Sequence record: OP292654.1
Reading direction: 5' to 3' (one strand)
DNA length: 64,000 bases
The notes beneath the pieces are model-generated. The model had not been told where the DNA came from. It saw only the letters and a list, made by a program, of their open reading frames with translations, and made no database searches. Positions 1 through 64,000 of the stretch are shown one piece after another. A program made the translations under genes and the position numbers. Within the stretch, counting starts at the first letter, position 1. Each line of letters opens with the position of its first letter.

Positions 1-495
1 GCACAGGCTGAAATTTCTAAGTTTAATGCTTCTTCTCCAGTGAAAATTGGTCAAGAATTTAAATCCAAGAAAGGTATTACATATCGTTATGTTGGTGGAA
101 ATCGTTTTATTTCTGATAATGGTAAACTATTACCTCCAGATGTAGCACAAAAAGTACTGGCAAATTTATCACAACAACAATCAAGTGATGAAAGTTCTCC
201 AGAGGGTCAACCACAAGGTGAACCACAAGATCAATCTCAAGGTTCAAGTACTGATACCAGTACTCCTGAAGGTCAGCCAGAACAAGGTTCAAATAATGAT
301 TCACAAGATGCTCCTGAAGGTGATGACCCATTACAGGCACTTGCTAACGATATTAAAGCAAGCCCACTTGCTCGTAAGATTGTAGTACTTCTAAGTCGTG
401 GTGATGATTTATCACTACTAGCTGCTGATATTATGCTTTCTGGACAGCAAAAGGAAGCAACAGAGATTCTAAAATCATTAAATAATGAAGATTAA
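1..495 (+). CDS. Hypothetical protein, 5'-truncated, with Q/E/G/S low-complexity linker
   Basis: Frame 1 is open from base 1 (AQAEISKF...) through the track ORF 40..495. No homology recognised. Confidence 0.75.
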   Translation, partial: AQAEISKFNASSPVKIGQEFKSKKGITYRYVGGNRFISDNGKLLPPDVAQKVLANLSQQQSSDESSPEGQPQGEPQDQSQGSSTDTSTPEGQPEQGSNNDSQDAPEGDDPLQALANDIKASPLARKIVVLLSRGDDLSLLAADIMLSGQQKEATEILKSLNNED

Positions 496-516
496 TTATA
501 AAAGGAATTAGTTCTT

Positions 517-1458
517 ATGAAAAAACAAATTAATGAGGCATCAGTTCGTATAGATGTTCAAGGTTTAGAATCTAGCGATCTTGACACACTATCCCGTATG
601 CTTGCTCTCGCAGGGCAAGCTGAACGTGGTTCCTCTCAATTAGGTGGAATGACTTCAATTCCTGCTATTGCTCCACTAGATTTAGATAGTATGGGCGGGG
701 ATACTGAAACTCAACCTATTATGAGTCCTGATATGGCTCCTAGTGCTGATGATATGTCTGGTGCTGGTGACGATGCTCTAGGCTCAGCAGTCAGTGATTT
801 AGCTGGCTCAGTGACAGATTTTGGTGATGATTCACTTGACGGCGGGGTTGCTGGTGGTGTAGACTCTATGGATGCTCCAGAAGAACCAAGCTTAGGATTA
901 GATGAACCAGAAATGGATTCTACTGATATGGGTGATGATGATTTTGATATGGGTCGTATGTCTTCCCTCGCAGGTATTCGCGAAAGTGTTGATGACGATG
1001 AATCAGATGATATTGACGCAGAAAGCAGCGATGCCGCTGAAGAAGATGCTGATGAATCTGTTTCAGAAAGCCTCCTACCAGATTTATCTCTAGACGAAGA
1101 TTCAATTGCTACTGATTCTCAAAAAGAATTCGGTCCATTCCGTTCAGAACATGAATGTGTAATTGATGGTCAACGTCAAACTAATGGTTTCGAAGGTGAC
1201 AACTTTATCGTTGTTCCTAAAGGTAACGCATTCTACTGGCGTAGAACTATGCAAGAAGATGCTACCACTGAACCAAACCCTGAATTCTATGATGACGAAG
1301 GTATTCAACATTCTCGACATGCGTATAAAGGTAAACAACCTGGAACTGCATTAGGTGACAATCCACTTGTACATGAAAGTGAAGAAGATGATGAATCCGT
1401 TGAGGACATTTTCGAATCAATTAATAACAAGTATAAGAAATTTATGGATGGTCTATAA
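517..1458 (+). CDS. Very acidic hypothetical protein, possible prohead core or internal head protein
   Basis: 313-aa ORF with AAGGA SD, D/E/S-rich. Multiple (I/L/V)-x-E-(S/A) motifs (INEAS, IRES, VHES, IFES) resemble T4 gp21 cleavage sites. Confidence 0.7.
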   Translation: MKKQINEASVRIDVQGLESSDLDTLSRMLALAGQAERGSSQLGGMTSIPAIAPLDLDSMGGDTETQPIMSPDMAPSADDMSGAGDDALGSAVSDLAGSVTDFGDDSLDGGVAGGVDSMDAPEEPSLGLDEPEMDSTDMGDDDFDMGRMSSLAGIRESVDDDESDDIDAESSDAAEEDADESVSESLLPDLSLDEDSIATDSQKEFGPFRSEHECVIDGQRQTNGFEGDNFIVVPKGNAFYWRRTMQEDATTEPNPEFYDDEGIQHSRHAYKGKQPGTALGDNPLVHESEEDDESVEDIFESINNKYKKFMDGL

Positions 1459-1865
1459 TGAGTAGCATGAAAAATTTAATGGAATCTATTGATGACATTT
1501 ATGAAGCAGACGAAGATTCGTTTGAACAAGAATCTGAGCTTTCTGCTCCAGAACTATTAAAAGAAATCGTAGGTTCCCTACGTGATCTATCAACTAAAGT
1601 TGCTGATGGATCAATCGAAGATTTATCATCCCTAACTTCTGATTTACAAACTATCTCCGATTCACTAAAAGAACTAACTGGTTCTGATGAAAGTTCAGAA
1701 GATGAATATTCTGATGAATTTGAATCTAATGACGGTGAAGATGAACTTGAAGAAGATTATGGTGCTGAAGGTATGGGACCATCTTTCGATGCTAATGGCA
1801 CTCAGAATTATGAGAATCCACAAGGTTCTTCATATCCTGAGAAGAAAGGTTTTGTGGGAATCTAA
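1458..1865 (+). CDS. Acidic hypothetical protein, possible head internal protein
   Basis: Start overlaps upstream stop (TAATG). Motifs LMES, IYEA, LEED. Confidence 0.7.
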   Translation: MSSMKNLMESIDDIYEADEDSFEQESELSAPELLKEIVGSLRDLSTKVADGSIEDLSSLTSDLQTISDSLKELTGSDESSEDEYSDEFESNDGEDELEEDYGAEGMGPSFDANGTQNYENPQGSSYPEKKGFVGI

Positions 1866-1867
1866 TC

Positions 1868-2242
1868 ATGGTCCCAAGAACCAACAGTACTGAAATTCAA
1901 TATGGTGTATTAAATGCTATTAAGAAAGTTTATGAATTTGATTCTGAACTCAATGATAGAATGATACTGTTATCCATTTTTGATAATTACAGAACTGGTG
2001 GTGGCTTGCGGTTGAGTAAGTTAGGATTTCAAATTTGTGAAGATAATTCCTTATATGAGTTCCTAGCTATTCCGCTTAAGAAGCAGGATCGTAATTCGAA
2101 CGTTTACACATCTTTAGACCGTATTTGCACCACTCCTTACTATATAGTAGGAGACACTTTGTACTTATCAGACGACTTAGTGATAGCACAACTCACATTT
2201 TGTAGAGATGATTTTTCTAAGTTGTTTGCCGCATTTTTGTGA
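1868..2242 (+). CDS. Hypothetical protein
   Basis: 124-aa ORF tightly packed after the previous gene. Confidence 0.7.
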   Translation: MVPRTNSTEIQYGVLNAIKKVYEFDSELNDRMILLSIFDNYRTGGGLRLSKLGFQICEDNSLYEFLAIPLKKQDRNSNVYTSLDRICTTPYYIVGDTLYLSDDLVIAQLTFCRDDFSKLFAAFL

Positions 2243-2268
2243 AACGGAAAGTAAATTTGTGGTATAAT
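2241..2268 (+). promoter_or_regulatory. Phage non-late promoter, GAAACG-N16-TATAAT with extended TG
   Basis: gaaacg 2241-2246, gtggtataat ending 2268. Same spacing as five other copies. Confidence 0.75.
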
Positions 2269-2296
2269 GGAATTGTTAAGATAACAATGGAAGCGT

Positions 2297-2331
2297 AGAA
2301 AGCACTGACTAAAATCAGTGCTTTCTTTTTT
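2297..2331 (+). terminator. Intrinsic terminator-like hairpin between the promoter and the MoxR gene
   Basis: agaaagcactga-ctaaaa-tcagtgctttct followed by a T run. Confidence 0.7.
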
Positions 2332-2387
2332 GCCAAACGGATTTGGTTAATGAAGTTCAACATAACAAATGGTAGAAGAATACGAGT

Positions 2388-3722
2388 ATGAGTAACGCAG
2401 TAGCACCTGAAAACGCCCTAAAATATGATTTAAAACCTTCCCAAATTATGGAAGCTATGATGGTAGCAGATATGTGCCGTGATAGTTTAATGATTTGGGG
2501 TTCTCCGGGAATTGGTAAATCCGCAATTGCCCTTCAATACGCAAATGAAATGTATCCACTGCGTAAAAATAATATTAACCGTTTAGCATACATGCTACAA
2601 CGTGCCGAAGATCCAGAGGATGAAATGGTAACGATGGCAGATTACCATGCGTTCGAAGCATCCCTACTTGATCAGGACGAGAACTTTATTGATTTCCGTC
2701 TTTCTCAGGTTGAACCTTCTGATCTTCGTGGTATTCCTATTCCTGTCAAGTACTTCCTGAACCGCGAAGGTAAAGTAGTACTAGAACATGAATTGGCTGA
2801 CCATCCTGGCTATACTGAAGAAACTGGTGTAGTATGGGCTGCTCCTAAAATTCTTCAGCTTCCTCGTGATTGGCAAGGTGTTATCATCTTTGATGAAATT
2901 AACTCCGCAATGCCAATTGTCCAGGCAGCATCTTATCAGTTGATTCTGGATCGCCGTGTTGGTGAACTAATTCTTCCTGAAAGTTGCTTGATTCTGGCAG
3001 CAGGAAACCGTGAAACTGATGGTGGTGTAACATTCTCACTGGCAACACCTCTGCGTGACCGTATGACCCACGTAGAAATGATTCCTGATTATACTGACTG
3101 GCTGAATAACTTTGCTATTCCAAAACGTCTGAATCCAGGAACTATCGCATTTATTCATCAAACTGGTGCTAAATGGTTTAACACATTAAGCCCTAAAGAT
3201 ACAAGTCACAGTGGCGGTTCATCCCCTCGTTCATGGACTCGTGTTTCTGATATTGAAAATGTCCGTGGCACTCGTGGAATTTCCGATCCAGTATATAAAG
3301 CAATGGTTGCTGGACGTGTTGGTAGTACTGCTGGTATTGAATATACTACTTACATTAAAAACATGGCTGACCTACCTGATGTAATGGATATTCTGAATGG
3401 TGTGGTAACTGATTTCGGTGATCACAAGAAAGAAATTTCCAAAAACTACTTCATCACACTCAGTCTTACTCAGAAAATCATTGAGTTTTTCGATGTTAAA
3501 AACACTGGTGAATTACCATTGGAAACATGGCGTTTGTATTGTACTAGTTTTGTTGAATTCTTAGAATCTCAATTCTCTGAGACTCAAAAAGAACTAATCG
3601 TACATGCGATTCGTGCTATTACTGATGCTGACGTAAATATTACGTATAAAGAAGTACCAGCATTTAAACCGTTTGTAACCAAATACGGTCCACTGCTGCG
3701 TAAAGCACGTACACTGAAGTAA
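2388..3722 (+). CDS. MoxR-like (AAA_5) AAA+ ATPase
   Basis: Walker A GSPGIGKS, Walker B IIFDE, sensor AAGN, arginine finger LRDR, SPRSW motif. Adjacent to a vWA gene. Confidence 0.9.
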   Translation: MSNAVAPENALKYDLKPSQIMEAMMVADMCRDSLMIWGSPGIGKSAIALQYANEMYPLRKNNINRLAYMLQRAEDPEDEMVTMADYHAFEASLLDQDENFIDFRLSQVEPSDLRGIPIPVKYFLNREGKVVLEHELADHPGYTEETGVVWAAPKILQLPRDWQGVIIFDEINSAMPIVQAASYQLILDRRVGELILPESCLILAAGNRETDGGVTFSLATPLRDRMTHVEMIPDYTDWLNNFAIPKRLNPGTIAFIHQTGAKWFNTLSPKDTSHSGGSSPRSWTRVSDIENVRGTRGISDPVYKAMVAGRVGSTAGIEYTTYIKNMADLPDVMDILNGVVTDFGDHKKEISKNYFITLSLTQKIIEFFDVKNTGELPLETWRLYCTSFVEFLESQFSETQKELIVHAIRAITDADVNITYKEVPAFKPFVTKYGPLLRKARTLK

Positions 3723-3729
3723 TACAATT

Positions 3730-3751
3730 AAAGGGGCTTCTTGCCCCTTTT
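3730..3751 (+). terminator. Hairpin / intrinsic terminator
   Basis: aaaggggc-ttctt-gcccctttt. Confidence 0.65.
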
Positions 3752-3767
3752 GTTATTTGAGGATTTT

Positions 3768-5144
3768 ATGACAAATAAAAAACGAATCCCGTACAAAGTA
3801 TCGGACGAAAAAGCACAAGATTGCTTAGACAGAATTATTGTGGCACGTACAACTATGATCATGGCATGTCCATTCTTTGGTGTACTTGCCGCTCAGTTGG
3901 AACCAGTAGCTAATAATACTTGGTGTCGTACATTAGCAGTAGATGGTAAACATCTTTACTATAACATTGAATTTATCACTGGAATTGAAGACCCTGCTCG
4001 TCGTCAAGAATACGAAGATATGCTTCGTGAAAGTATTGATGATTTAACTACTGAGCAAATTAATGACGCTCTGAATGGATTAACTCAACAGAACTTAATC
4101 GCAGCAGTATGTCATGAAATTCTTCATTGTGCGTATAATCACTTCCTTCGTAAAGGAACACGTGATGCTAAAATGTGGAATAAAGCTGCGGATTACGCAA
4201 TTAACCAAATTATCAAACGTGATAAAGCACTTGGTGAAATTCGTAATTCATGGTTATTCGATCCTGAATTCGATAAGATGCCTGCTGAAGAAATTTACAA
4301 TATTCTTATGGAACGTCAGGAACAAGAAGAATCTGGTAAAGGTGGTAAAGGAACAGGTGGCGGTACTTTAGACCAACACAATATTCCACAGGAAGGTCAG
4401 CCATCGGACGGTGATAGTGAAGATGGTGAAGGTTCTGATGGCGATTATGATGATCTACCTAACTTCTCACAAGAGGAATTAGAAGAATTCATGGAGTCCT
4501 TTAAGGACGCAATGATCAACGCAGCAATGGCACAAGGTGCTCCACCAGAAATTCGTGCTATGGTTCAGGATTTTAAAGAACCCAAGATTGATTGGCGAAC
4601 TAAACTTAACCGTACCTTACGTTCATTGATTAAAAACGATGTAACGTATATGATGCCGAATCGTCGTTCATGGGCTAATGGTATTGGTTTCGGTATGCCA
4701 ATTTATCCAGGTATGAAACCTGATGAAGATATTGACATTTGTATCGCACTTGATGCATCTGGTAGTATTCGTTCAGAGTGGCTAAAAGACTTCTTATCAG
4801 AAGTATATGGAATGACAAAACAATTCTCACAATTCAAAATTCGCGTACTAACATTTGATACTAGTATCTATGAAGTACATGATTATCAAACTGGTCAAGA
4901 ACAACAAATTCTTGAGTATCCAGTACGAGGCGGTGGCGGTACATTGTTTACTGCTGTGTGGGATTTTATGAAAGCGGAAGAATACTGTCCAAAACAGTTA
5001 GTGATGTTTACGGATGGTGAACCGTGGGGTTCATGGGGAGATCCAAACTATTGTGATACGATGTTTGTAATCCATTCAAACCCTAAAGTAGAAGCTCCTT
5101 TTGGTGTGACAGTTCATTACGAACTTGAACAGCAAGTAGCATAA
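3768..5144 (+). CDS. Zincin-like metallopeptidase (HExxH) plus vWA domain protein (DUF2201-like)
   Basis: TLAVDG motif, CHEILH (HExxH), acidic Gly linker, MIDAS LDASGS and FTDGE. Start moved to ATG 3768 after GAGGA. Confidence 0.88.
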   Translation: MTNKKRIPYKVSDEKAQDCLDRIIVARTTMIMACPFFGVLAAQLEPVANNTWCRTLAVDGKHLYYNIEFITGIEDPARRQEYEDMLRESIDDLTTEQINDALNGLTQQNLIAAVCHEILHCAYNHFLRKGTRDAKMWNKAADYAINQIIKRDKALGEIRNSWLFDPEFDKMPAEEIYNILMERQEQEESGKGGKGTGGGTLDQHNIPQEGQPSDGDSEDGEGSDGDYDDLPNFSQEELEEFMESFKDAMINAAMAQGAPPEIRAMVQDFKEPKIDWRTKLNRTLRSLIKNDVTYMMPNRRSWANGIGFGMPIYPGMKPDEDIDICIALDASGSIRSEWLKDFLSEVYGMTKQFSQFKIRVLTFDTSIYEVHDYQTGQEQQILEYPVRGGGGTLFTAVWDFMKAEEYCPKQLVMFTDGEPWGSWGDPNYCDTMFVIHSNPKVEAPFGVTVHYELEQQVA

Positions 5145-5154
5145 TACTAAATAG

Positions 5155-5178
5155 AAGGTCGTCAAGGATGGCGACCTT
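5155..5178 (+). terminator. 10-bp stem-loop after the vWA gene, lacking a U tract
   Basis: aaggtcgtca-agga-tggcgacctt. Confidence 0.5.
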
Positions 5179-5188
5179 ACAAATATTT

Positions 5189-5216
5189 GGAACGTACCAC
5201 ACTTTTGTGGTATAAT
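5189..5216 (+). promoter_or_regulatory. Phage non-late promoter GGAACG-N16-TATAAT
   Basis: ggaacg 5189-5194, gtggtataat ending 5216. Confidence 0.8.
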
Positions 5217-5249
5217 ATAGATAATTCAAAAATACATGGAGTGTATATA

Positions 5250-5486
5250 ATGAGCAATCAAATTCAAGAAGAAACCGTAGTTGGACCACAACTAGAATTC
5301 ATTGATATTATCAATGCTACAAAAATCATGGAAGCAGCTATTGAGCGTGGTATCTTTAATGTTAAAGAACTAGCAGATGTAGCACCAATTGTTTCACGTT
5401 TCCAAGATTTCTCCGCTGCTATTCTAGCAGATCAAGAAGCTCGTAATGCTGCTGCACAAGAAGCTTCTGATTCAGAAGGAGAATAA
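5250..5486 (+). CDS. Small hypothetical protein (78 aa)
   Basis: ATG 5250 after GGAG and downstream of the promoter. The track start 5187 lies inside the promoter. Confidence 0.75.
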   Translation: MSNQIQEETVVGPQLEFIDIINATKIMEAAIERGIFNVKELADVAPIVSRFQDFSAAILADQEARNAAAQEASDSEGE

Positions 5487-5487
5487 T

Positions 5488-6144
5488 ATGAGTATTGTAC
5501 GTCATTGTGGTGTAGTCCGTAGTACTGGTTCTCGTGTTTTCGTCGTATGGCGTCAACTGGAAAATGATCCAAACCATTGCCTAGTAGTTTATCGCGACTC
5601 TCTCCCTGAAGTTTATTCTAATCGTGTTGCTGAGCTTGTTCTCGGTCGTGGTCAGAGTTCAATTGAACTATGGGATGTAATGGATAAAATCGGAACCCTA
5701 GAAGGTGGAAACATGCTTTCCGTACTTCACCGTATGGGCTATATCCGTAAACAAAATACCCTAGATATTGACATGCATGTTGGTGGAACTAATAAGATTC
5801 CTCTAAACGTACTGAATGAAGAAATTAACCAAAGTGCTGTTGTACAAGACGGTACTGTTAAGGCATTCAATCCTTACGAACAACAAGAAACGCAAGTTCA
5901 ATATCCAGAACAAGGTACTATCGTATCTCGTTTGCTAGAAGAAGCAACTAAGTATGAAACTCTAGCTCGTGAAAATCGCGAACGTGCTTATAACCTAGAC
6001 CCAAGTCTACGTCCACAAGCATCAGTAGTTGAAGCTGACAGTCAAGAATCCACTTCACTGTATCTTGAACTACCAGAAGGTATCTCACAAGCTAAAGCAG
6101 TAGAACTTGTCAAAAAAGCATTGAAAGAACGTAAAGGTGAATAA
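5488..6144 (+). CDS. Hypothetical protein
   Basis: ATG 5488 after AGGAG, C-terminal helical region. Confidence 0.75.
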   Translation: MSIVRHCGVVRSTGSRVFVVWRQLENDPNHCLVVYRDSLPEVYSNRVAELVLGRGQSSIELWDVMDKIGTLEGGNMLSVLHRMGYIRKQNTLDIDMHVGGTNKIPLNVLNEEINQSAVVQDGTVKAFNPYEQQETQVQYPEQGTIVSRLLEEATKYETLARENRERAYNLDPSLRPQASVVEADSQESTSLYLELPEGISQAKAVELVKKALKERKGE

Positions 6145-6452
6145 TGTCAAAAGTTAGTAGGGAAGATATTCTTCAGTTAATTATTGAAGAACGCTTAAAA
6201 CAAATGAGCAACCCAAATACTTTAGCAGATCATCTTAAAACGAAAAATGATTGGACAGGTTTAGCTGGGTATTACTTATTTGAAAGTGCTTCTAGACCTG
6301 ATAAACATGTTTCGTTTGACGAATTTCGTCAATCACTGATTAAATCAGCAGCCGTTATTCTAGCGGCTCTTGAGACAAGTTTTTCTTTAGAAGATGATAG
6401 TATAAAAGAATTATTATCTAAACTGGAAGATAAAGAAGATGACTCGCAATGA
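6144..6452 (+). CDS. Hypothetical protein
   Basis: 102-aa ORF with TAATG overlap. Confidence 0.7.
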   Translation: MSKVSREDILQLIIEERLKQMSNPNTLADHLKTKNDWTGLAGYYLFESASRPDKHVSFDEFRQSLIKSAAVILAALETSFSLEDDSIKELLSKLEDKEDDSQ

Positions 6453-7026
6453 TCTCCAAGAGATGTTGTTAGAGTTCGAAAACGTATGTTTTAGTGGCGG
6501 TGCTGCGGGTGCAGACCGCCTTTTTGGTTTGTGGGCTGAGGAAAATGGACATGATGAAGTCCATTTTTCATTTAAAGGTCATAAAGCACATGTCAAGCCT
6601 GAAACAGTACTAGAACTCCCATTTGAAATGCTTACTTCACCAGAAGTAGGTTATCAACTCAAACTAGCAAATAAAGCTTTAGGTCGTAGTGTTCCTCGTT
6701 GGGGATATGTCTATAATCTATTAGCTCGTAATAGCTATCAAATTTTCTGTACTGAACGTGTATATACCATTGGTCAATTAGTATCTCCTACTCAATTGGA
6801 CGGTGGAACAGCATGGGCTGTACAAATGTACTTAGACTTGCCATCTGAAGAAAAAGAAATCTATCATTTTGATATTATGGATAAGTTAACATACAAGTAC
6901 TGTAACGAAACAAAACAATTCATTCAAGTTGATTCTGTTCCTGCTCCACATGGTCGTTGGACAGGTATTGGTACTCGTCGTGCTACAGAAGAAGATTTAA
7001 GAGCATTTGAAGCGAAGTTTATCTGA
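6439..7026 (+). CDS. SLOG-superfamily (YspA/DprA-like Rossmannoid) nucleotide-binding protein
   Basis: N-terminal FSGGAAGAD loop, LLARN, GGTAWAV, WTGIGTR motifs typical of SLOG folds. Confidence 0.65.
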   Translation: MTRNDLQEMLLEFENVCFSGGAAGADRLFGLWAEENGHDEVHFSFKGHKAHVKPETVLELPFEMLTSPEVGYQLKLANKALGRSVPRWGYVYNLLARNSYQIFCTERVYTIGQLVSPTQLDGGTAWAVQMYLDLPSEEKEIYHFDIMDKLTYKYCNETKQFIQVDSVPAPHGRWTGIGTRRATEEDLRAFEAKFI

Positions 7027-7394
7027 TGACTAATTTAGTAGAAGTTCCTGACCAATATGATGTTGGTTATGATGTTGGATATGAAGATGGTGTTGAAGCT
7101 GGTACTGAACGTACTACTGAAATGTACGATAAAATTATTGAACAAATGGAAAAGGATCATGCTGACGGTATTGAAGAATTACAAACCGAGCATGAACTTG
7201 AAATAAAAAGAGAACTAAAAACTGCTATTGAAGATGAACAAGAAAAATTCGATAATCATTTGAATGAATTACAATATAACATGGAAAACATGATTCTCAA
7301 CTTTCAAAGTACTATTAAACAATTAAAAGAAGAGAATTTTGCTCTAAGGAAAGAGAATGCAACAATTACACGATCTATACAAAAAAGTTCTTGA
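7026..7394 (+). CDS. Coiled-coil protein with GxxxG repeats (FliH-like N-terminus)
   Basis: VGYDVGYEDGVEAG followed by a heptad-rich acidic helix. Confidence 0.6.
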   Translation: MTNLVEVPDQYDVGYDVGYEDGVEAGTERTTEMYDKIIEQMEKDHADGIEELQTEHELEIKRELKTAIEDEQEKFDNHLNELQYNMENMILNFQSTIKQLKEENFALRKENATITRSIQKSS

Positions 7395-8286
7395 ACATGG
7401 TACTGTTAGTACTGACCGAACTGGTGTAGGTACTATTAAGCTCATGGGTGAAACAATGCGTTTTGACCTTTCTGAGTATTTTCCTGCCCCAACAACTAAA
7501 CGTCTAGCGTGGAAAGCAATGGCATCTGAACTTATTTGGTTCGTAGAAGGTTCACATGATGAACGCCGCCTTGCTGAAATCCTATATGGAACACGTGATG
7601 AATCTAAGAAAACTATCTGGACAGATAATTACCTCAATCAAGGTATTGCTCTAGGTTATTCCGATGGTAATCTCGGTCCAGTATATGGTAAGCAATGGCG
7701 TAATTGGGTAGATTACCAATTCGCACAAGATATTCATGAAATTACTGCATTACAAGCTAAAGGTTATGAAGTACTTGAAGCTACTCAATTCAGTGGTGTT
7801 ATTATGCGTCGTAGTACTGATCAACTTCAAGTACTTATTGATGGGTTGAAGAATAATCCTGATTCTCGTCGTCATATTATGACCGCATGGAACGTAGGTG
7901 AATTAGATCAAATGGCTCTGCCACCATGCCACTGCTTTAGTCAGTTCTTTGTAAATGATGGAAAACTATCTTGTATTCTATATCAACGTAGTTGTGATCT
8001 ATTCTTAGGCGTACCATTCAATATCGCATCATATTCACTACTAACACATATGTTGGCACAAGTATGTGGCCTAGAAGTAGGTGAGTTTGTGTGGATGGGT
8101 GGTGATGTTCATATCTATCAAAATCATGTTGATGCTGTAAATGAGCAGCTTTCTCGTGAACCACGTGAAATGCCTACACTATGGATTGATAAGAGTATTA
8201 CTAATATTGAAGATTTCACAATGGAATCATTCAGGTTAGAAAATTACAATCCAGATGCAACCATTAAAGCACCAATGGCTGTATAA
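7357..8286 (+). CDS. thyA: Thymidylate synthase
   Basis: DRTGVGT, LGPVYGKQWR, PDSRRHI, MALPPCH (catalytic Cys), YQRSCD, GVPFNIASY, GDVHIYQNH. Confidence 0.98.
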   Translation: MQQLHDLYKKVLEHGTVSTDRTGVGTIKLMGETMRFDLSEYFPAPTTKRLAWKAMASELIWFVEGSHDERRLAEILYGTRDESKKTIWTDNYLNQGIALGYSDGNLGPVYGKQWRNWVDYQFAQDIHEITALQAKGYEVLEATQFSGVIMRRSTDQLQVLIDGLKNNPDSRRHIMTAWNVGELDQMALPPCHCFSQFFVNDGKLSCILYQRSCDLFLGVPFNIASYSLLTHMLAQVCGLEVGEFVWMGGDVHIYQNHVDAVNEQLSREPREMPTLWIDKSITNIEDFTMESFRLENYNPDATIKAPMAV

Positions 8287-8292
8287 ACAATT

Positions 8293-8319
8293 AAGGGAGC
8301 CGATGGCTCCCTTTTTTTA
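8293..8319. terminator. Bidirectional terminator between convergent thyA and fibre genes
   Basis: aagggagcc-gat-ggctccctt followed by a T run. Confidence 0.8.
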
Positions 8320-10224
8320 TTATTGATATTGTACGATAACACGACCGTTGAAACGTAAATCAGGTGAAGCAGGAACAGAAAGTACTGCGTTCGTTGGAGA
8401 AATTACGATTGAATCAACTTCAACTGGACTATAGTTTGAACCAGAAAGTTCTTGAACTATGACAGTTTGAATATTTGGATTTGAAATAGTATAAGTATAA
8501 TATGAACCACTCAAAACCCAATTCGCTGTAGTGAAAGTAGTAGCTACCCCACCACCAGAACCAACAGTTGTCCATGTGCCATTAGTTTTTTGAACTACGG
8601 TAGAACGTTCAGAACTATAAGCAATCATACCATCAACACCAACAGCATCATCAATAGTAACTAGCACTGGTAGTTGAATACCATATCTATTAATTTTAGT
8701 ACGCAATGTACTTCCATCATATACTGATACATCGTTGTAATTCAACATATTAAATCTTAATTCAGAAGCAGTTTTAGTAATAGTTGCGGTATTAGTACCT
8801 TCAAATGCTAAAGTCGCACCAGAACTTAATACAGCACCCAATGCGAACCGGTTAGTTGCGTTATTGAATAATGTTGTTCCGGCAAAAGTACTAGCAGCAT
8901 TTACTGTTAAGGTATCAGTCCCAGCATCACCCAATGTAGTATTTCCTGTTACCACCACATTTCCATTGAAAGTACTTAAACCTTGTGCTAAACTTACGTT
9001 TACCGCACTATTGCTTACAAAATCAATGGTGTTAGATTTAACATTCATACCTAGAACCGTATTTCCCGTTGCTGAGAACAGAATGTTCGGTGCAGAAGCA
9101 GTACTTGTAGTTACAGGATACAAAATTAATTGTGTTGGAGTAATACGTAGACGTTCAGTACCACTTGCTGATAAACCAATGCTACCAGTAGCAGGATGGA
9201 AAATACCAGTTGTTGTATCAGACCATAACGCAGGATTTATACCTGGGTCAGTAGTAGGGTCGAATGTATTGCTATTAAACGCTATAGACGGTGCTGAGGC
9301 GGTTCCATAGACAACACCTAACCTGCCAGCACCAGTACTTCCATCGTTGTACATGGTGTCACCTGTGCGGCGTAAACCCTGTAATAGAAGACTATCTATA
9401 ATAGTTTGAACTGTACCTGAACTGTTTGTAAAAGAACGATTCGAAGATGTTACAAAAGTTCTATCGAATGAAACAGCCCCAGCACTAACACTTACACGAT
9501 TTTGACGAAGACGTACATTTGTTGTTCCAGTACTGATAATCCAGTCACCATCAGTAAGACCTAATTCAGAAGTTTTATCAACAACTGAAGTAAAAGCCGC
9601 TGTTAAATTCGAATCATTACTTGCTAATGAAACTAATCCTTCATGACCAGTACTAGGAATACTAGCAGTTATGATACGAGCGAACGCTGCTACAACAATT
9701 TTATTAGCAGTATTTGTTGGGTCAGTATCAATATAATATTTGATTTGAATCCAGTTACCTGCTGAGCTTGGGTTTGTTGGAGTGAATATTACTGTATCAG
9801 TACTTGGGTTATTCGCTCTAAAGTGGGTTACAGCAGCGTCATATATCCCACGAATAATATAGTACTGACCAGAATTGGCAGAACTTGGAGCGGGTAGTTT
9901 TGTATACGCAGAGTCAACAGGTGGATCAATATCATCAGAAATAGGAGCATAAGTACCAATCCATTGCATACCACTTGTTATGGAATCTGGTAATTGGGAA
10001 GTTTGTAGTTGTCCGTTTTCGTCAAGTTGAGCGAAACGACGATAGTTCAAAGAACCATCCGTGAATTCAATTACACCTTCAAATGCTTTCCATTCTGAGT
10101 TATAACGAATCATACCCGCACGTTCAGCGTAGGTTGTTTGTTTTGTAGGAGCTTTTGGTAGTTCTAAAAAGTAAGTACTGTTTATCACAACACCTTCAGC
10201 ACCTTTTATAGTATATGCACTCAT
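8320..10224 (-). CDS. Virion fibre / tail-fibre-like structural protein (634 aa)
   Basis: ATG 10224 after GAGGA. AGMIRYN..FEG motif, T/S/G/N-rich beta repeats, upstream late promoter. Confidence 0.75.
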   Translation of the reverse strand: MSAYTIKGAEGVVINSTYFLELPKAPTKQTTYAERAGMIRYNSEWKAFEGVIEFTDGSLNYRRFAQLDENGQLQTSQLPDSITSGMQWIGTYAPISDDIDPPVDSAYTKLPAPSSANSGQYYIIRGIYDAAVTHFRANNPSTDTVIFTPTNPSSAGNWIQIKYYIDTDPTNTANKIVVAAFARIITASIPSTGHEGLVSLASNDSNLTAAFTSVVDKTSELGLTDGDWIISTGTTNVRLRQNRVSVSAGAVSFDRTFVTSSNRSFTNSSGTVQTIIDSLLLQGLRRTGDTMYNDGSTGAGRLGVVYGTASAPSIAFNSNTFDPTTDPGINPALWSDTTTGIFHPATGSIGLSASGTERLRITPTQLILYPVTTSTASAPNILFSATGNTVLGMNVKSNTIDFVSNSAVNVSLAQGLSTFNGNVVVTGNTTLGDAGTDTLTVNAASTFAGTTLFNNATNRFALGAVLSSGATLAFEGTNTATITKTASELRFNMLNYNDVSVYDGSTLRTKINRYGIQLPVLVTIDDAVGVDGMIAYSSERSTVVQKTNGTWTTVGSGGGVATTFTTANWVLSGSYYTYTISNPNIQTVIVQELSGSNYSPVEVDSIVISPTNAVLSVPASPDLRFNGRVIVQYQ

Positions 10225-10255
10225 TAAAAATTCCTCAGATAATGGTTGTATCCTG

Positions 10256-10262
10256 TATTTAT
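10256..10262 (-). promoter_or_regulatory. T4-late-type promoter ATAAATA
   Basis: tatttat on + strand, upstream of the minus-strand fibre gene. Confidence 0.7.
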
Positions 10263-10279
10263 TATGGGGTACAAAAAAC

Positions 10280-10306
10280 AAAAGGCCAACATAAGTCGGC
10301 CTTTTT
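10280..10306 (-). terminator. Intrinsic terminator
   Basis: aaaaggccaac-ataa-gtcggcctttt with flanking A run. Confidence 0.7.
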
Positions 10307-10317
10307 TATTAATCTAA

Positions 10318-10956
10318 TTATAGTGCTTCGCCATCCCATGAAGCAGCAGCACGAATTGAATCGTAATCTGTCGCAGCGTCGATAGCATCTTTAATAGCAC
10401 GTGACTTAATGAATAAAGTACGAGTAAAATCAGTTAATGCTTGTGCGAATTGCTTGAAAGTAGCTAAATCCATAGGAATTCTTTCACCATCAACTGTATC
10501 CCAAACTAAATTAGATGGGAAATTAGCTTCATCTACTATAGACGATAGAAGCATAAGTTGAATATTACTACGATTACTTAAACCTGAGAAAAATGTTTTT
10601 CCATTGAATTCAAATCCACCGAAATATACCGTGTCACGTTTTGAATCAACACGACCTTTTAGATCAGTTTTAATTACATCCAAATCCATTAATTCATAAG
10701 TATAGGTATTTGTTACCACACCTGTAACTTCATTAAAAGTAGTTACTTTTTCTTTAAATTCTCTGAATTCACCAGTGCCAACATATACATCTTCTTGTGT
10801 CCAGAAACCTTCCATTAATCTAGTAGCTAAATCAAGAGTAGCAATGTTGCCATATGTTGTTCCGGTAGTGTTCCCGCGAACATTAATTGTGTTATTTAGG
10901 ATCTTGGCAATATACCAAGATCCGTTCTCGTCTTTGAGAACGGATACGAAAATCAT
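10318..10956 (-). CDS. DUF4376-like tail fibre assembly/chaperone protein
   Basis: C-terminal pattern GGFEFNGKTF...W.TVDG..IPMD...FIKSRAIKDAIDAA..W. Lies directly downstream of the long fibre gene. Confidence 0.75.
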   Translation of the reverse strand: MIFVSVLKDENGSWYIAKILNNTINVRGNTTGTTYGNIATLDLATRLMEGFWTQEDVYVGTGEFREFKEKVTTFNEVTGVVTNTYTYELMDLDVIKTDLKGRVDSKRDTVYFGGFEFNGKTFFSGLSNRSNIQLMLLSSIVDEANFPSNLVWDTVDGERIPMDLATFKQFAQALTDFTRTLFIKSRAIKDAIDAATDYDSIRAAASWDGEAL

Positions 10957-10971
10957 ATTATCTCCTTATGA

Positions 10972-13900
10972 TTATGGACGCTGTGCGATGAACACATCAA
11001 ATGTTGAACCAATACCACAATATACTACTTGACAGATACTTACAGCGTTAGCAGTAGTACTTACGGAACCACCAATGATTTTATAAGAAGAATCCCAATT
11101 CACTGTGTGGTTTCCTGTAGCATCTTGTGTTACATAGATGAACCATGAACCAGCACCTTTAGTTGTAGCACCAGTAATTGGTTGAATGGTAGTAGTTGTA
11201 CCACTTCCACCAACAGTTAGGTTGTACACGTTACTAGTTCCATCTGGAGTCCACGTTGTAGCACTTGTTGTTTCAGCAGCATGTTGTTTAACATAGTAAG
11301 TACCAGTAGTAACAGATGTAGTATTAACATTTGACAAGTCATATGTTAGAGTACCGTTGACTGTTAGATTATTAACAGTTGTGTCACCTGAGAATGTGCT
11401 TGTTGCGTTAACAGTCAATGTATCAGAACTTGCGTCACCGATAACAGTGTTACCATTTAGAGCCACAGCACCAGTTACAGTTAGACTACCTAGTGTTGAT
11501 AAACCAGTTACACCTAATGTACCGCTTGCGGTTATGTTAGTTGCTGATAGGCCAGCTAGAGTAGTAGCACCAGTTACACCTAATGTACCACCAACGGTTG
11601 CGTTACCTGTAATACCAGCAGATGCTAGAGTTGCCGCACCAGAAGTACTTAGAGTAGTTGCTGAAACACCTGCTAGGGTAGAAGTACCAGTTACTGCCAA
11701 AGTAGTACCAATTGTAGCACCTTGTGTAGTAGTTAATGACTTCATGGTTACGTCAGAGTTTGTCTGATCAAATGAACCGAAGATTACACCACCAACCGTT
11801 AGATCGCCAGTATAAGTTGCGTTACCATTAACTTGTAGGTTGTTGTTGGTTGAGCCAGGAGCACCTAGTACAGCGGTAGCCGCAGTAATAGAAGTACCAG
11901 CAGTAATAGAACCAGCAGCACTGATGTTAGCAGAAGCAGTTACCCCACGTGGAGCAATATCACGACCAGTTAAGTTAATTTGAGCATTAATTGTACCAGT
12001 AACATCTAAGTTACCATTTAGTACAGAATCACCAAATACGTTAACGATATAGTTTGAATCAGCAGTACCAGTACCAACTTGTAGATTTGGAATTGTTGAA
12101 ACTCCAGAACCAGAAACAGTTAGAGTACCACCAACAGTAGTATTACCAGTTACACCTAATGTGCCAGAAGCTGTTACGTTAGTAGCAGATACAGCAGCAA
12201 GTGTTGAAGCACCGGAAACTGATAGTGTACCAGTAATTGCATGGTTTCCTGAGTTAACTCCAGCAAGGGTAGTTAATCCAGTTACACCTAGTGTACCACC
12301 AACAGTAGTATTACCAGTTACACCTAGTGTTGTACCAACGGTAGCACCAGCAGCAAGAGCAATACTGTTCGCAGAAATATCTGCTCCGCTTAGATCTAAA
12401 CCACCAGCAGGAGTGAATGTACCAGTTACAGTTACGTTATTAGCGAAAGTTGTGTTTCCGTTAATAGTTGGAACTGTTAGACTTGTAGCAGTAACGCCAG
12501 CAAGTGTAGTAGCACCAGTAACACCTAGAGTACCACCGATAGTAGTGTTTCCAGAAATTTGTGGAGCACCAGTAATTACACCAGTAGTTAGTACTAAATC
12601 AGTACCTACAGTAACAGTACTAGCAGAAGCCAGAGAAGCAGCACTAATGTTAGTTGCTGATAGGTCAAAAGCACCATCAACTGTTAGATCACCAACAATA
12701 TGAGCATTTCCACTTGAAGTTAGAGATTGAACAGTAACATCAGTAGTACTTAAATCTAGAGCACCTGGGGTAATTGTACCACTTACTGATAGATCACCTG
12801 TAATTGCTGTTGATTTAGCAATCGCTACGTTTGTATTTGCTGAAGTAATGTTGCCATTAAAAGTAGCAGTACCAGAATTTGTTAGTGAACTTACAGTTGT
12901 AGCACCAGCAGTTAGACCAGCTAAGGTTGTAGCACCAGTAACACCTAGTGTACCTGAAGCAGTTACGTTTGTTGCTGAAACCGCAGCCAAAGTACTTGTA
13001 CCAGTAGCAGTAATAGTACCAGTTGTAATAGCATTACTGCTTACACGTGGTAGAACTGATGGGTTGGTTGTATCGTTTACAGTGATAATACCAGTACTTG
13101 TTAAGGTATTAACAGTAACATTTGAAGCACTTAGATCAAATGTACCAGCAACAGTTAGATTTCCACCAACGTTTACATCACCAGTTGTGTTTAGACCAGT
13201 AGCAGCAATAGTAGTACCACTTAAATCAATACCGCCAGCAGATAGTGTACCAGTTACAGTTAAATCCTGTGCCATAGTAACATCTGAGGTAAAGTTAACT
13301 GGATTAGTACTGTTTCCTATTGTACCTGTAGTCAAAGAACCAGCAGTTAGAGCACCAGTGATAGTACCAGATGCTGCTTGAGCATTACCAGAACTTGTTA
13401 GTGAACTTACAGTTGTAGCACCAGCGGTTAGACCTGCTAGTGTAGTAGCACCCGATACATTTAATGTAGTAGTTACATCTACTGAATTAGGAGCAATATC
13501 AAGACCATCAACGTTAGCAACAGCAGTTACACCAGTGGTAGTACCAGTTACAACTAAATCCTTAACAGTTACAGTTTGTCCATTAACAGTTACATTGTTA
13601 CCAAATGTAGCAATACCAGTTACGCCTAAAGTACCAGTGATAGTTGCGTTACCTGTATCATTCAATGAACTTACAGTTGTAGCACCAAGGGTAGTTGTGC
13701 CAGCGGTTAGACCTGCTAGAGTAGTAGCACCAGTAACACCTAGAGTACCTGAAGTAGTTACGTTAGTTGTTTTTAGTGTACCAGTCACATCACCAGTTAC
13801 TGCCAAATTTCCACCGACAGAAATATTACCTGTTGAAGTTACAGTTGCTGGAGCAATGTTTAATCCGTCAACGTTAGCAGCAACAGTTACACCAGTGGTA

Positions 13901-15396
13901 GTACCAGTAACATTTAAGTTATGAATTGTTGTAGTACCAGTTGAACCACCAAGTGAAGCATCACCAGTTACAGTTAGAGTGCCACCAACAGTTGCGTTAC
14001 CAGAGGAAGCAAGAGTATCAGCAGAAACACCAGCAGTAGCAGTTAATGAGTTAACATTAATATCTTGACCAGTTAAATCAAAAGTAATACCAGAAACAGT
14101 ACCAGTTACTTCTAGATCATTAAGAAGTGTTTTTCCAGCAACAGTTAGTTGTGGACGAGTTGAACCAGTAGTTGCGTTACCAACAATATCAAGATAATCA
14201 ATTTTTGCTAAGCCAGCAGCGGTTAGACCAGCATCATTAAATGTTACATCACCAACAGTAATACGATCAATATCAGCTAGTTGACCTTGGAATTCATGAG
14301 AACTCACTTGATATGGTTCAACTGATGATTTAATATCATTTGGACGTGCAGGGTCGTTATAACTAAATTGTAGAATACCAGTACTACCAGCAACATTATA
14401 AATGTTGAATGTAGCTTGGCTATTTGTACCAGTAACGTTACCACTAACGGTTACGTTAGTTAGTGAACTGTTACCAGTAGCAGAAATACTATTAAGGGTT
14501 GATGCTCCGCTAACGTTTAAAGTTTGGAAACTACCATTAGCAAGAGTGAAAGAACCGCTTAGAGCACCATTAATTACTACATCATCAAAAGTAGCAGTTG
14601 TGCCAGATGCTAGAATCAAATCACCATTTAGGTTGGAAGTTCCATTTACTACTAGGGATTCTAAAGTAGTACCACCAGTTACGGATAGATCACCGCCAAC
14701 ATCTAGATCAGTAGCAGTTACTGGACCAGCAATAGTTGTAGTACTGTTAATTGTTAGAGTATCGGTAGCATCTTCACCGATAATCATGTTGTTCTTAATA
14801 TTTGTCGCAGAGTTCACGGTTAGTGAATCAGTGCCATCTGAACCAAGAGTAACATTGTTAGCAAAGTTAGAGGTACTATTAACAGTTAAAACGTCAGTTG
14901 CGTCTTCACCAATAGTTACGTTATTTTTTAAATTCGTTGTAGAATTTACAGTTAAAGCATCAGCAGCAGCATCACCAATGGTAACGTCACCATTAAAAGT
15001 AGCTGGAGCTACAAATATACTTGTTGCATTAACTGTTAGCGTGTCGGAACTTGCGTTACCTACAACTGTATTTCCTTCAATAGATACATTGCTTTTGGCA
15101 GTGATATCAGCATTGAATGTAGAAACGCCGTTTACAGTAACAGTATCAGTGCCGGAATCACCAAGTACTGTATTACCAGAAACGTTTACATTATTCAATG
15201 TAGCTGTACCTGTTGAGGTTACGTTGTTAAGATTCGCTGCTCCAGTGACAGTAATCTGTGTAAATGTAGCATTAGCGAAATTGATTGTACCACCTACGGT
15301 CAAATCATTCGTAATGACTGCACTACCGTTAACCAAAAGATCTTTTTGGATCGTTTGATTACCAGATACGTCAAGATCAGTTTTTATAGAATACAT
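10972..15396 (-). CDS. Long repetitive beta-stranded fibre protein (1474 aa)
   Basis: ATG 15396 after GGAGGG. T/G/V/A/N/S-rich repeats GTLGVTGATTLAG and GNT.IGD...DTLTVN. C-terminal TQDATGNHTVNW domain typical of phage fibres. Confidence 0.8.
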   Translation of the reverse strand: MYSIKTDLDVSGNQTIQKDLLVNGSAVITNDLTVGGTINFANATFTQITVTGAANLNNVTSTGTATLNNVNVSGNTVLGDSGTDTVTVNGVSTFNADITAKSNVSIEGNTVVGNASSDTLTVNATSIFVAPATFNGDVTIGDAAADALTVNSTTNLKNNVTIGEDATDVLTVNSTSNFANNVTLGSDGTDSLTVNSATNIKNNMIIGEDATDTLTINSTTTIAGPVTATDLDVGGDLSVTGGTTLESLVVNGTSNLNGDLILASGTTATFDDVVINGALSGSFTLANGSFQTLNVSGASTLNSISATGNSSLTNVTVSGNVTGTNSQATFNIYNVAGSTGILQFSYNDPARPNDIKSSVEPYQVSSHEFQGQLADIDRITVGDVTFNDAGLTAAGLAKIDYLDIVGNATTGSTRPQLTVAGKTLLNDLEVTGTVSGITFDLTGQDINVNSLTATAGVSADTLASSGNATVGGTLTVTGDASLGGSTGTTTIHNLNVTGTTTGVTVAANVDGLNIAPATVTSTGNISVGGNLAVTGDVTGTLKTTNVTTSGTLGVTGATTLAGLTAGTTTLGATTVSSLNDTGNATITGTLGVTGIATFGNNVTVNGQTVTVKDLVVTGTTTGVTAVANVDGLDIAPNSVDVTTTLNVSGATTLAGLTAGATTVSSLTSSGNAQAASGTITGALTAGSLTTGTIGNSTNPVNFTSDVTMAQDLTVTGTLSAGGIDLSGTTIAATGLNTTGDVNVGGNLTVAGTFDLSASNVTVNTLTSTGIITVNDTTNPSVLPRVSSNAITTGTITATGTSTLAAVSATNVTASGTLGVTGATTLAGLTAGATTVSSLTNSGTATFNGNITSANTNVAIAKSTAITGDLSVSGTITPGALDLSTTDVTVQSLTSSGNAHIVGDLTVDGAFDLSATNISAASLASASTVTVGTDLVLTTGVITGAPQISGNTTIGGTLGVTGATTLAGVTATSLTVPTINGNTTFANNVTVTGTFTPAGGLDLSGADISANSIALAAGATVGTTLGVTGNTTVGGTLGVTGLTTLAGVNSGNHAITGTLSVSGASTLAAVSATNVTASGTLGVTGNTTVGGTLTVSGSGVSTIPNLQVGTGTADSNYIVNVFGDSVLNGNLDVTGTINAQINLTGRDIAPRGVTASANISAAGSITAGTSITAATAVLGAPGSTNNNLQVNGNATYTGDLTVGGVIFGSFDQTNSDVTMKSLTTTQGATIGTTLAVTGTSTLAGVSATTLSTSGAATLASAGITGNATVGGTLGVTGATTLAGLSATNITASGTLGVTGLSTLGSLTVTGAVALNGNTVIGDASSDTLTVNATSTFSGDTTVNNLTVNGTLTYDLSNVNTTSVTTGTYYVKQHAAETTSATTWTPDGTSNVYNLTVGGSGTTTTIQPITGATTKGAGSWFIYVTQDATGNHTVNWDSSYKIIGGSVSTTANAVSICQVVYCGIGSTFDVFIAQRP

Positions 15397-15456
15397 GTAA
15401 TCCCTCCGTTGGATTTGAATATGGAAAAAACCTTTATCCCAAATCATTATTTTATG

Positions 15457-15463
15457 TATTTAT
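15457..15463 (-). promoter_or_regulatory. T4-late-type promoter ATAAATA
   Basis: Upstream of the 1474-aa fibre gene. Confidence 0.7.
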
Positions 15464-15500
15464 TATGGGTTGGGTTCAATACCTACCATAATAGATAAAA

Positions 15501-15529
15501 AAAATCCAGAAATTAGTTTTCTGGATTTT
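15501..15529 (-). terminator. Intrinsic terminator
   Basis: aaaatccagaaa-ttag-ttttctggatttt preceded by an A run. Confidence 0.75.
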
Positions 15530-15533
15530 GTTA

Positions 15534-16394
15534 TTATTTACCACTAATTACTACTTTACCACTGAATCGAACTGATGCTGTTAAGGTTATATTTCCTGAA
15601 CCATCAATTGCTGTTTGTACAGCAGTTATTTGATAAGGTGAAGCACTAGTAGCTCCATCAGTACTGTTTTCATAAACAGCGAGGAAGATAGCCCCAGCAG
15701 CCTGACCATGAGTAGCCTGTGGAATAGACAAGGTAAAATCGGAACCTGAAACTGTCCAATCGGCTTTGTTAATTAATTGACTATATGGTGTAGACAAAGT
15801 AGTTTCTCCTATAATTACTACGTTAATATTACCTGTAGGTAGTGTACCGGATGTTACTGTAATATTACCAGAGGAATCTACAGTTACGTTAGCAGTTTGA
15901 ACATCACCAGTACTACCTTGTAGTTGTACTATAATATTCGAACCACGACCATGTGTAGCTGCGGATAGGGTATATACATAATCAGAACCTACTTGTTGGA
16001 ATTCAGAAGGTGTTGCTACAGTTGTAGTCACATAATCTGAATCTGGTGCTGGGGCTGAACTAAAAGGTTTCCAGATTCCTAAATCTTTAATATAAATTTG
16101 TAGAATGCTGGTATCATCAACTTTGTAGTATACATCACCGTCAATACCTAAGCTTTGGTCTGGATCTACCGTTCCACGCAGAGTATTACCTGAACCACCA
16201 CCATGAGTATTCAAGTACTGTAAAGTTACAAGGTGAGTACCGGAAGTCGGGTCTGCCGCACTAATTGGAATGAGAGCCGTATCTTGATAATTTCTTACAA
16301 CTAGTGTTCCACTATCAAATGATAGTTTAGCACCATTTTTACCAAGGATAAACGATCTCTTCATGGTTCCTTCTAAATTAGAAAAAACTGCCAT
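15534..16394 (-). CDS. Structural protein with two tandem ~75-aa beta-sandwich-like repeats
   Basis: AGGAG SD, late promoter at 16428-16434, internal repeats GSD(Y/F)..TL...THG...SGNIT. Confidence 0.7.
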   Translation of the reverse strand: MAVFSNLEGTMKRSFILGKNGAKLSFDSGTLVVRNYQDTALIPISAADPTSGTHLVTLQYLNTHGGGSGNTLRGTVDPDQSLGIDGDVYYKVDDTSILQIYIKDLGIWKPFSSAPAPDSDYVTTTVATPSEFQQVGSDYVYTLSAATHGRGSNIIVQLQGSTGDVQTANVTVDSSGNITVTSGTLPTGNINVVIIGETTLSTPYSQLINKADWTVSGSDFTLSIPQATHGQAAGAIFLAVYENSTDGATSASPYQITAVQTAIDGSGNITLTASVRFSGKVVISGK

Positions 16395-16444
16395 CGGTTA
16401 CTTTCTCCTATGAGTTTGTGTTTCTAATATTTATCTATGCAACA

Positions 16445-16470
16445 AAAAAGGGAGATGTGATCTCCCTTTT
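16445..16470 (-). terminator. Intrinsic terminator
   Basis: aaaaagggagat-gtg-atctccctttt. Confidence 0.75.
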
Positions 16471-16474
16471 GTAT

Positions 16475-17608
16475 TTAAATATTGTCTTCGATTGGTGTAA
16501 TTGGAAGCTGTTTAGCAATAGTACAAATAATAGTCATTAGACCTACTGAACTGTTGTTTACAGATTCGTTGAATACACATGCTAGAATTTCATCATTCGC
16601 ACTGATTTCATGATTTACTTCATCAACGATATAACGTTGTGCTGTATTAATATCAAAGTAATCTGGTGGAGCAATATCAGTACTACCTTCTTCAGATTGT
16701 GCTGTGCCACCAAATCGTACTGTTAACTCATTAACTACTAAATCATAAGCATTTTGTATTGTTACTTCAATACGAGTTACCATGTAACCTGCTGGTACAG
16801 TACCAATAACAAGTAATGCGTTCTCGTAAGATGTATCAATAACGTTCTTGATTGCGTAGATATTATTCGCATCAGAACCTGGTAAACCTTGAATACCTTG
16901 TTCACCATCTTCACCTTTTGGACCACGGAATAGAATTCCAGGACTCCAAGATTTTTGAAGTGTTGTAGTATCCTGAACTACATAATACAAGTAACCTGTA
17001 TCAGTAGCATAGAAAGTATAGCCAGGATTTAAATCTGTAATTACAGGGAAAGTATCACCTTGAGAATCAATGATGAATCTACCTTGTAGACCTTGAGCAC
17101 CACGGAACTGATATGGACCAGCCCAAGTTAAAGTATCTAAGTCGTAAATCCAAATAGTACCGTCATCGGTATCTAAGAATGTGTAATTATCAAATAAACC
17201 GGTTGTTGGTTTAGTTGTGCCTTGAGAATCAATATGGAATGGTTCACCAGTATCGCCCTTTGCTCCTTGTCCAAATGGTGCACTAACCCACGTTGCTGTA
17301 GGAGAGTTTGCCGCATTTGTTTTAAAATAAATGGTAGGTACGGTTTGAGTACTGTTAATAGTTAAACTCAAGTACGACCAGCCAATATCTTTATCAAGAT
17401 CGAAAGTACTATCTGGAATCACGAATCCTACTTCATTTGGATAAAAGTTTGTACCATTAGTGCCATTAGCACCAACGACTTGACCCAAATCTTGAATAGT
17501 ATTGTCATCATATGTAACTATCAAATGACCAGCGTTATTGATCACTAAATTGTTAATACCTGAACAATTGCAAGAACCTGAAGACCCATTATTAAATGAA
17601 ATTGTCAT
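16475..17608 (-). CDS. Collagen-like (Gly-X-Y) fibre/structural protein
   Basis: Short GXY runs GAKGDTGEP, GAQGLQG, GPKGEDGEQGIQGLPGSD. Late promoter at 17644-17650. Confidence 0.75.
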   Translation of the reverse strand: MTISFNNGSSGSCNCSGINNLVINNAGHLIVTYDDNTIQDLGQVVGANGTNGTNFYPNEVGFVIPDSTFDLDKDIGWSYLSLTINSTQTVPTIYFKTNAANSPTATWVSAPFGQGAKGDTGEPFHIDSQGTTKPTTGLFDNYTFLDTDDGTIWIYDLDTLTWAGPYQFRGAQGLQGRFIIDSQGDTFPVITDLNPGYTFYATDTGYLYYVVQDTTTLQKSWSPGILFRGPKGEDGEQGIQGLPGSDANNIYAIKNVIDTSYENALLVIGTVPAGYMVTRIEVTIQNAYDLVVNELTVRFGGTAQSEEGSTDIAPPDYFDINTAQRYIVDEVNHEISANDEILACVFNESVNNSSVGLMTIICTIAKQLPITPIEDNI

Positions 17609-17643
17609 AGTTCATTCCTTTTTATGTTATGTCATATTACAAA

Positions 17644-17683
17644 TATTTATCCCCTCTTTCTGGTAAGAGCTATGCTATAAATA
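17644..17683. promoter_or_regulatory. Divergent pair of late promoters
   Basis: ATAAATA on minus at 17644-17650 and TATAAATA on plus at 17676-17683. Confidence 0.75.
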
Positions 17684-17715
17684 AGTAAAAGTTCATTATA
17701 GAGGGCTACAAGACA

Positions 17716-18213
17716 ATGGCTTTAAGATCAAAGAATTTTCTTTTTAGAAGAACAAGCAAAGATGGTGAGGAACTTGATTATCAAGATTCAGATTCATGGT
17801 ACAACACTAATAATGATTACCATTGGAATGAAGTCTCACTACCACTAGCTGCTGGTGGTTATTATGGCAGTACTTCAGGTTTACATACACTCGCATTCAC
17901 ATTACGTAATTTCATTGGACGAATTTATGTACAAGCAACATTAGCGAGTGAACCTACTGAAGCAGATTGGTTTCCAATCAAATTTCAAGAATGTTGCAAT
18001 TTTTATATTGAATTCACTGATACACGAATCTACAATCCTGATTCAGAAATTACCATTTATCAACATGGTGTAACTGGAACATTTGCTGAGAACGTGGTCG
18101 GAAACTTCACTTACTTGCGTGTTGGTATAGATCGCAACTATATCAGTGGTGAACCAACATTGCTTCAAAAGCAAATGGCAGGTAAGTTAGAAGAAGTACA
18201 AATTAATTACTAA
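17716..18213 (+). CDS. Hypothetical late (probably structural) protein
   Basis: 165-aa ORF after a TATAAATA promoter. Confidence 0.7.
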   Translation: MALRSKNFLFRRTSKDGEELDYQDSDSWYNTNNDYHWNEVSLPLAAGGYYGSTSGLHTLAFTLRNFIGRIYVQATLASEPTEADWFPIKFQECCNFYIEFTDTRIYNPDSEITIYQHGVTGTFAENVVGNFTYLRVGIDRNYISGEPTLLQKQMAGKLEEVQINY

Positions 18214-18223
18214 GGGATTAGAA

Positions 18224-18832
18224 ATGAATAACAAAACTGAACTTCCAAGACTATTTGTTAAAGGACATGTACTAATTACCGATATTACTGATCCTGAAAA
18301 TGTTTCGATTGTCGTTGATAAATCGAACGCAATTCACCCTGAAAATATGAGTCAGGCGATTGCTTATGCTCTAGCTAACAGTCAAGATTCATTGGGTGTA
18401 AGTCTAGGAGCTATCTCTGAAATGAGATTTGGTAACGGTGGTACTGTTGTTCTTAGTACTGGTCGTGTTACCTACAAAACTCCACGTATTAGTTCTTTCG
18501 GTGGTCTATATTCCGAAACTTATGTGAAGAAAATTAATGCTAACGTAAATGCTGGCGTAGAAACCGAATACAATAATATTACTACAGTTCACATCCCAGG
18601 TCAGGTATATACTGATATTGTATGTTTGTGTACTTTAGGTTTAGGTGAACCATCTGACCAAAATGTTAGTTCAACAACTGATATGGAAGGTAATTACGTA
18701 TTTGATGAACTAGGACTTTATACGGACGGTGATAATGGTATGGCTCTTTCACACATCATTTTCCATCCAGTGGAAAAAAGTGCGAACCGTATTCTTCAGA
18801 TTAAGTATACAGTACGAGTACAGTTACAGTAA
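18224..18832 (+). CDS. Putative baseplate/tail structural protein
   Basis: FDELGLY and HIIFHPVEKSANRILQIKYTVRV motifs resemble fibre-attachment/baseplate domains of myoviruses. Confidence 0.6.
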   Translation: MNNKTELPRLFVKGHVLITDITDPENVSIVVDKSNAIHPENMSQAIAYALANSQDSLGVSLGAISEMRFGNGGTVVLSTGRVTYKTPRISSFGGLYSETYVKKINANVNAGVETEYNNITTVHIPGQVYTDIVCLCTLGLGEPSDQNVSSTTDMEGNYVFDELGLYTDGDNGMALSHIIFHPVEKSANRILQIKYTVRVQLQ

Positions 18833-18844
18833 TAGGAGATACAC

Positions 18845-19951
18845 ATGAACTATATTATTAAGCGTAGTAACGGTAAAATCTACGCTTCAGTACCAAATAA
18901 CACAATTCTTGGTCCGAATCAACCAAACCAAAACCCTGTTCCAATTAACCTAGTTGGTCGTGATAAAGTTAGCTATGGTCAAGCATTGAATGAAAACTTC
19001 TTATGGCTTGCTGAAAACTTTTCTGGACAAATTAGACCTAAAGGTTCTGTGCCAGGTCAACTTTGGTACAGAAATACTTCTGGTACGGGTGAGCTTTTAA
19101 TATCGCTAGTTGATAGTGCTCGTCAACCAGATAATACCAATCCTAGTACTGAACTAGATTGGGCTAGTATTCCAATGATTACATTGTTTAATACTGTTCC
19201 AGATGGTGATACTTCCATTATGGGTCGCATGGTTCTTACCAATAATGGCGACCGTTTAATGTGTCTAATGAAGAATAAAGAATGGCGTGAGATTCAAACA
19301 ACACGACCAATGAATAAAGAATATTCTTCCCTACTAGATATTAATTATGATACGGGTTTCAAATATATTGCGTTCTCACAAAGTAATGCAACTAAACCTA
19401 TTGCTTATTTTAACTTAGGTGGTGCTAGTATTACAGATTCTGATGGATGGGTTACTTTCCAAAATGGTGATAGCGTTCTTCAATTTGGATCTAACTATTT
19501 CTATGAACTTAAAATTATGGGTCGTCAAGTTAACACTGATGCTACTACTGGTGCGATTGTACCATTCCCAAGCATTTATAGTACTTGGCTAGTTAAAGGT
19601 TCATTCTATGTTGATAATGAAGGCACAATTGTTCCTGGGGCAGTGGCTGCGAACCAAATTCCAGATCCACGTAAGATTTATTCATTGACTCAAATTGTTG
19701 ATACAATTGATAGCCAAGATCAAACATGGTCAGTTAACGTTGTAATTAACGGTGAAGATGTAACTCTACCTAGTCGTTTAGGAACAACTCAAACTGATTA
19801 CAATACTTACGTTACCGCTTCGTTGAATAGTGCTAAGCATTTAGGATTCCGTATTGATGCTACTCTATCAGATTTGAATGCTGGACAAACAACATTAACA
19901 CAATGGTCAGTACTACTGAACTTAACGGGTATCCCACCAGTTGGGGTATAA
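18845..19951 (+). CDS. Putative structural protein (tail/baseplate-associated)
   Basis: N-terminal LVGRDKVSYGQALNENFLWLAENF...PGQLWY motif seen in jumbo-phage structural proteins (recalled, not searched). Confidence 0.6.
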   Translation: MNYIIKRSNGKIYASVPNNTILGPNQPNQNPVPINLVGRDKVSYGQALNENFLWLAENFSGQIRPKGSVPGQLWYRNTSGTGELLISLVDSARQPDNTNPSTELDWASIPMITLFNTVPDGDTSIMGRMVLTNNGDRLMCLMKNKEWREIQTTRPMNKEYSSLLDINYDTGFKYIAFSQSNATKPIAYFNLGGASITDSDGWVTFQNGDSVLQFGSNYFYELKIMGRQVNTDATTGAIVPFPSIYSTWLVKGSFYVDNEGTIVPGAVAANQIPDPRKIYSLTQIVDTIDSQDQTWSVNVVINGEDVTLPSRLGTTQTDYNTYVTASLNSAKHLGFRIDATLSDLNAGQTTLTQWSVLLNLTGIPPVGV

Positions 19952-19952
19952 A

Positions 19953-19976
19953 AAAAGGAGGCATGAGCCTCCTTTT
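19953..19976. terminator. Bidirectional terminator
   Basis: aaaaggaggc-atga-gcctcctttt between convergent genes. Confidence 0.8.
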
Positions 19977-20442
19977 ATATTTGATATGGTAAACTGTTTT
20001 TAAACGGTTTGCCATTTTTTATTGATTCCCATAAAGCATTCATATCTTCAACAATATTAATATTGTATAAAGTACTTTTAGCTCCTGGATGAAGTGGTTT
20101 AGGCCAGCTTCCTATTTTAACCCAAGAATACCCAGCACTTTCATCATTTAGTTCAGGAATAAATTCTTCCTGTACAACTACAATAAATGAATAGTACTTG
20201 AATTTCTCATTCTTTGTACAAAATACATCAAATGGAATTATATCTTCAATTGGAGGTACAGATTCCCCCAATTCTTCAGCAATCTCTCTGTACAAAGCTT
20301 CAATTGCTGATTCTCCACGTTCAATCTTACCACCAACGAAGCCCCAATTATTTGAGTACGTAACGGTTTCGGAACGTAAGTTAAGCATCATACGCCCTGT
20401 ACGTTTTGATAAAAATATAGCTCCCACTGCTTCGTTAGTCAT
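19975..20442 (-). CDS. NUDIX hydrolase
   Basis: Nudix box GGKIERGESAIEALYREIAEELG, C-terminal LHPG. Confidence 0.92.
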   Translation of the reverse strand: MTNEAVGAIFLSKRTGRMMLNLRSETVTYSNNWGFVGGKIERGESAIEALYREIAEELGESVPPIEDIIPFDVFCTKNEKFKYYSFIVVVQEEFIPELNDESAGYSWVKIGSWPKPLHPGAKSTLYNINIVEDMNALWESIKNGKPFKNSLPYQI

Positions 20443-20451
20443 AATTAATCC

Positions 20452-21798
20452 TTATGCGTCTCTGAACGCAATTCTCCAATAACCTTGTCGATATTTGTTT
20501 TGCACCGATTGATGCCAACCTACAACTTCGTTATATCTGTAATAATATGTATCATCTGTATTGTAAATGTATCCTTCCACATCAACAGGATTAGTGATAA
20601 TCGCATGTTTTCTATCATTGCCAATACAAAAAACTTCATTTGGTTTAATAGTAGTTGAACCATATACAATATCATGCTCTGCTATATTGATATAGTACTG
20701 AGCAGGTAATGCTTTGTTTAACTGATTGCTTTCTGATATGAAGGATGTTATACTGATTCCTGAACCACCATACAATGATGAATCTACCTGAACGATTAAC
20801 TTATTCGGTGCGTCCTCTGTTGGCATTTGAATAACGTCTCCACGGATCGGATTTGCTTCTTCAATACCTTGTTGAAATTTCAAATATAATGATTTTTCTT
20901 CAAAACTAGGATCAAGATATTCAAGGTATCTATTCCATGAATATATTTTACCATTACTAGATAATGGATTCAAACTTGAACTTACGAGAGTTACTTCATA
21001 TGTTTCAAGAGAATTTGCTACGTTTGTTCGATTAACCAGAATACACATATTTTTAGGGGTATACACATCAGTAATACTATCGTTGTAATTACCTAAATCT
21101 ATTTCTAATTCATCTTTAGCAGTGTTGATATTCGTAACAATCTGCTGAATAAGTTTTGCTTGTTTTACGTTAGCAGGTAGACTTAACCAAATTGGACATT
21201 CAAATGTTAAAACCATAACATCCAAATCTGATTCAGTACCTTGTGGAAATCCTCTAGTACTAAATTGACAATCAGTAAGTTCAATATCAACTGTACCTGT
21301 CCAATCGTAAGGATTCTCTGTTAATTGTAAAACTACAGATGGGTTGAATAATGTTGCTATTTGTTCCCATAGTTCTAACTTGTTTGTTAAGTTAGTAGTC
21401 CAGATATTCACATTGAAAACTAATTTCCACGGTGTAGGGTTATATCTGGAAATTTGATATTGCTTATCAAGTTCACTTATATACTTATTTTCTTCAGGGC
21501 TAACATTGGTTCCCATGACAGACGTATATTGTGCTGGAGCACGAAGGTTCGGACGATCAAGCTTTAATGACTGTACGTTGATTGTAATACCTGGGGCAGA
21601 TGGTAGAACGTTTTCAGAACCACCACCAATTACATAAGCTGCCATTCTTGAAATGTCAGCATAGCGACATGGAACCACTTTATATTTTTGGTTCCCGTTC
21701 GCGTCTAGGCCATTTTTTACTTGAAATTCCCCAAACACTCTGATAAGATGCTTCAACAGGCGGCGAAACTGCCCGTCATAGTAATAATTTAATTTCAT
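20452..21798 (-). CDS. Tail completion / sheath stabiliser, T4 gp15-like
   Basis: YYYDGQFRR...FGEFQV...VPCRY N-terminus, TPWKLVFNVNIWT...EQI...FNP. Follows the neck gene. Confidence 0.7.
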   Translation of the reverse strand: MKLNYYYDGQFRRLLKHLIRVFGEFQVKNGLDANGNQKYKVVPCRYADISRMAAYVIGGGSENVLPSAPGITINVQSLKLDRPNLRAPAQYTSVMGTNVSPEENKYISELDKQYQISRYNPTPWKLVFNVNIWTTNLTNKLELWEQIATLFNPSVVLQLTENPYDWTGTVDIELTDCQFSTRGFPQGTESDLDVMVLTFECPIWLSLPANVKQAKLIQQIVTNINTAKDELEIDLGNYNDSITDVYTPKNMCILVNRTNVANSLETYEVTLVSSSLNPLSSNGKIYSWNRYLEYLDPSFEEKSLYLKFQQGIEEANPIRGDVIQMPTEDAPNKLIVQVDSSLYGGSGISITSFISESNQLNKALPAQYYINIAEHDIVYGSTTIKPNEVFCIGNDRKHAIITNPVDVEGYIYNTDDTYYYRYNEVVGWHQSVQNKYRQGYWRIAFRDA

Positions 21799-23288
21799 TA
21801 GTTATTGTCCTTGCGTCTGTTAACTATGTTTGGCTTAACCACGTCTTGAATAGAAACTCTATCAGGACTATTGATGAAGCGGGTTTGTTCGATATTAGCA
21901 CCAGTCCAAGGTAAACGTCCACCGTAATTGAATTGTGACCATGTTGCTTTTTCAGCACTATACTGCCACAATGTTACAGGAACATAATCAGTACGATAGA
22001 AGTATTCACCATCTTCTGGATTTGATGGGAATGATTGACCTTCACCAACATCTCCACGTGCTGGAGGAATGGCTGAACGAATATCGTCATGTATGGTTCT
22101 ATTACCAGCAATATCTTTTGTGGTGAACGGCACATTTGAATGTGATTCTGGTGGAATGACCCAAGTTACGCCATCGTCCTGAACCTGGTAAAGTTGAGGT
22201 TTTTTGTAAAAACAGTAGAAATCCTCAGCGTCTTGTGGTACAGTGTCTTCATCGGTGAACGGCAGCACACAGCTAAGCCATTTTTTATCAGTACTATAGT
22301 ACTGGTACAATGAATAACCAGCTACACTAGCTGAATCTTCTTTAAAGAAGAAAGCAAAATCCTTCGCTCTAGAAGGTAATTTAGTACCATATTTGGTATC
22401 CACTTGAACCCAATTATCAGCATCTTTCTCATAAAGTACTGGAAGTGTGTTCTTTATGAAAAACATGTTTTTCGATGGATTCGCTGGAAAATCGTAACCG
22501 CTTATGATATACTTAGCCAACTCGTCAATATCTGACAAGTCATCATAAATGTGTTCATTTGTATAGTGAATGTATGGTACTTCGGAATCTGCTTGCTGAA
22601 TAATTCTATTCATAATATCAAGCTCAAAACTTCCAGTACTGATTCCTCCAGAACCATTCCCATTATTTGGGTCGTTCGGATTATCAGGGAATCCTTCATT
22701 GATAGCATCAGTAATATCTGAAAACTCAGGAGAATCAGTTAATGGTTTAACACGAATCATAAAGATGTGATGTTGCCATGTTGCTGAATAACCTGTTGAT
22801 GATCTGAATGCGTCTTGAACAACATAAAATTTATTAATACCAACATCACGGTCGAGTACATCAAAATCTCGAAGGTTGGGTAATTCGATAACGTCGCCAG
22901 GTAATATTTTTCTTCCAACACGTTGCATCATTGTGTTATAATGCATGCTAATATCCATTGTGTCGAAGTTAAAATACATGATGCCGTTGATTTTTAAATC
23001 AGGTGTGGCTTCCTGAACTTGATAAACTACTGGTAGTGTGATAGCCTGAACGCTATAGGAACGGTTAACAGTTTCACCGAGAACGTAATCACCTAAGTCA
23101 GTAAATGTACCAGTACCATCACTAAAATCGGGTAAAGTTTCGTCAGTACTACCTTCATTGCCTTTCGGCCCCTGATACGTGTATAACCACATATCAGTAC
23201 CGCCCATACGATATTGCTCAGCAATAGAACGGTCAAAGAAGTTATAGTCATTACTGTTACGGCCTTTTTTCCACATTTGATATGCCAT
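21798..23288 (-). CDS. Neck protein, T4 gp14-like with C-terminal extension
   Basis: FFDRSIAEQYRMGGTDMWLY and PGDVIELP motifs. ATG 23288 after GGAG, late promoter at 23320-23326. Confidence 0.65.
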   Translation of the reverse strand: MAYQMWKKGRNSNDYNFFDRSIAEQYRMGGTDMWLYTYQGPKGNEGSTDETLPDFSDGTGTFTDLGDYVLGETVNRSYSVQAITLPVVYQVQEATPDLKINGIMYFNFDTMDISMHYNTMMQRVGRKILPGDVIELPNLRDFDVLDRDVGINKFYVVQDAFRSSTGYSATWQHHIFMIRVKPLTDSPEFSDITDAINEGFPDNPNDPNNGNGSGGISTGSFELDIMNRIIQQADSEVPYIHYTNEHIYDDLSDIDELAKYIISGYDFPANPSKNMFFIKNTLPVLYEKDADNWVQVDTKYGTKLPSRAKDFAFFFKEDSASVAGYSLYQYYSTDKKWLSCVLPFTDEDTVPQDAEDFYCFYKKPQLYQVQDDGVTWVIPPESHSNVPFTTKDIAGNRTIHDDIRSAIPPARGDVGEGQSFPSNPEDGEYFYRTDYVPVTLWQYSAEKATWSQFNYGGRLPWTGANIEQTRFINSPDRVSIQDVVKPNIVNRRKDNN

Positions 23289-23330
23289 ATTCTTAATCTC
23301 CAAAAAGAAATTTATATCGTATTTATTTTT

Positions 23331-23358
23331 GGAACGACGAAATTTTTTGTGCTATAAT
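23331..23358 (+). promoter_or_regulatory. Phage non-late promoter GGAACG-N16-TATAAT
   Basis: ggaacg 23331-23336, gtgctataat ending 23358. Confidence 0.8.
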
Positions 23359-23392
23359 GCACAAGTGAGCAAAATAAACCAAGGAGAAGCAC

Positions 23393-25687
23393 ATGAGCTA
23401 TAGCTTTGAAGATTTTTATCAAGAAGGTGAATCATTAGCACGTTCTATGGGTCATTCAATCATGACTGTAGACCATCTTACTGCTATTGCCCTTGATGTA
23501 CCGAGCATCGTCGCGTTCCTGGATGACATTAACGTAGACGCAGCAAAACTGAAAGCACGTATTATGGATTTCTTAACGAACTATCCTTCACCAGTACTGC
23601 CATATTCAGTTGAAGAACAACTCGGTGCTGAAATGACTCCTGTATCATCAATGATGACTAAAATCATGGTTGAACTACAGAAGAAAGCAGTCATCGAACA
23701 ATTGAAAGAAAATGATTACACCATTCAGGCGTATTTCATTCTGTTTGAATGTCTGTCCTTCCCACACACAGCACTGGATACCGCTTTAGCAGAAATCGAT
23801 CTGAGTCGTACTGCTGTAGCACGTGAACTCCAGAACTATATCAACAGCCGTAACTACGATGTTGATCTGCGTGATGCTACTCGTGACGAAGAACCAGAAA
23901 AAGAAGATAAACCTTCGGTTTCAGGTGCTCGTCCATCCCGTAAAGGTGATGGTCAGAAACGCAGCATTGAAAGTTTCACAACTAACCTCACTGAACTGGC
24001 TGGTGATGGTAAACTTGACCCGCTGATTGGTCGTACTAACGAACTGGCAGACCTGATTCAGATCCTGTCACGTAAAACCAAATGTAACGGTGCTCTGGTC
24101 GGTGAACCTGGTGTTGGTAAAACACAAATCATTGATGGCCTGGCTCAGATGATTGCCGATGGTAATGTACCTGAAGATCTGAAAGGTGTTGAAATCCTTT
24201 CACTGAACATGGGTGCTTTCACTGCTGGTACTAAGTACCGTGGCGAGTTCGAAGAACGTGTTGAAAATCTGTTGTCTGAACTGAAAGGTCGCGACGATGT
24301 GATTCTGTTCATCGACGAAATCCATACTATTATGGGTGCTGGGGCAACTGGTGGTGGTTCACTTGACATGAGTAACATGCTGAAACCAGCATTGTCTCGT
24401 GGTGAGATTCGCGTTATCGGTGCTACTACTTACGATGAATATCGTAAACACATTGAAAAAGACGCAGCGTTACAACGTCGTTTCATGAAAGTTGATATTC
24501 TGGAACCTACTCTGGATGAAACCCGCCAGATCGTAGAAGGTGTCAAAGGCACTTATGAGAAGTTCCACAATGTTACATTCACTGCTGAAGCGATGGAAGC
24601 AGTACTGGAACTGAGTACCAAGTTCCTTCAGAACAAGCGTTTCCCTGATAAGGCTATTGACCTTATGGATGCGGCGGGTGCTCGTAATCGTACTAAACCT
24701 ACTCCAGCTAAGACTATTGTCCGTGCTGATATTGAAGGTGAAGTATCACGTATCGCGAATATTCCTCTGGAAATCGTGGCATGTGAAGAATCAGATCGTA
24801 TGCTGAACTTAGGTGATAACCTTCGTAAGAAAGTATTCGGTCAGGATCAGGCAGTTGAAAAACTTGTCGAGAACGTAATGGTTGCTCGTGCTGGTCTGCG
24901 TGGTAAGAGTACTATTCAGGGTGCTTTCATGTTTGTCGGACCATCTGGTACTGGTAAAACTGAACTGACTAAAGCTCTGGCAGACTCTATGGGTCAAGAA
25001 CTGATTCGCTTCGATATGTCAGAATTCGCACAAGAATTCAACGTATCAAAACTTATTGGTTCACCTCCAGGATATGTAGGTCATGACGCAGGTAACGGTA
25101 TGCTGCTTGATAAAGTTGAAGCAAATCCGAACTGTATCTTACTGCTGGACGAGATCGAAAAGGCTAACAAGAAAGTACTTCTGACTTTCCTCCAGGTAAT
25201 GGACGAAGGACGCCTGACGGGTTCACATGGTAAGACTGTACACTTCGACAACGTTACTATCATTATGACCACTAACTTAGGTGCTCGTGATGCTTCAGTA
25301 CTGTCGATGGGTATGGATAGTTCAGGTGATGATGGTATGGATGCGGCTATCAAGCAGCACTTACCACCTGAATTCCTGAACCGCATTGACGGTATCGTTA
25401 AATTCAACGAACTTGGTCATGATGTTATTCTGAGTGTAGTTGATAAATTCATCGGTGAACTGAACGGTGAAACAGCTTCACGTAACGTTAACATTGTTCT
25501 GACGGATGCTGCTAAAGCAGAACTGGCAGAAAAAGGCGTAACTCCAGGAATGGGTGCTCGTCCAATGAAACGTATCATCAACGATAAGATTCGTGTTCCA
25601 CTGGCTAAAGAGATGCTTATCGGCTCTCTGAAGAAAGGCGGTACTGCGACATTCGATTTTGTTGATGGCGAAATCAAGTTAGTCTAA
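23393..25687 (+). CDS. clpA: ClpA-like Hsp100 AAA+ chaperone/unfoldase
   Basis: Two AAA modules (GEPGVGKT/LFIDE and GPSGTGKT/LLDEIEKA), GYVG pore loop, no ClpB middle domain, SMGM at the ClpA IGL-loop position. Confidence 0.93.
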   Translation: MSYSFEDFYQEGESLARSMGHSIMTVDHLTAIALDVPSIVAFLDDINVDAAKLKARIMDFLTNYPSPVLPYSVEEQLGAEMTPVSSMMTKIMVELQKKAVIEQLKENDYTIQAYFILFECLSFPHTALDTALAEIDLSRTAVARELQNYINSRNYDVDLRDATRDEEPEKEDKPSVSGARPSRKGDGQKRSIESFTTNLTELAGDGKLDPLIGRTNELADLIQILSRKTKCNGALVGEPGVGKTQIIDGLAQMIADGNVPEDLKGVEILSLNMGAFTAGTKYRGEFEERVENLLSELKGRDDVILFIDEIHTIMGAGATGGGSLDMSNMLKPALSRGEIRVIGATTYDEYRKHIEKDAALQRRFMKVDILEPTLDETRQIVEGVKGTYEKFHNVTFTAEAMEAVLELSTKFLQNKRFPDKAIDLMDAAGARNRTKPTPAKTIVRADIEGEVSRIANIPLEIVACEESDRMLNLGDNLRKKVFGQDQAVEKLVENVMVARAGLRGKSTIQGAFMFVGPSGTGKTELTKALADSMGQELIRFDMSEFAQEFNVSKLIGSPPGYVGHDAGNGMLLDKVEANPNCILLLDEIEKANKKVLLTFLQVMDEGRLTGSHGKTVHFDNVTIIMTTNLGARDASVLSMGMDSSGDDGMDAAIKQHLPPEFLNRIDGIVKFNELGHDVILSVVDKFIGELNGETASRNVNIVLTDAAKAELAEKGVTPGMGARPMKRIINDKIRVPLAKEMLIGSLKKGGTATFDFVDGEIKLV

Positions 25688-25691
25688 AAAC

Positions 25692-25719
25692 AAAAAGGGA
25701 GCCAATGGCTCCCTTTTTT
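25692..25719. terminator. Bidirectional terminator
   Basis: aaaaagggagcc-aat-ggctccctttttt. Confidence 0.85.
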
Positions 25720-25720
25720 A

Positions 25721-28700
25721 TTATTGTAGTAATTGTCCAATTACTGTTCCACTCACTACATAACCATTGCTAAATGTACTCAAAGGTATTTGAGGATAAT
25801 GGTTAGCGTACACTTCCATTCCTTCCTCTTTTCCAAGAATAACACCTAACTTGGTGTATGTTGTTCCTGATACATAATTGTTTTCAACAGTACCGTACAA
25901 TGCTCTCAACATATTATTGTTGTTTCGTAGTGACACAATTTCGTTATTAACTGCGATCAAATCCGCTTCGCCGGAGTTTGTGCTTGTTAGAATACCGTTA
26001 GTGATAGAAGTACTTTCAACATGTATTGGGGTAGCTACGTATTCAATATTTTGTACTGAATCCGAAATCGCAACTACCAATGCTGCGTTTTTATCACTGA
26101 TATAAACGTTATCAACTAATGTTCCGCTATAAGTCCAAGTGTTTCCACTCTTAACTGGATTAATGTCTGAATATTCGTAAACGAATATTTGTAGACTATC
26201 ATCCATTCGAGTTCGCACTAGTTCGCTTAGAACACCTTTACCGTAGATTGGTAGATAGTATCCGTGATCAACTTCAACTCCATCTACTTCAACAATTTCA
26301 TTAGAAACATACCAATCATCGTAATCATCAGTACTGTAATTATCGGTATACTTACCACTCTTAAGCATTCTGTCATAGAACAAGTCATAATCAAGAATGT
26401 TAATTTGATAAGAACGATCAGTACTGTATTTCGCAACACCACCACTTACAAACGATGAATCGTTGAAAGAAGTGATGCGAACGATAGTGATAGAAGTTGG
26501 TCTACCTGGATTCATTAGAGTTGTTGATTCACTATCATATGTACTGGAAGTTGTAAATCCACCTAAGCGAATTGTATCATTGCTTACAGAACTGATTGTG
26601 TAAATCTTTGGTCTAGTGCCAGTTTTGATATTCGCTACTGGAAGTACTGTGTTCCAAGTACCATCAGCCATTTGAACATCAAAATCAGAAGCTTCAGGTG
26701 TAAACACCATTACCTTCTCACCAACAACAAAGTCATTATCTTGTACAAGTCTAACAGTACCAGTGGTATTGATAATATCTTGTACTTTGTAAGAGTAACG
26801 AATTTCGTTTCTAGAAATTAAGTTTCTCTGCATATAATTCATTGCTTCATTATAGCGTGGAATACTTACGATAGCTTCCTTTGTATTGTAAGGGTTCAAT
26901 AGAACATGTCCTTCAATTTGGAAGTTACCAATGGATTTAAGTTGTGTATTACCAGAGGTATCATAACCATATCCATTGACAGTGAATCTCAATTGTGCTG
27001 AATCAAGTCCTAGTGGATTGATTTCAGAAATATTCACAAACGTTGGATCTTGAGTAGCGTTAACTGTTCCAGAAGCAAAGTAAGAAATATTTTTAGTTTG
27101 AGACTCTAAGCCGAAGCTGTCAAATGCGTTAGCATCATTAACGTACTGAGCACCATTTACAGTCTGTAAAACATCCTGAATTTCATCATACAATGGATTA
27201 TTAATATCAAGTGGTAAATCATTTAGATTTAGTTCTGCTAGTGCTATTACATCGTTATTAGCGATTAGAGCATCCTGCATAAATCCATCAAGACTAGTGT
27301 CCATTGGTACTGAAAGATATTCATCAGTGTTGAGATTCTTAACATAAGCAAGCTTACGTGGAATCATAACCATACAATACATATCAATAGTTGGTGTTGT
27401 TAAAATTTGACGAGCAATTTCAAAGGTATCAACAGTGTCTGGATTATATGTATTCAACATTGCTGTTAGAACATATAGAGTATCCAAATAGTTTTTACCA
27501 TTCAATTCACCACTAGTTGGATCAATATTTTCCATATCATACATCCAAGGATACAAACCATACTCATACACTAGGTAATTGTTGACTTCATCAGTACTGA
27601 ATGTAGGATTAGCTTCTAGAACAAGAGATACAAACTTATCATACAAGTCACGACTGTATAGAATATATCCGTATGTTTCCGAATTGGAACCAGAGTATCC
27701 AAATGGTAAACGAGTGTTCAAGTTGTCAGACAATACACGACCCTTAAATGGACAGTTCATTTCTTGAGAAATAGTACTATCATTAAGTTGAGTATACAAT
27801 CTGCGACGGTTAGCTAAAGTATTATATTGACCATATTGTGTTGCTGTTTTTACTGTTGGCTCAGCACTAATTACTGAATTATACACATTTTGTAGATCAC
27901 TCTCGAATTGTGCTGATGCGGTTACATCATCTTTTAATTCAGCTAGTTTAGCTTTAATAGCTTCTTCTAATGTTAGTGTTAAATCCATATCTGTATAAAT
28001 CGAACTGATACCAGAGAACACGTCACGTTCAATTGCTTCATTATCAATTACAGGATATGTAAATGTGTAACGTTGTAGTTTATAATGATTTCCAGTACTT
28101 AGAAGATCGTCTGCGTTACTCATAAATGAGTTATTAACAGCTTCTAAAGTAAGTGCGTCATCCAAATCAGCATCTGGTGTACATTGGAAGTTATCATATA
28201 CCATCAACTCATAGGATTCTTGGAATCTACGATTTGGTGTGGTAAAGTCGCTTGGTAGCGAACCTACAATTTCCCATTTACCAGTAGTACTGTTATACTG
28301 AGCGTATTCATGATCCCAAATATCAGATTGTGTCTTAACCCAAGCACCATTTACGAAAACATATCCATTAGGATCTAGGTCATTACTGATTCCTATCATT
28401 TCGTCAGTGTTTGAAGTTTTCTGCTCAATTTGAGAACGAATCTTAGTTCTGTATGGTTTAACTTCTTCAAAGTACTCAACAATTTGATTAATCAAGTTCT
28501 CAGTACTATTATTTTGTTGTAGAGATTGCTCTAGACCAACAATATAAATGTAAGAAGTTTTGAATACCCATGATACTACAGTTTGTTCAGTATGAACATA
28601 CTTAACCATATCAAATACTAAACGACTCTGAGTAGTGTTGAACGAGTTCTTAAGTAAAGCTAGTGCTTTACGAACGTTAATTTCAACATTAGTCTGAGAA

Positions 28701-31700
28701 CCATCAGCATTATACTGCTCATAACCGCTATACAATTGGTTGTTTAGTGCGACAGTACTGTTTTGACGAGCGATAGCTTGCCAGATAACTACTTGTCTTG
28801 ACAAAGTTTTAACATACAATGTCCACACACCATCTGCATCAATAATACGAATTACGTCACCTTCTTGATAGTTCTTCGTGTTCGCTACATCAATGCTTGT
28901 TTCATCAGTGTATGTAGTGTTCTCGTCGTAACCAATTGCGTACCAGTCAGCAAGTGACCAATACTGAGTCATATCAAGAGAAGTTCCGAGGGATTCAATA
29001 TAGTCAGCTTGCTTGATCATTTTATGCTGACCTTCTCCACGGTTTTCAAGAGTAATGTAAACTGCTGAGCCTCCAGTACTTGGAGAGTTCATTAAACGAA
29101 TGTAATTATTTTCATCAAAATGTACAAAGTACACAGTTGTTGAATCTAACGGAGATGGTAGAGTACCATTTGAACTCACTAGTACCGCATCGTTTTCGAC
29201 GAAAGCAGCAGTTGTTGGATTAATTACAAGTTCGTTGTTATAGTTTAGTACTTTAAAACTAATAAGATTTGGATTTTCTTCTACAGTTTTTACGTTAAAC
29301 ACATCAGCCATTGTTACAGCATCAGTTGTTACGTTAATTGTTTTGTAAATTGCGTTAGCCGAATCTACGAAGGTTCTACGTGCTTCAATCACATCTCTGA
29401 ACCAGGTTTCACCAGGCAAAATACCGTTATCGTTAGTTGGGTAATTCAAATCAAGAACAGTACCGTTAGGTAGAGTTTCTTGAGATAGTAGAGAATTCCA
29501 CATAGAATCCCAAATAACAGGGTTGAAATTATAATCCATTCCTTCTTTACATAATTGATACTGTTCATGTTTAACAACTTCAGTAGCATCATTTTGATAT
29601 GTAATACTTAGAATACTTTTATCATCGGTGATTTCTTGTTGAAGTCCACTGATGATGAATGAATTTTTACTAATTGGTGCGAACCAAGGAGCATTTAACA
29701 AAGATGGATTTTGAATTGTTCTAGCCAATTCATTACATGGTTTATTACGGTTCTTAACTTTTGGAACGTATATTGCGTTTTTAACCCAAAAATAGTAAAC
29801 TGTCTTATACGCATTAGTACTTTCATCGTATTCTTGGAATACAGAGAAGAAGTCTTCAATTGCTTCACCACTTGGAATCCAAGCTGTATTATCCTTGTTT
29901 AACTTAGCCTGACGTTCACAGTACTTATCCCATTCATATGGAGGATATGGTGATGCTACCCATTCTAGAACGTTAATTTCAGAATTTGGTAGTAGTTTAC
30001 CCCAATTATAGCGTTTATAGCTATTTGTTGCTTCTTCATCAACATTACCGTTTTCATCATAGATTGGACGGGTATAATCCATAAAGAACGCATTGGTTGT
30101 GTTCCACCATACTAGACCAACTTTTTCAGAACCCCATGCTTGAACTGTTTCATCTTCGCTGTTATACTTAGCAGGGTCAACTGGACTTACATATGTAATG
30201 TCAGCCATGATACTACCAGGAATAACACCATTGATTGGATCATAAACGTTCATATACAATTCAGTAACGTTAGTTTCATCATTGTACGTAGTTGGGCGAA
30301 CAAACAAAGTACTTTCAGGTGCTTCATATGAATATTTCTCAGCAATATATGCATCTTTAGCTTCAGCAGTGCTGAAACGGTTAACATAGCGATATAGTAC
30401 TGGATTATTGTCTGCGAAGTTAATAGTATTAGTAACATTCAATGGAATTACAAAACTAGTAGGATCAGATCCAGTTGTAAAATACTGAGTTTCAGCTTTT
30501 AACAAATCTGGCATATATTCAGATTCATCAACAAAGAAGAAGTAATCGCCATCTTCCATACCATGAGCCGCACTTAGTTGTAAAGTACAGTGGTTTCCAG
30601 TAAAACTATCTTCACCAATTGGTGTGATAGAAGAAAGAGTGATTCCAGTATTTTCTAGTTCATAAATGTTCCAGTTGTTATCCATATCACGGAATACCCA
30701 TACCGAAGTAGGTGTTGTATTCGTCTTAGTGATAAAGGATAGACGGTCAGCATAAGCTGTAGTAAAATCACGAGTAGTATAAGATACTTCATCTAGTGTT
30801 ACTGGACCAATATCAGGTAAATGAATACGTTCACTCTTACCTGTACGGGTAGGGAACGCAAATGTACTATTAGGACGAGTAATCCAGCGTGAATCCACAC
30901 CTTGTGTACCATAATACACAATATTGTTCTCAGTACTATCAGTAGTTGCTAGAGGATCAAATGTAAACATTTGAGGTTCTTGTGCGAACTCATTATTGAT
31001 TAGTTGGAACTGTAAGTGTTTCTTACCGTAGATATTACCATATTCACCAATTTTAAATGCCCATTCCTGTAATGCTTTGTAATTATCAGTGTTATATGAT
31101 TTGGATACGCGAAGTACACGTTCGAACACTTGATTAGTACCTTTATCACGGATAAAGCCTTTATAAAAATCAATTTGTGATGTATCACTTGTAATCATCT
31201 GAGAAATATAATCACGAGTTTGGAACCCAATTAAGTGACGAGCAAGATTACGTAAAGTAACATTGTCTACTGGATGATCAGTATCGTAATAACTTCTGAA
31301 GTCATCAACCAATTTTTCGAAATCTGGCATAGTACCAGCTTCAAGGATAATAAATCCAGGTGCTTCTAGACGACCATTCCATGAACCTGTAACATAACCA
31401 TACATCTTAAGCATTTCATGGATTACACCATACTTAGGCATGTAAATGTTATTTCCAAAGATTGTTTTGTCATCGAAAATTACAGCATGTTCATATGAAA
31501 CAACACTAACGCGAATTAACGCCATACGCTTATCAATATCATCTTCAACGCGAACGCTGAATACGTTACCAATACGAGATGTATCAATTTCAAATGGACG
31601 AATACCAGTGTTTGTATCATCAAGAAGTGACCATACACCACCATTAAATTGTGTTACGGATTGAACTGAGCCGAAAGCTGTACCGAATTTAGCATTCTTA

Positions 31701-34700
31701 GTACTTGGAGATACAGAAATAAACTCACCTACTGCTGGATTTGTTGCACTCCATGAGATAAAGTCTTTACCGATTACTGACCAATCTTGAGTAACACCAT
31801 CAGTGTTAACATCCTCAAAAATCCAGCCTCTATCTTTCAGATATTCACCGTAACCACACAAGAAGGTATAAACTTCTTGGAAAGTCTTAAGTAGTGTTCC
31901 ATATTCATATGAACCGTACTGTTCAAGGTACTCGTTATAATGAACAACAGAACGTTTACCAACTGTTACTGATACACGACGACCAGTTTTGTTTGGTAAT
32001 TTATAATTTAGTTTAGCACCTACAAGGTCATATCCACTAATAGAGAATCCTGAACCTGTCCATTGAATCTTAACAGCACTTAGTGCTTCATCACGGAAAG
32101 CAGAACTCTTAACTAGACCGATGTGTTGGTTTTCTTGAGACACTAAACCAAATGAATCAGAACTAAATGTTAGCTGATCTTGTTTAGTATATCCACCAAT
32201 ACGATGACCGACATTAATGTAAGACGAACGAAGAATGTCACCATAGTTTGTAGTTACGTTTTTGTTTTGATATGTTAGATAATCACTTACCCATGTTTGA
32301 TAACCAAGAATACGTTGATTATTTTCACCATGTACAATGGTAGTACTGTTAAAGTTCAAACGTTTGTTTGATTCACCATACAAGAATTGTGAACCATCAC
32401 TATTAATTTCCTGTATAGTACTTCCTTTAGTATCATAGAAATAGTTAGCAAATTGACCAGGTTTAGCACGTAGTAGAGCCATAACTTTGTCATATGCGTA
32501 CATAACAGTATTCATATAAGTGAATTCCATTTCACCCATATCACCGTAAGCCCAAGGTTCACTAATATGAGATAGAGTACCACTTACTAAACCTAATACT
32601 TCAGGAGCAATTAGATTAAGTTCGAAGATTTCTTCACCATCAGAAGCAAATGTACCAGTACTAACTAGTTCAAATGGTTGTTTACCAAAACGCTTATATT
32701 GATCATACTGACCAGCACGTTTTCCATGTAGAATCGTACCAGTACTAGCATCACCTGGGCCAGAAGTTGTATCCCATAGACCACTAGGAACCAAATCACC
32801 ATGTTCATCAGTAACGTATGCTGGATAAACATAAACGTATTCAGTAGTTGCGTTACCTAGACGAACTTTAGTTGGTTCGTATTCTTGGTTAAACCAGTCA
32901 GGACGTTGTGTGAATCCGAACATTTCCCAAGGATGTGTTGCTGGGCGATATGTACCAAACATATCAGTGTAAATTGCTCTCCATGAACCACGTGCTGGAA
33001 TATTTGTTGGCTGTCCATCAACAACATAAGTTGTTCCTGTATAATTCCAAGTCATCCAGTTTGATTGATCGTAGCTATGAGTACTGTTATCAATACCCTG
33101 AGTAGCAATGAAGTTCACATATCCACGTAGTTCTAGAGAATTATATTCATCTGAAGTATACGCAGTACTTTGGAAGTACGGAGTTGGTTTCAAGAAATCA
33201 GAATCCATTGCTGGAACGAAATCAATTGCCTTAAATGTGTTATCAATGCTTGAGAAAATACGATTCTCTAGTTCATAGATAACGTCATCCATTAAATCAA
33301 CACCATTAATTACACGATATGCTTTGCTAATTACACCCATATGGTCGATATTATAACAACCAATTGTATTACCTACATGTAAGTAGGTAGCCTTTTCAGG
33401 AGTGTATGCTTTTAGAATACCTAAAAATTGTGGTGTAGGTGGAATAAACGTTTTACCAGTTGTAGTGTTAGAACCTACGTTGTCTAATGCAAATGGGAAT
33501 GTATTATCTTTACCTACGTTAATAGCAGAGAAAATCATATCCACAATGTTAGACGCACTCTCAGCCATGAATGAAGCAGGATCACTAGTATACATCTTCA
33601 TCATCTGAGTGTTAAATTTGTTTTTGAAACGGAAATATTCGTACTGAGTGAAAATAATAGCACTGAATAAGTCTAAGTTTTCATTAGCACTATGAAGCAT
33701 CAACGGTAATAGAGATGTTTCGTTTTGAATAATCTTAGTTCCAACAGAGTTGTCTACAAGACCAGCTTCTAAACGAAGTTCATAGTTGTTTAAATCATTT
33801 ACAGAACCAGTAGTAATGTTCTTACCGATAATATCCAAGAAGTGTGGAGTGTATTCACCTTGATGAATATAATCTACAAAATCATTGTATGGGTTATTTT
33901 GTAAGTTGATTGGAATTGTATATGACCCTAGATCCAAATCAGGAACCTTAGTTGGACTATAGGTAACAATTTCAATAATACTATCTTCAACAACACTTGT
34001 TGTACTGTTAAAAGTAATACTATCGACTAAACCATCAGTTGTTAACGTTGTAGTATAGTCAAAAGTTTTAGTACCGTTAAAGAAAACTTCAAGAGTTTCT
34101 TCAGTGTTTGTTGGGTCAATCTTCTGAGCAAGTTCATATGTTGTTTGATATAAATCAGACTGAATCGCTACATCAGAAATAACATTCCATTTCATGAATG
34201 TACTGTTATTTGGTTGATAATATTTGTAAGTTTTATCATTCTCAACAACATATGCATACATATTTTCTACTGGAGATTTGAATAGATTCATATCTGATAC
34301 AGTATTGAATACACGATACATTGAAGATTTAGTAACTTCAGGTACTTGGCGAACAGTTTGTTTAGATTCATTTGGACTGCGAACCCAATCTGAATGTAGA
34401 TTACGTACTAGTTCACCAGTTTCATCTTCCCCAATAACATTATAGAAGTACAATCCTGGAATCTCAGTGATAGCACCAGCTTTTGAATAAGTAAAGCGTT
34501 CAGTTTGTAGGAAGTTCTCAAAAATATAGTAATTATATTCACTCAACTCTACATGTTCTTGATAAATCTTATCCATACCATAGTTGTAGTTGATTTTAAG
34601 GCCGAATAAGCTTGAACCAGTAAATGTGCTGCTAGGATAAGCAGTACTGTTATCTAATTTAATTCCGTTTTTGTCATATAATTGGAATAATGGGAATTCA

Positions 34701-35740
34701 TTAACACCAGGTTTAGCTTGAGCTTCAACCCATGCGTTACCATTCCAATATACAGCAGTGTTTCCATATACGTTACCAGAACGCACTAAAACAACGTCAC
34801 CAAGCAATGGTTCACCAGTTGGACGTTCAGTAGTTTCTTCATCCTCGTCTAATACAAGGCCATACACACGTGTTCCGTCAGCCATTTGCTTAATGTATAC
34901 TTTATAGATACGGTTATTCTCACCAGCGTTACCAATACTAGTGAATAGAATACGATCTCCAGCTTGAAGAACATAACCATCAATACGAACGTTATTACCA
35001 ACGTTTTTTTGTACAATATCTTCTGGTTTGATAGAATCAGATAGATATGTTACATCACCGCGATAACGAGTGCCGTAATTCATTAGTTCGATGTTCTTGT
35101 TGAACTCAATAATTGGAGCTTGTGCACGACGGAAACGGGTTCCTTGTGCCATTTGTTCAGTTACGACTGTACCATCAGGTAAAGTTTGTCCAATGGTATA
35201 CCAGAAGTTCTGTAATGACCATGTGTTACCATTTAGAGCACCACGTTCCATCACGATATAGTCTGGAGAAATACCATATTCGTTTTCTGTATCCCACAAA
35301 TAGGAACTGAAGTTTTGTAATTTGTTAGGGTTAATTGGTGGAGTCCACGAGTAGTACTTCCCACTTAAGAGACGTGCTTGATTTTCAGTTAAAGCACCGT
35401 AATGTTCCAAATAACCAACTAAATCAGGGTAGAATTGGAGAGAACGAACGCTAGTATCGCTATTACGAGATACATATGCTGGACTGAATTGATAATCTTG
35501 ACGTTGTAGGTCTAATTCATTCAGGAAGATCTTTCCTGAAGCCGCAGGAGAGCCGCGATCACCGATATAACCGTCTACGATTTCTTCATCTGCTGGATTA
35601 AACCATTGTTGGATAATGTCATCACAGAACATTTGAATTTGTTCTAGACCTTGCATCCATTCTGGCAATCTTTTAATGAACAATTTTTGATTCACTGCTT
35701 CAGCTACTTTAGAAGCCTGAAATTTAAATTCGTTCGCCAT
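25721..35740 (-). CDS. Giant virion structural protein (3339 aa), probably baseplate wedge-associated
   Basis: Uninterrupted 10-kb ORF, ATG 35740 after GGAG, late promoter at 35778-35784, immediately downstream of the gp6-like gene. Confidence 0.8.
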   Translation of the reverse strand: MANEFKFQASKVAEAVNQKLFIKRLPEWMQGLEQIQMFCDDIIQQWFNPADEEIVDGYIGDRGSPAASGKIFLNELDLQRQDYQFSPAYVSRNSDTSVRSLQFYPDLVGYLEHYGALTENQARLLSGKYYSWTPPINPNKLQNFSSYLWDTENEYGISPDYIVMERGALNGNTWSLQNFWYTIGQTLPDGTVVTEQMAQGTRFRRAQAPIIEFNKNIELMNYGTRYRGDVTYLSDSIKPEDIVQKNVGNNVRIDGYVLQAGDRILFTSIGNAGENNRIYKVYIKQMADGTRVYGLVLDEDEETTERPTGEPLLGDVVLVRSGNVYGNTAVYWNGNAWVEAQAKPGVNEFPLFQLYDKNGIKLDNSTAYPSSTFTGSSLFGLKINYNYGMDKIYQEHVELSEYNYYIFENFLQTERFTYSKAGAITEIPGLYFYNVIGEDETGELVRNLHSDWVRSPNESKQTVRQVPEVTKSSMYRVFNTVSDMNLFKSPVENMYAYVVENDKTYKYYQPNNSTFMKWNVISDVAIQSDLYQTTYELAQKIDPTNTEETLEVFFNGTKTFDYTTTLTTDGLVDSITFNSTTSVVEDSIIEIVTYSPTKVPDLDLGSYTIPINLQNNPYNDFVDYIHQGEYTPHFLDIIGKNITTGSVNDLNNYELRLEAGLVDNSVGTKIIQNETSLLPLMLHSANENLDLFSAIIFTQYEYFRFKNKFNTQMMKMYTSDPASFMAESASNIVDMIFSAINVGKDNTFPFALDNVGSNTTTGKTFIPPTPQFLGILKAYTPEKATYLHVGNTIGCYNIDHMGVISKAYRVINGVDLMDDVIYELENRIFSSIDNTFKAIDFVPAMDSDFLKPTPYFQSTAYTSDEYNSLELRGYVNFIATQGIDNSTHSYDQSNWMTWNYTGTTYVVDGQPTNIPARGSWRAIYTDMFGTYRPATHPWEMFGFTQRPDWFNQEYEPTKVRLGNATTEYVYVYPAYVTDEHGDLVPSGLWDTTSGPGDASTGTILHGKRAGQYDQYKRFGKQPFELVSTGTFASDGEEIFELNLIAPEVLGLVSGTLSHISEPWAYGDMGEMEFTYMNTVMYAYDKVMALLRAKPGQFANYFYDTKGSTIQEINSDGSQFLYGESNKRLNFNSTTIVHGENNQRILGYQTWVSDYLTYQNKNVTTNYGDILRSSYINVGHRIGGYTKQDQLTFSSDSFGLVSQENQHIGLVKSSAFRDEALSAVKIQWTGSGFSISGYDLVGAKLNYKLPNKTGRRVSVTVGKRSVVHYNEYLEQYGSYEYGTLLKTFQEVYTFLCGYGEYLKDRGWIFEDVNTDGVTQDWSVIGKDFISWSATNPAVGEFISVSPSTKNAKFGTAFGSVQSVTQFNGGVWSLLDDTNTGIRPFEIDTSRIGNVFSVRVEDDIDKRMALIRVSVVSYEHAVIFDDKTIFGNNIYMPKYGVIHEMLKMYGYVTGSWNGRLEAPGFIILEAGTMPDFEKLVDDFRSYYDTDHPVDNVTLRNLARHLIGFQTRDYISQMITSDTSQIDFYKGFIRDKGTNQVFERVLRVSKSYNTDNYKALQEWAFKIGEYGNIYGKKHLQFQLINNEFAQEPQMFTFDPLATTDSTENNIVYYGTQGVDSRWITRPNSTFAFPTRTGKSERIHLPDIGPVTLDEVSYTTRDFTTAYADRLSFITKTNTTPTSVWVFRDMDNNWNIYELENTGITLSSITPIGEDSFTGNHCTLQLSAAHGMEDGDYFFFVDESEYMPDLLKAETQYFTTGSDPTSFVIPLNVTNTINFADNNPVLYRYVNRFSTAEAKDAYIAEKYSYEAPESTLFVRPTTYNDETNVTELYMNVYDPINGVIPGSIMADITYVSPVDPAKYNSEDETVQAWGSEKVGLVWWNTTNAFFMDYTRPIYDENGNVDEEATNSYKRYNWGKLLPNSEINVLEWVASPYPPYEWDKYCERQAKLNKDNTAWIPSGEAIEDFFSVFQEYDESTNAYKTVYYFWVKNAIYVPKVKNRNKPCNELARTIQNPSLLNAPWFAPISKNSFIISGLQQEITDDKSILSITYQNDATEVVKHEQYQLCKEGMDYNFNPVIWDSMWNSLLSQETLPNGTVLDLNYPTNDNGILPGETWFRDVIEARRTFVDSANAIYKTINVTTDAVTMADVFNVKTVEENPNLISFKVLNYNNELVINPTTAAFVENDAVLVSSNGTLPSPLDSTTVYFVHFDENNYIRLMNSPSTGGSAVYITLENRGEGQHKMIKQADYIESLGTSLDMTQYWSLADWYAIGYDENTTYTDETSIDVANTKNYQEGDVIRIIDADGVWTLYVKTLSRQVVIWQAIARQNSTVALNNQLYSGYEQYNADGSQTNVEINVRKALALLKNSFNTTQSRLVFDMVKYVHTEQTVVSWVFKTSYIYIVGLEQSLQQNNSTENLINQIVEYFEEVKPYRTKIRSQIEQKTSNTDEMIGISNDLDPNGYVFVNGAWVKTQSDIWDHEYAQYNSTTGKWEIVGSLPSDFTTPNRRFQESYELMVYDNFQCTPDADLDDALTLEAVNNSFMSNADDLLSTGNHYKLQRYTFTYPVIDNEAIERDVFSGISSIYTDMDLTLTLEEAIKAKLAELKDDVTASAQFESDLQNVYNSVISAEPTVKTATQYGQYNTLANRRRLYTQLNDSTISQEMNCPFKGRVLSDNLNTRLPFGYSGSNSETYGYILYSRDLYDKFVSLVLEANPTFSTDEVNNYLVYEYGLYPWMYDMENIDPTSGELNGKNYLDTLYVLTAMLNTYNPDTVDTFEIARQILTTPTIDMYCMVMIPRKLAYVKNLNTDEYLSVPMDTSLDGFMQDALIANNDVIALAELNLNDLPLDINNPLYDEIQDVLQTVNGAQYVNDANAFDSFGLESQTKNISYFASGTVNATQDPTFVNISEINPLGLDSAQLRFTVNGYGYDTSGNTQLKSIGNFQIEGHVLLNPYNTKEAIVSIPRYNEAMNYMQRNLISRNEIRYSYKVQDIINTTGTVRLVQDNDFVVGEKVMVFTPEASDFDVQMADGTWNTVLPVANIKTGTRPKIYTISSVSNDTIRLGGFTTSSTYDSESTTLMNPGRPTSITIVRITSFNDSSFVSGGVAKYSTDRSYQINILDYDLFYDRMLKSGKYTDNYSTDDYDDWYVSNEIVEVDGVEVDHGYYLPIYGKGVLSELVRTRMDDSLQIFVYEYSDINPVKSGNTWTYSGTLVDNVYISDKNAALVVAISDSVQNIEYVATPIHVESTSITNGILTSTNSGEADLIAVNNEIVSLRNNNNMLRALYGTVENNYVSGTTYTKLGVILGKEEGMEVYANHYPQIPLSTFSNGYVVSGTVIGQLLQ

Positions 35741-35792
35741 TTTATTCTCCAATAAAAATTCTTTTTCTCATTTGTTTTATTTATGACAATAT

Positions 35793-35816
35793 AAAGGGCA
35801 TCCGAAGATGCCCTTT
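35793..35816 (-). terminator. Intrinsic terminator
   Basis: aaagggcatc-cgaa-gatgcccttt. Confidence 0.75.
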
Positions 35817-35819
35817 TCA

Positions 35820-38800
35820 TTATTTGCCAATGTTAATGTTACTTTTCGCTAGAGAGTTCACAATAATAACGTTATCAACGGTAGCGGTACTTACAAACAA
35901 TTGGTCTGAAGCACTTGGTATTTCGAACAATTCACCAAACTTAGAGCTTGGATTCTGAGGAACGATAACCACTGAAGCAATTTCAGTACTCAAGTTGATA
36001 TGAATATATGTTGCTAGTTCTGTATAATAGAAACTTTCACCGAAATCCCAATTATCCACACTAAAGAATTCATTTGTTAGTGAAATAACCTTTTGTCGTA
36101 TTTCATCATCACTTAATGTACTGTTAGCAAGCTTAATAACTTTGAAATCAGCACGGTAATCCGCATCAGCAGTATCACCAAACAGTTTTAGGTATCTAGC
36201 ACTATGCCAAATCATACTATCACTTACTACTATCTTGTTTTCAACATCAGAAAACATTTCAGATAGTTCAGTGCTAGTAGGTGGTTTAGGGAATTCAGAA
36301 CCATTTGCTTGTTTCAACCAAATATCAACAGCATCTTTATATGAACTGGTCAGAACATACATATCAATCAAGTTAGTACGACTTGGGTCAATACGATTAT
36401 CATCTGGAGCATAATGTTTCCAATGATAATTAATACCAACACGAGCATCCTTCTTGATAAAATAATCAGTACTAACATCTACGTAACCGTAGTAGTCTAA
36501 TTTTACTGATTCATCAGCAGTGTCAGAACTCATATTATCAATGGCACGTTTAAATGCTTGTTCTGGTGTAATTGGATTCTGGTCAGTACTTAGTGTCATA
36601 TTAGACAAGAAGTTATTCATACGGTCATTATTATTTCCAACAGTTTGTTGTACAAAATAATCAGAACCATCTAATTCAAAACCAATAACGAATCCTGAAC
36701 CTTTATTCAAAAGAGCAGAAATATTTGTACTACGCATATTAACATTACGAAGTAATGCAGCCTTACGATAAGCAATAGTTTCTGAGTTAGCATCAGTTGT
36801 TGTATATGTCCACGTACTATCTAGTAGTGTGAAATTAGAACTAGTAGGATCAATCATATCAATCGTAAAGTCCGTATTTTCATGGAATACAAGCCATTGT
36901 TCATATTTTGTTTTATTAGTTCCAGTTAATGTTGGGACAATATTTCTGAACTGATTTGGATTTAATGGAATACCATTAGTATCACGAGATGAACTAGTGA
37001 CAATAACACGAGAACCATCAATGTAGCCATTTTCCTGATTTAAAGTTTCAATAATCTGGAACGATTCATCATCAGTATAACCATTATTATTTGTATAATT
37101 AGAGTTATAAGATAAGATTTCAATCTTGTCTGATTGTACTGTACCAGTACTAATATCGCTAATATTTTCAGTACTAACAAAGTAGAATCGAACTTTTTCT
37201 CCACCAACAAAGATGTAATTCACACCATTGCTAACAAATTCCCATGACTCTGAAGTATAGGAAATGTTTATAAGGATAGGATATTCAATGTTGTTATATT
37301 GAACTGTATCAGTAGTATATGTTCCTTCAATTGGAATCCATGTTAATGTGTTAGGATCATAAATCAGAACAAAGTCAGTCTTTTTATCCAATTCAGCAGC
37401 AATAGTTTGAACTTCAACATTTGAAAACTTAACACGGAAAGGTTTAATAAATTCCGTTGCTGATTGGTTATTTGAAATTGGCATTGATAGTACTAGATAA
37501 CCATCAGATGTAGTATCAACTACAGAAGTCCAAACATCCACGCCTGAAGCAGTTGGGAAGTTAATAATGGTTCCAATATCATAAGTTACAACTGTGCTTC
37601 CAACCATAATTCGACCATATGTATTAGACGAATAACTAGAATTAAATTCAGGTTTCCATTGTTGGTTATTACTTATAATAACCGTATTCGTTGGAAACTC
37701 TTGATACAATTGAATAACTGAGTTAGCCCCGATTAGCGGCTGAATGCTATCAATTACGATTGCTGTATTTGATTTAGCAGTTGGTAAAAGTACTGAATTA
37801 CTTGCTTGTATTGTATCTCTATAGATTGCCCCATCATCAGTGAATACATCGGTGTTTTGATACTTACCCGTTGGATCATTAATATCAATAAAGCGTGATT
37901 GACCACTATAGATACGGTTAATTGCTTTCGCTTTTAGTACAGTATTACCTAACATTAATGGTGCGATATTATAATCTTCACCATTGACGAAACGGTTCTG
38001 CGTGTAGTACAATTGTGGAGCACGTTCTTTAATCTGTTCAATCGTTTCACGTGACTGAGCAAGTGATGATTGGAACTGTAGACTAAATTGAATATCTAAA
38101 GTACTTGATTCAAATTCAGATTGTGTATTAGTACGATATGTGTACTTTACAGATTTATTCTGTATGTCAGTTGTTTTAATGGTATAAGTTTCACCATTAC
38201 TAACCCTGTACCAGAAACGATAAGAACCACGAGGAACTTGACCGGAACGTGCGTCAGGGAATTTAATTGTAATCTGATCGTTATCACGAGTTGTTACAGA
38301 GAAAATATTTTTTTGTTTACGATCTACAGAGTTATAAGAAATTGATTCGATTGCTGGAACACGTGTCCATTTAGTACGAACTAAACCATCATCTGTAATT
38401 TCTTGTACCCATACATCAATTTCATTAATGTTATTTGTATTCAAGTCCTGAACACGATTTTCAATACGTTGATCATATTCAAAATCCGTAAATGATAAAT
38501 TGCCTTGTTTAAAATAAACAAAGAAACCTGTATACGGTGAATCAAATCCATTACCATCATTTCTATAGATAATGTGTTTTTGTTCTTGTGGCTGTGGATG
38601 ACGTTCAGTTACTGTACCAGTACTTGTAATATCAGGATTAACAACTTCAAATGGTGTTGAAGTACCGTTGATATTCACAGTGAATGGAATATTAGGAGCA
38701 CTCATTGGAATTGTATTCATCTGATACAATTGGTTGGAAACACCGTTAACAGTTACTTTTTTAACTGGATCACCAAATTGGTTAGTATCAATAAGAACGC

Positions 38801-39284
38801 TGTTCATTACAAGAATGAAGTTTTCGTACCAGTTATTATCACTTGGGTCATTCCAACGTACTAGTTGGTTCTTTAAAGATTGCCCGAAGCTGTTTTTAAT
38901 ATCTTGGTTTGTTTTAACGGTCATAACTTTTGCTATGCCACGGCCTGGATATGCACGTTTTGGTGCATAAGAAATCATTTTAGCCAGTTTCAGTACTGAA
39001 GCTCTACGCTCTGCTGTATCGAGAAAGTTCTCACGGCTGTTCAAGTCCATACGAAATGCTAAGTTCTGTCCAATCAGTGCGATTGTATCCAGAATAAAAA
39101 TGAACTCGTCGTTTTCAATCCAGTCATTGAAAGAATCAGGATATGTTAGACGAAGATAATTAACCATACTTTCACGAATTGTATCAAAATCATACGCAGT
39201 CAAGTTAATTTGAGCAAATGACTCATATACTTGTTGCCAATCTTCAGCAGCATACAAATTGGATTGTCGTTTTTGTTGTGCCAT
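35820..39284 (-). CDS. Baseplate wedge protein, T4 gp6-like
   Basis: DFDTIRESMVNYLR...FNDW...LAFRMDLNSRENFLDTAERRASVLKLAKMISYAPKR and QNRFVNGEDY motifs. ATG 39284 after GAGG. Confidence 0.88.
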   Translation of the reverse strand: MAQQKRQSNLYAAEDWQQVYESFAQINLTAYDFDTIRESMVNYLRLTYPDSFNDWIENDEFIFILDTIALIGQNLAFRMDLNSRENFLDTAERRASVLKLAKMISYAPKRAYPGRGIAKVMTVKTNQDIKNSFGQSLKNQLVRWNDPSDNNWYENFILVMNSVLIDTNQFGDPVKKVTVNGVSNQLYQMNTIPMSAPNIPFTVNINGTSTPFEVVNPDITSTGTVTERHPQPQEQKHIIYRNDGNGFDSPYTGFFVYFKQGNLSFTDFEYDQRIENRVQDLNTNNINEIDVWVQEITDDGLVRTKWTRVPAIESISYNSVDRKQKNIFSVTTRDNDQITIKFPDARSGQVPRGSYRFWYRVSNGETYTIKTTDIQNKSVKYTYRTNTQSEFESSTLDIQFSLQFQSSLAQSRETIEQIKERAPQLYYTQNRFVNGEDYNIAPLMLGNTVLKAKAINRIYSGQSRFIDINDPTGKYQNTDVFTDDGAIYRDTIQASNSVLLPTAKSNTAIVIDSIQPLIGANSVIQLYQEFPTNTVIISNNQQWKPEFNSSYSSNTYGRIMVGSTVVTYDIGTIINFPTASGVDVWTSVVDTTSDGYLVLSMPISNNQSATEFIKPFRVKFSNVEVQTIAAELDKKTDFVLIYDPNTLTWIPIEGTYTTDTVQYNNIEYPILINISYTSESWEFVSNGVNYIFVGGEKVRFYFVSTENISDISTGTVQSDKIEILSYNSNYTNNNGYTDDESFQIIETLNQENGYIDGSRVIVTSSSRDTNGIPLNPNQFRNIVPTLTGTNKTKYEQWLVFHENTDFTIDMIDPTSSNFTLLDSTWTYTTTDANSETIAYRKAALLRNVNMRSTNISALLNKGSGFVIGFELDGSDYFVQQTVGNNNDRMNNFLSNMTLSTDQNPITPEQAFKRAIDNMSSDTADESVKLDYYGYVDVSTDYFIKKDARVGINYHWKHYAPDDNRIDPSRTNLIDMYVLTSSYKDAVDIWLKQANGSEFPKPPTSTELSEMFSDVENKIVVSDSMIWHSARYLKLFGDTADADYRADFKVIKLANSTLSDDEIRQKVISLTNEFFSVDNWDFGESFYYTELATYIHINLSTEIASVVIVPQNPSSKFGELFEIPSASDQLFVSTATVDNVIIVNSLAKSNINIGK

Positions 39285-39331
39285 GTTTTTATACACCTCA
39301 TATAATAATATAGAAATATTTATCCAAAAGA

Positions 39332-39354
39332 AAAGGCATCCAGAGGATGCCTTT
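39332..39354 (-). terminator. Intrinsic terminator
   Basis: aaaggcatcc-aga-ggatgccttt. Late promoter for the gp6-like gene at 39317-39323. Confidence 0.7.
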
Positions 39355-39363
39355 AAACTTTAT

Positions 39364-39753
39364 TTAAGCGGCGTTAACAAACGCCATTCTTTGTTGTGAT
39401 CTGTTATCAAATACTAACTCTAAATCTTCTACTTCTTCTAATTGAACGTAATAGAGAGATAAGTCAATACGATAACCATATTCTACACTTGATACGGTTA
39501 CAGATAGCAATTGTAAACGAGGATCAAGTGCTACGATACGACGAACGTCAGCTTCTAGAAGTTGTGAGTTCCCAGGTCTGTCGATTTCGAAAAGCAAGTC
39601 CCAACCAATAAAACCGTACTCAACATCCATTACACGTTCACCCTTGCGAGTGTTAAAGTGATTTAGTAAGTCTTGACGAACAATGTCAATATCGTATAGT
39701 ACTTCCGTCTTCCCCACAACTGGAGAAGCAAAGCCTTTGAATATAACTGCCAT
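39364..39753 (-). CDS. Baseplate wedge subunit, T4 gp25-like
   Basis: DIDIVRQDLLNHFNTRKGERVMDVEYG...LLFE...DPR motif. Confidence 0.9.
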   Translation of the reverse strand: MAVIFKGFASPVVGKTEVLYDIDIVRQDLLNHFNTRKGERVMDVEYGFIGWDLLFEIDRPGNSQLLEADVRRIVALDPRLQLLSVTVSSVEYGYRIDLSLYYVQLEEVEDLELVFDNRSQQRMAFVNAA

Positions 39754-39763
39754 CTGTTATTCC

Positions 39764-40252
39764 TTATAGTGATTCTACAATACGAGCTAATGTTTCAGCA
39801 CGTGAAGTAGTTTGTTTATACCAAGCAGAATTACGCATACCTTTAGCAGCTTCTTTATAATCACCACGACCCATAGCAGAGAGTGTGTTTTTAAAAGCAG
39901 ATACTTTTGTCTTACCCATTTGGAATACCATTTGAGTTAGTACTTTTTGTAGTGCAATTCCACCCTTCATACCATATTGTTCATATAGTGATTTAGCATC
40001 AGCGACCGTAGATGCGAGATCTTTAGATAATAGGCTGTCAGCTTGACTTTCAGTAAGTCCTTGTTTAAAGTTCTCACCTGTTAAAATCAAATGACCATAT
40101 CCAATTGTTGGATAGCCCAAGCTATCTTTATAAGTCCAAAACTTACCATCTTTATAATATCCAACTTTAGTTTGGTACGCAATTGTACCTTCAAAGTTTT
40201 TAATATCATTCAACAGACCAGCATCTGAACTTGTTAATACCCAATTACTCAT
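39764..40252 (-). CDS. T4-type lysozyme (GH24 muramidase), stand-alone
   Basis: FEG...YKDSLGYPTIGYGHL (E/D/T triad), MVFQMG, SAWYKQTTSRA. Confidence 0.92.
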   Translation of the reverse strand: MSNWVLTSSDAGLLNDIKNFEGTIAYQTKVGYYKDGKFWTYKDSLGYPTIGYGHLILTGENFKQGLTESQADSLLSKDLASTVADAKSLYEQYGMKGGIALQKVLTQMVFQMGKTKVSAFKNTLSAMGRGDYKEAAKGMRNSAWYKQTTSRAETLARIVESL

Positions 40253-40284
40253 TTAATACCTCCTGAATTAATCAGTACAAGTAT

Positions 40285-42984
40285 TTATTGACATGACTCA
40301 ACACGACGAGCCATAACTTCAGCACGACGAGTTGTTTGTCTGTACCAGGCTGAGTTTCGAATACCAGCAGCAGCAGCTTTATAATCACCAGCAGCCATAG
40401 CTTTAAGAGTATTTTTAAATTTAGCCACACCACCTTTACCCATTTGGAATACCATCTCCGTTAAAACAATTTGACAAATATATGGTGTTTTCATATTATA
40501 CTGAGCATATAATGATTGAGCATCACGTACAGTACGTACTAAATCCTTCTGAAGTAAAGCATCTGCTTGGGCTTCATCAATACCGCCAGCAAAGTTATCA
40601 GAAGCAGTAATTAAATGACCATAACCAATAGTTGGATAACCAAGGCTATCTTTATAAGTCCAGAATCTACCATTACGATAATATCCAACCGCAGTTTGGT
40701 ATTGAATAGTACCTTCAAATTCTTTTACTTCTTCCAGTAGTTTGCTATCAGTCGGAGATACTTTCCAATCTATTGCTGTTTTATCCAGATTTGATAAATC
40801 TTCCGGTGGAACTTTAGCTGATGTATTAGAATTTCGTTTAGTGGTACTAGTTCGTCTTGGAACATGTAGAGAACCACGTTGTGAATATCCTGAACCAATA
40901 CTTCCTACACTTGTAATAACAACCAAATCTGTACTGTTCTCTGAATAAGACGTAGCAGGCTTTGGATTAGGATTAGAAGGTTTACCAATGGTTAAACTTT
41001 TATTAGCACAATTAGCACCTTTTCCTGTTACAGTACTGTAAAATAATCCAGGATCAACTGTACCACTCCATCCATAAATGTTTGCTGATGCTAAACGAAT
41101 TTCAAATTCAAATACACCGTTAGCTGTACCAATTTTTTGACCTTTAGTTACCGTATCTTTATTAGTTACTGTTACATCAATATCGTAAAAAATACTCTTA
41201 TATCCAATTGGGTGTGTGATGATAATACCACCGTTACCCATCTTAGTAACCAAACCGCCCTCTGGAGCAACTACATCACCTTTTGCTTGAATAATCCAAC
41301 CATTACGATTTGTAGTACTTCCACTTTGAGTTGGAACACCTTTACCCCAATATCCGAATTCACGAATTGTTCCGGTACATGGCATGAATAGTTGTAATCC
41401 TTCATAGGTGGTAGTGTAAGATTCAACTGTTGTATTATCTTCACCGCCATCAGAAACGACTAAATCTTGCGTTAGTACTTGACCAACCTCGCTAGTACTG
41501 TTAATATGCTGTACGTTCTCTTGTTGCTGTACCGTTGGTGTAACTGGTGCAACATCGTTCGCAGGATGTGGTTCTGCCGCCGCCTGAGCGTTGTTAGAGC
41601 CGCCTCCTTGTACTGGTGCTGCCATTTCATTACTGTGATTACTCGCGTCACTGAATGCTGCGTGTAAGTGAATATGGCTATTCAATCCAACTGATGGAGA
41701 TACAAAGTCAGGAGCATTGATTTGTGAACTACTATCAACAGTACCAGCGATACTAAAGTTAGTACCACCACCAGTTAAGTTAACTGAAGTTGGTGCGGTT
41801 ACATCGAATGTAGAACCCGTTTTAATTGCTGTATTTTCACCTGAAGTAATGTTAGTACTTGAACCACTTTGAACACGAATACTAGCTGCTGCTACTAAAC
41901 GTAAATCAGCACCAGTGTTTATAACAACTTGACCTTTAACAACAGCATCAAGATTACCAATTAAATTTAATTTAGTATTACCTTGAGTTTGTACGTTTAG
42001 ATTTCCACCAACTTCAACGTTCATATCTTTCGCTACTGTCAAGTTAAAATCTTCATCTGTACGTATAGTAATGCTTTTATCTGAGTGAACAGTAATTTGT
42101 CCATCAGGTGTCATTTCAAATCGTGCTGTACCGTCACGGTTAATTAAAAACACGTTTCCTTGGTCTTCAGAAAGTAAGAACTGAGCACCACTACGTGTAC
42201 GTAGAACAATACCTTCATTTTTTCGTTGTCCAACAGTTGTGTCATTAACTGGACTTCCTAATTGTGTATTTTGGTATGAATCAGGATCTTGATCCCAATT
42301 AGGTGCTGTTAACTCAGCATCAGTATAACCATCATCAATAATAAAACTATTACCGCGAGGTGATGACATACCATATACAGTACTAGTAGTTTGACGAGTA
42401 CTTGAGCGGTTCGCAGCACCTTTTTGTTCATCGTATAATAAGTTTTGTTTTGTTAAACCAGCTACTAACGGAACGTTAACATATTTCTGGTCAAGTTCTG
42501 TTTGTAATGTGTTACGGTCATAGTCAGTAATTGGTACTGCCATGTCATATCCACTATTTGGTAGTGTTTGTGTAGCACTACCCGGAACCATTGTATTCAT
42601 TCGATCATCATAACCACATGCGAACCACCAGCAATCATGAATGTTACCGTTAGCAAAGAATATAGCAACTGTAGTTCCTACATCTGGTGGAACAGCCCAA
42701 AAGCCGTAGCCTTTGGGAAATTGAGAATAAGATTCAGCACCTGGTGTACCTGGTGTTCTACCAGCGAATGGTGATAGATATGATGCTGTTATCCATGAAC
42801 CTTTAGAGTCTGAGTCAGATTGTGAATTTTGTACCCAAACTTTTAACTTACCAGTTCTGGTAGGATCTCGGTTATCCATAACTGTAGCAAGTTGTACAAA
42901 TTGTGGATTAAAACGAGCAGCCTGGTTTTTGGCATAAGCCATACTATTACTAGTACCAGACGAATTAGGTTGTAAATCTGCCAT
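40285..42984 (-). CDS. Baseplate hub/spike protein, gp5/VgrG-like, with C-terminal M23-like and lysozyme domains
   Basis: OB-fold VMDNRDPTRTGKLKVWV, beta-helix repeats (VGGNLNVQTQGN...), HIHLH tip motif, LytM-like segment, C-terminal GH24 domain. Confidence 0.88.
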   Translation of the reverse strand: MADLQPNSSGTSNSMAYAKNQAARFNPQFVQLATVMDNRDPTRTGKLKVWVQNSQSDSDSKGSWITASYLSPFAGRTPGTPGAESYSQFPKGYGFWAVPPDVGTTVAIFFANGNIHDCWWFACGYDDRMNTMVPGSATQTLPNSGYDMAVPITDYDRNTLQTELDQKYVNVPLVAGLTKQNLLYDEQKGAANRSSTRQTTSTVYGMSSPRGNSFIIDDGYTDAELTAPNWDQDPDSYQNTQLGSPVNDTTVGQRKNEGIVLRTRSGAQFLLSEDQGNVFLINRDGTARFEMTPDGQITVHSDKSITIRTDEDFNLTVAKDMNVEVGGNLNVQTQGNTKLNLIGNLDAVVKGQVVINTGADLRLVAAASIRVQSGSSTNITSGENTAIKTGSTFDVTAPTSVNLTGGGTNFSIAGTVDSSSQINAPDFVSPSVGLNSHIHLHAAFSDASNHSNEMAAPVQGGGSNNAQAAAEPHPANDVAPVTPTVQQQENVQHINSTSEVGQVLTQDLVVSDGGEDNTTVESYTTTYEGLQLFMPCTGTIREFGYWGKGVPTQSGSTTNRNGWIIQAKGDVVAPEGGLVTKMGNGGIIITHPIGYKSIFYDIDVTVTNKDTVTKGQKIGTANGVFEFEIRLASANIYGWSGTVDPGLFYSTVTGKGANCANKSLTIGKPSNPNPKPATSYSENSTDLVVITSVGSIGSGYSQRGSLHVPRRTSTTKRNSNTSAKVPPEDLSNLDKTAIDWKVSPTDSKLLEEVKEFEGTIQYQTAVGYYRNGRFWTYKDSLGYPTIGYGHLITASDNFAGGIDEAQADALLQKDLVRTVRDAQSLYAQYNMKTPYICQIVLTEMVFQMGKGGVAKFKNTLKAMAAGDYKAAAAGIRNSAWYRQTTRRAEVMARRVESCQ

Positions 42985-45368
42985 TATTGTTTTCCATCTT
43001 TTTTAACTGATTCTGCTGATTGAGTACCAGTTGATTGTTGATCTTTATTACGCAGTGAACGTATTACTAATCCTGCTGTTAATTGCTGAGTGAAAGAACC
43101 ATTGCTACTAAATTCACTAACAACTTTGTTAACTCTATAAAAGTTTTGGTTGAATACTGATTTTTGGTTAACTTCAAGAATACCAGTATCATCACTAATT
43201 GCGACAATAGGTTTTAAGTTAAGAAGCAAATATGTTTCAGAAGTCATATAGTTAGCAAAATGTCTATCTTCTGGACTTGGATTAAGATCTTCACCACGAG
43301 CCGCCCGTTCTAGATAACGAATATATGAATAGTCTCCCCATCCTAACCAGAATGGATCACCAACGACCTTAATATCAAGTTTACCTAAGAATGAACGGTT
43401 ATAATAGTTGTCACGAATTAAACGACGCTGTAATTCATCATCTGAACTGTTATCACCTTTTGCACCAGAGTTAGTTTTACCGATGTTTGTTGGTTCAGTC
43501 GGAACACTGTCAACACGTGGTGTTCCAATACCATTAGTACCTTCAACCCCAATATCTATTGTATTTCGAAAGTCTTCTATGTAAGATGGTAATGCCGGAG
43601 CCATAGATAAGTTTAAATTGCTTTGGTCGGTTTCGCCTTCAGTTGGCATTACTCTGGAAGCAGAAGCACCTTGAGCATCACGAATAAATTGACGTTCTTC
43701 ATCAGTTAATTCTTGACCAGCTTTTTGTTTGTTTACCAATTCTTGAGACTTAGCCCAAAGTTGTGCAGTATCAGCAGTACTATATTCTTGCCCTGCTAGT
43801 TCTAATGTTTCAGCAACGTGTGTACCAGTACTGTTTTGTTTATCAATTTGGGATTGTGGGTTACGTGTTACCGCAATATTAAATCCCTGGTCATACTTAA
43901 TATCCAAGTTGAGGATTTCAGTGTTTAGACCACTAAATTGATAATCATATCGTTTACCATTAATTTTAGGTTTCTTATTTGGATCAGTTTCATCACTAAT
44001 CTTATCTGCGTTATCATAGAAGTACTGAAGATTAAAAGATTCTGGAAGTAAATCGTCTTTTGAAGTTACGTCACCAATCTTATATTTCAAGATATAGAAA
44101 AAGTTCTTATATGCACTGGTGTCACGAATTGGGTCATAACCAACATAACGAGATACAGGAATAATGTTTACAAAGTTGCGACGCTTATCAGTACTTTCAT
44201 GAAGTGGCATACAACAATCAAGTACATCATCTATAACACGAGATACAGGAACATCAGCACCCCAAGTAAAGTCTTTAGCTCCACTAGCACCAGATTTTGT
44301 TTGGTTAACTTCTGGACTTTGTTTAGAATCATAGTTAATAGTCATATTAGCTAGTTCAGTTGGAAGAATCATTTTAAAATATTCATCATTCGAAAAAGCA
44401 TCATAACGATAGCGAAGATAACCGTACTGGTCAGTTGCTACCTTATTCATGTGGTCTTGAAGTTGTTGAATGAACTCACCAAATGTACCAGTTGTACAAG
44501 TATAAGGTTCTTTGAGTGTCCAGTCTTTATTTTCCATCATACCACCGCGAGTGCTGCTAAGTGATAGTGTGTATGTAATTGCTCCACCGCTTTGAGATGC
44601 AGAACCCTGAATAGTATTCAAGCGAACTCCCCATTTACGGTTAAGCGATTTTATTGTAGTTGGAGCACCTGAATCTTCATCGAATCCAATAAAGTTTAAT
44701 TCCATAACAAAAGGAACATCCATAAATTTTTTGTAGCCTAATGTATTTGAAAGTACTACCAAGTCATCAAACAAGTGTTGACCACCATTTTCTTTAATTT
44801 CCATAATAGCAGTATTCATGGAATAGTTAGAGGTAATACCAGGTGTCGCTGGACCAGCTTGAGTTATTTTAACACTCTCGATACTATATCGACCAGTAAC
44901 CGCACTTTGAGCTACTACGTATTTGTTTACATCTGCCGTATCATTATCTAAAAATAATTCATATTCAGCAGGTGACATAGTATAAAGTGAGAAATTCCAA
45001 GTATAGTTATGAAACGCTAGTAATGGATTTTCATATGGAAGTACTAATTCATTCAAATCAATATTTGAATATAAATTTGTATCAGCATCATATGATTTTT
45101 GTTTTTCTTGTGCTGTCCTAGCCACATAAGCATTAGCTTGTCCCGGAATCATACCTTTAACACTTGAACTTACCTTTTCAACACCATTTTTGGCTGCTGA
45201 GACGGCTGCGTTACTTGCTTGGGTAGCACTATTCTTTATAGATTGTGCTGTTTGGTTAAGGCTTTCCACATTTGATAAAATTTGATCGCCTACACCTTCC
45301 ATATTTGTTTCTGGAATTTTTGTACTACCAGTTTGTACCTTGTTAACAATGTTATTAATTGACGCCAT
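42984..45368 (-). CDS. Putative baseplate hub protein (gp27-like)
   Basis: Position between the gp53-like and gp5-like genes. C-terminal YRVNKVVSEF..G.FTQQL typical of hub proteins. Confidence 0.6.
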   Translation of the reverse strand: MASINNIVNKVQTGSTKIPETNMEGVGDQILSNVESLNQTAQSIKNSATQASNAAVSAAKNGVEKVSSSVKGMIPGQANAYVARTAQEKQKSYDADTNLYSNIDLNELVLPYENPLLAFHNYTWNFSLYTMSPAEYELFLDNDTADVNKYVVAQSAVTGRYSIESVKITQAGPATPGITSNYSMNTAIMEIKENGGQHLFDDLVVLSNTLGYKKFMDVPFVMELNFIGFDEDSGAPTTIKSLNRKWGVRLNTIQGSASQSGGAITYTLSLSSTRGGMMENKDWTLKEPYTCTTGTFGEFIQQLQDHMNKVATDQYGYLRYRYDAFSNDEYFKMILPTELANMTINYDSKQSPEVNQTKSGASGAKDFTWGADVPVSRVIDDVLDCCMPLHESTDKRRNFVNIIPVSRYVGYDPIRDTSAYKNFFYILKYKIGDVTSKDDLLPESFNLQYFYDNADKISDETDPNKKPKINGKRYDYQFSGLNTEILNLDIKYDQGFNIAVTRNPQSQIDKQNSTGTHVAETLELAGQEYSTADTAQLWAKSQELVNKQKAGQELTDEERQFIRDAQGASASRVMPTEGETDQSNLNLSMAPALPSYIEDFRNTIDIGVEGTNGIGTPRVDSVPTEPTNIGKTNSGAKGDNSSDDELQRRLIRDNYYNRSFLGKLDIKVVGDPFWLGWGDYSYIRYLERAARGEDLNPSPEDRHFANYMTSETYLLLNLKPIVAISDDTGILEVNQKSVFNQNFYRVNKVVSEFSSNGSFTQQLTAGLVIRSLRNKDQQSTGTQSAESVKKDGKQ

Positions 45369-45380
45369 GTTGAAAAATCC

Positions 45381-45695
45381 TTACTTAACGTTACGCGAAC
45401 CGTTTAGCCAAACTTGTACACGTTGTAATGATGGAATTAAAATAGTTGTTCCAGCCGCAAAATCATAAATTGGATCTACGAGAATATCTGGATTAAGTAA
45501 AGCAAAAATGTAATACAAACGTTCATTTCCGTACAAATCCTTCGCTAAACGCCAAGGTTGTTCGTTGTACTGAGGTGGAATAATGTATTCAGAATCACTA
45601 TCTGCTTTAACCATAGTTTGTGGTAAATTGTAATCAAGATACCACGTTTGGTTTACCTTAGAATAAGGTGAATAAGTACTGTATTGGGATGCCAT
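45381..45695 (-). CDS. Baseplate wedge protein, T4 gp53/LysM-like
   Basis: YIIP..Y...PWRLAKDLYGNERLYYIFALLNP...DF..GTTILIP. Confidence 0.85.
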   Translation of the reverse strand: MASQYSTYSPYSKVNQTWYLDYNLPQTMVKADSDSEYIIPPQYNEQPWRLAKDLYGNERLYYIFALLNPDILVDPIYDFAAGTTILIPSLQRVQVWLNGSRNVK

Positions 45696-46432
45696 TAAAT
45701 GAATCCTCCTTTGCGAAGCATTTCACCACGTTTAAATGAGTTCAGGTTAAATTTAGTGGTCATAAAGTTTGGAGTAGGTTGTTCTTCTAACTGAACAGTA
45801 ATATTCAATTTTTGAGGAACCCAAACTTCGTTTTCTGGATTGACTGTACCAACATTACGAAGATTCTCAAAGTAAGCACGAGTTGCGGAGTCTGAATAAT
45901 CATATCCATCTAGTGAACTATCTACTGGTACTTGAATATAAGGAACATCATCAGCATAACTGAACTGATATGATTTGATAATAACAGGAATGTCATTATA
46001 AACATAACGTCCATAACCACTTAGTAATAGAATTGGTGGTGGAGCACCAACCACAGCAAAATCAGGATTACTAGATAATGCGGCTGTTCTACCAAAATCC
46101 ATTTGAGTTGCGGAACGAAGAAAATGCATACATGCTAATGTGTACATTGCTTCCATACCTGTACTCGCGTAGAAAGAACCTTGGATAGTGATTGTTGTAT
46201 TTGATGTGTTTTTGTAGTTGTTATAACCACTGTTTGTATGAATCGGTTGTTCCGATTCATAGTTAACGTTACGTTGTTCAGATATGATAGGTGTATAGTT
46301 CCATACCATACCATTTGTAACACGTAAAAAAGACAATATAGATGATTGAGTACTACCTGTTTGGCTTCTATCTCCATACACATAGCTTGCTGCGGCATCT
46401 TTAGGTCTTAGTCGAATTCTGCGATCTATCAT
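45695..46432 (-). CDS. Tail tube initiator-like baseplate protein (gp48/gp54-like)
   Basis: ATG 46432 after GGAG. YTPII...Y...PIHTN and PPPILLLSGYG...IPVIIKSY motifs. Late promoter at 46461-46467. Confidence 0.65.
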   Translation of the reverse strand: MIDRRIRLRPKDAAASYVYGDRSQTGSTQSSILSFLRVTNGMVWNYTPIISEQRNVNYESEQPIHTNSGYNNYKNTSNTTITIQGSFYASTGMEAMYTLACMHFLRSATQMDFGRTAALSSNPDFAVVGAPPPILLLSGYGRYVYNDIPVIIKSYQFSYADDVPYIQVPVDSSLDGYDYSDSATRAYFENLRNVGTVNPENEVWVPQKLNITVQLEEQPTPNFMTTKFNLNSFKRGEMLRKGGFI

Positions 46433-46472
46433 ATACGCTCTCCGTAAAAATGTTATCCTGTATTTATTATGT

Positions 46473-46500
46473 GGAACGAAAATTAAAAATGTGGTATAAT
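46473..46500 (+). promoter_or_regulatory. Phage non-late promoter GGAACG-N16-TATAAT
   Basis: ggaacg 46473-46478, gtggtataat 46491-46500. Confidence 0.8.
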
Positions 46501-46547
46501 GTAGCTGTAAAACAAGGATCGTTTTATATAAAAACATGGAGATTTTT

Positions 46548-47408
46548 ATGGCAATTAAACCAAAACGCAAGAAGTACTTGAATAATGCGGATTTGCTAAG
46601 AGAAATTCATATCAGTAAAATGTCATATTGTTGGGTGCTAGACGATGCTTACAGTATGTACGATTATATCGTCTTCGACGAGTCCGAAATTACTGAAGAA
46701 TTACTTGAACTAGCTACTGCGGAGCGTATCAAACGCTTAAATTCTAGTACGCTAGACAAAATACGTGCTGAACATGCTTTCACTGCCAAGAAAGCAAAAG
46801 AGTACGCTGATGAAAAGAACTTACTCATTCATGATATTCCGGTTGATGAAGTTGTTATTCGTGTAATTACGAATGAACATATTCCATTTATGGAAAATAC
46901 GGACAATGAGAAGAAAGTTCGTACCAATTTTGAACCCTTTAAACATTATATCGCTGATAGTACTGGCGAATTGTACGAAGTTGCTCGTTCTCATTGGAAA
47001 GGTGATCTTGAAGATGGCTGTTTCAGCCAAACTCACGGTCGTCAAACTAATGAACTAGGCAAAATGTTCATTAAATTGGCAGAAGAAATATCTCATAAGC
47101 CTAATTATCGTAATTATACGTACTTAGACGAGATGATGGGTGATGCTCGCATTCAATTAGTTAAGAATGCGTTGCTATTCAATGAAAGTATTCTGTACAA
47201 AAAGGTAAAACCAGCAGTACAACTCAATCCTTTCGCATATTACACCTCATTTGTTAACAACGCATTCCGTTCTGTATTGAACTCAGAGAAGAATGTACGT
47301 AACATTCGTGATGACCTTCTTGAACTTCAAGGGTTTAACCCTAGTCATACACGACAAATTGAAATTGAGATGAAAATGCTAGAAAGGAAGCAAAATGGCA
47401 CTGTTTGA
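46548..47408 (+). CDS. gp55: Late-transcription sigma factor, T4 gp55-like
   Basis: YLNNADLLREI, ELGKMFIKLAE...PNYRNYTYLDEM, NPFAYYTSFVNNAF. ATG 46548 after GGAG. Confidence 0.88.
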   Translation: MAIKPKRKKYLNNADLLREIHISKMSYCWVLDDAYSMYDYIVFDESEITEELLELATAERIKRLNSSTLDKIRAEHAFTAKKAKEYADEKNLLIHDIPVDEVVIRVITNEHIPFMENTDNEKKVRTNFEPFKHYIADSTGELYEVARSHWKGDLEDGCFSQTHGRQTNELGKMFIKLAEEISHKPNYRNYTYLDEMMGDARIQLVKNALLFNESILYKKVKPAVQLNPFAYYTSFVNNAFRSVLNSEKNVRNIRDDLLELQGFNPSHTRQIEIEMKMLERKQNGTV

Positions 47409-48426
47409 TAAGTCTATAGTGTTTACTGATATTCATTTGGGTCTAAAGAATAACAGTAGAGAACATAATATTGATTGTGTTAACTTTGTAAAGTTCATGA
47501 TCGATGAAGCTAAAGAAAGAGATATTAAAACCTGTATCTTTATGGGAGATTTCTTCCATAATCGTAGTAATATTAACATCAATACACTAGATTATGGTCT
47601 TCAAATCATGCATCTTCTTAACGAGAACTTCGATATGACGTATTTTCTTGTTGGGAACCATGATATGTACCATAAAAATAAGCGTGATGTAACAAGTATC
47701 AATATGGCATCTGTTTTTGAACATATTCACTTCATTAACCAGATTGAAACAATTGATGATTGTGCTTTTATCCCGTTTATGATTGATGATGAATATAAAC
47801 AACTTCCTTCATTACGTGCTAAGTACGTTTTCGGTCACTTAGAACTGCCAGGATACCTTCTTAACAAGATGGTTGAAATGCCAGATCATGGAAAAGAGAC
47901 TGAAGATTCATTTAATGGATGTGAATATGTCTTTAGTGGACACTTCCATAAAAGACAAGCTAAAGTTACATCAAAAGGTACTAAAATTCTGTACACTGGT
48001 AACTGTTTCCCACATAACTTCTCAGATACATGGGATGATGCACGTGGAATAATGTTCCTAGAACATGGTGGTGAACCAGAATTCAAAATGTGGCCTGGTG
48101 CTCCACGTTACAGAACCTTTACTTTGTCAGAACTTCTATCTGAACCAACATATTACTTGGAAGACAACGTAATAGCTAAGGTTCAGGTTGATATTCCTGT
48201 TACAATGGATGAAATTAGTTTTATTCGCGAAACATTCTGTAAGATGTATAAAATTCGTGAGTTTAACATCATACCTGGGAAGAAAACAGTTGAGAACAAC
48301 TTCGGTTCAGAAGATTTCGCATCTAATACTGAATCCGTTGATGAAATTGTTATAGCTCAGATAAAAGAAAACAAATCCAACGTAATTGACAATGAATTAC
48401 TGATTCAACTTTATCTTTCACTATAA
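47395..48426 (+). CDS. gp47: Recombination nuclease subunit, gp47/Mre11/SbcD-like
   Basis: Metallophosphoesterase motifs DIH, GDFFH, GNHD, GHLE, SGHFH. Confidence 0.93.
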   Translation: MALFDKSIVFTDIHLGLKNNSREHNIDCVNFVKFMIDEAKERDIKTCIFMGDFFHNRSNININTLDYGLQIMHLLNENFDMTYFLVGNHDMYHKNKRDVTSINMASVFEHIHFINQIETIDDCAFIPFMIDDEYKQLPSLRAKYVFGHLELPGYLLNKMVEMPDHGKETEDSFNGCEYVFSGHFHKRQAKVTSKGTKILYTGNCFPHNFSDTWDDARGIMFLEHGGEPEFKMWPGAPRYRTFTLSELLSEPTYYLEDNVIAKVQVDIPVTMDEISFIRETFCKMYKIREFNIIPGKKTVENNFGSEDFASNTESVDEIVIAQIKENKSNVIDNELLIQLYLSL

Positions 48427-48438
48427 TTGGAGGCAGGG

Positions 48439-50580
48439 ATGCTTAATATTAAACGCATTACGATGCGTAACTTCTTTTCTTTTGGTAATGCTCCACAAGT
48501 TCTGGAGCTTGACAGTACTGACCTTGCGTTAGTACTTGGTCAAAACAACGATGCATCTGTTGGAGATGACAATGCGGGTCGTAGAAATGGTGTAGGTAAG
48601 TCTGCTATCATTCAAGGTATCGTTTTTGGATTATATGGTAAAAGTATTGGTAACGATATTAAAATACCTAACTTGGTAAACAAGATTAATGCCAAAAACT
48701 GCGAAGTCATTATTGATTTCGAAAAGAACGGTGTTGAATATCGTGTTGAACGTGGGCGTAGCCCCACGTATTTTACTTTCCTTACTCTTAGTGAGGATAA
48801 TGAAGTAATTGATGAATCAAGGGGTGAGAAGAAAGATACACAAGAAGACTTGAATGAGATTCTAGGTATTTCCCAACTTCTATTCGAACATATTGTGGTG
48901 ATGAATGCTAACGTAGAGCCATTTCTCTCTCTATCTCAGCAAAAACAACGTGAAATGATTGAAGAACTCCTTTGTATTACACAATTGACCGAGAAAGCTA
49001 ACCTTCTAAAAGATATGTATCGTGAAACGAAGAATCAAGCAGATCAAGAGAAGTTCAAAATTGAAACTATTACTGCTTCTAATAAGCGTATTCTTCAAAG
49101 TATCGAATCTTTACAACTTCGTGCAAACGAATTTGAACAAAAGAAGGCAAAAACTATCGAATCATTAGTTCAACAACTATCAGATTATGAAGGTATTGAC
49201 TTCACAGCATTATTTGATCTAGCATCAAAGATGGAAGATGCCATTAAACATAACAATGCTCGTACTGTACTGGAAAATCGCTTAGCTCAGGTAGCAGTGA
49301 AACATGAAGAATACTCAGAATCACTAATACAGAAAAAGGAAGCAGTACTAAAGAGTATTGACGAACTTTCTAAGTTCGATATTGCGGCTGAATTAAAATT
49401 ACATGAGGATTTGGAAACCTGGAACACTCTTGACCAGATGTTAAAGGAATTGAAGAACACTAAACGCTTTAAAACACAAGAACTAAATGCTGCTACCTCG
49501 AAAGTTATGCTGATTGGTAATAACATAGAGAAAGCTCAAAAACATTTAGCTTCGTTGGTTGACAACAAGTGTCCAATGTGTGAAAATACTATCCAAGGAA
49601 ATCATAATCATGATAATTTGAAGAAAACAGCAGAGGAAACTCTAGCAGAACTCAATACTAGCTATGAAGCTGCTTGGCATGATATGAATGTACTTACAGT
49701 AGAAGTAGAAAGCATTGAATTGTTCGATATGCCAGAGAAACCAAAGACATATTACCCATCATTGTCTGAAGCTAAGCTACATGAACATAAATTGGAAGAA
49801 TTGAAGAAGAAAAGTACTGAAGAAGAAGTTAATATCTATGATGAAGAATTGATGACACTCTTTGGAGAGTTAGAAAGTACTGAAATCAAGGAATATACTG
49901 AAACATTCAGTACAGATGAAGTGAAAGACCTTCAACGTTCTTTCGACAATCTTATTGCTTCACTGGAACGCGAACAATCATCACAGAATCCATTCTTTGA
50001 ACAAATCGAGACGTTACAAACGAACTCACTTCAACCAGTGGACTATGATGAATATAACAAGCTAGTCAAACTTGCTGATCATCAGGATTATTTGGCAAAA
50101 CTTCTAATGAATAAAGATTCATTCGTTCGTCGCCGTATTATTGAACAAAATATTTCATTCTTGAACAACAGACTTCAGTACTGGATCGAAAAATCAGGTT
50201 CATTACATACAGTGGAGTTCCTAAATGACCTAAGTGTTGATATTGATTTGAATGGTCAATCATATGACTTCAAACAGTTATCACGCGGTGAGCGTACTCG
50301 TGTTATTATTGCGTTGAACCTTGCGTTCCGTGATACATATGAGTCTTTATTCCAGGGTATCAATCTATTGTTGGTGGATGAACTACTAGACAACGGTTTA
50401 GATACTGGTGGTATTGAAAGTTCATGGCATATGCTTCAAGATTTGAGTGCTGTACGTGGTAAGAACATCTTTGTGGTATCTCACCGTGAAGAATTGATTG
50501 GACGTGCTAACTCAATTCTGCGAGTTGTGAAAGAAGATAGTTTCAGTACTATCGAATTTTGCGATGTATTAGACCTATAA
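48439..50580 (+). CDS. gp46: Recombination ATPase, gp46/Rad50/SbcC-like
   Basis: Walker A NGVGKS, CPMC zinc hook, coiled coils, LSRGE signature, LLVDE Walker B. ATG 48439. Confidence 0.95.
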   Translation: MLNIKRITMRNFFSFGNAPQVLELDSTDLALVLGQNNDASVGDDNAGRRNGVGKSAIIQGIVFGLYGKSIGNDIKIPNLVNKINAKNCEVIIDFEKNGVEYRVERGRSPTYFTFLTLSEDNEVIDESRGEKKDTQEDLNEILGISQLLFEHIVVMNANVEPFLSLSQQKQREMIEELLCITQLTEKANLLKDMYRETKNQADQEKFKIETITASNKRILQSIESLQLRANEFEQKKAKTIESLVQQLSDYEGIDFTALFDLASKMEDAIKHNNARTVLENRLAQVAVKHEEYSESLIQKKEAVLKSIDELSKFDIAAELKLHEDLETWNTLDQMLKELKNTKRFKTQELNAATSKVMLIGNNIEKAQKHLASLVDNKCPMCENTIQGNHNHDNLKKTAEETLAELNTSYEAAWHDMNVLTVEVESIELFDMPEKPKTYYPSLSEAKLHEHKLEELKKKSTEEEVNIYDEELMTLFGELESTEIKEYTETFSTDEVKDLQRSFDNLIASLEREQSSQNPFFEQIETLQTNSLQPVDYDEYNKLVKLADHQDYLAKLLMNKDSFVRRRIIEQNISFLNNRLQYWIEKSGSLHTVEFLNDLSVDIDLNGQSYDFKQLSRGERTRVIIALNLAFRDTYESLFQGINLLLVDELLDNGLDTGGIESSWHMLQDLSAVRGKNIFVVSHREELIGRANSILRVVKEDSFSTIEFCDVLDL

Positions 50581-50582
50581 AC

Positions 50583-50608
50583 AAAAAGGAGCCATCAGGC
50601 TCCTTTTT
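50583..50608. terminator. Bidirectional terminator
   Basis: aaaaaggagcc-atca-ggctccttttt. Confidence 0.85.
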
Positions 50609-51077
50609 TTATTTGTGTCATATCTAATTGACCACTTTTAATTAATTTACGAGCTTGATTTGCTCGTTTAGAAGTATTAGACTCTGGAACAACACCAAAT
50701 GATTCAAGTACTGAACATTGTTGTGCCGCTGGTAATGCTTTGAACTTTTTAACATCAATAGTAAGTGCTGTATGATGTATAGCAGTTTCTGAATAATCTT
50801 GTTCATAATAATCTGCTAGATTTCTTAATATTGTTGGTAGATTTTTATCAGTTAAATGCTTAATATATCTATCGAACGCATTTTGTACTTTACCTTCAAA
50901 TGAGTTAACTGTTCTATCAAGAACAGCACGACACTCTTGTTCTCCCTTGTGATTATGGTCAAGTACTGGATCAGTTATTTTCTCTTTAGTAATTGGATCT
51001 AATCCTTTTTGTTTTTTAAGTAGTTCCTGCCTGTATTTGGCAGCTTCCACAGAATTTTTTAACCTTTCCCTTTTCAT
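50595..51077 (-). CDS. gp49: Holliday junction resolvase, T4 endonuclease VII (gp49)-like
   Basis: QKG...LDHNH...RAVL...NSFEG...LRNLADY...IH colinear with recalled T4 EndoVII. Catalytic D-H and N kept. Confidence 0.85.
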   Translation of the reverse strand: MKRERLKNSVEAAKYRQELLKKQKGLDPITKEKITDPVLDHNHKGEQECRAVLDRTVNSFEGKVQNAFDRYIKHLTDKNLPTILRNLADYYEQDYSETAIHHTALTIDVKKFKALPAAQQCSVLESFGVVPESNTSKRANQARKLIKSGQLDMTQIKKGA

Positions 51078-51121
51078 TATAATTCCTCAAAAAGTTCTTC
51101 TACAGTATTTACAAATATCGT

Positions 51122-51149
51122 GGAACGACTTAAAAAAATCTGGTATAAT
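51122..51149 (+). promoter_or_regulatory. Phage non-late promoter GGAACG-N16-TATAAT with no downstream gene
   Basis: ggaacg 51122-51127, ctggtataat ending 51149. Confidence 0.8.
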
Positions 51150-51154
51150 GATAG

Positions 51155-51847
51155 GACAACCCTGCTTGGCTATGCGAAAGTATAGACAAATAAACAGTCG
51201 CTGATGAAAATGTAATTGGCACAATGAGAAGTTCAAGCAGTTCGAAGTGCAGAAGAAACCCGTTAGGAGATGGCATAGTTTGTACCACCCACGGCAATAC
51301 GGCACTATAAAGATGTTCACTAAGCTGATAGAACATCCTCGATAGATATATAGGAACCGACCCTACGAATAAGCTAAGGGAATTTTTCTGAAGAAGAATT
51401 TTACGGTCAATTTTTATACAATATTGATCCGTCCAAAATTCCAGAAGAATAGGTACTGAATTTGATTGCATGGATTTAGTACTGAGTGAGGTAAGCCCTC
51501 GACCGTTGTATAAGACCGTAATAGTGAGAAACAGAACAACCCGCTTACGTTCTATTGAAAAATAGAAATTTACGATGCAATTAAACGACGACTATCATCG
51601 TCAGAATTGAGTACTTTGATTAGTACTTTTTTTATATCCTTCCCCCAGCGGGGGATGATAAACTCCCCAAATCTCGTCAGTATAAATCGTGTTAAACGTA
51701 TCAATAGAACTGAATTGAGTTGATCAGTACGCAGCGAAGCAAGTACAGAACAACGAAAATTCTTTGACATACGAAGTATGGCAAATCTCAAATAGTACAA
51801 TAATTTCAGACACAAAAAAACCAGCACTAAGGCTGGTTAATTTTTTT
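51155..51847 (+). ncRNA. Candidate large structured non-coding RNA (about 480 or 690 nt)
   Basis: Promoter, no credible ORF, at least 10 hairpins including two GAAA tetraloops and G-U pairs favouring the + strand. Terminator-like ends at 51610-51633 and 51819-51847. Confidence 0.6.
51814..51847. terminator. Terminator, strong for minus-strand genes and plausible for the plus-strand RNA
   Basis: aaaaaaaccagc-actaag-gctggttaattttttt. Confidence 0.75.
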
Positions 51848-52043
51848 AGGATTTATTTTCTTTTTTGACCTTTTTATTGTATTGCTTCACCAGTAGGTCA
51901 CGATCTGTCACAGGCATATTCAAGAGCATTTCATAGCTTGTATTGGTGATATACACCGCTACCTCCATTAAACCATTCTTGATTTCTTCACAGTTCAAAC
52001 GAAGGTCAGCTATTTCCTGCATAGTTTCTTGAGCATCAGCCAT
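51846..52043 (-). CDS. Small baseplate hub assembly / tail chaperone protein (gp51-like)
   Basis: SYEMLLNMPVTDRDLL motif, TAATG-coupled to the gp26-like gene. Confidence 0.6.
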   Translation of the reverse strand: MADAQETMQEIADLRLNCEEIKNGLMEVAVYITNTSYEMLLNMPVTDRDLLVKQYNKKVKKENKS

Positions 52044-52897
52044 TAGAAGCCTTGTACGAAAAAACTGCTAGGGTCAAATTGTAGATTCTCTAGTGTCCAT
52101 TCATGACCACATTCTGAACATCCAACATCCATCTCATGACTAACACCAACATTGTTAATAAAGTTAGCTTTGTCACGAATTTGACGAAGTACAAATGCTG
52201 GTTGTTGACCAAGCCATTCTGCGATAAATTTCTGATCAGAAACTTTATCCCCATCTGCTGTTTCAATATAGTCGATATTAGCGACTGTCATATCAAAACT
52301 CAATTGAGTCATAATTTCAAAAATATCACTGAAGTGTTTCATCTTTTCTTCATCAGTTAAATCTGCCTGTTCAAGACTACGAGCTTTCTTTTGTTCGATA
52401 AACATTTTCTGACTAAATTCAGAGTGTTCAGCCCAAGTATGAGGCTTAAATTTCAATAGTAAACCACCCACTTCTTCAAGTAGTAGTTCTGGTTGTTCAT
52501 CTAGTAATTCAGCACTTGCTAATAGTGCTTCTAAGTTTCGCTCAAACGCACCATGATGACTACAGTTAGGACATTCAACTTCGATATTATATGTCGTTTC
52601 TTTTGTTGCGATTTTGATACCAATAAGTAGTAATTCTACATCTGGTACAAAAAGTTTACGAGCATCAGCAACATTAGGAACACAGTTTTCAATAACACTT
52701 GCTACTGCTTCACCATTAATCAATGCGTCTGGATTATTGAACATAAGTTCATCACGTGCTGAACGAGCACAAATACCACATTCAACAGTTTCATTATTCA
52801 ACACACCTTTTGGGTATGGAATAACATTATTACTCACAAGTTTAGTATAAAGTACTTCTACTTTAGTGTACTTGGATAAAGGGTTCATCTTATTCAT
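52043..52897 (-). CDS. Baseplate hub subunit, T4 gp26-like
   Basis: ARDELMFNNPDALING...VIENCVP...DVELLLIGIKIAT, two CxxC motifs. ATG 52897 after GGAG. Confidence 0.8.
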   Translation of the reverse strand: MNKMNPLSKYTKVEVLYTKLVSNNVIPYPKGVLNNETVECGICARSARDELMFNNPDALINGEAVASVIENCVPNVADARKLFVPDVELLLIGIKIATKETTYNIEVECPNCSHHGAFERNLEALLASAELLDEQPELLLEEVGGLLLKFKPHTWAEHSEFSQKMFIEQKKARSLEQADLTDEEKMKHFSDIFEIMTQLSFDMTVANIDYIETADGDKVSDQKFIAEWLGQQPAFVLRQIRDKANFINNVGVSHEMDVGCSECGHEWTLENLQFDPSSFFVQGF

Positions 52898-52909
52898 ATT
52901 GACTCCATA

Positions 52910-52949
52910 ATAAATACGACTATACATGAATTTGTATACAATATTTATA
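52910..52949. promoter_or_regulatory. Face-to-face late promoters
   Basis: ATAAATA on plus at 52910-52916 and TATAAATA on minus at 52942-52949. Confidence 0.65.
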
Positions 52950-52960
52950 AGGAAAATCAC

Positions 52961-55126
52961 ATGGCGGGAATTGGCAACAACGACTATATTCAACAACAAT
53001 TGTTGGATCAAAGCGTAGCTATGAATGATAATTTAAGTGCGATGCGTACAGTACTACTTGATATTAAGAAGAACACTAATAAGGGTTCTGGCTCAGGTGG
53101 TTCTGGTGGTGGCAACAATGATTCAGGAAACGGCGGTGGTCCAAGTGGTGGCGGCTCTGGTGGATCAGGTGGTGCGTTTAAGAATGCATTTAAAGATTTA
53201 TTCGGCGAAGCACAAAACATTGGTAGAACCATGTTGGGTAACAGTGGTTCTATCCAGAATACTGTAGGCTCATTTACTTCTGGAGCTAAAGTACTTCAAA
53301 ATTCATTAGGTAAACTACCAGGACCAATTGGGATGGCAGCTACCGCATTCTTACAAATAGTTCAAGTTGGTGGAATGGTTTATGAATACATGAATGAACA
53401 ATTAAACATGTATAATGAACTAAACTCTGCTGGTCTTACTCTATCTGATGGTATGCTAACAGTACGTAAAGGTGCTGCTGGTGCTTTCATGAGCATTAAT
53501 GATTTTAGTGGTGCGATTAAGCGTAACAGTCAAGAATTGGCTGCTATGGAAGGTCAATATGGGGATGGTGTAGAACACTTTGGTAAATTAATAAATACCG
53601 TCCAACTTGCTCAAGATAAAATGGGTCTTTATGGTGTATCTCAGCAACAATTAGCTGATATTACAGCAAAGAACTATAAATTTGAAAAGATGTATGCTGG
53701 TGAACAAAGTTTACGTAGCATGTCTGAATCACAAAGTACTGAAAAATTTGTCGGTACTATGACATATCTAAGTAAGACTGTAGGTAAGAGTGTTGATGAA
53801 CTATTGAAATCATTTGATAGTATGTCAGATACTGTAGATTCTGAAGTAACAGAACAAGCATTAAAACAACGATTCGGCTTTAGTGATGATAAAGCTGCTC
53901 AGGTAAACAAAACATTTAACTCTGTATATGCGAGTATGGGAAAATCTGGTGAGACACTACAGAAATTAATGTCCAGCAAAAATTTCCAAAACATGTTACC
54001 TGATGAATACAATAACAACTTTACTCAATTGTACACTAATCAGTTACAGCAATTACAAGCTGCTGGTGTCACTGATGAAAAACAAGCACGTAGAGCAATG
54101 TCACAATGGGTTAAAGAACACCAAGACATGTTAGACATGGAAATTGGTAATCAGACCTTAATGAACAATACTGCTGCGGCAGCTTGGTTGAAACAATTAA
54201 AGACTCAAGAAGCATTATTGAATGATCCTAAAAATAACCCAACACCACTATTTGAAAATATGACACAACGTTTCAATAACTGGATTGGGAAGACATTTAC
54301 TGAACCATTTAATACGTTTTATGCTAAAACTGCGGAAGATGCATCAAAATATCTAACCGATTTAGCTGATAACAGTACTGATGCTTGGGATTTTATGTCC
54401 AAACTAGCTACTGATGCTTTTACTAAATTTAATTCTGGTATGTTAGGGCCATTTGGAGCTTTAACTGAAATACCAGGTAAGATTATGTCAATGATTTTCG
54501 GTGATTCATGGAAAGGTGTTTCAGATGCGTTCCTTAATTTAGGTGGAGACTTAGTTCAAGTTCCTATTCGTATTGGTAAGTTGATTTGGGAAATGTTCAC
54601 TGGTTCAGAAGGTGATATTGATCAAGCTGGTAAAGAAATGATGGGTTCCATCAAGAAAATTTTCTCTGATGTTATTGGTGTTTTCACTAATATTGGTAAT
54701 TTGAGTATTAATTTTGATGATGTTAAGACTAAATTTTTAGATGCGTTTAATTCATTGAAGAATAAGTTATCCAGTATGTGGGATAGAGTAAAAGGTTGGT
54801 GGAATGATTCGGAAGAACCAGAAGAAGCTAAGCCTGAACCTCCAAAACCTGCTCCAGCAGCACCACCAACAGCATCACAACCAACAAACGTAGGTAATCA
54901 AACCGTAACAGCAAAAACTGAGATAACTAAACCTGTCAAGGTCGAACAAGCCGACCAATCTTCACCAATTACCGAGCAACAAACTGCTTCCAATGGTCAA
55001 GAAGACATGAATAAGGTATTAAATGAGATACTAAATAGTATACAATCACAAAATTCGAATGCTAATCAAACTGCTCTTATTTTGCGTCAGATTGCTGAAA
55101 ATACTGAACCACCTCGAAATGTATAA
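52961..55126 (+). CDS. Putative tape measure / hub protein (T4 gp29-like)
   Basis: Long helical A/G/L/M-rich ORF divergent from the gp26-like gene, with W/F periodic repeats in the C-terminal half. Confidence 0.6.
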   Translation: MAGIGNNDYIQQQLLDQSVAMNDNLSAMRTVLLDIKKNTNKGSGSGGSGGGNNDSGNGGGPSGGGSGGSGGAFKNAFKDLFGEAQNIGRTMLGNSGSIQNTVGSFTSGAKVLQNSLGKLPGPIGMAATAFLQIVQVGGMVYEYMNEQLNMYNELNSAGLTLSDGMLTVRKGAAGAFMSINDFSGAIKRNSQELAAMEGQYGDGVEHFGKLINTVQLAQDKMGLYGVSQQQLADITAKNYKFEKMYAGEQSLRSMSESQSTEKFVGTMTYLSKTVGKSVDELLKSFDSMSDTVDSEVTEQALKQRFGFSDDKAAQVNKTFNSVYASMGKSGETLQKLMSSKNFQNMLPDEYNNNFTQLYTNQLQQLQAAGVTDEKQARRAMSQWVKEHQDMLDMEIGNQTLMNNTAAAAWLKQLKTQEALLNDPKNNPTPLFENMTQRFNNWIGKTFTEPFNTFYAKTAEDASKYLTDLADNSTDAWDFMSKLATDAFTKFNSGMLGPFGALTEIPGKIMSMIFGDSWKGVSDAFLNLGGDLVQVPIRIGKLIWEMFTGSEGDIDQAGKEMMGSIKKIFSDVIGVFTNIGNLSINFDDVKTKFLDAFNSLKNKLSSMWDRVKGWWNDSEEPEEAKPEPPKPAPAAPPTASQPTNVGNQTVTAKTEITKPVKVEQADQSSPITEQQTASNGQEDMNKVLNEILNSIQSQNSNANQTALILRQIAENTEPPRNV

Positions 55127-55143
55127 ATGGAGTTATATAAAAT

Positions 55144-56880
55144 ATGAGTTGGCAACGACATATGACACTAGGACGTTCGAAATTATCGACCGTTCCTCAA
55201 CAAAATGCTATGGCTCAGCCTGGTGGTTCTAAGACGAATTTTTCATCTTACCTACCCGCTGTATATACTGGCCTATCAAACCGTGTTGACCGATATCGTC
55301 AATACGATCAAATGGATCAAGACCCTGAAATTAGAACCGCTTTAAACATTATTGCGGATTTCTGTACTCAAAGTACTAAAGATTTCGGTTTACCATTCCA
55401 AATTCAGTATAAAGATACGATGGGCGATACTGAAGTTACAACTTTAGAAGATCGCCTTGAATCATGGTCTGATTTAAACGAATTTAAAATGAGAATCTAC
55501 GATATTATTCGTGGAATTCTAAAATACGGCGATCAGTTCTTTATTCGTGATCCAGAAACCTTTGTTTGGTATTGGGTTAACCCAATGAACGTTGATAAAG
55601 TACTGGTAAACAACGCAACTGGTAAAACACCAATTGTTTACTTTATGCGTGATGTTCATTTGAACTTACATGATAAGGTAATGAGTAATTTACAAATCGG
55701 CTTTGATAAACAAGCTTATCCAGGAACATTACCTAACTCTTTAGCTAGTTCAGGAAATCAATATGGTTCTCTAGGTAGTGCTGGTGGTTCTGGTTCTGAT
55801 AGTTCAGGACAATTCGGTACTGGTGGACAATTAGATGTTCTTCCAGTAGCGGCAGAACACGTAATTCACTTATCATTAAATACCGGACAAGATCCTTTCT
55901 GGCCTTTTGGTACTAGTATTCTTGAAAATATTTTCAAAGTATACAAACAAAAAGAACTTCTAGAAGATAGTATTATTATCTATCGTGTTCAACGTGCTCC
56001 TGAGCGTCGCGTCTTTAAAATTGACGTTGGTGATATGCAACCGCATCAGGCAATGGCATTTGTTGAACGTGTTAAAAATGATATTCATCAGCGTCGTATT
56101 CCATCAAATAAAGGTGGCAGTACATCACTAATGGATGCTGCTTATAACCCACTAAGTATTCTTGAAGACTATTTCTTCCCTCAAACAGCGGAAGGTCGTG
56201 GTTCTTCAGTAGAAACATTGCCAGGTGGTGATAATCTAGGACAAATTGATGATTTACGTTACTTCAACAATAAATTGATTCGTGGTCTACAGATTCCTGC
56301 TTCATATCTACCTATGGGTCCAGATGATGGAGGTGTTGCTTTGTTTGGTGATGGTGCTACACAAGCAATGGCTAGTGAATTGCGTTTTAACAATGAATGT
56401 ATGCGTTATCAACGTATAGTTTCTAGAACTTTCGATTCTGAATTCAAACGTTATATGCTAAAAAATGGATATAACATTAGTGCATCTTCCTTTGAAGTTA
56501 CATTTAATCCACCAATGAACTTTGCGGCGAATCGTAAAGCTGAAATGGATGCTAAATTGATTCAAACATATATGCCTTTGAATGATCTCAAGTACTTCTC
56601 TAAACAGTTCATTATGAAGAAAATGGGCTTTGAGCAGGATGAAATTGTTGAAAATGAACAACTATGGCTACAGGAAAATCCTGAAGCAGCTAATGCTGGC
56701 GGCCCAGAAGCCCCAGGTTCTGATGCTGGATTACAGTCTGTTGGTATTGAATCCCCTAATAATCCTGAACAGGATTTAGGTATTGATGATGAAGGTAACT
56801 TAGATAGTGCTGATTCTGAATACCAAGATTCACAAGGTGATGGTGGATTTGACCCAAATAGTTTAGGTAATTCATTTTAA
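55144..56880 (+). CDS. gp20: Portal protein, T4 gp20-like
   Basis: LLEDSIIIYRVQRAPERRVFKIDVG, LEDYFFPQ..EGRGSSVETLPGG.NLG.IDD. Confidence 0.96.
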   Translation: MSWQRHMTLGRSKLSTVPQQNAMAQPGGSKTNFSSYLPAVYTGLSNRVDRYRQYDQMDQDPEIRTALNIIADFCTQSTKDFGLPFQIQYKDTMGDTEVTTLEDRLESWSDLNEFKMRIYDIIRGILKYGDQFFIRDPETFVWYWVNPMNVDKVLVNNATGKTPIVYFMRDVHLNLHDKVMSNLQIGFDKQAYPGTLPNSLASSGNQYGSLGSAGGSGSDSSGQFGTGGQLDVLPVAAEHVIHLSLNTGQDPFWPFGTSILENIFKVYKQKELLEDSIIIYRVQRAPERRVFKIDVGDMQPHQAMAFVERVKNDIHQRRIPSNKGGSTSLMDAAYNPLSILEDYFFPQTAEGRGSSVETLPGGDNLGQIDDLRYFNNKLIRGLQIPASYLPMGPDDGGVALFGDGATQAMASELRFNNECMRYQRIVSRTFDSEFKRYMLKNGYNISASSFEVTFNPPMNFAANRKAEMDAKLIQTYMPLNDLKYFSKQFIMKKMGFEQDEIVENEQLWLQENPEAANAGGPEAPGSDAGLQSVGIESPNNPEQDLGIDDEGNLDSADSEYQDSQGDGGFDPNSLGNSF

Positions 56881-56940
56881 CAGTCATAAATAGTTATGAT
56901 TCGTTCATTTGAACGATTAATATAATTAAGGATATAGGTT

Positions 56941-57174
56941 ATGTTGGACGAAATTTTTGAAGCTAAAGATGATTCTATGTACGACCCTGAAGATGATCAG
57001 ACTGTATATAAAATTACCGATACTCGTAAACCTAAATTGACATTACAAATTCTCAACAACTTGAGAAAGTACAGAGAATTTAAAAAGAACGAAGCTGCTA
57101 AACGTGACGCAGTAGTAGCAGTGGTTTATGCCGCTGCACCTTCTGATGATCAATCTGGTGGTGGGATGATGTAA
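56941..57174 (+). CDS. Small head-assembly-region protein
   Basis: Between portal and protease, late promoter at 56886-56892, DTRKPKLTL motif. Confidence 0.7.
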   Translation: MLDEIFEAKDDSMYDPEDDQTVYKITDTRKPKLTLQILNNLRKYREFKKNEAAKRDAVVAVVYAAAPSDDQSGGGMM

Positions 57175-57281
57175 TTTATGGCAAAAAGTACCATTTTTAA
57201 GCTTTTTTGAAAATGGTATTTTTTAAGGCTATAAATAAGGACATACCAAAATAAATTTTTGTATATCTTTTGGAGGATATA

Positions 57282-58121
57282 ATGGCAAATATTAAACTAT
57301 TGCAAGAAGCTATCCAAGCTTTTGCGAATGGCGACAGTGAAGTAGCTGACCGTAAGATGCGTAAGTACTTTGTTGAAACCGCACAAGAAATTAATAAGAA
57401 ACTTTCTGAAGAAATGGATTCTGAAGAAGAAGAAATGTGTGAAGATGTTGAAACTGGTGAAGCAGACGACATGGAAGAAGATGTTGGTTACAAGCTAAAC
57501 GAAGAAGAAGACCTTGAAGAAGGTATGTTCGGCGGCGACATTAGCGGTAATTCTGTAAACATCGGTAATGGACTAGGTGAAGCTGATGAAGATCCAACAG
57601 ATGATGCTGGTGATGAATTCGGTGGTGACGAAGGTCATTCTGCTGGAGCTGCACCTGATGCTGACCAATGGGAAGAAATCAAAGATGCTTTCGATGCTCT
57701 AGAACGTATGTTCGATGAAATTGAAGGTGGCGATGCTGATTTCGGTGATGACGAATTCTCCGGTGACGAAGAAGGTCAAGACGATGATTTCGGTGATGTA
57801 GACTTTGGTGATGAACATGTTGATGAATCTTTCCAAATGAAGAAAGTTTCTGAACCTGAAAAATCAGAAAAAGCTGGTGTTAACAAGAAATCAGTAGTTG
57901 CTAAAAACGCTAAATCTCCAGTAGATGGTGTTAAGCCAGTAACTATTAAAGATGGTTCTGTAGATGCAACAGATGACAAATTCGAAAACTCAGATGCTAT
58001 GAGCGTTAAAGTTGAAGATAATAACAACGTTATGGATAACGGTAAACACGTTATGAAACCTGCTAAAACTCCAACCAACACTGCTGAAAAATCTAAGTCA
58101 GTACTACCAAAACAAAAATAA
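57282..58121 (+). CDS. Acidic prohead core protein (gp67/gp68-like position)
   Basis: ATG 57282 after GGAGG, TATAAATA at 57230-57237, extreme D/E content, repeated LxE motifs. Confidence 0.7.
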   Translation: MANIKLLQEAIQAFANGDSEVADRKMRKYFVETAQEINKKLSEEMDSEEEEMCEDVETGEADDMEEDVGYKLNEEEDLEEGMFGGDISGNSVNIGNGLGEADEDPTDDAGDEFGGDEGHSAGAAPDADQWEEIKDAFDALERMFDEIEGGDADFGDDEFSGDEEGQDDDFGDVDFGDEHVDESFQMKKVSEPEKSEKAGVNKKSVVAKNAKSPVDGVKPVTIKDGSVDATDDKFENSDAMSVKVEDNNNVMDNGKHVMKPAKTPTNTAEKSKSVLPKQK

Positions 58122-58140
58122 TTAAAGAAGGAAGATCATA

Positions 58141-58773
58141 ATGAGTAATATGATTCGTGAATGGTCTTCATTCAATGATTCTAAAATAGTTTTAGAGTAC
58201 AAAGAGGATCAGAATACTGGTCGTAAAAATTGCTATCTTAAAGGGATAGCAATTCAAGCTGACCAACGTAATCTAAATGAACGTGTATATCCATATGCAG
58301 AAATTGCTAATGCTGTAAAAAATATGGCAGAACGTATATCACGTGGTGAAAGCATTCTTTGTGAATGTGACCACCCTGAAACACTAACGGTGAACTTAGA
58401 CCGCGTAGTTGGAATGATTACTCAAGTTTGGATGGAAGGACCTAATGGTATGGCTACTATTATGTTACTTGATACCACTCATGGGAAAGATATTCGTACT
58501 ATGATTGAAAGTGGCGTTAAGCTTGGTGTAAGTTCTCGTGGTTCAGGTAACGTTGATCACAACGGTATTGTATCTGATTTCGAAATCGTAACTATTGATA
58601 TTGTAGCACAACCAAGTGCTCCAGATGCATATCCAAAAGCGGTATTCGAATCTCTGAATAGTAAGTACGGTGCACCTGTAGCTGGTTCAAATCGTGTATT
58701 TGAGTCACAAAAAGGTCGTAACAACTCGATTGATGATGAAATTCATCAATTTTTTAAGAATTTAAAAGCTTAA
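58141..58773 (+). CDS. gp21: Prohead protease, T4 gp21-like
   Basis: NLNERVYP, ECDHPE, KLGVSSRGSG, DIVAQPSAPDAY. Confidence 0.95.
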   Translation: MSNMIREWSSFNDSKIVLEYKEDQNTGRKNCYLKGIAIQADQRNLNERVYPYAEIANAVKNMAERISRGESILCECDHPETLTVNLDRVVGMITQVWMEGPNGMATIMLLDTTHGKDIRTMIESGVKLGVSSRGSGNVDHNGIVSDFEIVTIDIVAQPSAPDAYPKAVFESLNSKYGAPVAGSNRVFESQKGRNNSIDDEIHQFFKNLKA

Positions 58774-58845
58774 TAAAATAAATTTATAAATATCTGTACA
58801 TCAAGAGTACAAGATATTATCTCAGTACTTTAAAGGAGAAAACGA

Positions 58846-59970
58846 ATGTCAAAATTGGATAAGTTTCTAAACGAATCATCTCTTTCTGACGAAGCTAAAA
58901 AGCTTATTCAGGAAGCATGGAATGAAGAAAAAGCTAATGTAGCTGCTGAAATGCGTGAAGAAATGAAAGAACGTTACCAAGAAGACTTAGCTAAACTAAC
59001 TGAAGGTCTAGACCAAATGATGGCTGAAGTAATCAGCGAACAAATGGCAGATGTTTATGCTGAAAAGCGTAAACTAGTTGAAGACCGTGTTAAGCTACGT
59101 AAAACACTAGGTAATTTCTCAGATTTCGCTAACACAGTACTAGCTGAAGAAGTTAAATCAATGCGTAATGAACGCAAACACATCAATGAAAGCCTTGGCA
59201 AGTTCATGCAATTCAGTAACCATATTATGGCTGAAGAACTTAAAGACTTCCATGATGAAAAACGTCAATTAGTCGAATCTCGTGTAAAACTAATTGCTGA
59301 AGGTTCTAAACAAATCGCTGAAGCTCGTGAGAACTTCATCAAGCGTACTGCGGAATCCGCTGCATCTTATATTACCGAAACTACTGCTAAGAACCTACAA
59401 GCTCTTAAAAGTGAACTAGTTGAAGCTAAACAAAATATGTTTGGTCGTAAGATTTTTGAAGCATTTGCTAATGAATTCTACTCAAAACAATATAACGAAA
59501 GTTCTATTCTACGTGAGTTGAATGAATCAGTTAAAGAAGCAGAACAAGAAGCTATCGCTGCGAAATTAGCATTAAAAGAAGCTAAAGAAGAAGCACTAGC
59601 AGCTAAACGTAAAGTTCGTGTAATGGAAGATACTCAGGCTCGTACTGCTATCATCTCTGAACTAACTAAGCCTCTTACTAATCAACAAAAACAAATTATG
59701 GAATCTCTACTAGCTGCTACTCCTACTGAGAAGCTAAAAGATGATTTCAGCAAGTACCACAAGTCTGTACTGAAGGGTACTGTAAATGAATCTGCTGCTA
59801 ATCCTAGCCGTCCAGCAGTTAATACAAAGGCTAAAAATGCTTTAACGGAAGGTAAAGTTGTTACCGGAAACCGTGAAAGTAATTTCATTAAAAACGAAGA
59901 ACTATCATCTGATGACCTAGATTTCCTAAACGAAATTACTAAATTGTCAGGAATGGATAAAAATCGTTAA
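58846..59970 (+). CDS. gp22: Prohead core scaffolding protein, T4 gp22-like
   Basis: Coiled-coil, E/K-rich, located between protease and capsid genes. TATAAATA at 58785-58792. Confidence 0.85.
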   Translation: MSKLDKFLNESSLSDEAKKLIQEAWNEEKANVAAEMREEMKERYQEDLAKLTEGLDQMMAEVISEQMADVYAEKRKLVEDRVKLRKTLGNFSDFANTVLAEEVKSMRNERKHINESLGKFMQFSNHIMAEELKDFHDEKRQLVESRVKLIAEGSKQIAEARENFIKRTAESAASYITETTAKNLQALKSELVEAKQNMFGRKIFEAFANEFYSKQYNESSILRELNESVKEAEQEAIAAKLALKEAKEEALAAKRKVRVMEDTQARTAIISELTKPLTNQQKQIMESLLAATPTEKLKDDFSKYHKSVLKGTVNESAANPSRPAVNTKAKNALTEGKVVTGNRESNFIKNEELSSDDLDFLNEITKLSGMDKNR

Positions 59971-60047
59971 TTATTAAATGCTAATTTTTCTGAGTGATAA
60001 ATAAAAGCATACAGAAAAGCAAAAAAATATCTTTTAAGGAGATTATA

Positions 60048-61223
60048 ATGTCACAACTATTAACTGAATCTAAATGGGCTGCTGTAAAAGATAAGCTTGT
60101 TGAAGGTCTAAATGGTAATCGTAAAACTGTTATGGAAGCAGTTCTAGATAACCAACGTAAAGTAATGCTACGCGAATCTGCTACCGCTGGTGCAACTTCT
60201 GCTGGTAACATTGCTACACTAAACAAAGTAATTCTACCAATTATCCGTCGTGTAATGCCAACCGTTATTGCTAACGAAATCATCGGTGTTCAACCTATGA
60301 CTGGTCCAGTTGGTCAAATCCACACTCTACGTGTACAATACGCTGATAACGCTCCAGGCGTTGTTGCTGGTGAAGAAGCACTTTCTCCATACAAGATTGC
60401 TAAATCTTATACTGGTGAAATCAATTCTGACAACACCGCTCCACGTGCTGCTCCTACTTCTCAACTAGAAGGTGTTATGGGTCGTCGTGTGAACATCCGT
60501 ATTCTACGTGAAACCGTAGAAGCTCAATCTCGTCGTCTATCTGCTCGTTGGACTGTTGAATCTGCACAAGATGCACAAGCACAACACGGTATTGACGTTG
60601 AAGCTGAACTAATGGCTGCTATCGCACAAGAAATCACTACTGAGATCGACCAAGAACTACTAGCTCGTCTACGTGCTCTACCAGGTGCTGCTGCTGTTGT
60701 TTATGACCAATCTAAAGTAACTGGTGTTGCTACCTTCGTTGGTGATGAACACGCTGCTCTAGCTACTCTAATCAACCGTCAAGCAAACGAAGTTGCTCGT
60801 CGTACCAAACGTGGTGCTGCGAACTGGGCCGTTGTATCTCCAACCGCTCTAACCATTCTACAGTCAGCAACTACTTCTAGTTTTGCTCGTACTACTGAAG
60901 GTGTATTCGAAGCTCCAACTAACGTTAAATTCGTTGGTGTACTAAACTCCACAATGCGTGTTTATGTAGATACCTATGCTGATGACAGTACTGATGTACT
61001 AATCGGTTACAAAGGTTCTCAAGAAACTGATGCTGGTGCATTCTACTGCCCATACATCCCATTGATGGCTTCTGGTACTGTAATGGACCCTAACACTGGT
61101 GAACTAGTAACTAGCTTCCTAACTCGTTATGGCTATGTACAACTAACTGACAGTACTTCATCTCTAGGTAACGCTGCTGACTACTACAGCAAAATTGCTA
61201 TCCGCAACGTAACCTTCATGTAA
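60048..61223 (+). CDS. gp23: Major capsid protein, T4 gp23-like
   Basis: LPIIRRVMP..IANEIIGVQPMTGPVGQI, ARW..E.AQD...HG.D.EAEL, FYCPYIPL, TRYG. ATG 60048 after AAGGAG, late promoter at 59997-60003. Confidence 0.97.
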   Translation: MSQLLTESKWAAVKDKLVEGLNGNRKTVMEAVLDNQRKVMLRESATAGATSAGNIATLNKVILPIIRRVMPTVIANEIIGVQPMTGPVGQIHTLRVQYADNAPGVVAGEEALSPYKIAKSYTGEINSDNTAPRAAPTSQLEGVMGRRVNIRILRETVEAQSRRLSARWTVESAQDAQAQHGIDVEAELMAAIAQEITTEIDQELLARLRALPGAAAVVYDQSKVTGVATFVGDEHAALATLINRQANEVARRTKRGAANWAVVSPTALTILQSATTSSFARTTEGVFEAPTNVKFVGVLNSTMRVYVDTYADDSTDVLIGYKGSQETDAGAFYCPYIPLMASGTVMDPNTGELVTSFLTRYGYVQLTDSTSSLGNAADYYSKIAIRNVTFM

Positions 61224-61267
61224 TGAAGTGACCATTTGGATTTAAATTAAATCTGATGTTAATCAAA

Positions 61268-61293
61268 GAAAAGGACGCTTATGCGTCCTTTTC
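61268..61293 (+). terminator. Terminator after the capsid gene
   Basis: gaaaaggacgc-ttat-gcgtccttttc. Confidence 0.75.
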
Positions 61294-61330
61294 GCGTTTC
61301 TGGCATCCAGAAAGTAAATAGCATAATGGT

Positions 61331-61358
61331 GAAACACGAGCACATTTTGTGCTATAAT
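61331..61358 (+). promoter_or_regulatory. Phage non-late promoter variant GAAACA-N16-TATAAT
   Basis: gaaaca 61331-61336, gtgctataat ending 61358. Confidence 0.65.
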
Positions 61359-61373
61359 CATGGAGACAATAAT

Positions 61374-61802
61374 ATGATCATTAAACCAGATTCAATAGTT
61401 GTAGTGTATCTTAACACTAAACAAGAATATCATCGTAGCGTGTATAGTAAATTCGAAGTACTAATTCCAGAATATAAGATGATTGGATATATTGAGGATT
61501 TAGGAGTGCTGTGCTGTGGCTTCGAAACAGTTTACTATGATATGAACCGTTATGTCAACGATGTTATGTCATCAGATATTCAAGAAATGACATATGAAGA
61601 ATATATCCAGTACTATCAAGGTAAACTTGCTCGTGATAATCCAGGTGCTCCCGTTCTAAATGAGATGCCACCTATGATTCCAGGGGTTCAGATGAATGAA
61701 TATCAAACACAACCGACTCCAGTAAGGGAAATGCTGAACTCAAATCCAGTACTACAAAATTTAAGTAATCATGGTGTAAAAGTACAGATTTTACGTGGAT
61801 AA
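61374..61802 (+). CDS. Hypothetical protein
   Basis: ATG 61374 after GGAG. The track start 61281 lies inside the terminator. Confidence 0.7.
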   Translation: MIIKPDSIVVVYLNTKQEYHRSVYSKFEVLIPEYKMIGYIEDLGVLCCGFETVYYDMNRYVNDVMSSDIQEMTYEEYIQYYQGKLARDNPGAPVLNEMPPMIPGVQMNEYQTQPTPVREMLNSNPVLQNLSNHGVKVQILRG

Positions 61803-61832
61803 ATACCCCACTAAATTTAGAGGGGAATTAAC

Positions 61833-62144
61833 ATGGCAAACCAAATCTGTTACGTAATAGTTAACCAAGCTTGGCCTGAATGGGTTAAAATTGGATTTAC
61901 ATCAAAAGAAGAAATGAAGACCAGATTAAGTACATACCAAACTGGTTCTCCGTTTAGAGATTATGAAGTCTATCATGAAGTACAATTTGAAGATGCGAAA
62001 GCTGCTGAAAAAGAAGTTAATAAACGTCTAAAGCAAATGAACGCTACTCAAGGTACTGGTAAAGAATGGTATAAAATGCCTAAGAAGCTTGCTGCTAATA
62101 TGATAGATTCTGTACGTGATGATCTTGATGAAGCTCAAGAATAA
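61833..62144 (+). CDS. T5orf172/MUG113-type GIY-YIG-like nuclease domain protein
   Basis: YVI....PEWVKIGFT....RL..YQTGSP......AE...H/N..L......EWY. Confidence 0.8.
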   Translation: MANQICYVIVNQAWPEWVKIGFTSKEEMKTRLSTYQTGSPFRDYEVYHEVQFEDAKAAEKEVNKRLKQMNATQGTGKEWYKMPKKLAANMIDSVRDDLDEAQE

Positions 62145-62186
62145 TTCATAAATATCTCTATAATATAAACGCGAGGACTGATTTAT

Positions 62187-63803
62187 ATGAGTATAAGATT
62201 TAATCATGCGGCTGGAACTATTACTAGTACTGATACCGCAACTATAGTCATTGAAGGTGGAACACCAACGGTTCCACGTCCATTAAGACTTAACGCATCA
62301 TCTGTTGTATTTCCTAATAAGGTTCTTCCAATTGGTGAAGCTGGTGCTGTCGTATTCGATACTACCTCAAAAACATTAAAATATCACAATGGAATTTCAT
62401 GGGTTGAGCTATTATCACAAGATGATATTTTAGCTCCTGTTAATGTCTCATTGACTAACATTTATAACCAACTTGCTAATCGTGTTAGTACTGTAACATA
62501 TAGTTCAAGTTCAGTAGCTTCCGCTTCTGTTAGTGGAACTAACTTGAATATCGTATTTCCTACTAGTACTAGTGGTGGTGGGTCTGCTGTTCCTGGATTG
62601 TTTACATCTTCACCTCCTGGTAGTATAATGCAATACGCATTAACCTCTGGTCAATCTGTTGCTAGTATTCGTGAGCAGTTGAGTGGTGTGTCTGGTGGAC
62701 AATCTGGACGTAATGGTACACAAGCAGCACCATTTGTTACAAAAACTGGTTGGTGTTTTAGTGATGGTCTGTGGTGGACTTGGAATGGTACAACAACAAT
62801 AACTAAACAAGTACCTAATCTTAATCAAGAAGCTTATCTAAAGGGTATTACAACCAGTGGTGTAACTAAAACTGATTCAGTGATCGCTGGATCAGGGTCT
62901 ATTAGTTCTGCTACCATAACAATGCCTGAGCACTATCACGGTGTTGGTTCCATGAATGCAATTAGTGGTTCAGGGGCTGATGATGGAACATTTATTATTG
63001 GTAGAGCCTGGAATGATGGTAATTCATATACTGGTTTGACGATAACTGGTGATAACCAATTTAGAATGCAACGTACTATCAATAGCTCAGACAGTCGTTT
63101 AGCTTTTACCACATCATCGCCAATTTATCCTAATGGTAATACCTCAACTCACAATCATAGCCTAACTGGAATTGATGTGGCACACTTTAATGTTGCCATG
63201 CTTTATAATATCGCAGAACCAAGTCTTGCGTTGAACCAAGATGCGGGTGATGCTCGATATGTTCTAAAATCTGGTGATGTAATGACTGGTTCATTAACTA
63301 TTGCTAACAGTGCTGCTATTCGTGCTAACGATACTAACCTAGTATTCTGGTTCCAGAATAGTTCTGGTGGTGAACGTGCTGCTATCTACCATAGCTCTAG
63401 TACTAACACATTGCGTTTACGTAGTGCTGGTGGTTCAGAAGTTTCAATATCTAATACTGGTGTTTTAACAGCATCAGGTTTAGTTATTAGTAGCCAAACT
63501 GGTACTGTTGGTGGTAGAAATATCGTTAGAGCAATTAATGGAACAACCGCTGATGCTAATGGTAACGTTACACTAAGCATTACTGGTGGAGTTGTAACCA
63601 ATGAACGTCGCGGTGCTGAAATAGCAACTGAACGGGAACCTTTAGGTCATGAATCTTTTGTATATCGTGCTTCTGAAGGATGTTTTGTAACTGGTTTCTC
63701 CATTCATTCAAGTGGTGGTTCACAAGATGAATTTGTATGGATATATTCAAGACCAGTACAAATATTAATTGATGGAACATGGAGAACAATTTCAGATGTT
63801 TAA
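62187..63803 (+). CDS. Tail fibre protein with Mu/P2-type C-terminal receptor-binding tip
   Basis: Late promoter at 62148-62154, tail-collar-like middle, VRAING, C-terminal YSRPVQILIDGTWRTISDV. Confidence 0.75.
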   Translation: MSIRFNHAAGTITSTDTATIVIEGGTPTVPRPLRLNASSVVFPNKVLPIGEAGAVVFDTTSKTLKYHNGISWVELLSQDDILAPVNVSLTNIYNQLANRVSTVTYSSSSVASASVSGTNLNIVFPTSTSGGGSAVPGLFTSSPPGSIMQYALTSGQSVASIREQLSGVSGGQSGRNGTQAAPFVTKTGWCFSDGLWWTWNGTTTITKQVPNLNQEAYLKGITTSGVTKTDSVIAGSGSISSATITMPEHYHGVGSMNAISGSGADDGTFIIGRAWNDGNSYTGLTITGDNQFRMQRTINSSDSRLAFTTSSPIYPNGNTSTHNHSLTGIDVAHFNVAMLYNIAEPSLALNQDAGDARYVLKSGDVMTGSLTIANSAAIRANDTNLVFWFQNSSGGERAAIYHSSSTNTLRLRSAGGSEVSISNTGVLTASGLVISSQTGTVGGRNIVRAINGTTADANGNVTLSITGGVVTNERRGAEIATEREPLGHESFVYRASEGCFVTGFSIHSSGGSQDEFVWIYSRPVQILIDGTWRTISDV

Positions 63804-64000
63804 GAAATATAATAAAGAAGGTGGATACGGATACATTCAGTACTGGATGGATGAAAACGGTCAAGATTGGTATGATTATGCTGATAATGCTGAAACTCAC
63901 ACACTAAAAGTACTAACGAATGAAAGAAATATTGTTGTTGGATTTGATTATGATGCTACAACATTAAGTCCTAATGAATGTAATCTTCACATTATCCAAC
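63796..64000 (+). CDS. Tail fibre assembly protein (Tfa-like), 3'-truncated; not in the ORF track
   Basis: ATG 63796 overlaps the fibre stop. Translates MFKKY...DENGQDWYD...TLKVL...DATTLSP, a Tfa-type signature. Confidence 0.75.
   Translation, partial: MFKKYNKEGGYGYIQYWMDENGQDWYDYADNAETHTLKVLTNERNIVVGFDYDATTLSPNECNLHIIQ

Follow-up and report, generated by a model that had tools for sequence, protein, structure and literature searches.

A predicted large, structured non-coding RNA that is multicopy in jumbo phages and shared with chromosomal islands

The locus and its transcription signals

The DNA analysed here (the window) is a stretch of 64,000 nucleotides from Xanthomonas phage XbC2 (OP292654.1). 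It contains a gap of approximately 770 bp with no conserved ORF, at 51078–51845 of the window (175078–175845 of the record), which is unannotated in the deposited record. On one side is a minus-strand EndoVII-like gene (50595–51077; Pfam Endonuclease_7), and on the other are a minus-strand ORF of 65 amino acids (51846–52043) and the baseplate hub, together occupying 51846–53011; these neighbors lie outside the RNA described below. A sequence-only reading of the window had singled out this gap as the only intergenic stretch longer than 150 bp, and indeed the largest annotated gap within 1–48000 is 146 bp, and no other gap within 47500–55500 exceeds 150 bp. The gap is 95.5% identical to the corresponding region of phage Kaldavass, compared to 91.6% when the flanks are included in a 2-kb comparison. 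It is therefore conserved beyond its coding flanks, which we count in favor of its identity as a structured RNA.

The same reading placed a promoter of the form GGAACG-N16-TATAAT at the start of the region. We find it on the plus strand at 51121–51149 as TGGAACG-N13-TGgTATAAT, where TGGAACG is at 51121–51127 and the extended −10 element TGgTATAAT is at 51141–51149 (TG at 51141–42); TGGAACG and the hexamer TATAAT (51144–51149) are separated by 16 nt. Transcription is predicted to start near 51156. The promoter is conserved in every homolog, comprising all orthologs, paralogs, and island copies. XbC2 carries 36 plus-strand sites of this class (TGRAACG...TGnTATAAT), which is also found upstream of its DNA polymerase, SSB, primase, and gyrase genes. 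In the paper on phage CBB the class is described as a divergent RpoD-like promoter with TGAAACG (PMC5259590).

A terminator scan called a bidirectional intrinsic terminator at 51819–51847 on both strands (stem 51819–38, with a T-run on both strands), and it is conserved in the orthologs of this copy (c3 of the five described below). It is predicted to end both a form of the RNA of about 690 nt and the minus-strand 65-residue gene. A weaker terminator-like hairpin on the plus strand, P15 (51610–51633), has two G-C pairs followed by U7, and was not called by the scan, for which the threshold was three G-C pairs; an internal stop or pause there might yield a shorter form, of about 478 nt. Its stem, previously read at 51610–27, holds up well where it is present, being 99% paired with five compensatory pairs; it is missing in 20 of 39 sequences, including paralog groups c1 and c5. 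The conserved core, as delimited by nhmmer and BLAST homologs and by covariation, is at 51156–51686 on the plus strand. The predicted length of the RNA is thus about 530 nt for the core and about 690 nt to the final terminator, or approximately 530–690 nt overall.

Covariation, predicted fold, and comparison to known RNA families

Covariation within orthologous regions had been proposed as a check on the sequence-only reading, and compensatory pairs were found across 39 homologs. The test covered 115 pairs, using as controls 500 shuffles and a set in which the partners were slid. The proportion of paired cells is 89.5%, compared to 72.1 ± 0.4% in the shuffles and 38–44% with slid partners, and none of the 500 shuffles matched any of the observed measures. 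Changes on both sides are seen in 76 of the 115 pairs; there are 686 compensatory cells, against 200 in the shuffles, and the covariation score is 0.421, against 0.157 for the shuffles and at most 0.107 for the slid controls. G:U wobbles outnumber A:C overall (520 vs. 191) and to a greater degree in the best helices (274 vs. 21), which fits the plus strand as the RNA. Single-sequence fold z-scores are weak (−3.2 for the plus strand and −5.1 for the minus strand) and were rejected as a guide to the strand because they do not discriminate; the strand is given instead by the wobble asymmetry. The gap contains minus-strand ORFs of 113, 85, and 77 residues; every XbC2 ORF in the gap meets a stop by codon 12–49 in Kaldavass and other orthologs. 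The pattern of substitution argues that the gap is a gene for a structured plus-strand ncRNA.

From these comparisons the plus-strand RNA is predicted to form 17 or more nested helices, which are joined by five pseudoknot or tertiary pairings. Approximately 110 columns are invariant across the 39 aligned sequences, and these lie in loops and junctions. At the 5′ end is a pseudoknot domain (51162–51243), which consists of P1 (51162–69/51233–40), the P2 hairpin (51170–75/51180–85), P3 (51201–05/51215–19), which carries a conserved 9-nt loop GAAAAUGUA, and helix X (51228–30/51241–43), which closes the loop holding the 3′ strand of P1. All of these helices belong to the covariation set. Within helix X, the pair 51229:51242 is 100% paired (UA 20, AU 12, CG 7), and compensation at a second pair is seen in one island copy. 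P4 (51246–50/51302–06) is 100% paired with three compensatory pairs; it encloses P5 (51260–62/51292–94 and 51266–67/51289–90) and a variable hairpin (51268–88) that occurs as two alternative types of module. The tertiary pairing T1, of 51297–99 with 51347–49, is also 100% paired, and its pair 51299:51347 is GC in 44 cases, AU in 13, and unpaired in none.

The P6 hairpin (51312–17/51332–37) has compensatory changes at all six pairs, and its loop (51323–25) pairs with 51373–75 to form K1, which is 82% paired with three compensatory pairs. It is followed by the P7 hairpin (51351–54/51362–65; covariation set) and the variable arm P8 (51382–51450), which contains the conserved module UACAAUAU.GAUCCGUC; in some paralogs this module is missing or is relocated into P13. 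The P9 hairpin (51453–64/51471–82; covariation set) presents a loop (51465–70) that pairs with 51576–81 to form the pseudoknot K2, where five of six pairs are compensatory, and which is kept in island copies with the new sequences UUUAUG/CAUAAA and UUCAUG/CAUGAA. Beyond it are P10 (51487–91/51497–501; covariation set), the pseudoknot K3 (51505–09/51536–40), P11 (51517–21/51570–74), P12 (51524–28/51544–48), and P13 (51549–56/51561–68; covariation set), where K3, P11, and P12 are all 100% paired.

The P14 hairpin (51587–51602), with a conserved loop CUAUCA and 3′ strand CGUCAG, is present in all copies. U51595 within it covaries in parallel with U51672 (UU 41, CC 16). The P16 region (51641–51681) comprises the P16 hairpin (51641–46/51650–55), an invariant G-run and AUGA, and the conserved tail CAAAUCUCGUCAG (51669–81); it is invariant or nearly so in all five paralog groups, and recognizable, with substitutions, in the island copies. 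The 3′ domain (51687–51805) is more variable and contains hairpins at 51725–30/51743–48 and 51768–72/51776–80 that carry loops of CGAAG type, and compensatory changes are visible in the alignments.

Most of the stems that had been read directly from the XbC2 sequence fit this fold. Those at 51170–85, 51312–37, 51488–500, and 51550–67 each show compensatory changes among the 39 homologs, as do 10 of the 12 pairs of the stem at 51453–82, and the stem at 51768–80 covaries. Others stand in part: the stem at 51641–55 is 90% paired with one-sided changes only; that at 51587–602 is present, with a register that shifts between homologs; and the long arm at 51386–446 is a variable arm, of which the covarying part is its base at 51382–85/51447–50, where four of four pairs are compensatory. 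The proposed pseudoknot between CCCGCT and AGCGGG overlaps by one base with the better supported K3, and both of its sides are nearly invariant, so that covariation neither supports nor refutes it. Orthologs do not preserve the repetition of acagaacaac, which is therefore probably due to chance.

The RNA was compared to known families using Rfam 15, whose scope includes GOLLD, ROOL, RNase P, tmRNA, group I and II introns, OLE, HEARO, and 6S. At gathering thresholds there were no matches in the whole window, and at E ≤ 10 the window gave only weak sRNA-type matches far below threshold, of which the best fell on the hairpin of the terminator. No family recurred among 16 homologs at E ≤ 0.5, and nothing was found in the Serratia copy at E ≤ 1. 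ARAGORN found neither a tRNA nor a tmRNA in the window, and our literature searches found no described RNA of this kind in these phages. Two resemblances were considered and rejected. The segment ACAGAGCAACCCGCUUU resembles a conserved region of RNase P; there is no match to an RNase P model, and the segment forms the loop of P12 and pairs locally with 51505–09 rather than as a long-range P4. A likeness to the hammerhead (GAUGAG/CGAAA) has the elements in the wrong order and no Rfam match.

Among the closest analogies are GOLLD and ROOL, large “ornate” ncRNAs from phages, prophages, and bacteria, of unknown function, which assemble into homo-oligomers. Like them, the RNA described here is several hundred nucleotides long with many pseudoknots, strongly conserved junctions, a link to phages, and no ORF. 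It differs from both in that the Rfam searches of the window and the 16 homologs match neither, and in being hosted by Enterobacterales jumbo phages; we know of no description of five evenly spaced paralogs per genome, or of capture by integrative islands, for GOLLD or ROOL. The sequence-only reading had proposed a novel, promoter-driven, ORF-less ncRNA on the plus strand, about 480 or 690 nt long and outside all known families, and this is upheld by the covariation, the strand asymmetry of the wobble pairs, the broken ORFs, and the negative Rfam searches of the window copy and its homologs. We conclude that the RNA almost certainly represents a new family of large ncRNA.

Copies in phage genomes and in chromosomal islands

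A search using nhmmer recovered five diverged paralogs in XbC2, at 28.7, 94.6, 175.1, 259.2, and 338.9 kb of the record (c1–c5); a paralog search within the 64-kb window found no second copy, the other four lying outside it. All five are on the plus strand in unannotated gaps and are 58–84 kb apart, a spacing more even than expected by chance (analytic P ~0.002, calculated post hoc after seeing the data, and with genera that are not independent because of synteny). In c1, c2, c4, and c5 the genes downstream are on the plus strand with no terminator between, and in c1 and c2 terminator-like hairpins occur just after the −10 element. The first reading of the gap included neither the multicopy nature of the element nor its five pseudoknot or tertiary pairings, nor the copies in islands that are described below.

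The positions of the copies are conserved in Mimasvirus and Eneladusvirus, and those of c1, c3, and c4 in Serratia phage BF and Yersinia phage fHe-Yen9-04. Further copies occur in Asteriusvirus and Munch-like phages. Orthologous placement in different genera shows that the element does not move actively. The motif was found at 48 IMG/VR loci, and 52 metagenome loci were confirmed as members of the family. In the relative RaK2, the gap at the syntenic site is only 364 bp and has no match, implying that such phages can dispense with this copy. Mobile genes are inserted beside the element in some phages. Independent annotations leave the gap empty; the records of Kaldavass and Hallingskeid have small ORFs annotated in the corresponding region, and one GenBank record labels a copy as “repeat_region.”

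The RNA also occurs, its fold intact and the phage promoter in place, in small integrase-bearing defense islands in Serratia, E. coli, and an Enterobacteriaceae MAG, and a tree indicates that it was captured by islands at least twice. In the Serratia island, which is the one that was compared with phage genomes, the RNA is the only DNA common to both. The islands encode a large serine recombinase or a tyrosine integrase, and their GC content is 30%–35%, compared to 51%–58% in the host flanks; the 10.7-kb E. coli island is bounded by a 24-bp direct repeat of the 3′ end of ffs. The chromosomal copies thus show the integrase, flanking direct repeats, and foreign base composition expected of a phage satellite or mobilizable island. 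No recognizable replication or packaging domains were found in those island proteins that were scanned. Cargo genes often lie downstream of the island RNA in the same orientation, and in one island the next gene is on the minus strand. The window and Serratia copies have AT-rich 3′ tails, which the E. coli island copy lacks.

Jumbo-phage satellites have a precedent, first demonstrated in 2025, in the Pseudomonas islands I23, I44, and I55, which are transduced by jumbo phage JPTI55 (PMC12595487). Mobilized by a jumbo phage, as the Serratia and E. coli islands may also be, they resemble the islands described here in being small, with an integrase and defense cargo and without transfer genes of their own. 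The phage-type promoter on the island RNA hints indirectly at induction, replication, and transfer of the present islands by a helper phage. The Pseudomonas islands differ in their hosts, phage lineage, and backbone, which has intY and alpA and lies at the tmRNA gene. A term search of the text describing the Pseudomonas islands found no mention of a non-coding element (PMC12595487).

Possible modes of action

That small mobile islands have copied the RNA suggests a self-contained module, and an intact copy would benefit an island most simply by acting on its own carrier DNA. Our leading suggestion, which we hold tentatively, is that the unit is an origin-type RNA that acts in cis, on its own DNA molecule, and is exploited by satellite-like islands. 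The RNA would be transcribed from the promoter class shared with the phage replication genes; the nascent RNA would fold and be recognized by phage factors, and would then prime or mark the start of DNA synthesis, in the manner of ColE1 RNA II and the T4 oriF and oriG transcripts. Five such starts could serve the 368-kb genome, and islands consisting of an integrase, the RNA unit, and cargo would be amplified, and perhaps packaged, on phage infection. A T4-style R-loop origin had been offered previously as the main alternative to an ncRNA, and is backed indirectly by the five roughly even copies, the replication-gene promoter class, and the capture by islands in which no replication genes were found. 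The ncRNA and origin readings are compatible, since an RNA might work in cis at an origin. We note that XbC2 is annotated in the phage record as encoding RNase HI and RNase H.

The likeness to ColE1 RNA II and the T4 origins extends to a non-coding transcript, some 500 nt long and driven by a promoter, and to a U-run followed by a G-run, which in the XbC2 RNA is near the 3′ part of the core. With T4 it further includes a middle-mode promoter common to replication genes, and several sites per genome. Kreuzer and Alberts reportedly found that plasmids with T4 oriF or oriG were replicated and packaged after T4 infection, which is a parallel to islands bearing this unit alone. The tertiary structure of the XbC2 RNA is, however, far more elaborate and conserved: ColE1 RNA II consists of simple stem-loops, and we know of no such pseudoknot or tertiary structure in the T4 oriF and oriG RNAs. 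There is also no sequence similarity, and no antisense regulator was found, the one candidate signal being a weak minus-strand promoter-like site at 51410–51382 (9 of 12 matches). The resemblance is one of possible mode of working, not of membership.

Several observations run against the origin model. The approximately 110 invariant positions and five tertiary pairings look more like a ribozyme or an RNP RNA; the promoter class, with 36 members, is not specific to the ncRNA; and the AT-rich stretch 3′ of the core is not universal. The cumulative GC skew of XbC2 has no inflection at the copies, and is uninformative as an origin test because skew here follows the direction of transcription.

The same degree of conservation, in loops and junctions as well as in the tertiary pairings, would suit an RNA that instead acted in trans, as a ribozyme, an RNP RNA, or a self-assembling “ornate” RNA like GOLLD or ROOL, with the paralogs providing dosage or subunits. 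We regard this as the main rival, possible if somewhat less likely than an origin-type role. In its favor, the gene in the window stands alone, between a promoter and a terminator of its own, and the loop-to-strand pairings are paralog-specific in sequence and could be intermolecular; the likeness to GOLLD and ROOL points the same way. There is a parallel in PA5oct, a distantly related jumbo phage, in which RNA-seq defined four plus-strand ORF-less transcripts (ncRNA001–004) that are dispersed and 236–619 nt long, two of them abundant at 1%–5% of phage reads (PMC7318152). The invariant motifs of the XbC2 family are absent from ncRNA002 and ncRNA004, and nhmmer with these two gave no significant similarity (best E 0.088). 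A function in trans leaves unexplained why islands have at least twice taken an intact copy together with the phage promoter, where a decoy would be expected to differ, and also the even spacing and long upkeep of five diverged copies at fixed positions; nor is there a linked gene for a partner protein.

It is improbable that the RNA is a cis-acting transcriptional leader, a folded 5′ RNA that modifies RNA polymerase (processive antitermination, as for HK022 put or EAR) or otherwise licenses downstream genes in the course of infection. The RNA is always beside its promoter and in the same direction as most genes, plus-strand genes follow without a terminator in four of the five XbC2 copies, and island cargo is often co-oriented downstream; the hairpins within the RNA (P15) or after the −10 element (c1 and c2) would need read-through. 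Downstream of the window copy, however, come a strong bidirectional terminator and genes on the minus strand, and in one island too the next gene is on the minus strand. The known antitermination RNAs are only 70–120 nt long, and with 36 promoters of the same class spread over the genome very long transcripts are needless.

Dispersal at even intervals, the neighboring insertions of mobile genes, and the “repeat_region” label might suggest a repeat that functions as DNA (a protein-binding array, a packaging or recombination site, or a mobile remnant) with incidental hairpins. This is very improbable, given that compensatory changes preserve pairing, that wobble pairs are strand-specific (G:U far exceeding A:C), that the pseudoknots with a conserved promoter and terminator imply a transcribed and folded plus strand, and that the copies occupy orthologous sites in different genera. 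A coding gene or pseudogene missed by annotation, to which the minus-strand ORFs and the small ORFs annotated in Kaldavass and Hallingskeid might point, has a negligible probability, since the XbC2 ORFs are interrupted in orthologs, independent annotations leave the gap empty, and substitutions track base pairs and not codons.

Few large RNAs with intricate folds are known, and almost all of them have fundamental roles (the ribosome, RNase P, introns, and tmRNA). The element described here is unannotated in nearly every genome record that we inspected, though whole genera of Enterobacterales phages of about 350 kb retain it, with five copies per genome. As the sole element common to these phages and the island compared with them, it provides a handle on how replication starts in T4-related jumbo phages, and equally on the movement of islands that lack transfer genes. 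Some relatives can be grown on E. coli K-12, for example the Asteriusvirus phages Sharanji and 121Q, which have members of the family, and this makes genetics, knock-down, plasmid-origin tests, and cryo-EM feasible. Should the RNA prove to be a trans-acting ribozyme or RNP, it would be a new member of a very short list. If it is instead a cis-acting origin-type RNA, a further and more doubtful step is that it forms a portable “replicate-me” or “mobilize-me” tag, marking five start sites in the phage and stolen at least twice by minimal islands that have no replication or packaging genes. On infection, a Rak2-related jumbo phage would then amplify and spread the islands, and the tag would represent a new class of origin, one set by an elaborately folded RNA, as well as a novel and minimal means by which satellites hijack a phage.

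Locus, promoter and predicted ends of the RNA

Xanthomonas phage XbC2 (OP292654.1, 367,901 bp) belongs to the genus Mimasvirus; window positions are record positions (rec) minus 124,000. The gap at 51078–51845 is flanked on the minus strand by an EndoVII-like gene (50595–51077, Pfam Endonuclease_7) and by a 65-aa ORF together with the baseplate hub gene (51846–53011). It carries no annotation in the deposited record, and the matching gap is also empty in the independent annotations of CBB, GAP32, BF and fHe-Yen9-03. The sequence-only reading, which reproduces the window sequence here correctly, had called it the only long intergenic stretch; this holds over window 1–55500, the part checked, and the gap is exceptional there because the largest annotated gap in window 1–48000 is 146 bp. 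We note that the start codon of the hub gene is uncertain, a mechanical ORF call giving 52043–53011 with a TTG start (322 aa) against an annotated 285 aa (rec 176043–176897).

The gap was also described as lacking ORFs and as matching no known family, and both statements are borne out. The minus-strand ORFs of 113, 85 and 77 aa are spurious: in-frame stops interrupt them at codons 12, 41 and 49 in Erwinia phage Kaldavass, which is 95.5% identical to XbC2 in the gap against 91.6% over a 2-kb stretch including the coding flanks, and they are disrupted in all other orthologs as well. Rfam gave no family match for the whole window at gathering thresholds, for the gap region at E ≤ 10, for 16 homologs at E ≤ 0.5 or for one chromosomal copy, and a tRNA and tmRNA scan found none. 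Full-text literature searches found no description of this RNA. RNA-seq has defined four ORF-less RNAs in the distant relative PA5oct (PMC7318152), and the two compared with it show no significant similarity.

As first proposed, a plus-strand promoter can be read from the sequence, with TGGAACG (51121–27) and TATAAT (51144–49) separated by 16 nt and a TG at 51141–42. XbC2 has 36 sites of this class (TGRAACG-N13-14-TGnTATAAT), all on the plus strand. Four of the five copies of the RNA have one upstream, as do many tRNAs and the genes for DNA polymerase, SSB, primase and gyrase. The class matches the 'divergent RpoD-like' promoters of CBB, which have TGAAACG at −35 and occur at 18 sites, many ahead of DNA-synthesis genes (PMC5259590). 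Six sites lie in the window, all on the plus strand, at 2240, 5188, 23330, 46472, 51121 and 61330.

With this promoter, the RNA is predicted to start near 51156, some 7 nt past the −10. Both suggested lengths, about 480 and 690 nt, are reasonable: hairpin P15 with its U7 run (51610–33) would stop the RNA at about 478 nt, and a bidirectional intrinsic terminator, found by terminator scan at 51819–47 on both strands, at about 690 nt. P15 has just two G-C pairs, is not called by the terminator scan, and is missing in paralog groups c1 and c5. Because the best-conserved 3′ block is downstream of P15, the functional RNA must read through the hairpin to at least 51686.

Copies in jumbo phages and chromosomal islands

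The gap is kept at the EndoVII-to-hub site in Kaldavass, CBB, GAP32, BF, the Erwinia pEa_SNUABM phages, fHe-Yen9-03, fHe-Yen9-04, Munch, 7t3, fENko-Kae01 and Hallingskeid; the syntenic site in RaK2 (Alcyoneusvirus) is only 364 bp long, with no match to the family. BLAST with the gap found three to five places per relative genome, and the remaining XbC2 genome was therefore scanned with a family HMM. This identified five paralogs (c1–c5), all on the plus strand and every one in an unannotated gap, at rec 28736–29301, 94591–95267, 175071–175845 (c3, the window copy), 259157–259867 and 338933–339534; the other four lie outside the window. Successive distances are 66, 80, 84, 80 and 58 kb, the last wrapping round, and for five random points the probability of no gap being smaller than the smallest observed one is about 0.002 (analytic and post hoc, with genera made non-independent by synteny). 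BF and Yersinia phage fHe-Yen9-04 share the XbC2 positions of these paralogs for c1 (roughly 30 or 25 kb), c3 (174 kb) and c4 (259–260 kb). A motif scan of IMG/VR gave 48 loci; CBB and two uncultivated genomes each have five. In metagenomes, scanning confirmed 52 members, every one on a low-GC, phage-like contig. The tree contains five paralog clades that are older than the genus split.

Several copies have individual features. An extra G+C-rich hairpin with a U-run lies directly after the −10, at the extreme 5′ end of the RNA, in c1 (rec 28761–28800), c2 (rec 94640–94680) and the 121Q copy (extract L011, about 1410–1450); in c1 and c2 it may stabilise the 5′ end, act as an attenuator or serve as terminator to the upstream gene. 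The copy in Escherichia phage UE-S1 (ON568341.1, 311388–311763) is annotated by its depositors as 'repeat_region', the sole annotation among the records examined to recognise its repeat nature. Salmonella phage Munch (extract L008, 555–1511) and Klebsiella phage fENko-Kae01 (L009) have a 318-aa ORF inserted between EndoVII and the RNA; it is homing-endonuclease-like, with DUF723 and treble-clef zinc-finger domains, and its end abuts the −10 of the RNA. In fHe-Yen9-04 (L007, 1924–2730) the c3 RNA has, at its 3′ end, an inserted adenine methyltransferase gene in place of the final terminator; the sister phage fHe-Yen9-03 does not have this insertion. Between gp46 and EndoVII, Pectobacterium phage CBB (L003, 1607–2341) has a 'structural protein' gene that is missing from XbC2, another sign that the flanks of the locus accept insertions.

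The search of prokaryotes, with each species represented by one genome, used a motif scan followed by nhmmer. Full-length copies occur in Serratia sp. 2723, a second Serratia assembly and an Enterobacteriaceae MAG, and, by BLAST, in 2 of 5,426 complete E. coli genomes. They lie on small, AT-rich, integrase-bearing islands (30–35% GC vs. 51–58% in the host flanks). The Serratia island, of which the RNA segment alone matches jumbo phages, has the order dapE-arsC, a 568-aa large serine recombinase, about 380 nt, the RNA, variable defence cargo and a 206-aa resolvase. One strain carries Hachiman and AbiGi as cargo; the other carries two reverse-transcriptase proteins, of which one has an AEP domain. 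The latter cargo (extract L084, 13124–20461), a 1780-aa AEP-TOTE and reverse-transcriptase protein and a 525-aa reverse transcriptase about 430 nt 3′ of the island RNA, is probably a defence system with its own RNA. The E. coli island (10.7 kb) is located at ffs, with a 24-bp direct repeat at both ends, and contains an IS3-split tyrosine integrase, the RNA, an mSLOG/DUF4326-DUF488-DuOB set and a resolvase. In strain LR-29-1 a third 24-bp ffs-derived repeat, inverted and inside the island, about 450 bp upstream of the RNA (L086, 11498–11525), suggests two tandem elements or an inversion. The MAG island starts beside thiM, and its RNA is followed by a CI-like repressor gene. Serratia sp. L9 has a truncated copy beside rimO (L080, 3513–4445), where a resolvase-domain ORF cut at 200 aa runs into the 3′ two-thirds of the RNA, among T6SS Hcp, DUF4225 and IS3 transposase genes; this locus is a decayed island.

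The island RNAs keep a phage-type promoter (TGAAACG-N-TGnTATACT or TGGGATG-N-TGtGATATAAT). On the tree, the copy from E. coli falls inside the c3 clade, next to Eneladusvirus copies, and the Serratia and MAG copies form a separate long branch, so that the unit was captured two or more times. Among the island proteins scanned, none had a domain for replication or packaging.

Fold and strand

The model was derived by aligning 57 unique copies, scanning for covarying column pairs and reading the alignment; all coordinates refer to the plus strand of the window copy. The 5′ domain comprises P1 (51162–69/51233–40), P2 (51170–75/51180–85) and P3 (51201–05/51215–19), which has the invariant 9-nt loop GAAAAUGUA. 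Helix X (51228–30/51241–43) closes the loop holding the 3′ strand of P1, and is modelled as a loop-to-strand pseudoknot with kissing-loop geometry. Then come P4 (51246–50/51302–06), P5 (51260–62/51292–94 and 51266–67/51289–90), whose cap hairpin is of two alternative types, the tertiary pairing T1 (51297–99/51347–49), P6 (51312–17/51332–37), whose loop pairs with 51373–75 as pseudoknot K1, and P7 (51351–54/51362–65). P8 is a variable arm with a conserved UACAAUAU.GAUCCGUC module, which in other paralogs is missing or lies inside P13. The loop of P9 (51453–64/51471–82), at 51465–70, pairs with 51576–81 to form K2, and P10 is at 51487–91/51497–501. Pseudoknot K3 (51505–09/51536–40) reaches into the loop of P12 (51524–28/51544–48), and P11 is at 51517–21/51570–74. 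P13, P14 and P15 are followed by P16 (51641–46/51650–55), and the tail is invariant (GGGGGAUGA...CAAAUCUCGUCAG). Two unpaired positions, 51595 and 51672, each within a copy of the motif AUC(A)UCGUCAG, covary in parallel (U/U, n = 41; C/C, n = 16), which suggests that one factor or one third strand reads both.

Covariation in related phages, proposed as a check at the outset, supports the 115-pair model, as tested on 39 sequences of less than 93% identity that were aligned independently with MAFFT. Paired cells amount to 89.5%; shuffles give 72.1 ± 0.4%, with none of 500 reaching the observed value, and sliding the partners by 1–3 columns gives 38–44%. The shuffles leave phylogenetic signal in and the slid controls remove it. 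Both sides change in 76 of the 115 pairs (62.8 in shuffles), compensatory cells number 686 (200 in shuffles), and the covariation score is 0.421, compared with 0.157 shuffled and at most 0.107 slid. P4, K3, P11, P12, X and T1 are each 100% paired with compensation, and five of the six K2 pairs are compensatory. The fold is retained in the island copies, which bring fresh compensations in P9 (12/12) and K2 (6/6, with UUUAUG/CAUAAA or UUCAUG/CAUGAA). The weak spots are P2 (alignment of its variable hairpin), P14 (register off by one base between groups) and outer P13. Alignment of the variable arms is imperfect.

Single-sequence folding is weak and does not tell the strand (z = −3.2 plus, −5.1 minus). 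G:U wobbles greatly outnumber A:C, by 520 to 191 over all pairs and by 274 to 21 in P8–P12 and P15, which identifies the plus strand as the one that folds, in agreement with the promoter and the first reading. The gap encodes a new, large plus-strand RNA with pseudoknots, of which these phages have several copies and which also occurs in the islands.

Possible function

We tentatively favour a cis-acting, origin-type module, because of the repeated capture, the even spacing, the fixed positions, a promoter class that replication genes also use, and the RNase HI and RNase H that the XbC2 annotation assigns to the phage. The origins of T4 have transcripts from middle promoters, and plasmids carrying them are replicated and packaged, established behaviour that fits an origin-type reading. 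An intact copy with its phage promoter was taken more than once by islands that have nothing else in common with the phage, for which the simplest benefit is one acting on the carrier DNA. The captured unit would act on the very DNA carrying it, and the islands, judged by genomic context, would be satellite-like hitch-hikers. Satellites of jumbo phages were first shown in 2025 (PMC12595487).

A serious rival, which we rate somewhat less likely, is a trans-acting RNA. Elaborate folds and conserved loops, as seen here, are typical of ribozymes and RNP RNAs, whereas we know of no origin RNA so elaborate or so loop-conserved; this is the chief objection to an origin. A cis-acting antitermination or leader role is improbable: it fits four paralogs but not the window copy, downstream of which come a terminator and genes on the opposite strand. 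A DNA-only repeat is effectively excluded by the wobble asymmetry and compensatory pairing, and a protein-coding gene still more firmly by the stops that break the gap ORFs in orthologs.

The XbC2 RNA belongs to a new RNA family, and its genomic behaviour is new as well; if the origin model is true, it would represent a radical variant of RNA-primed origins.
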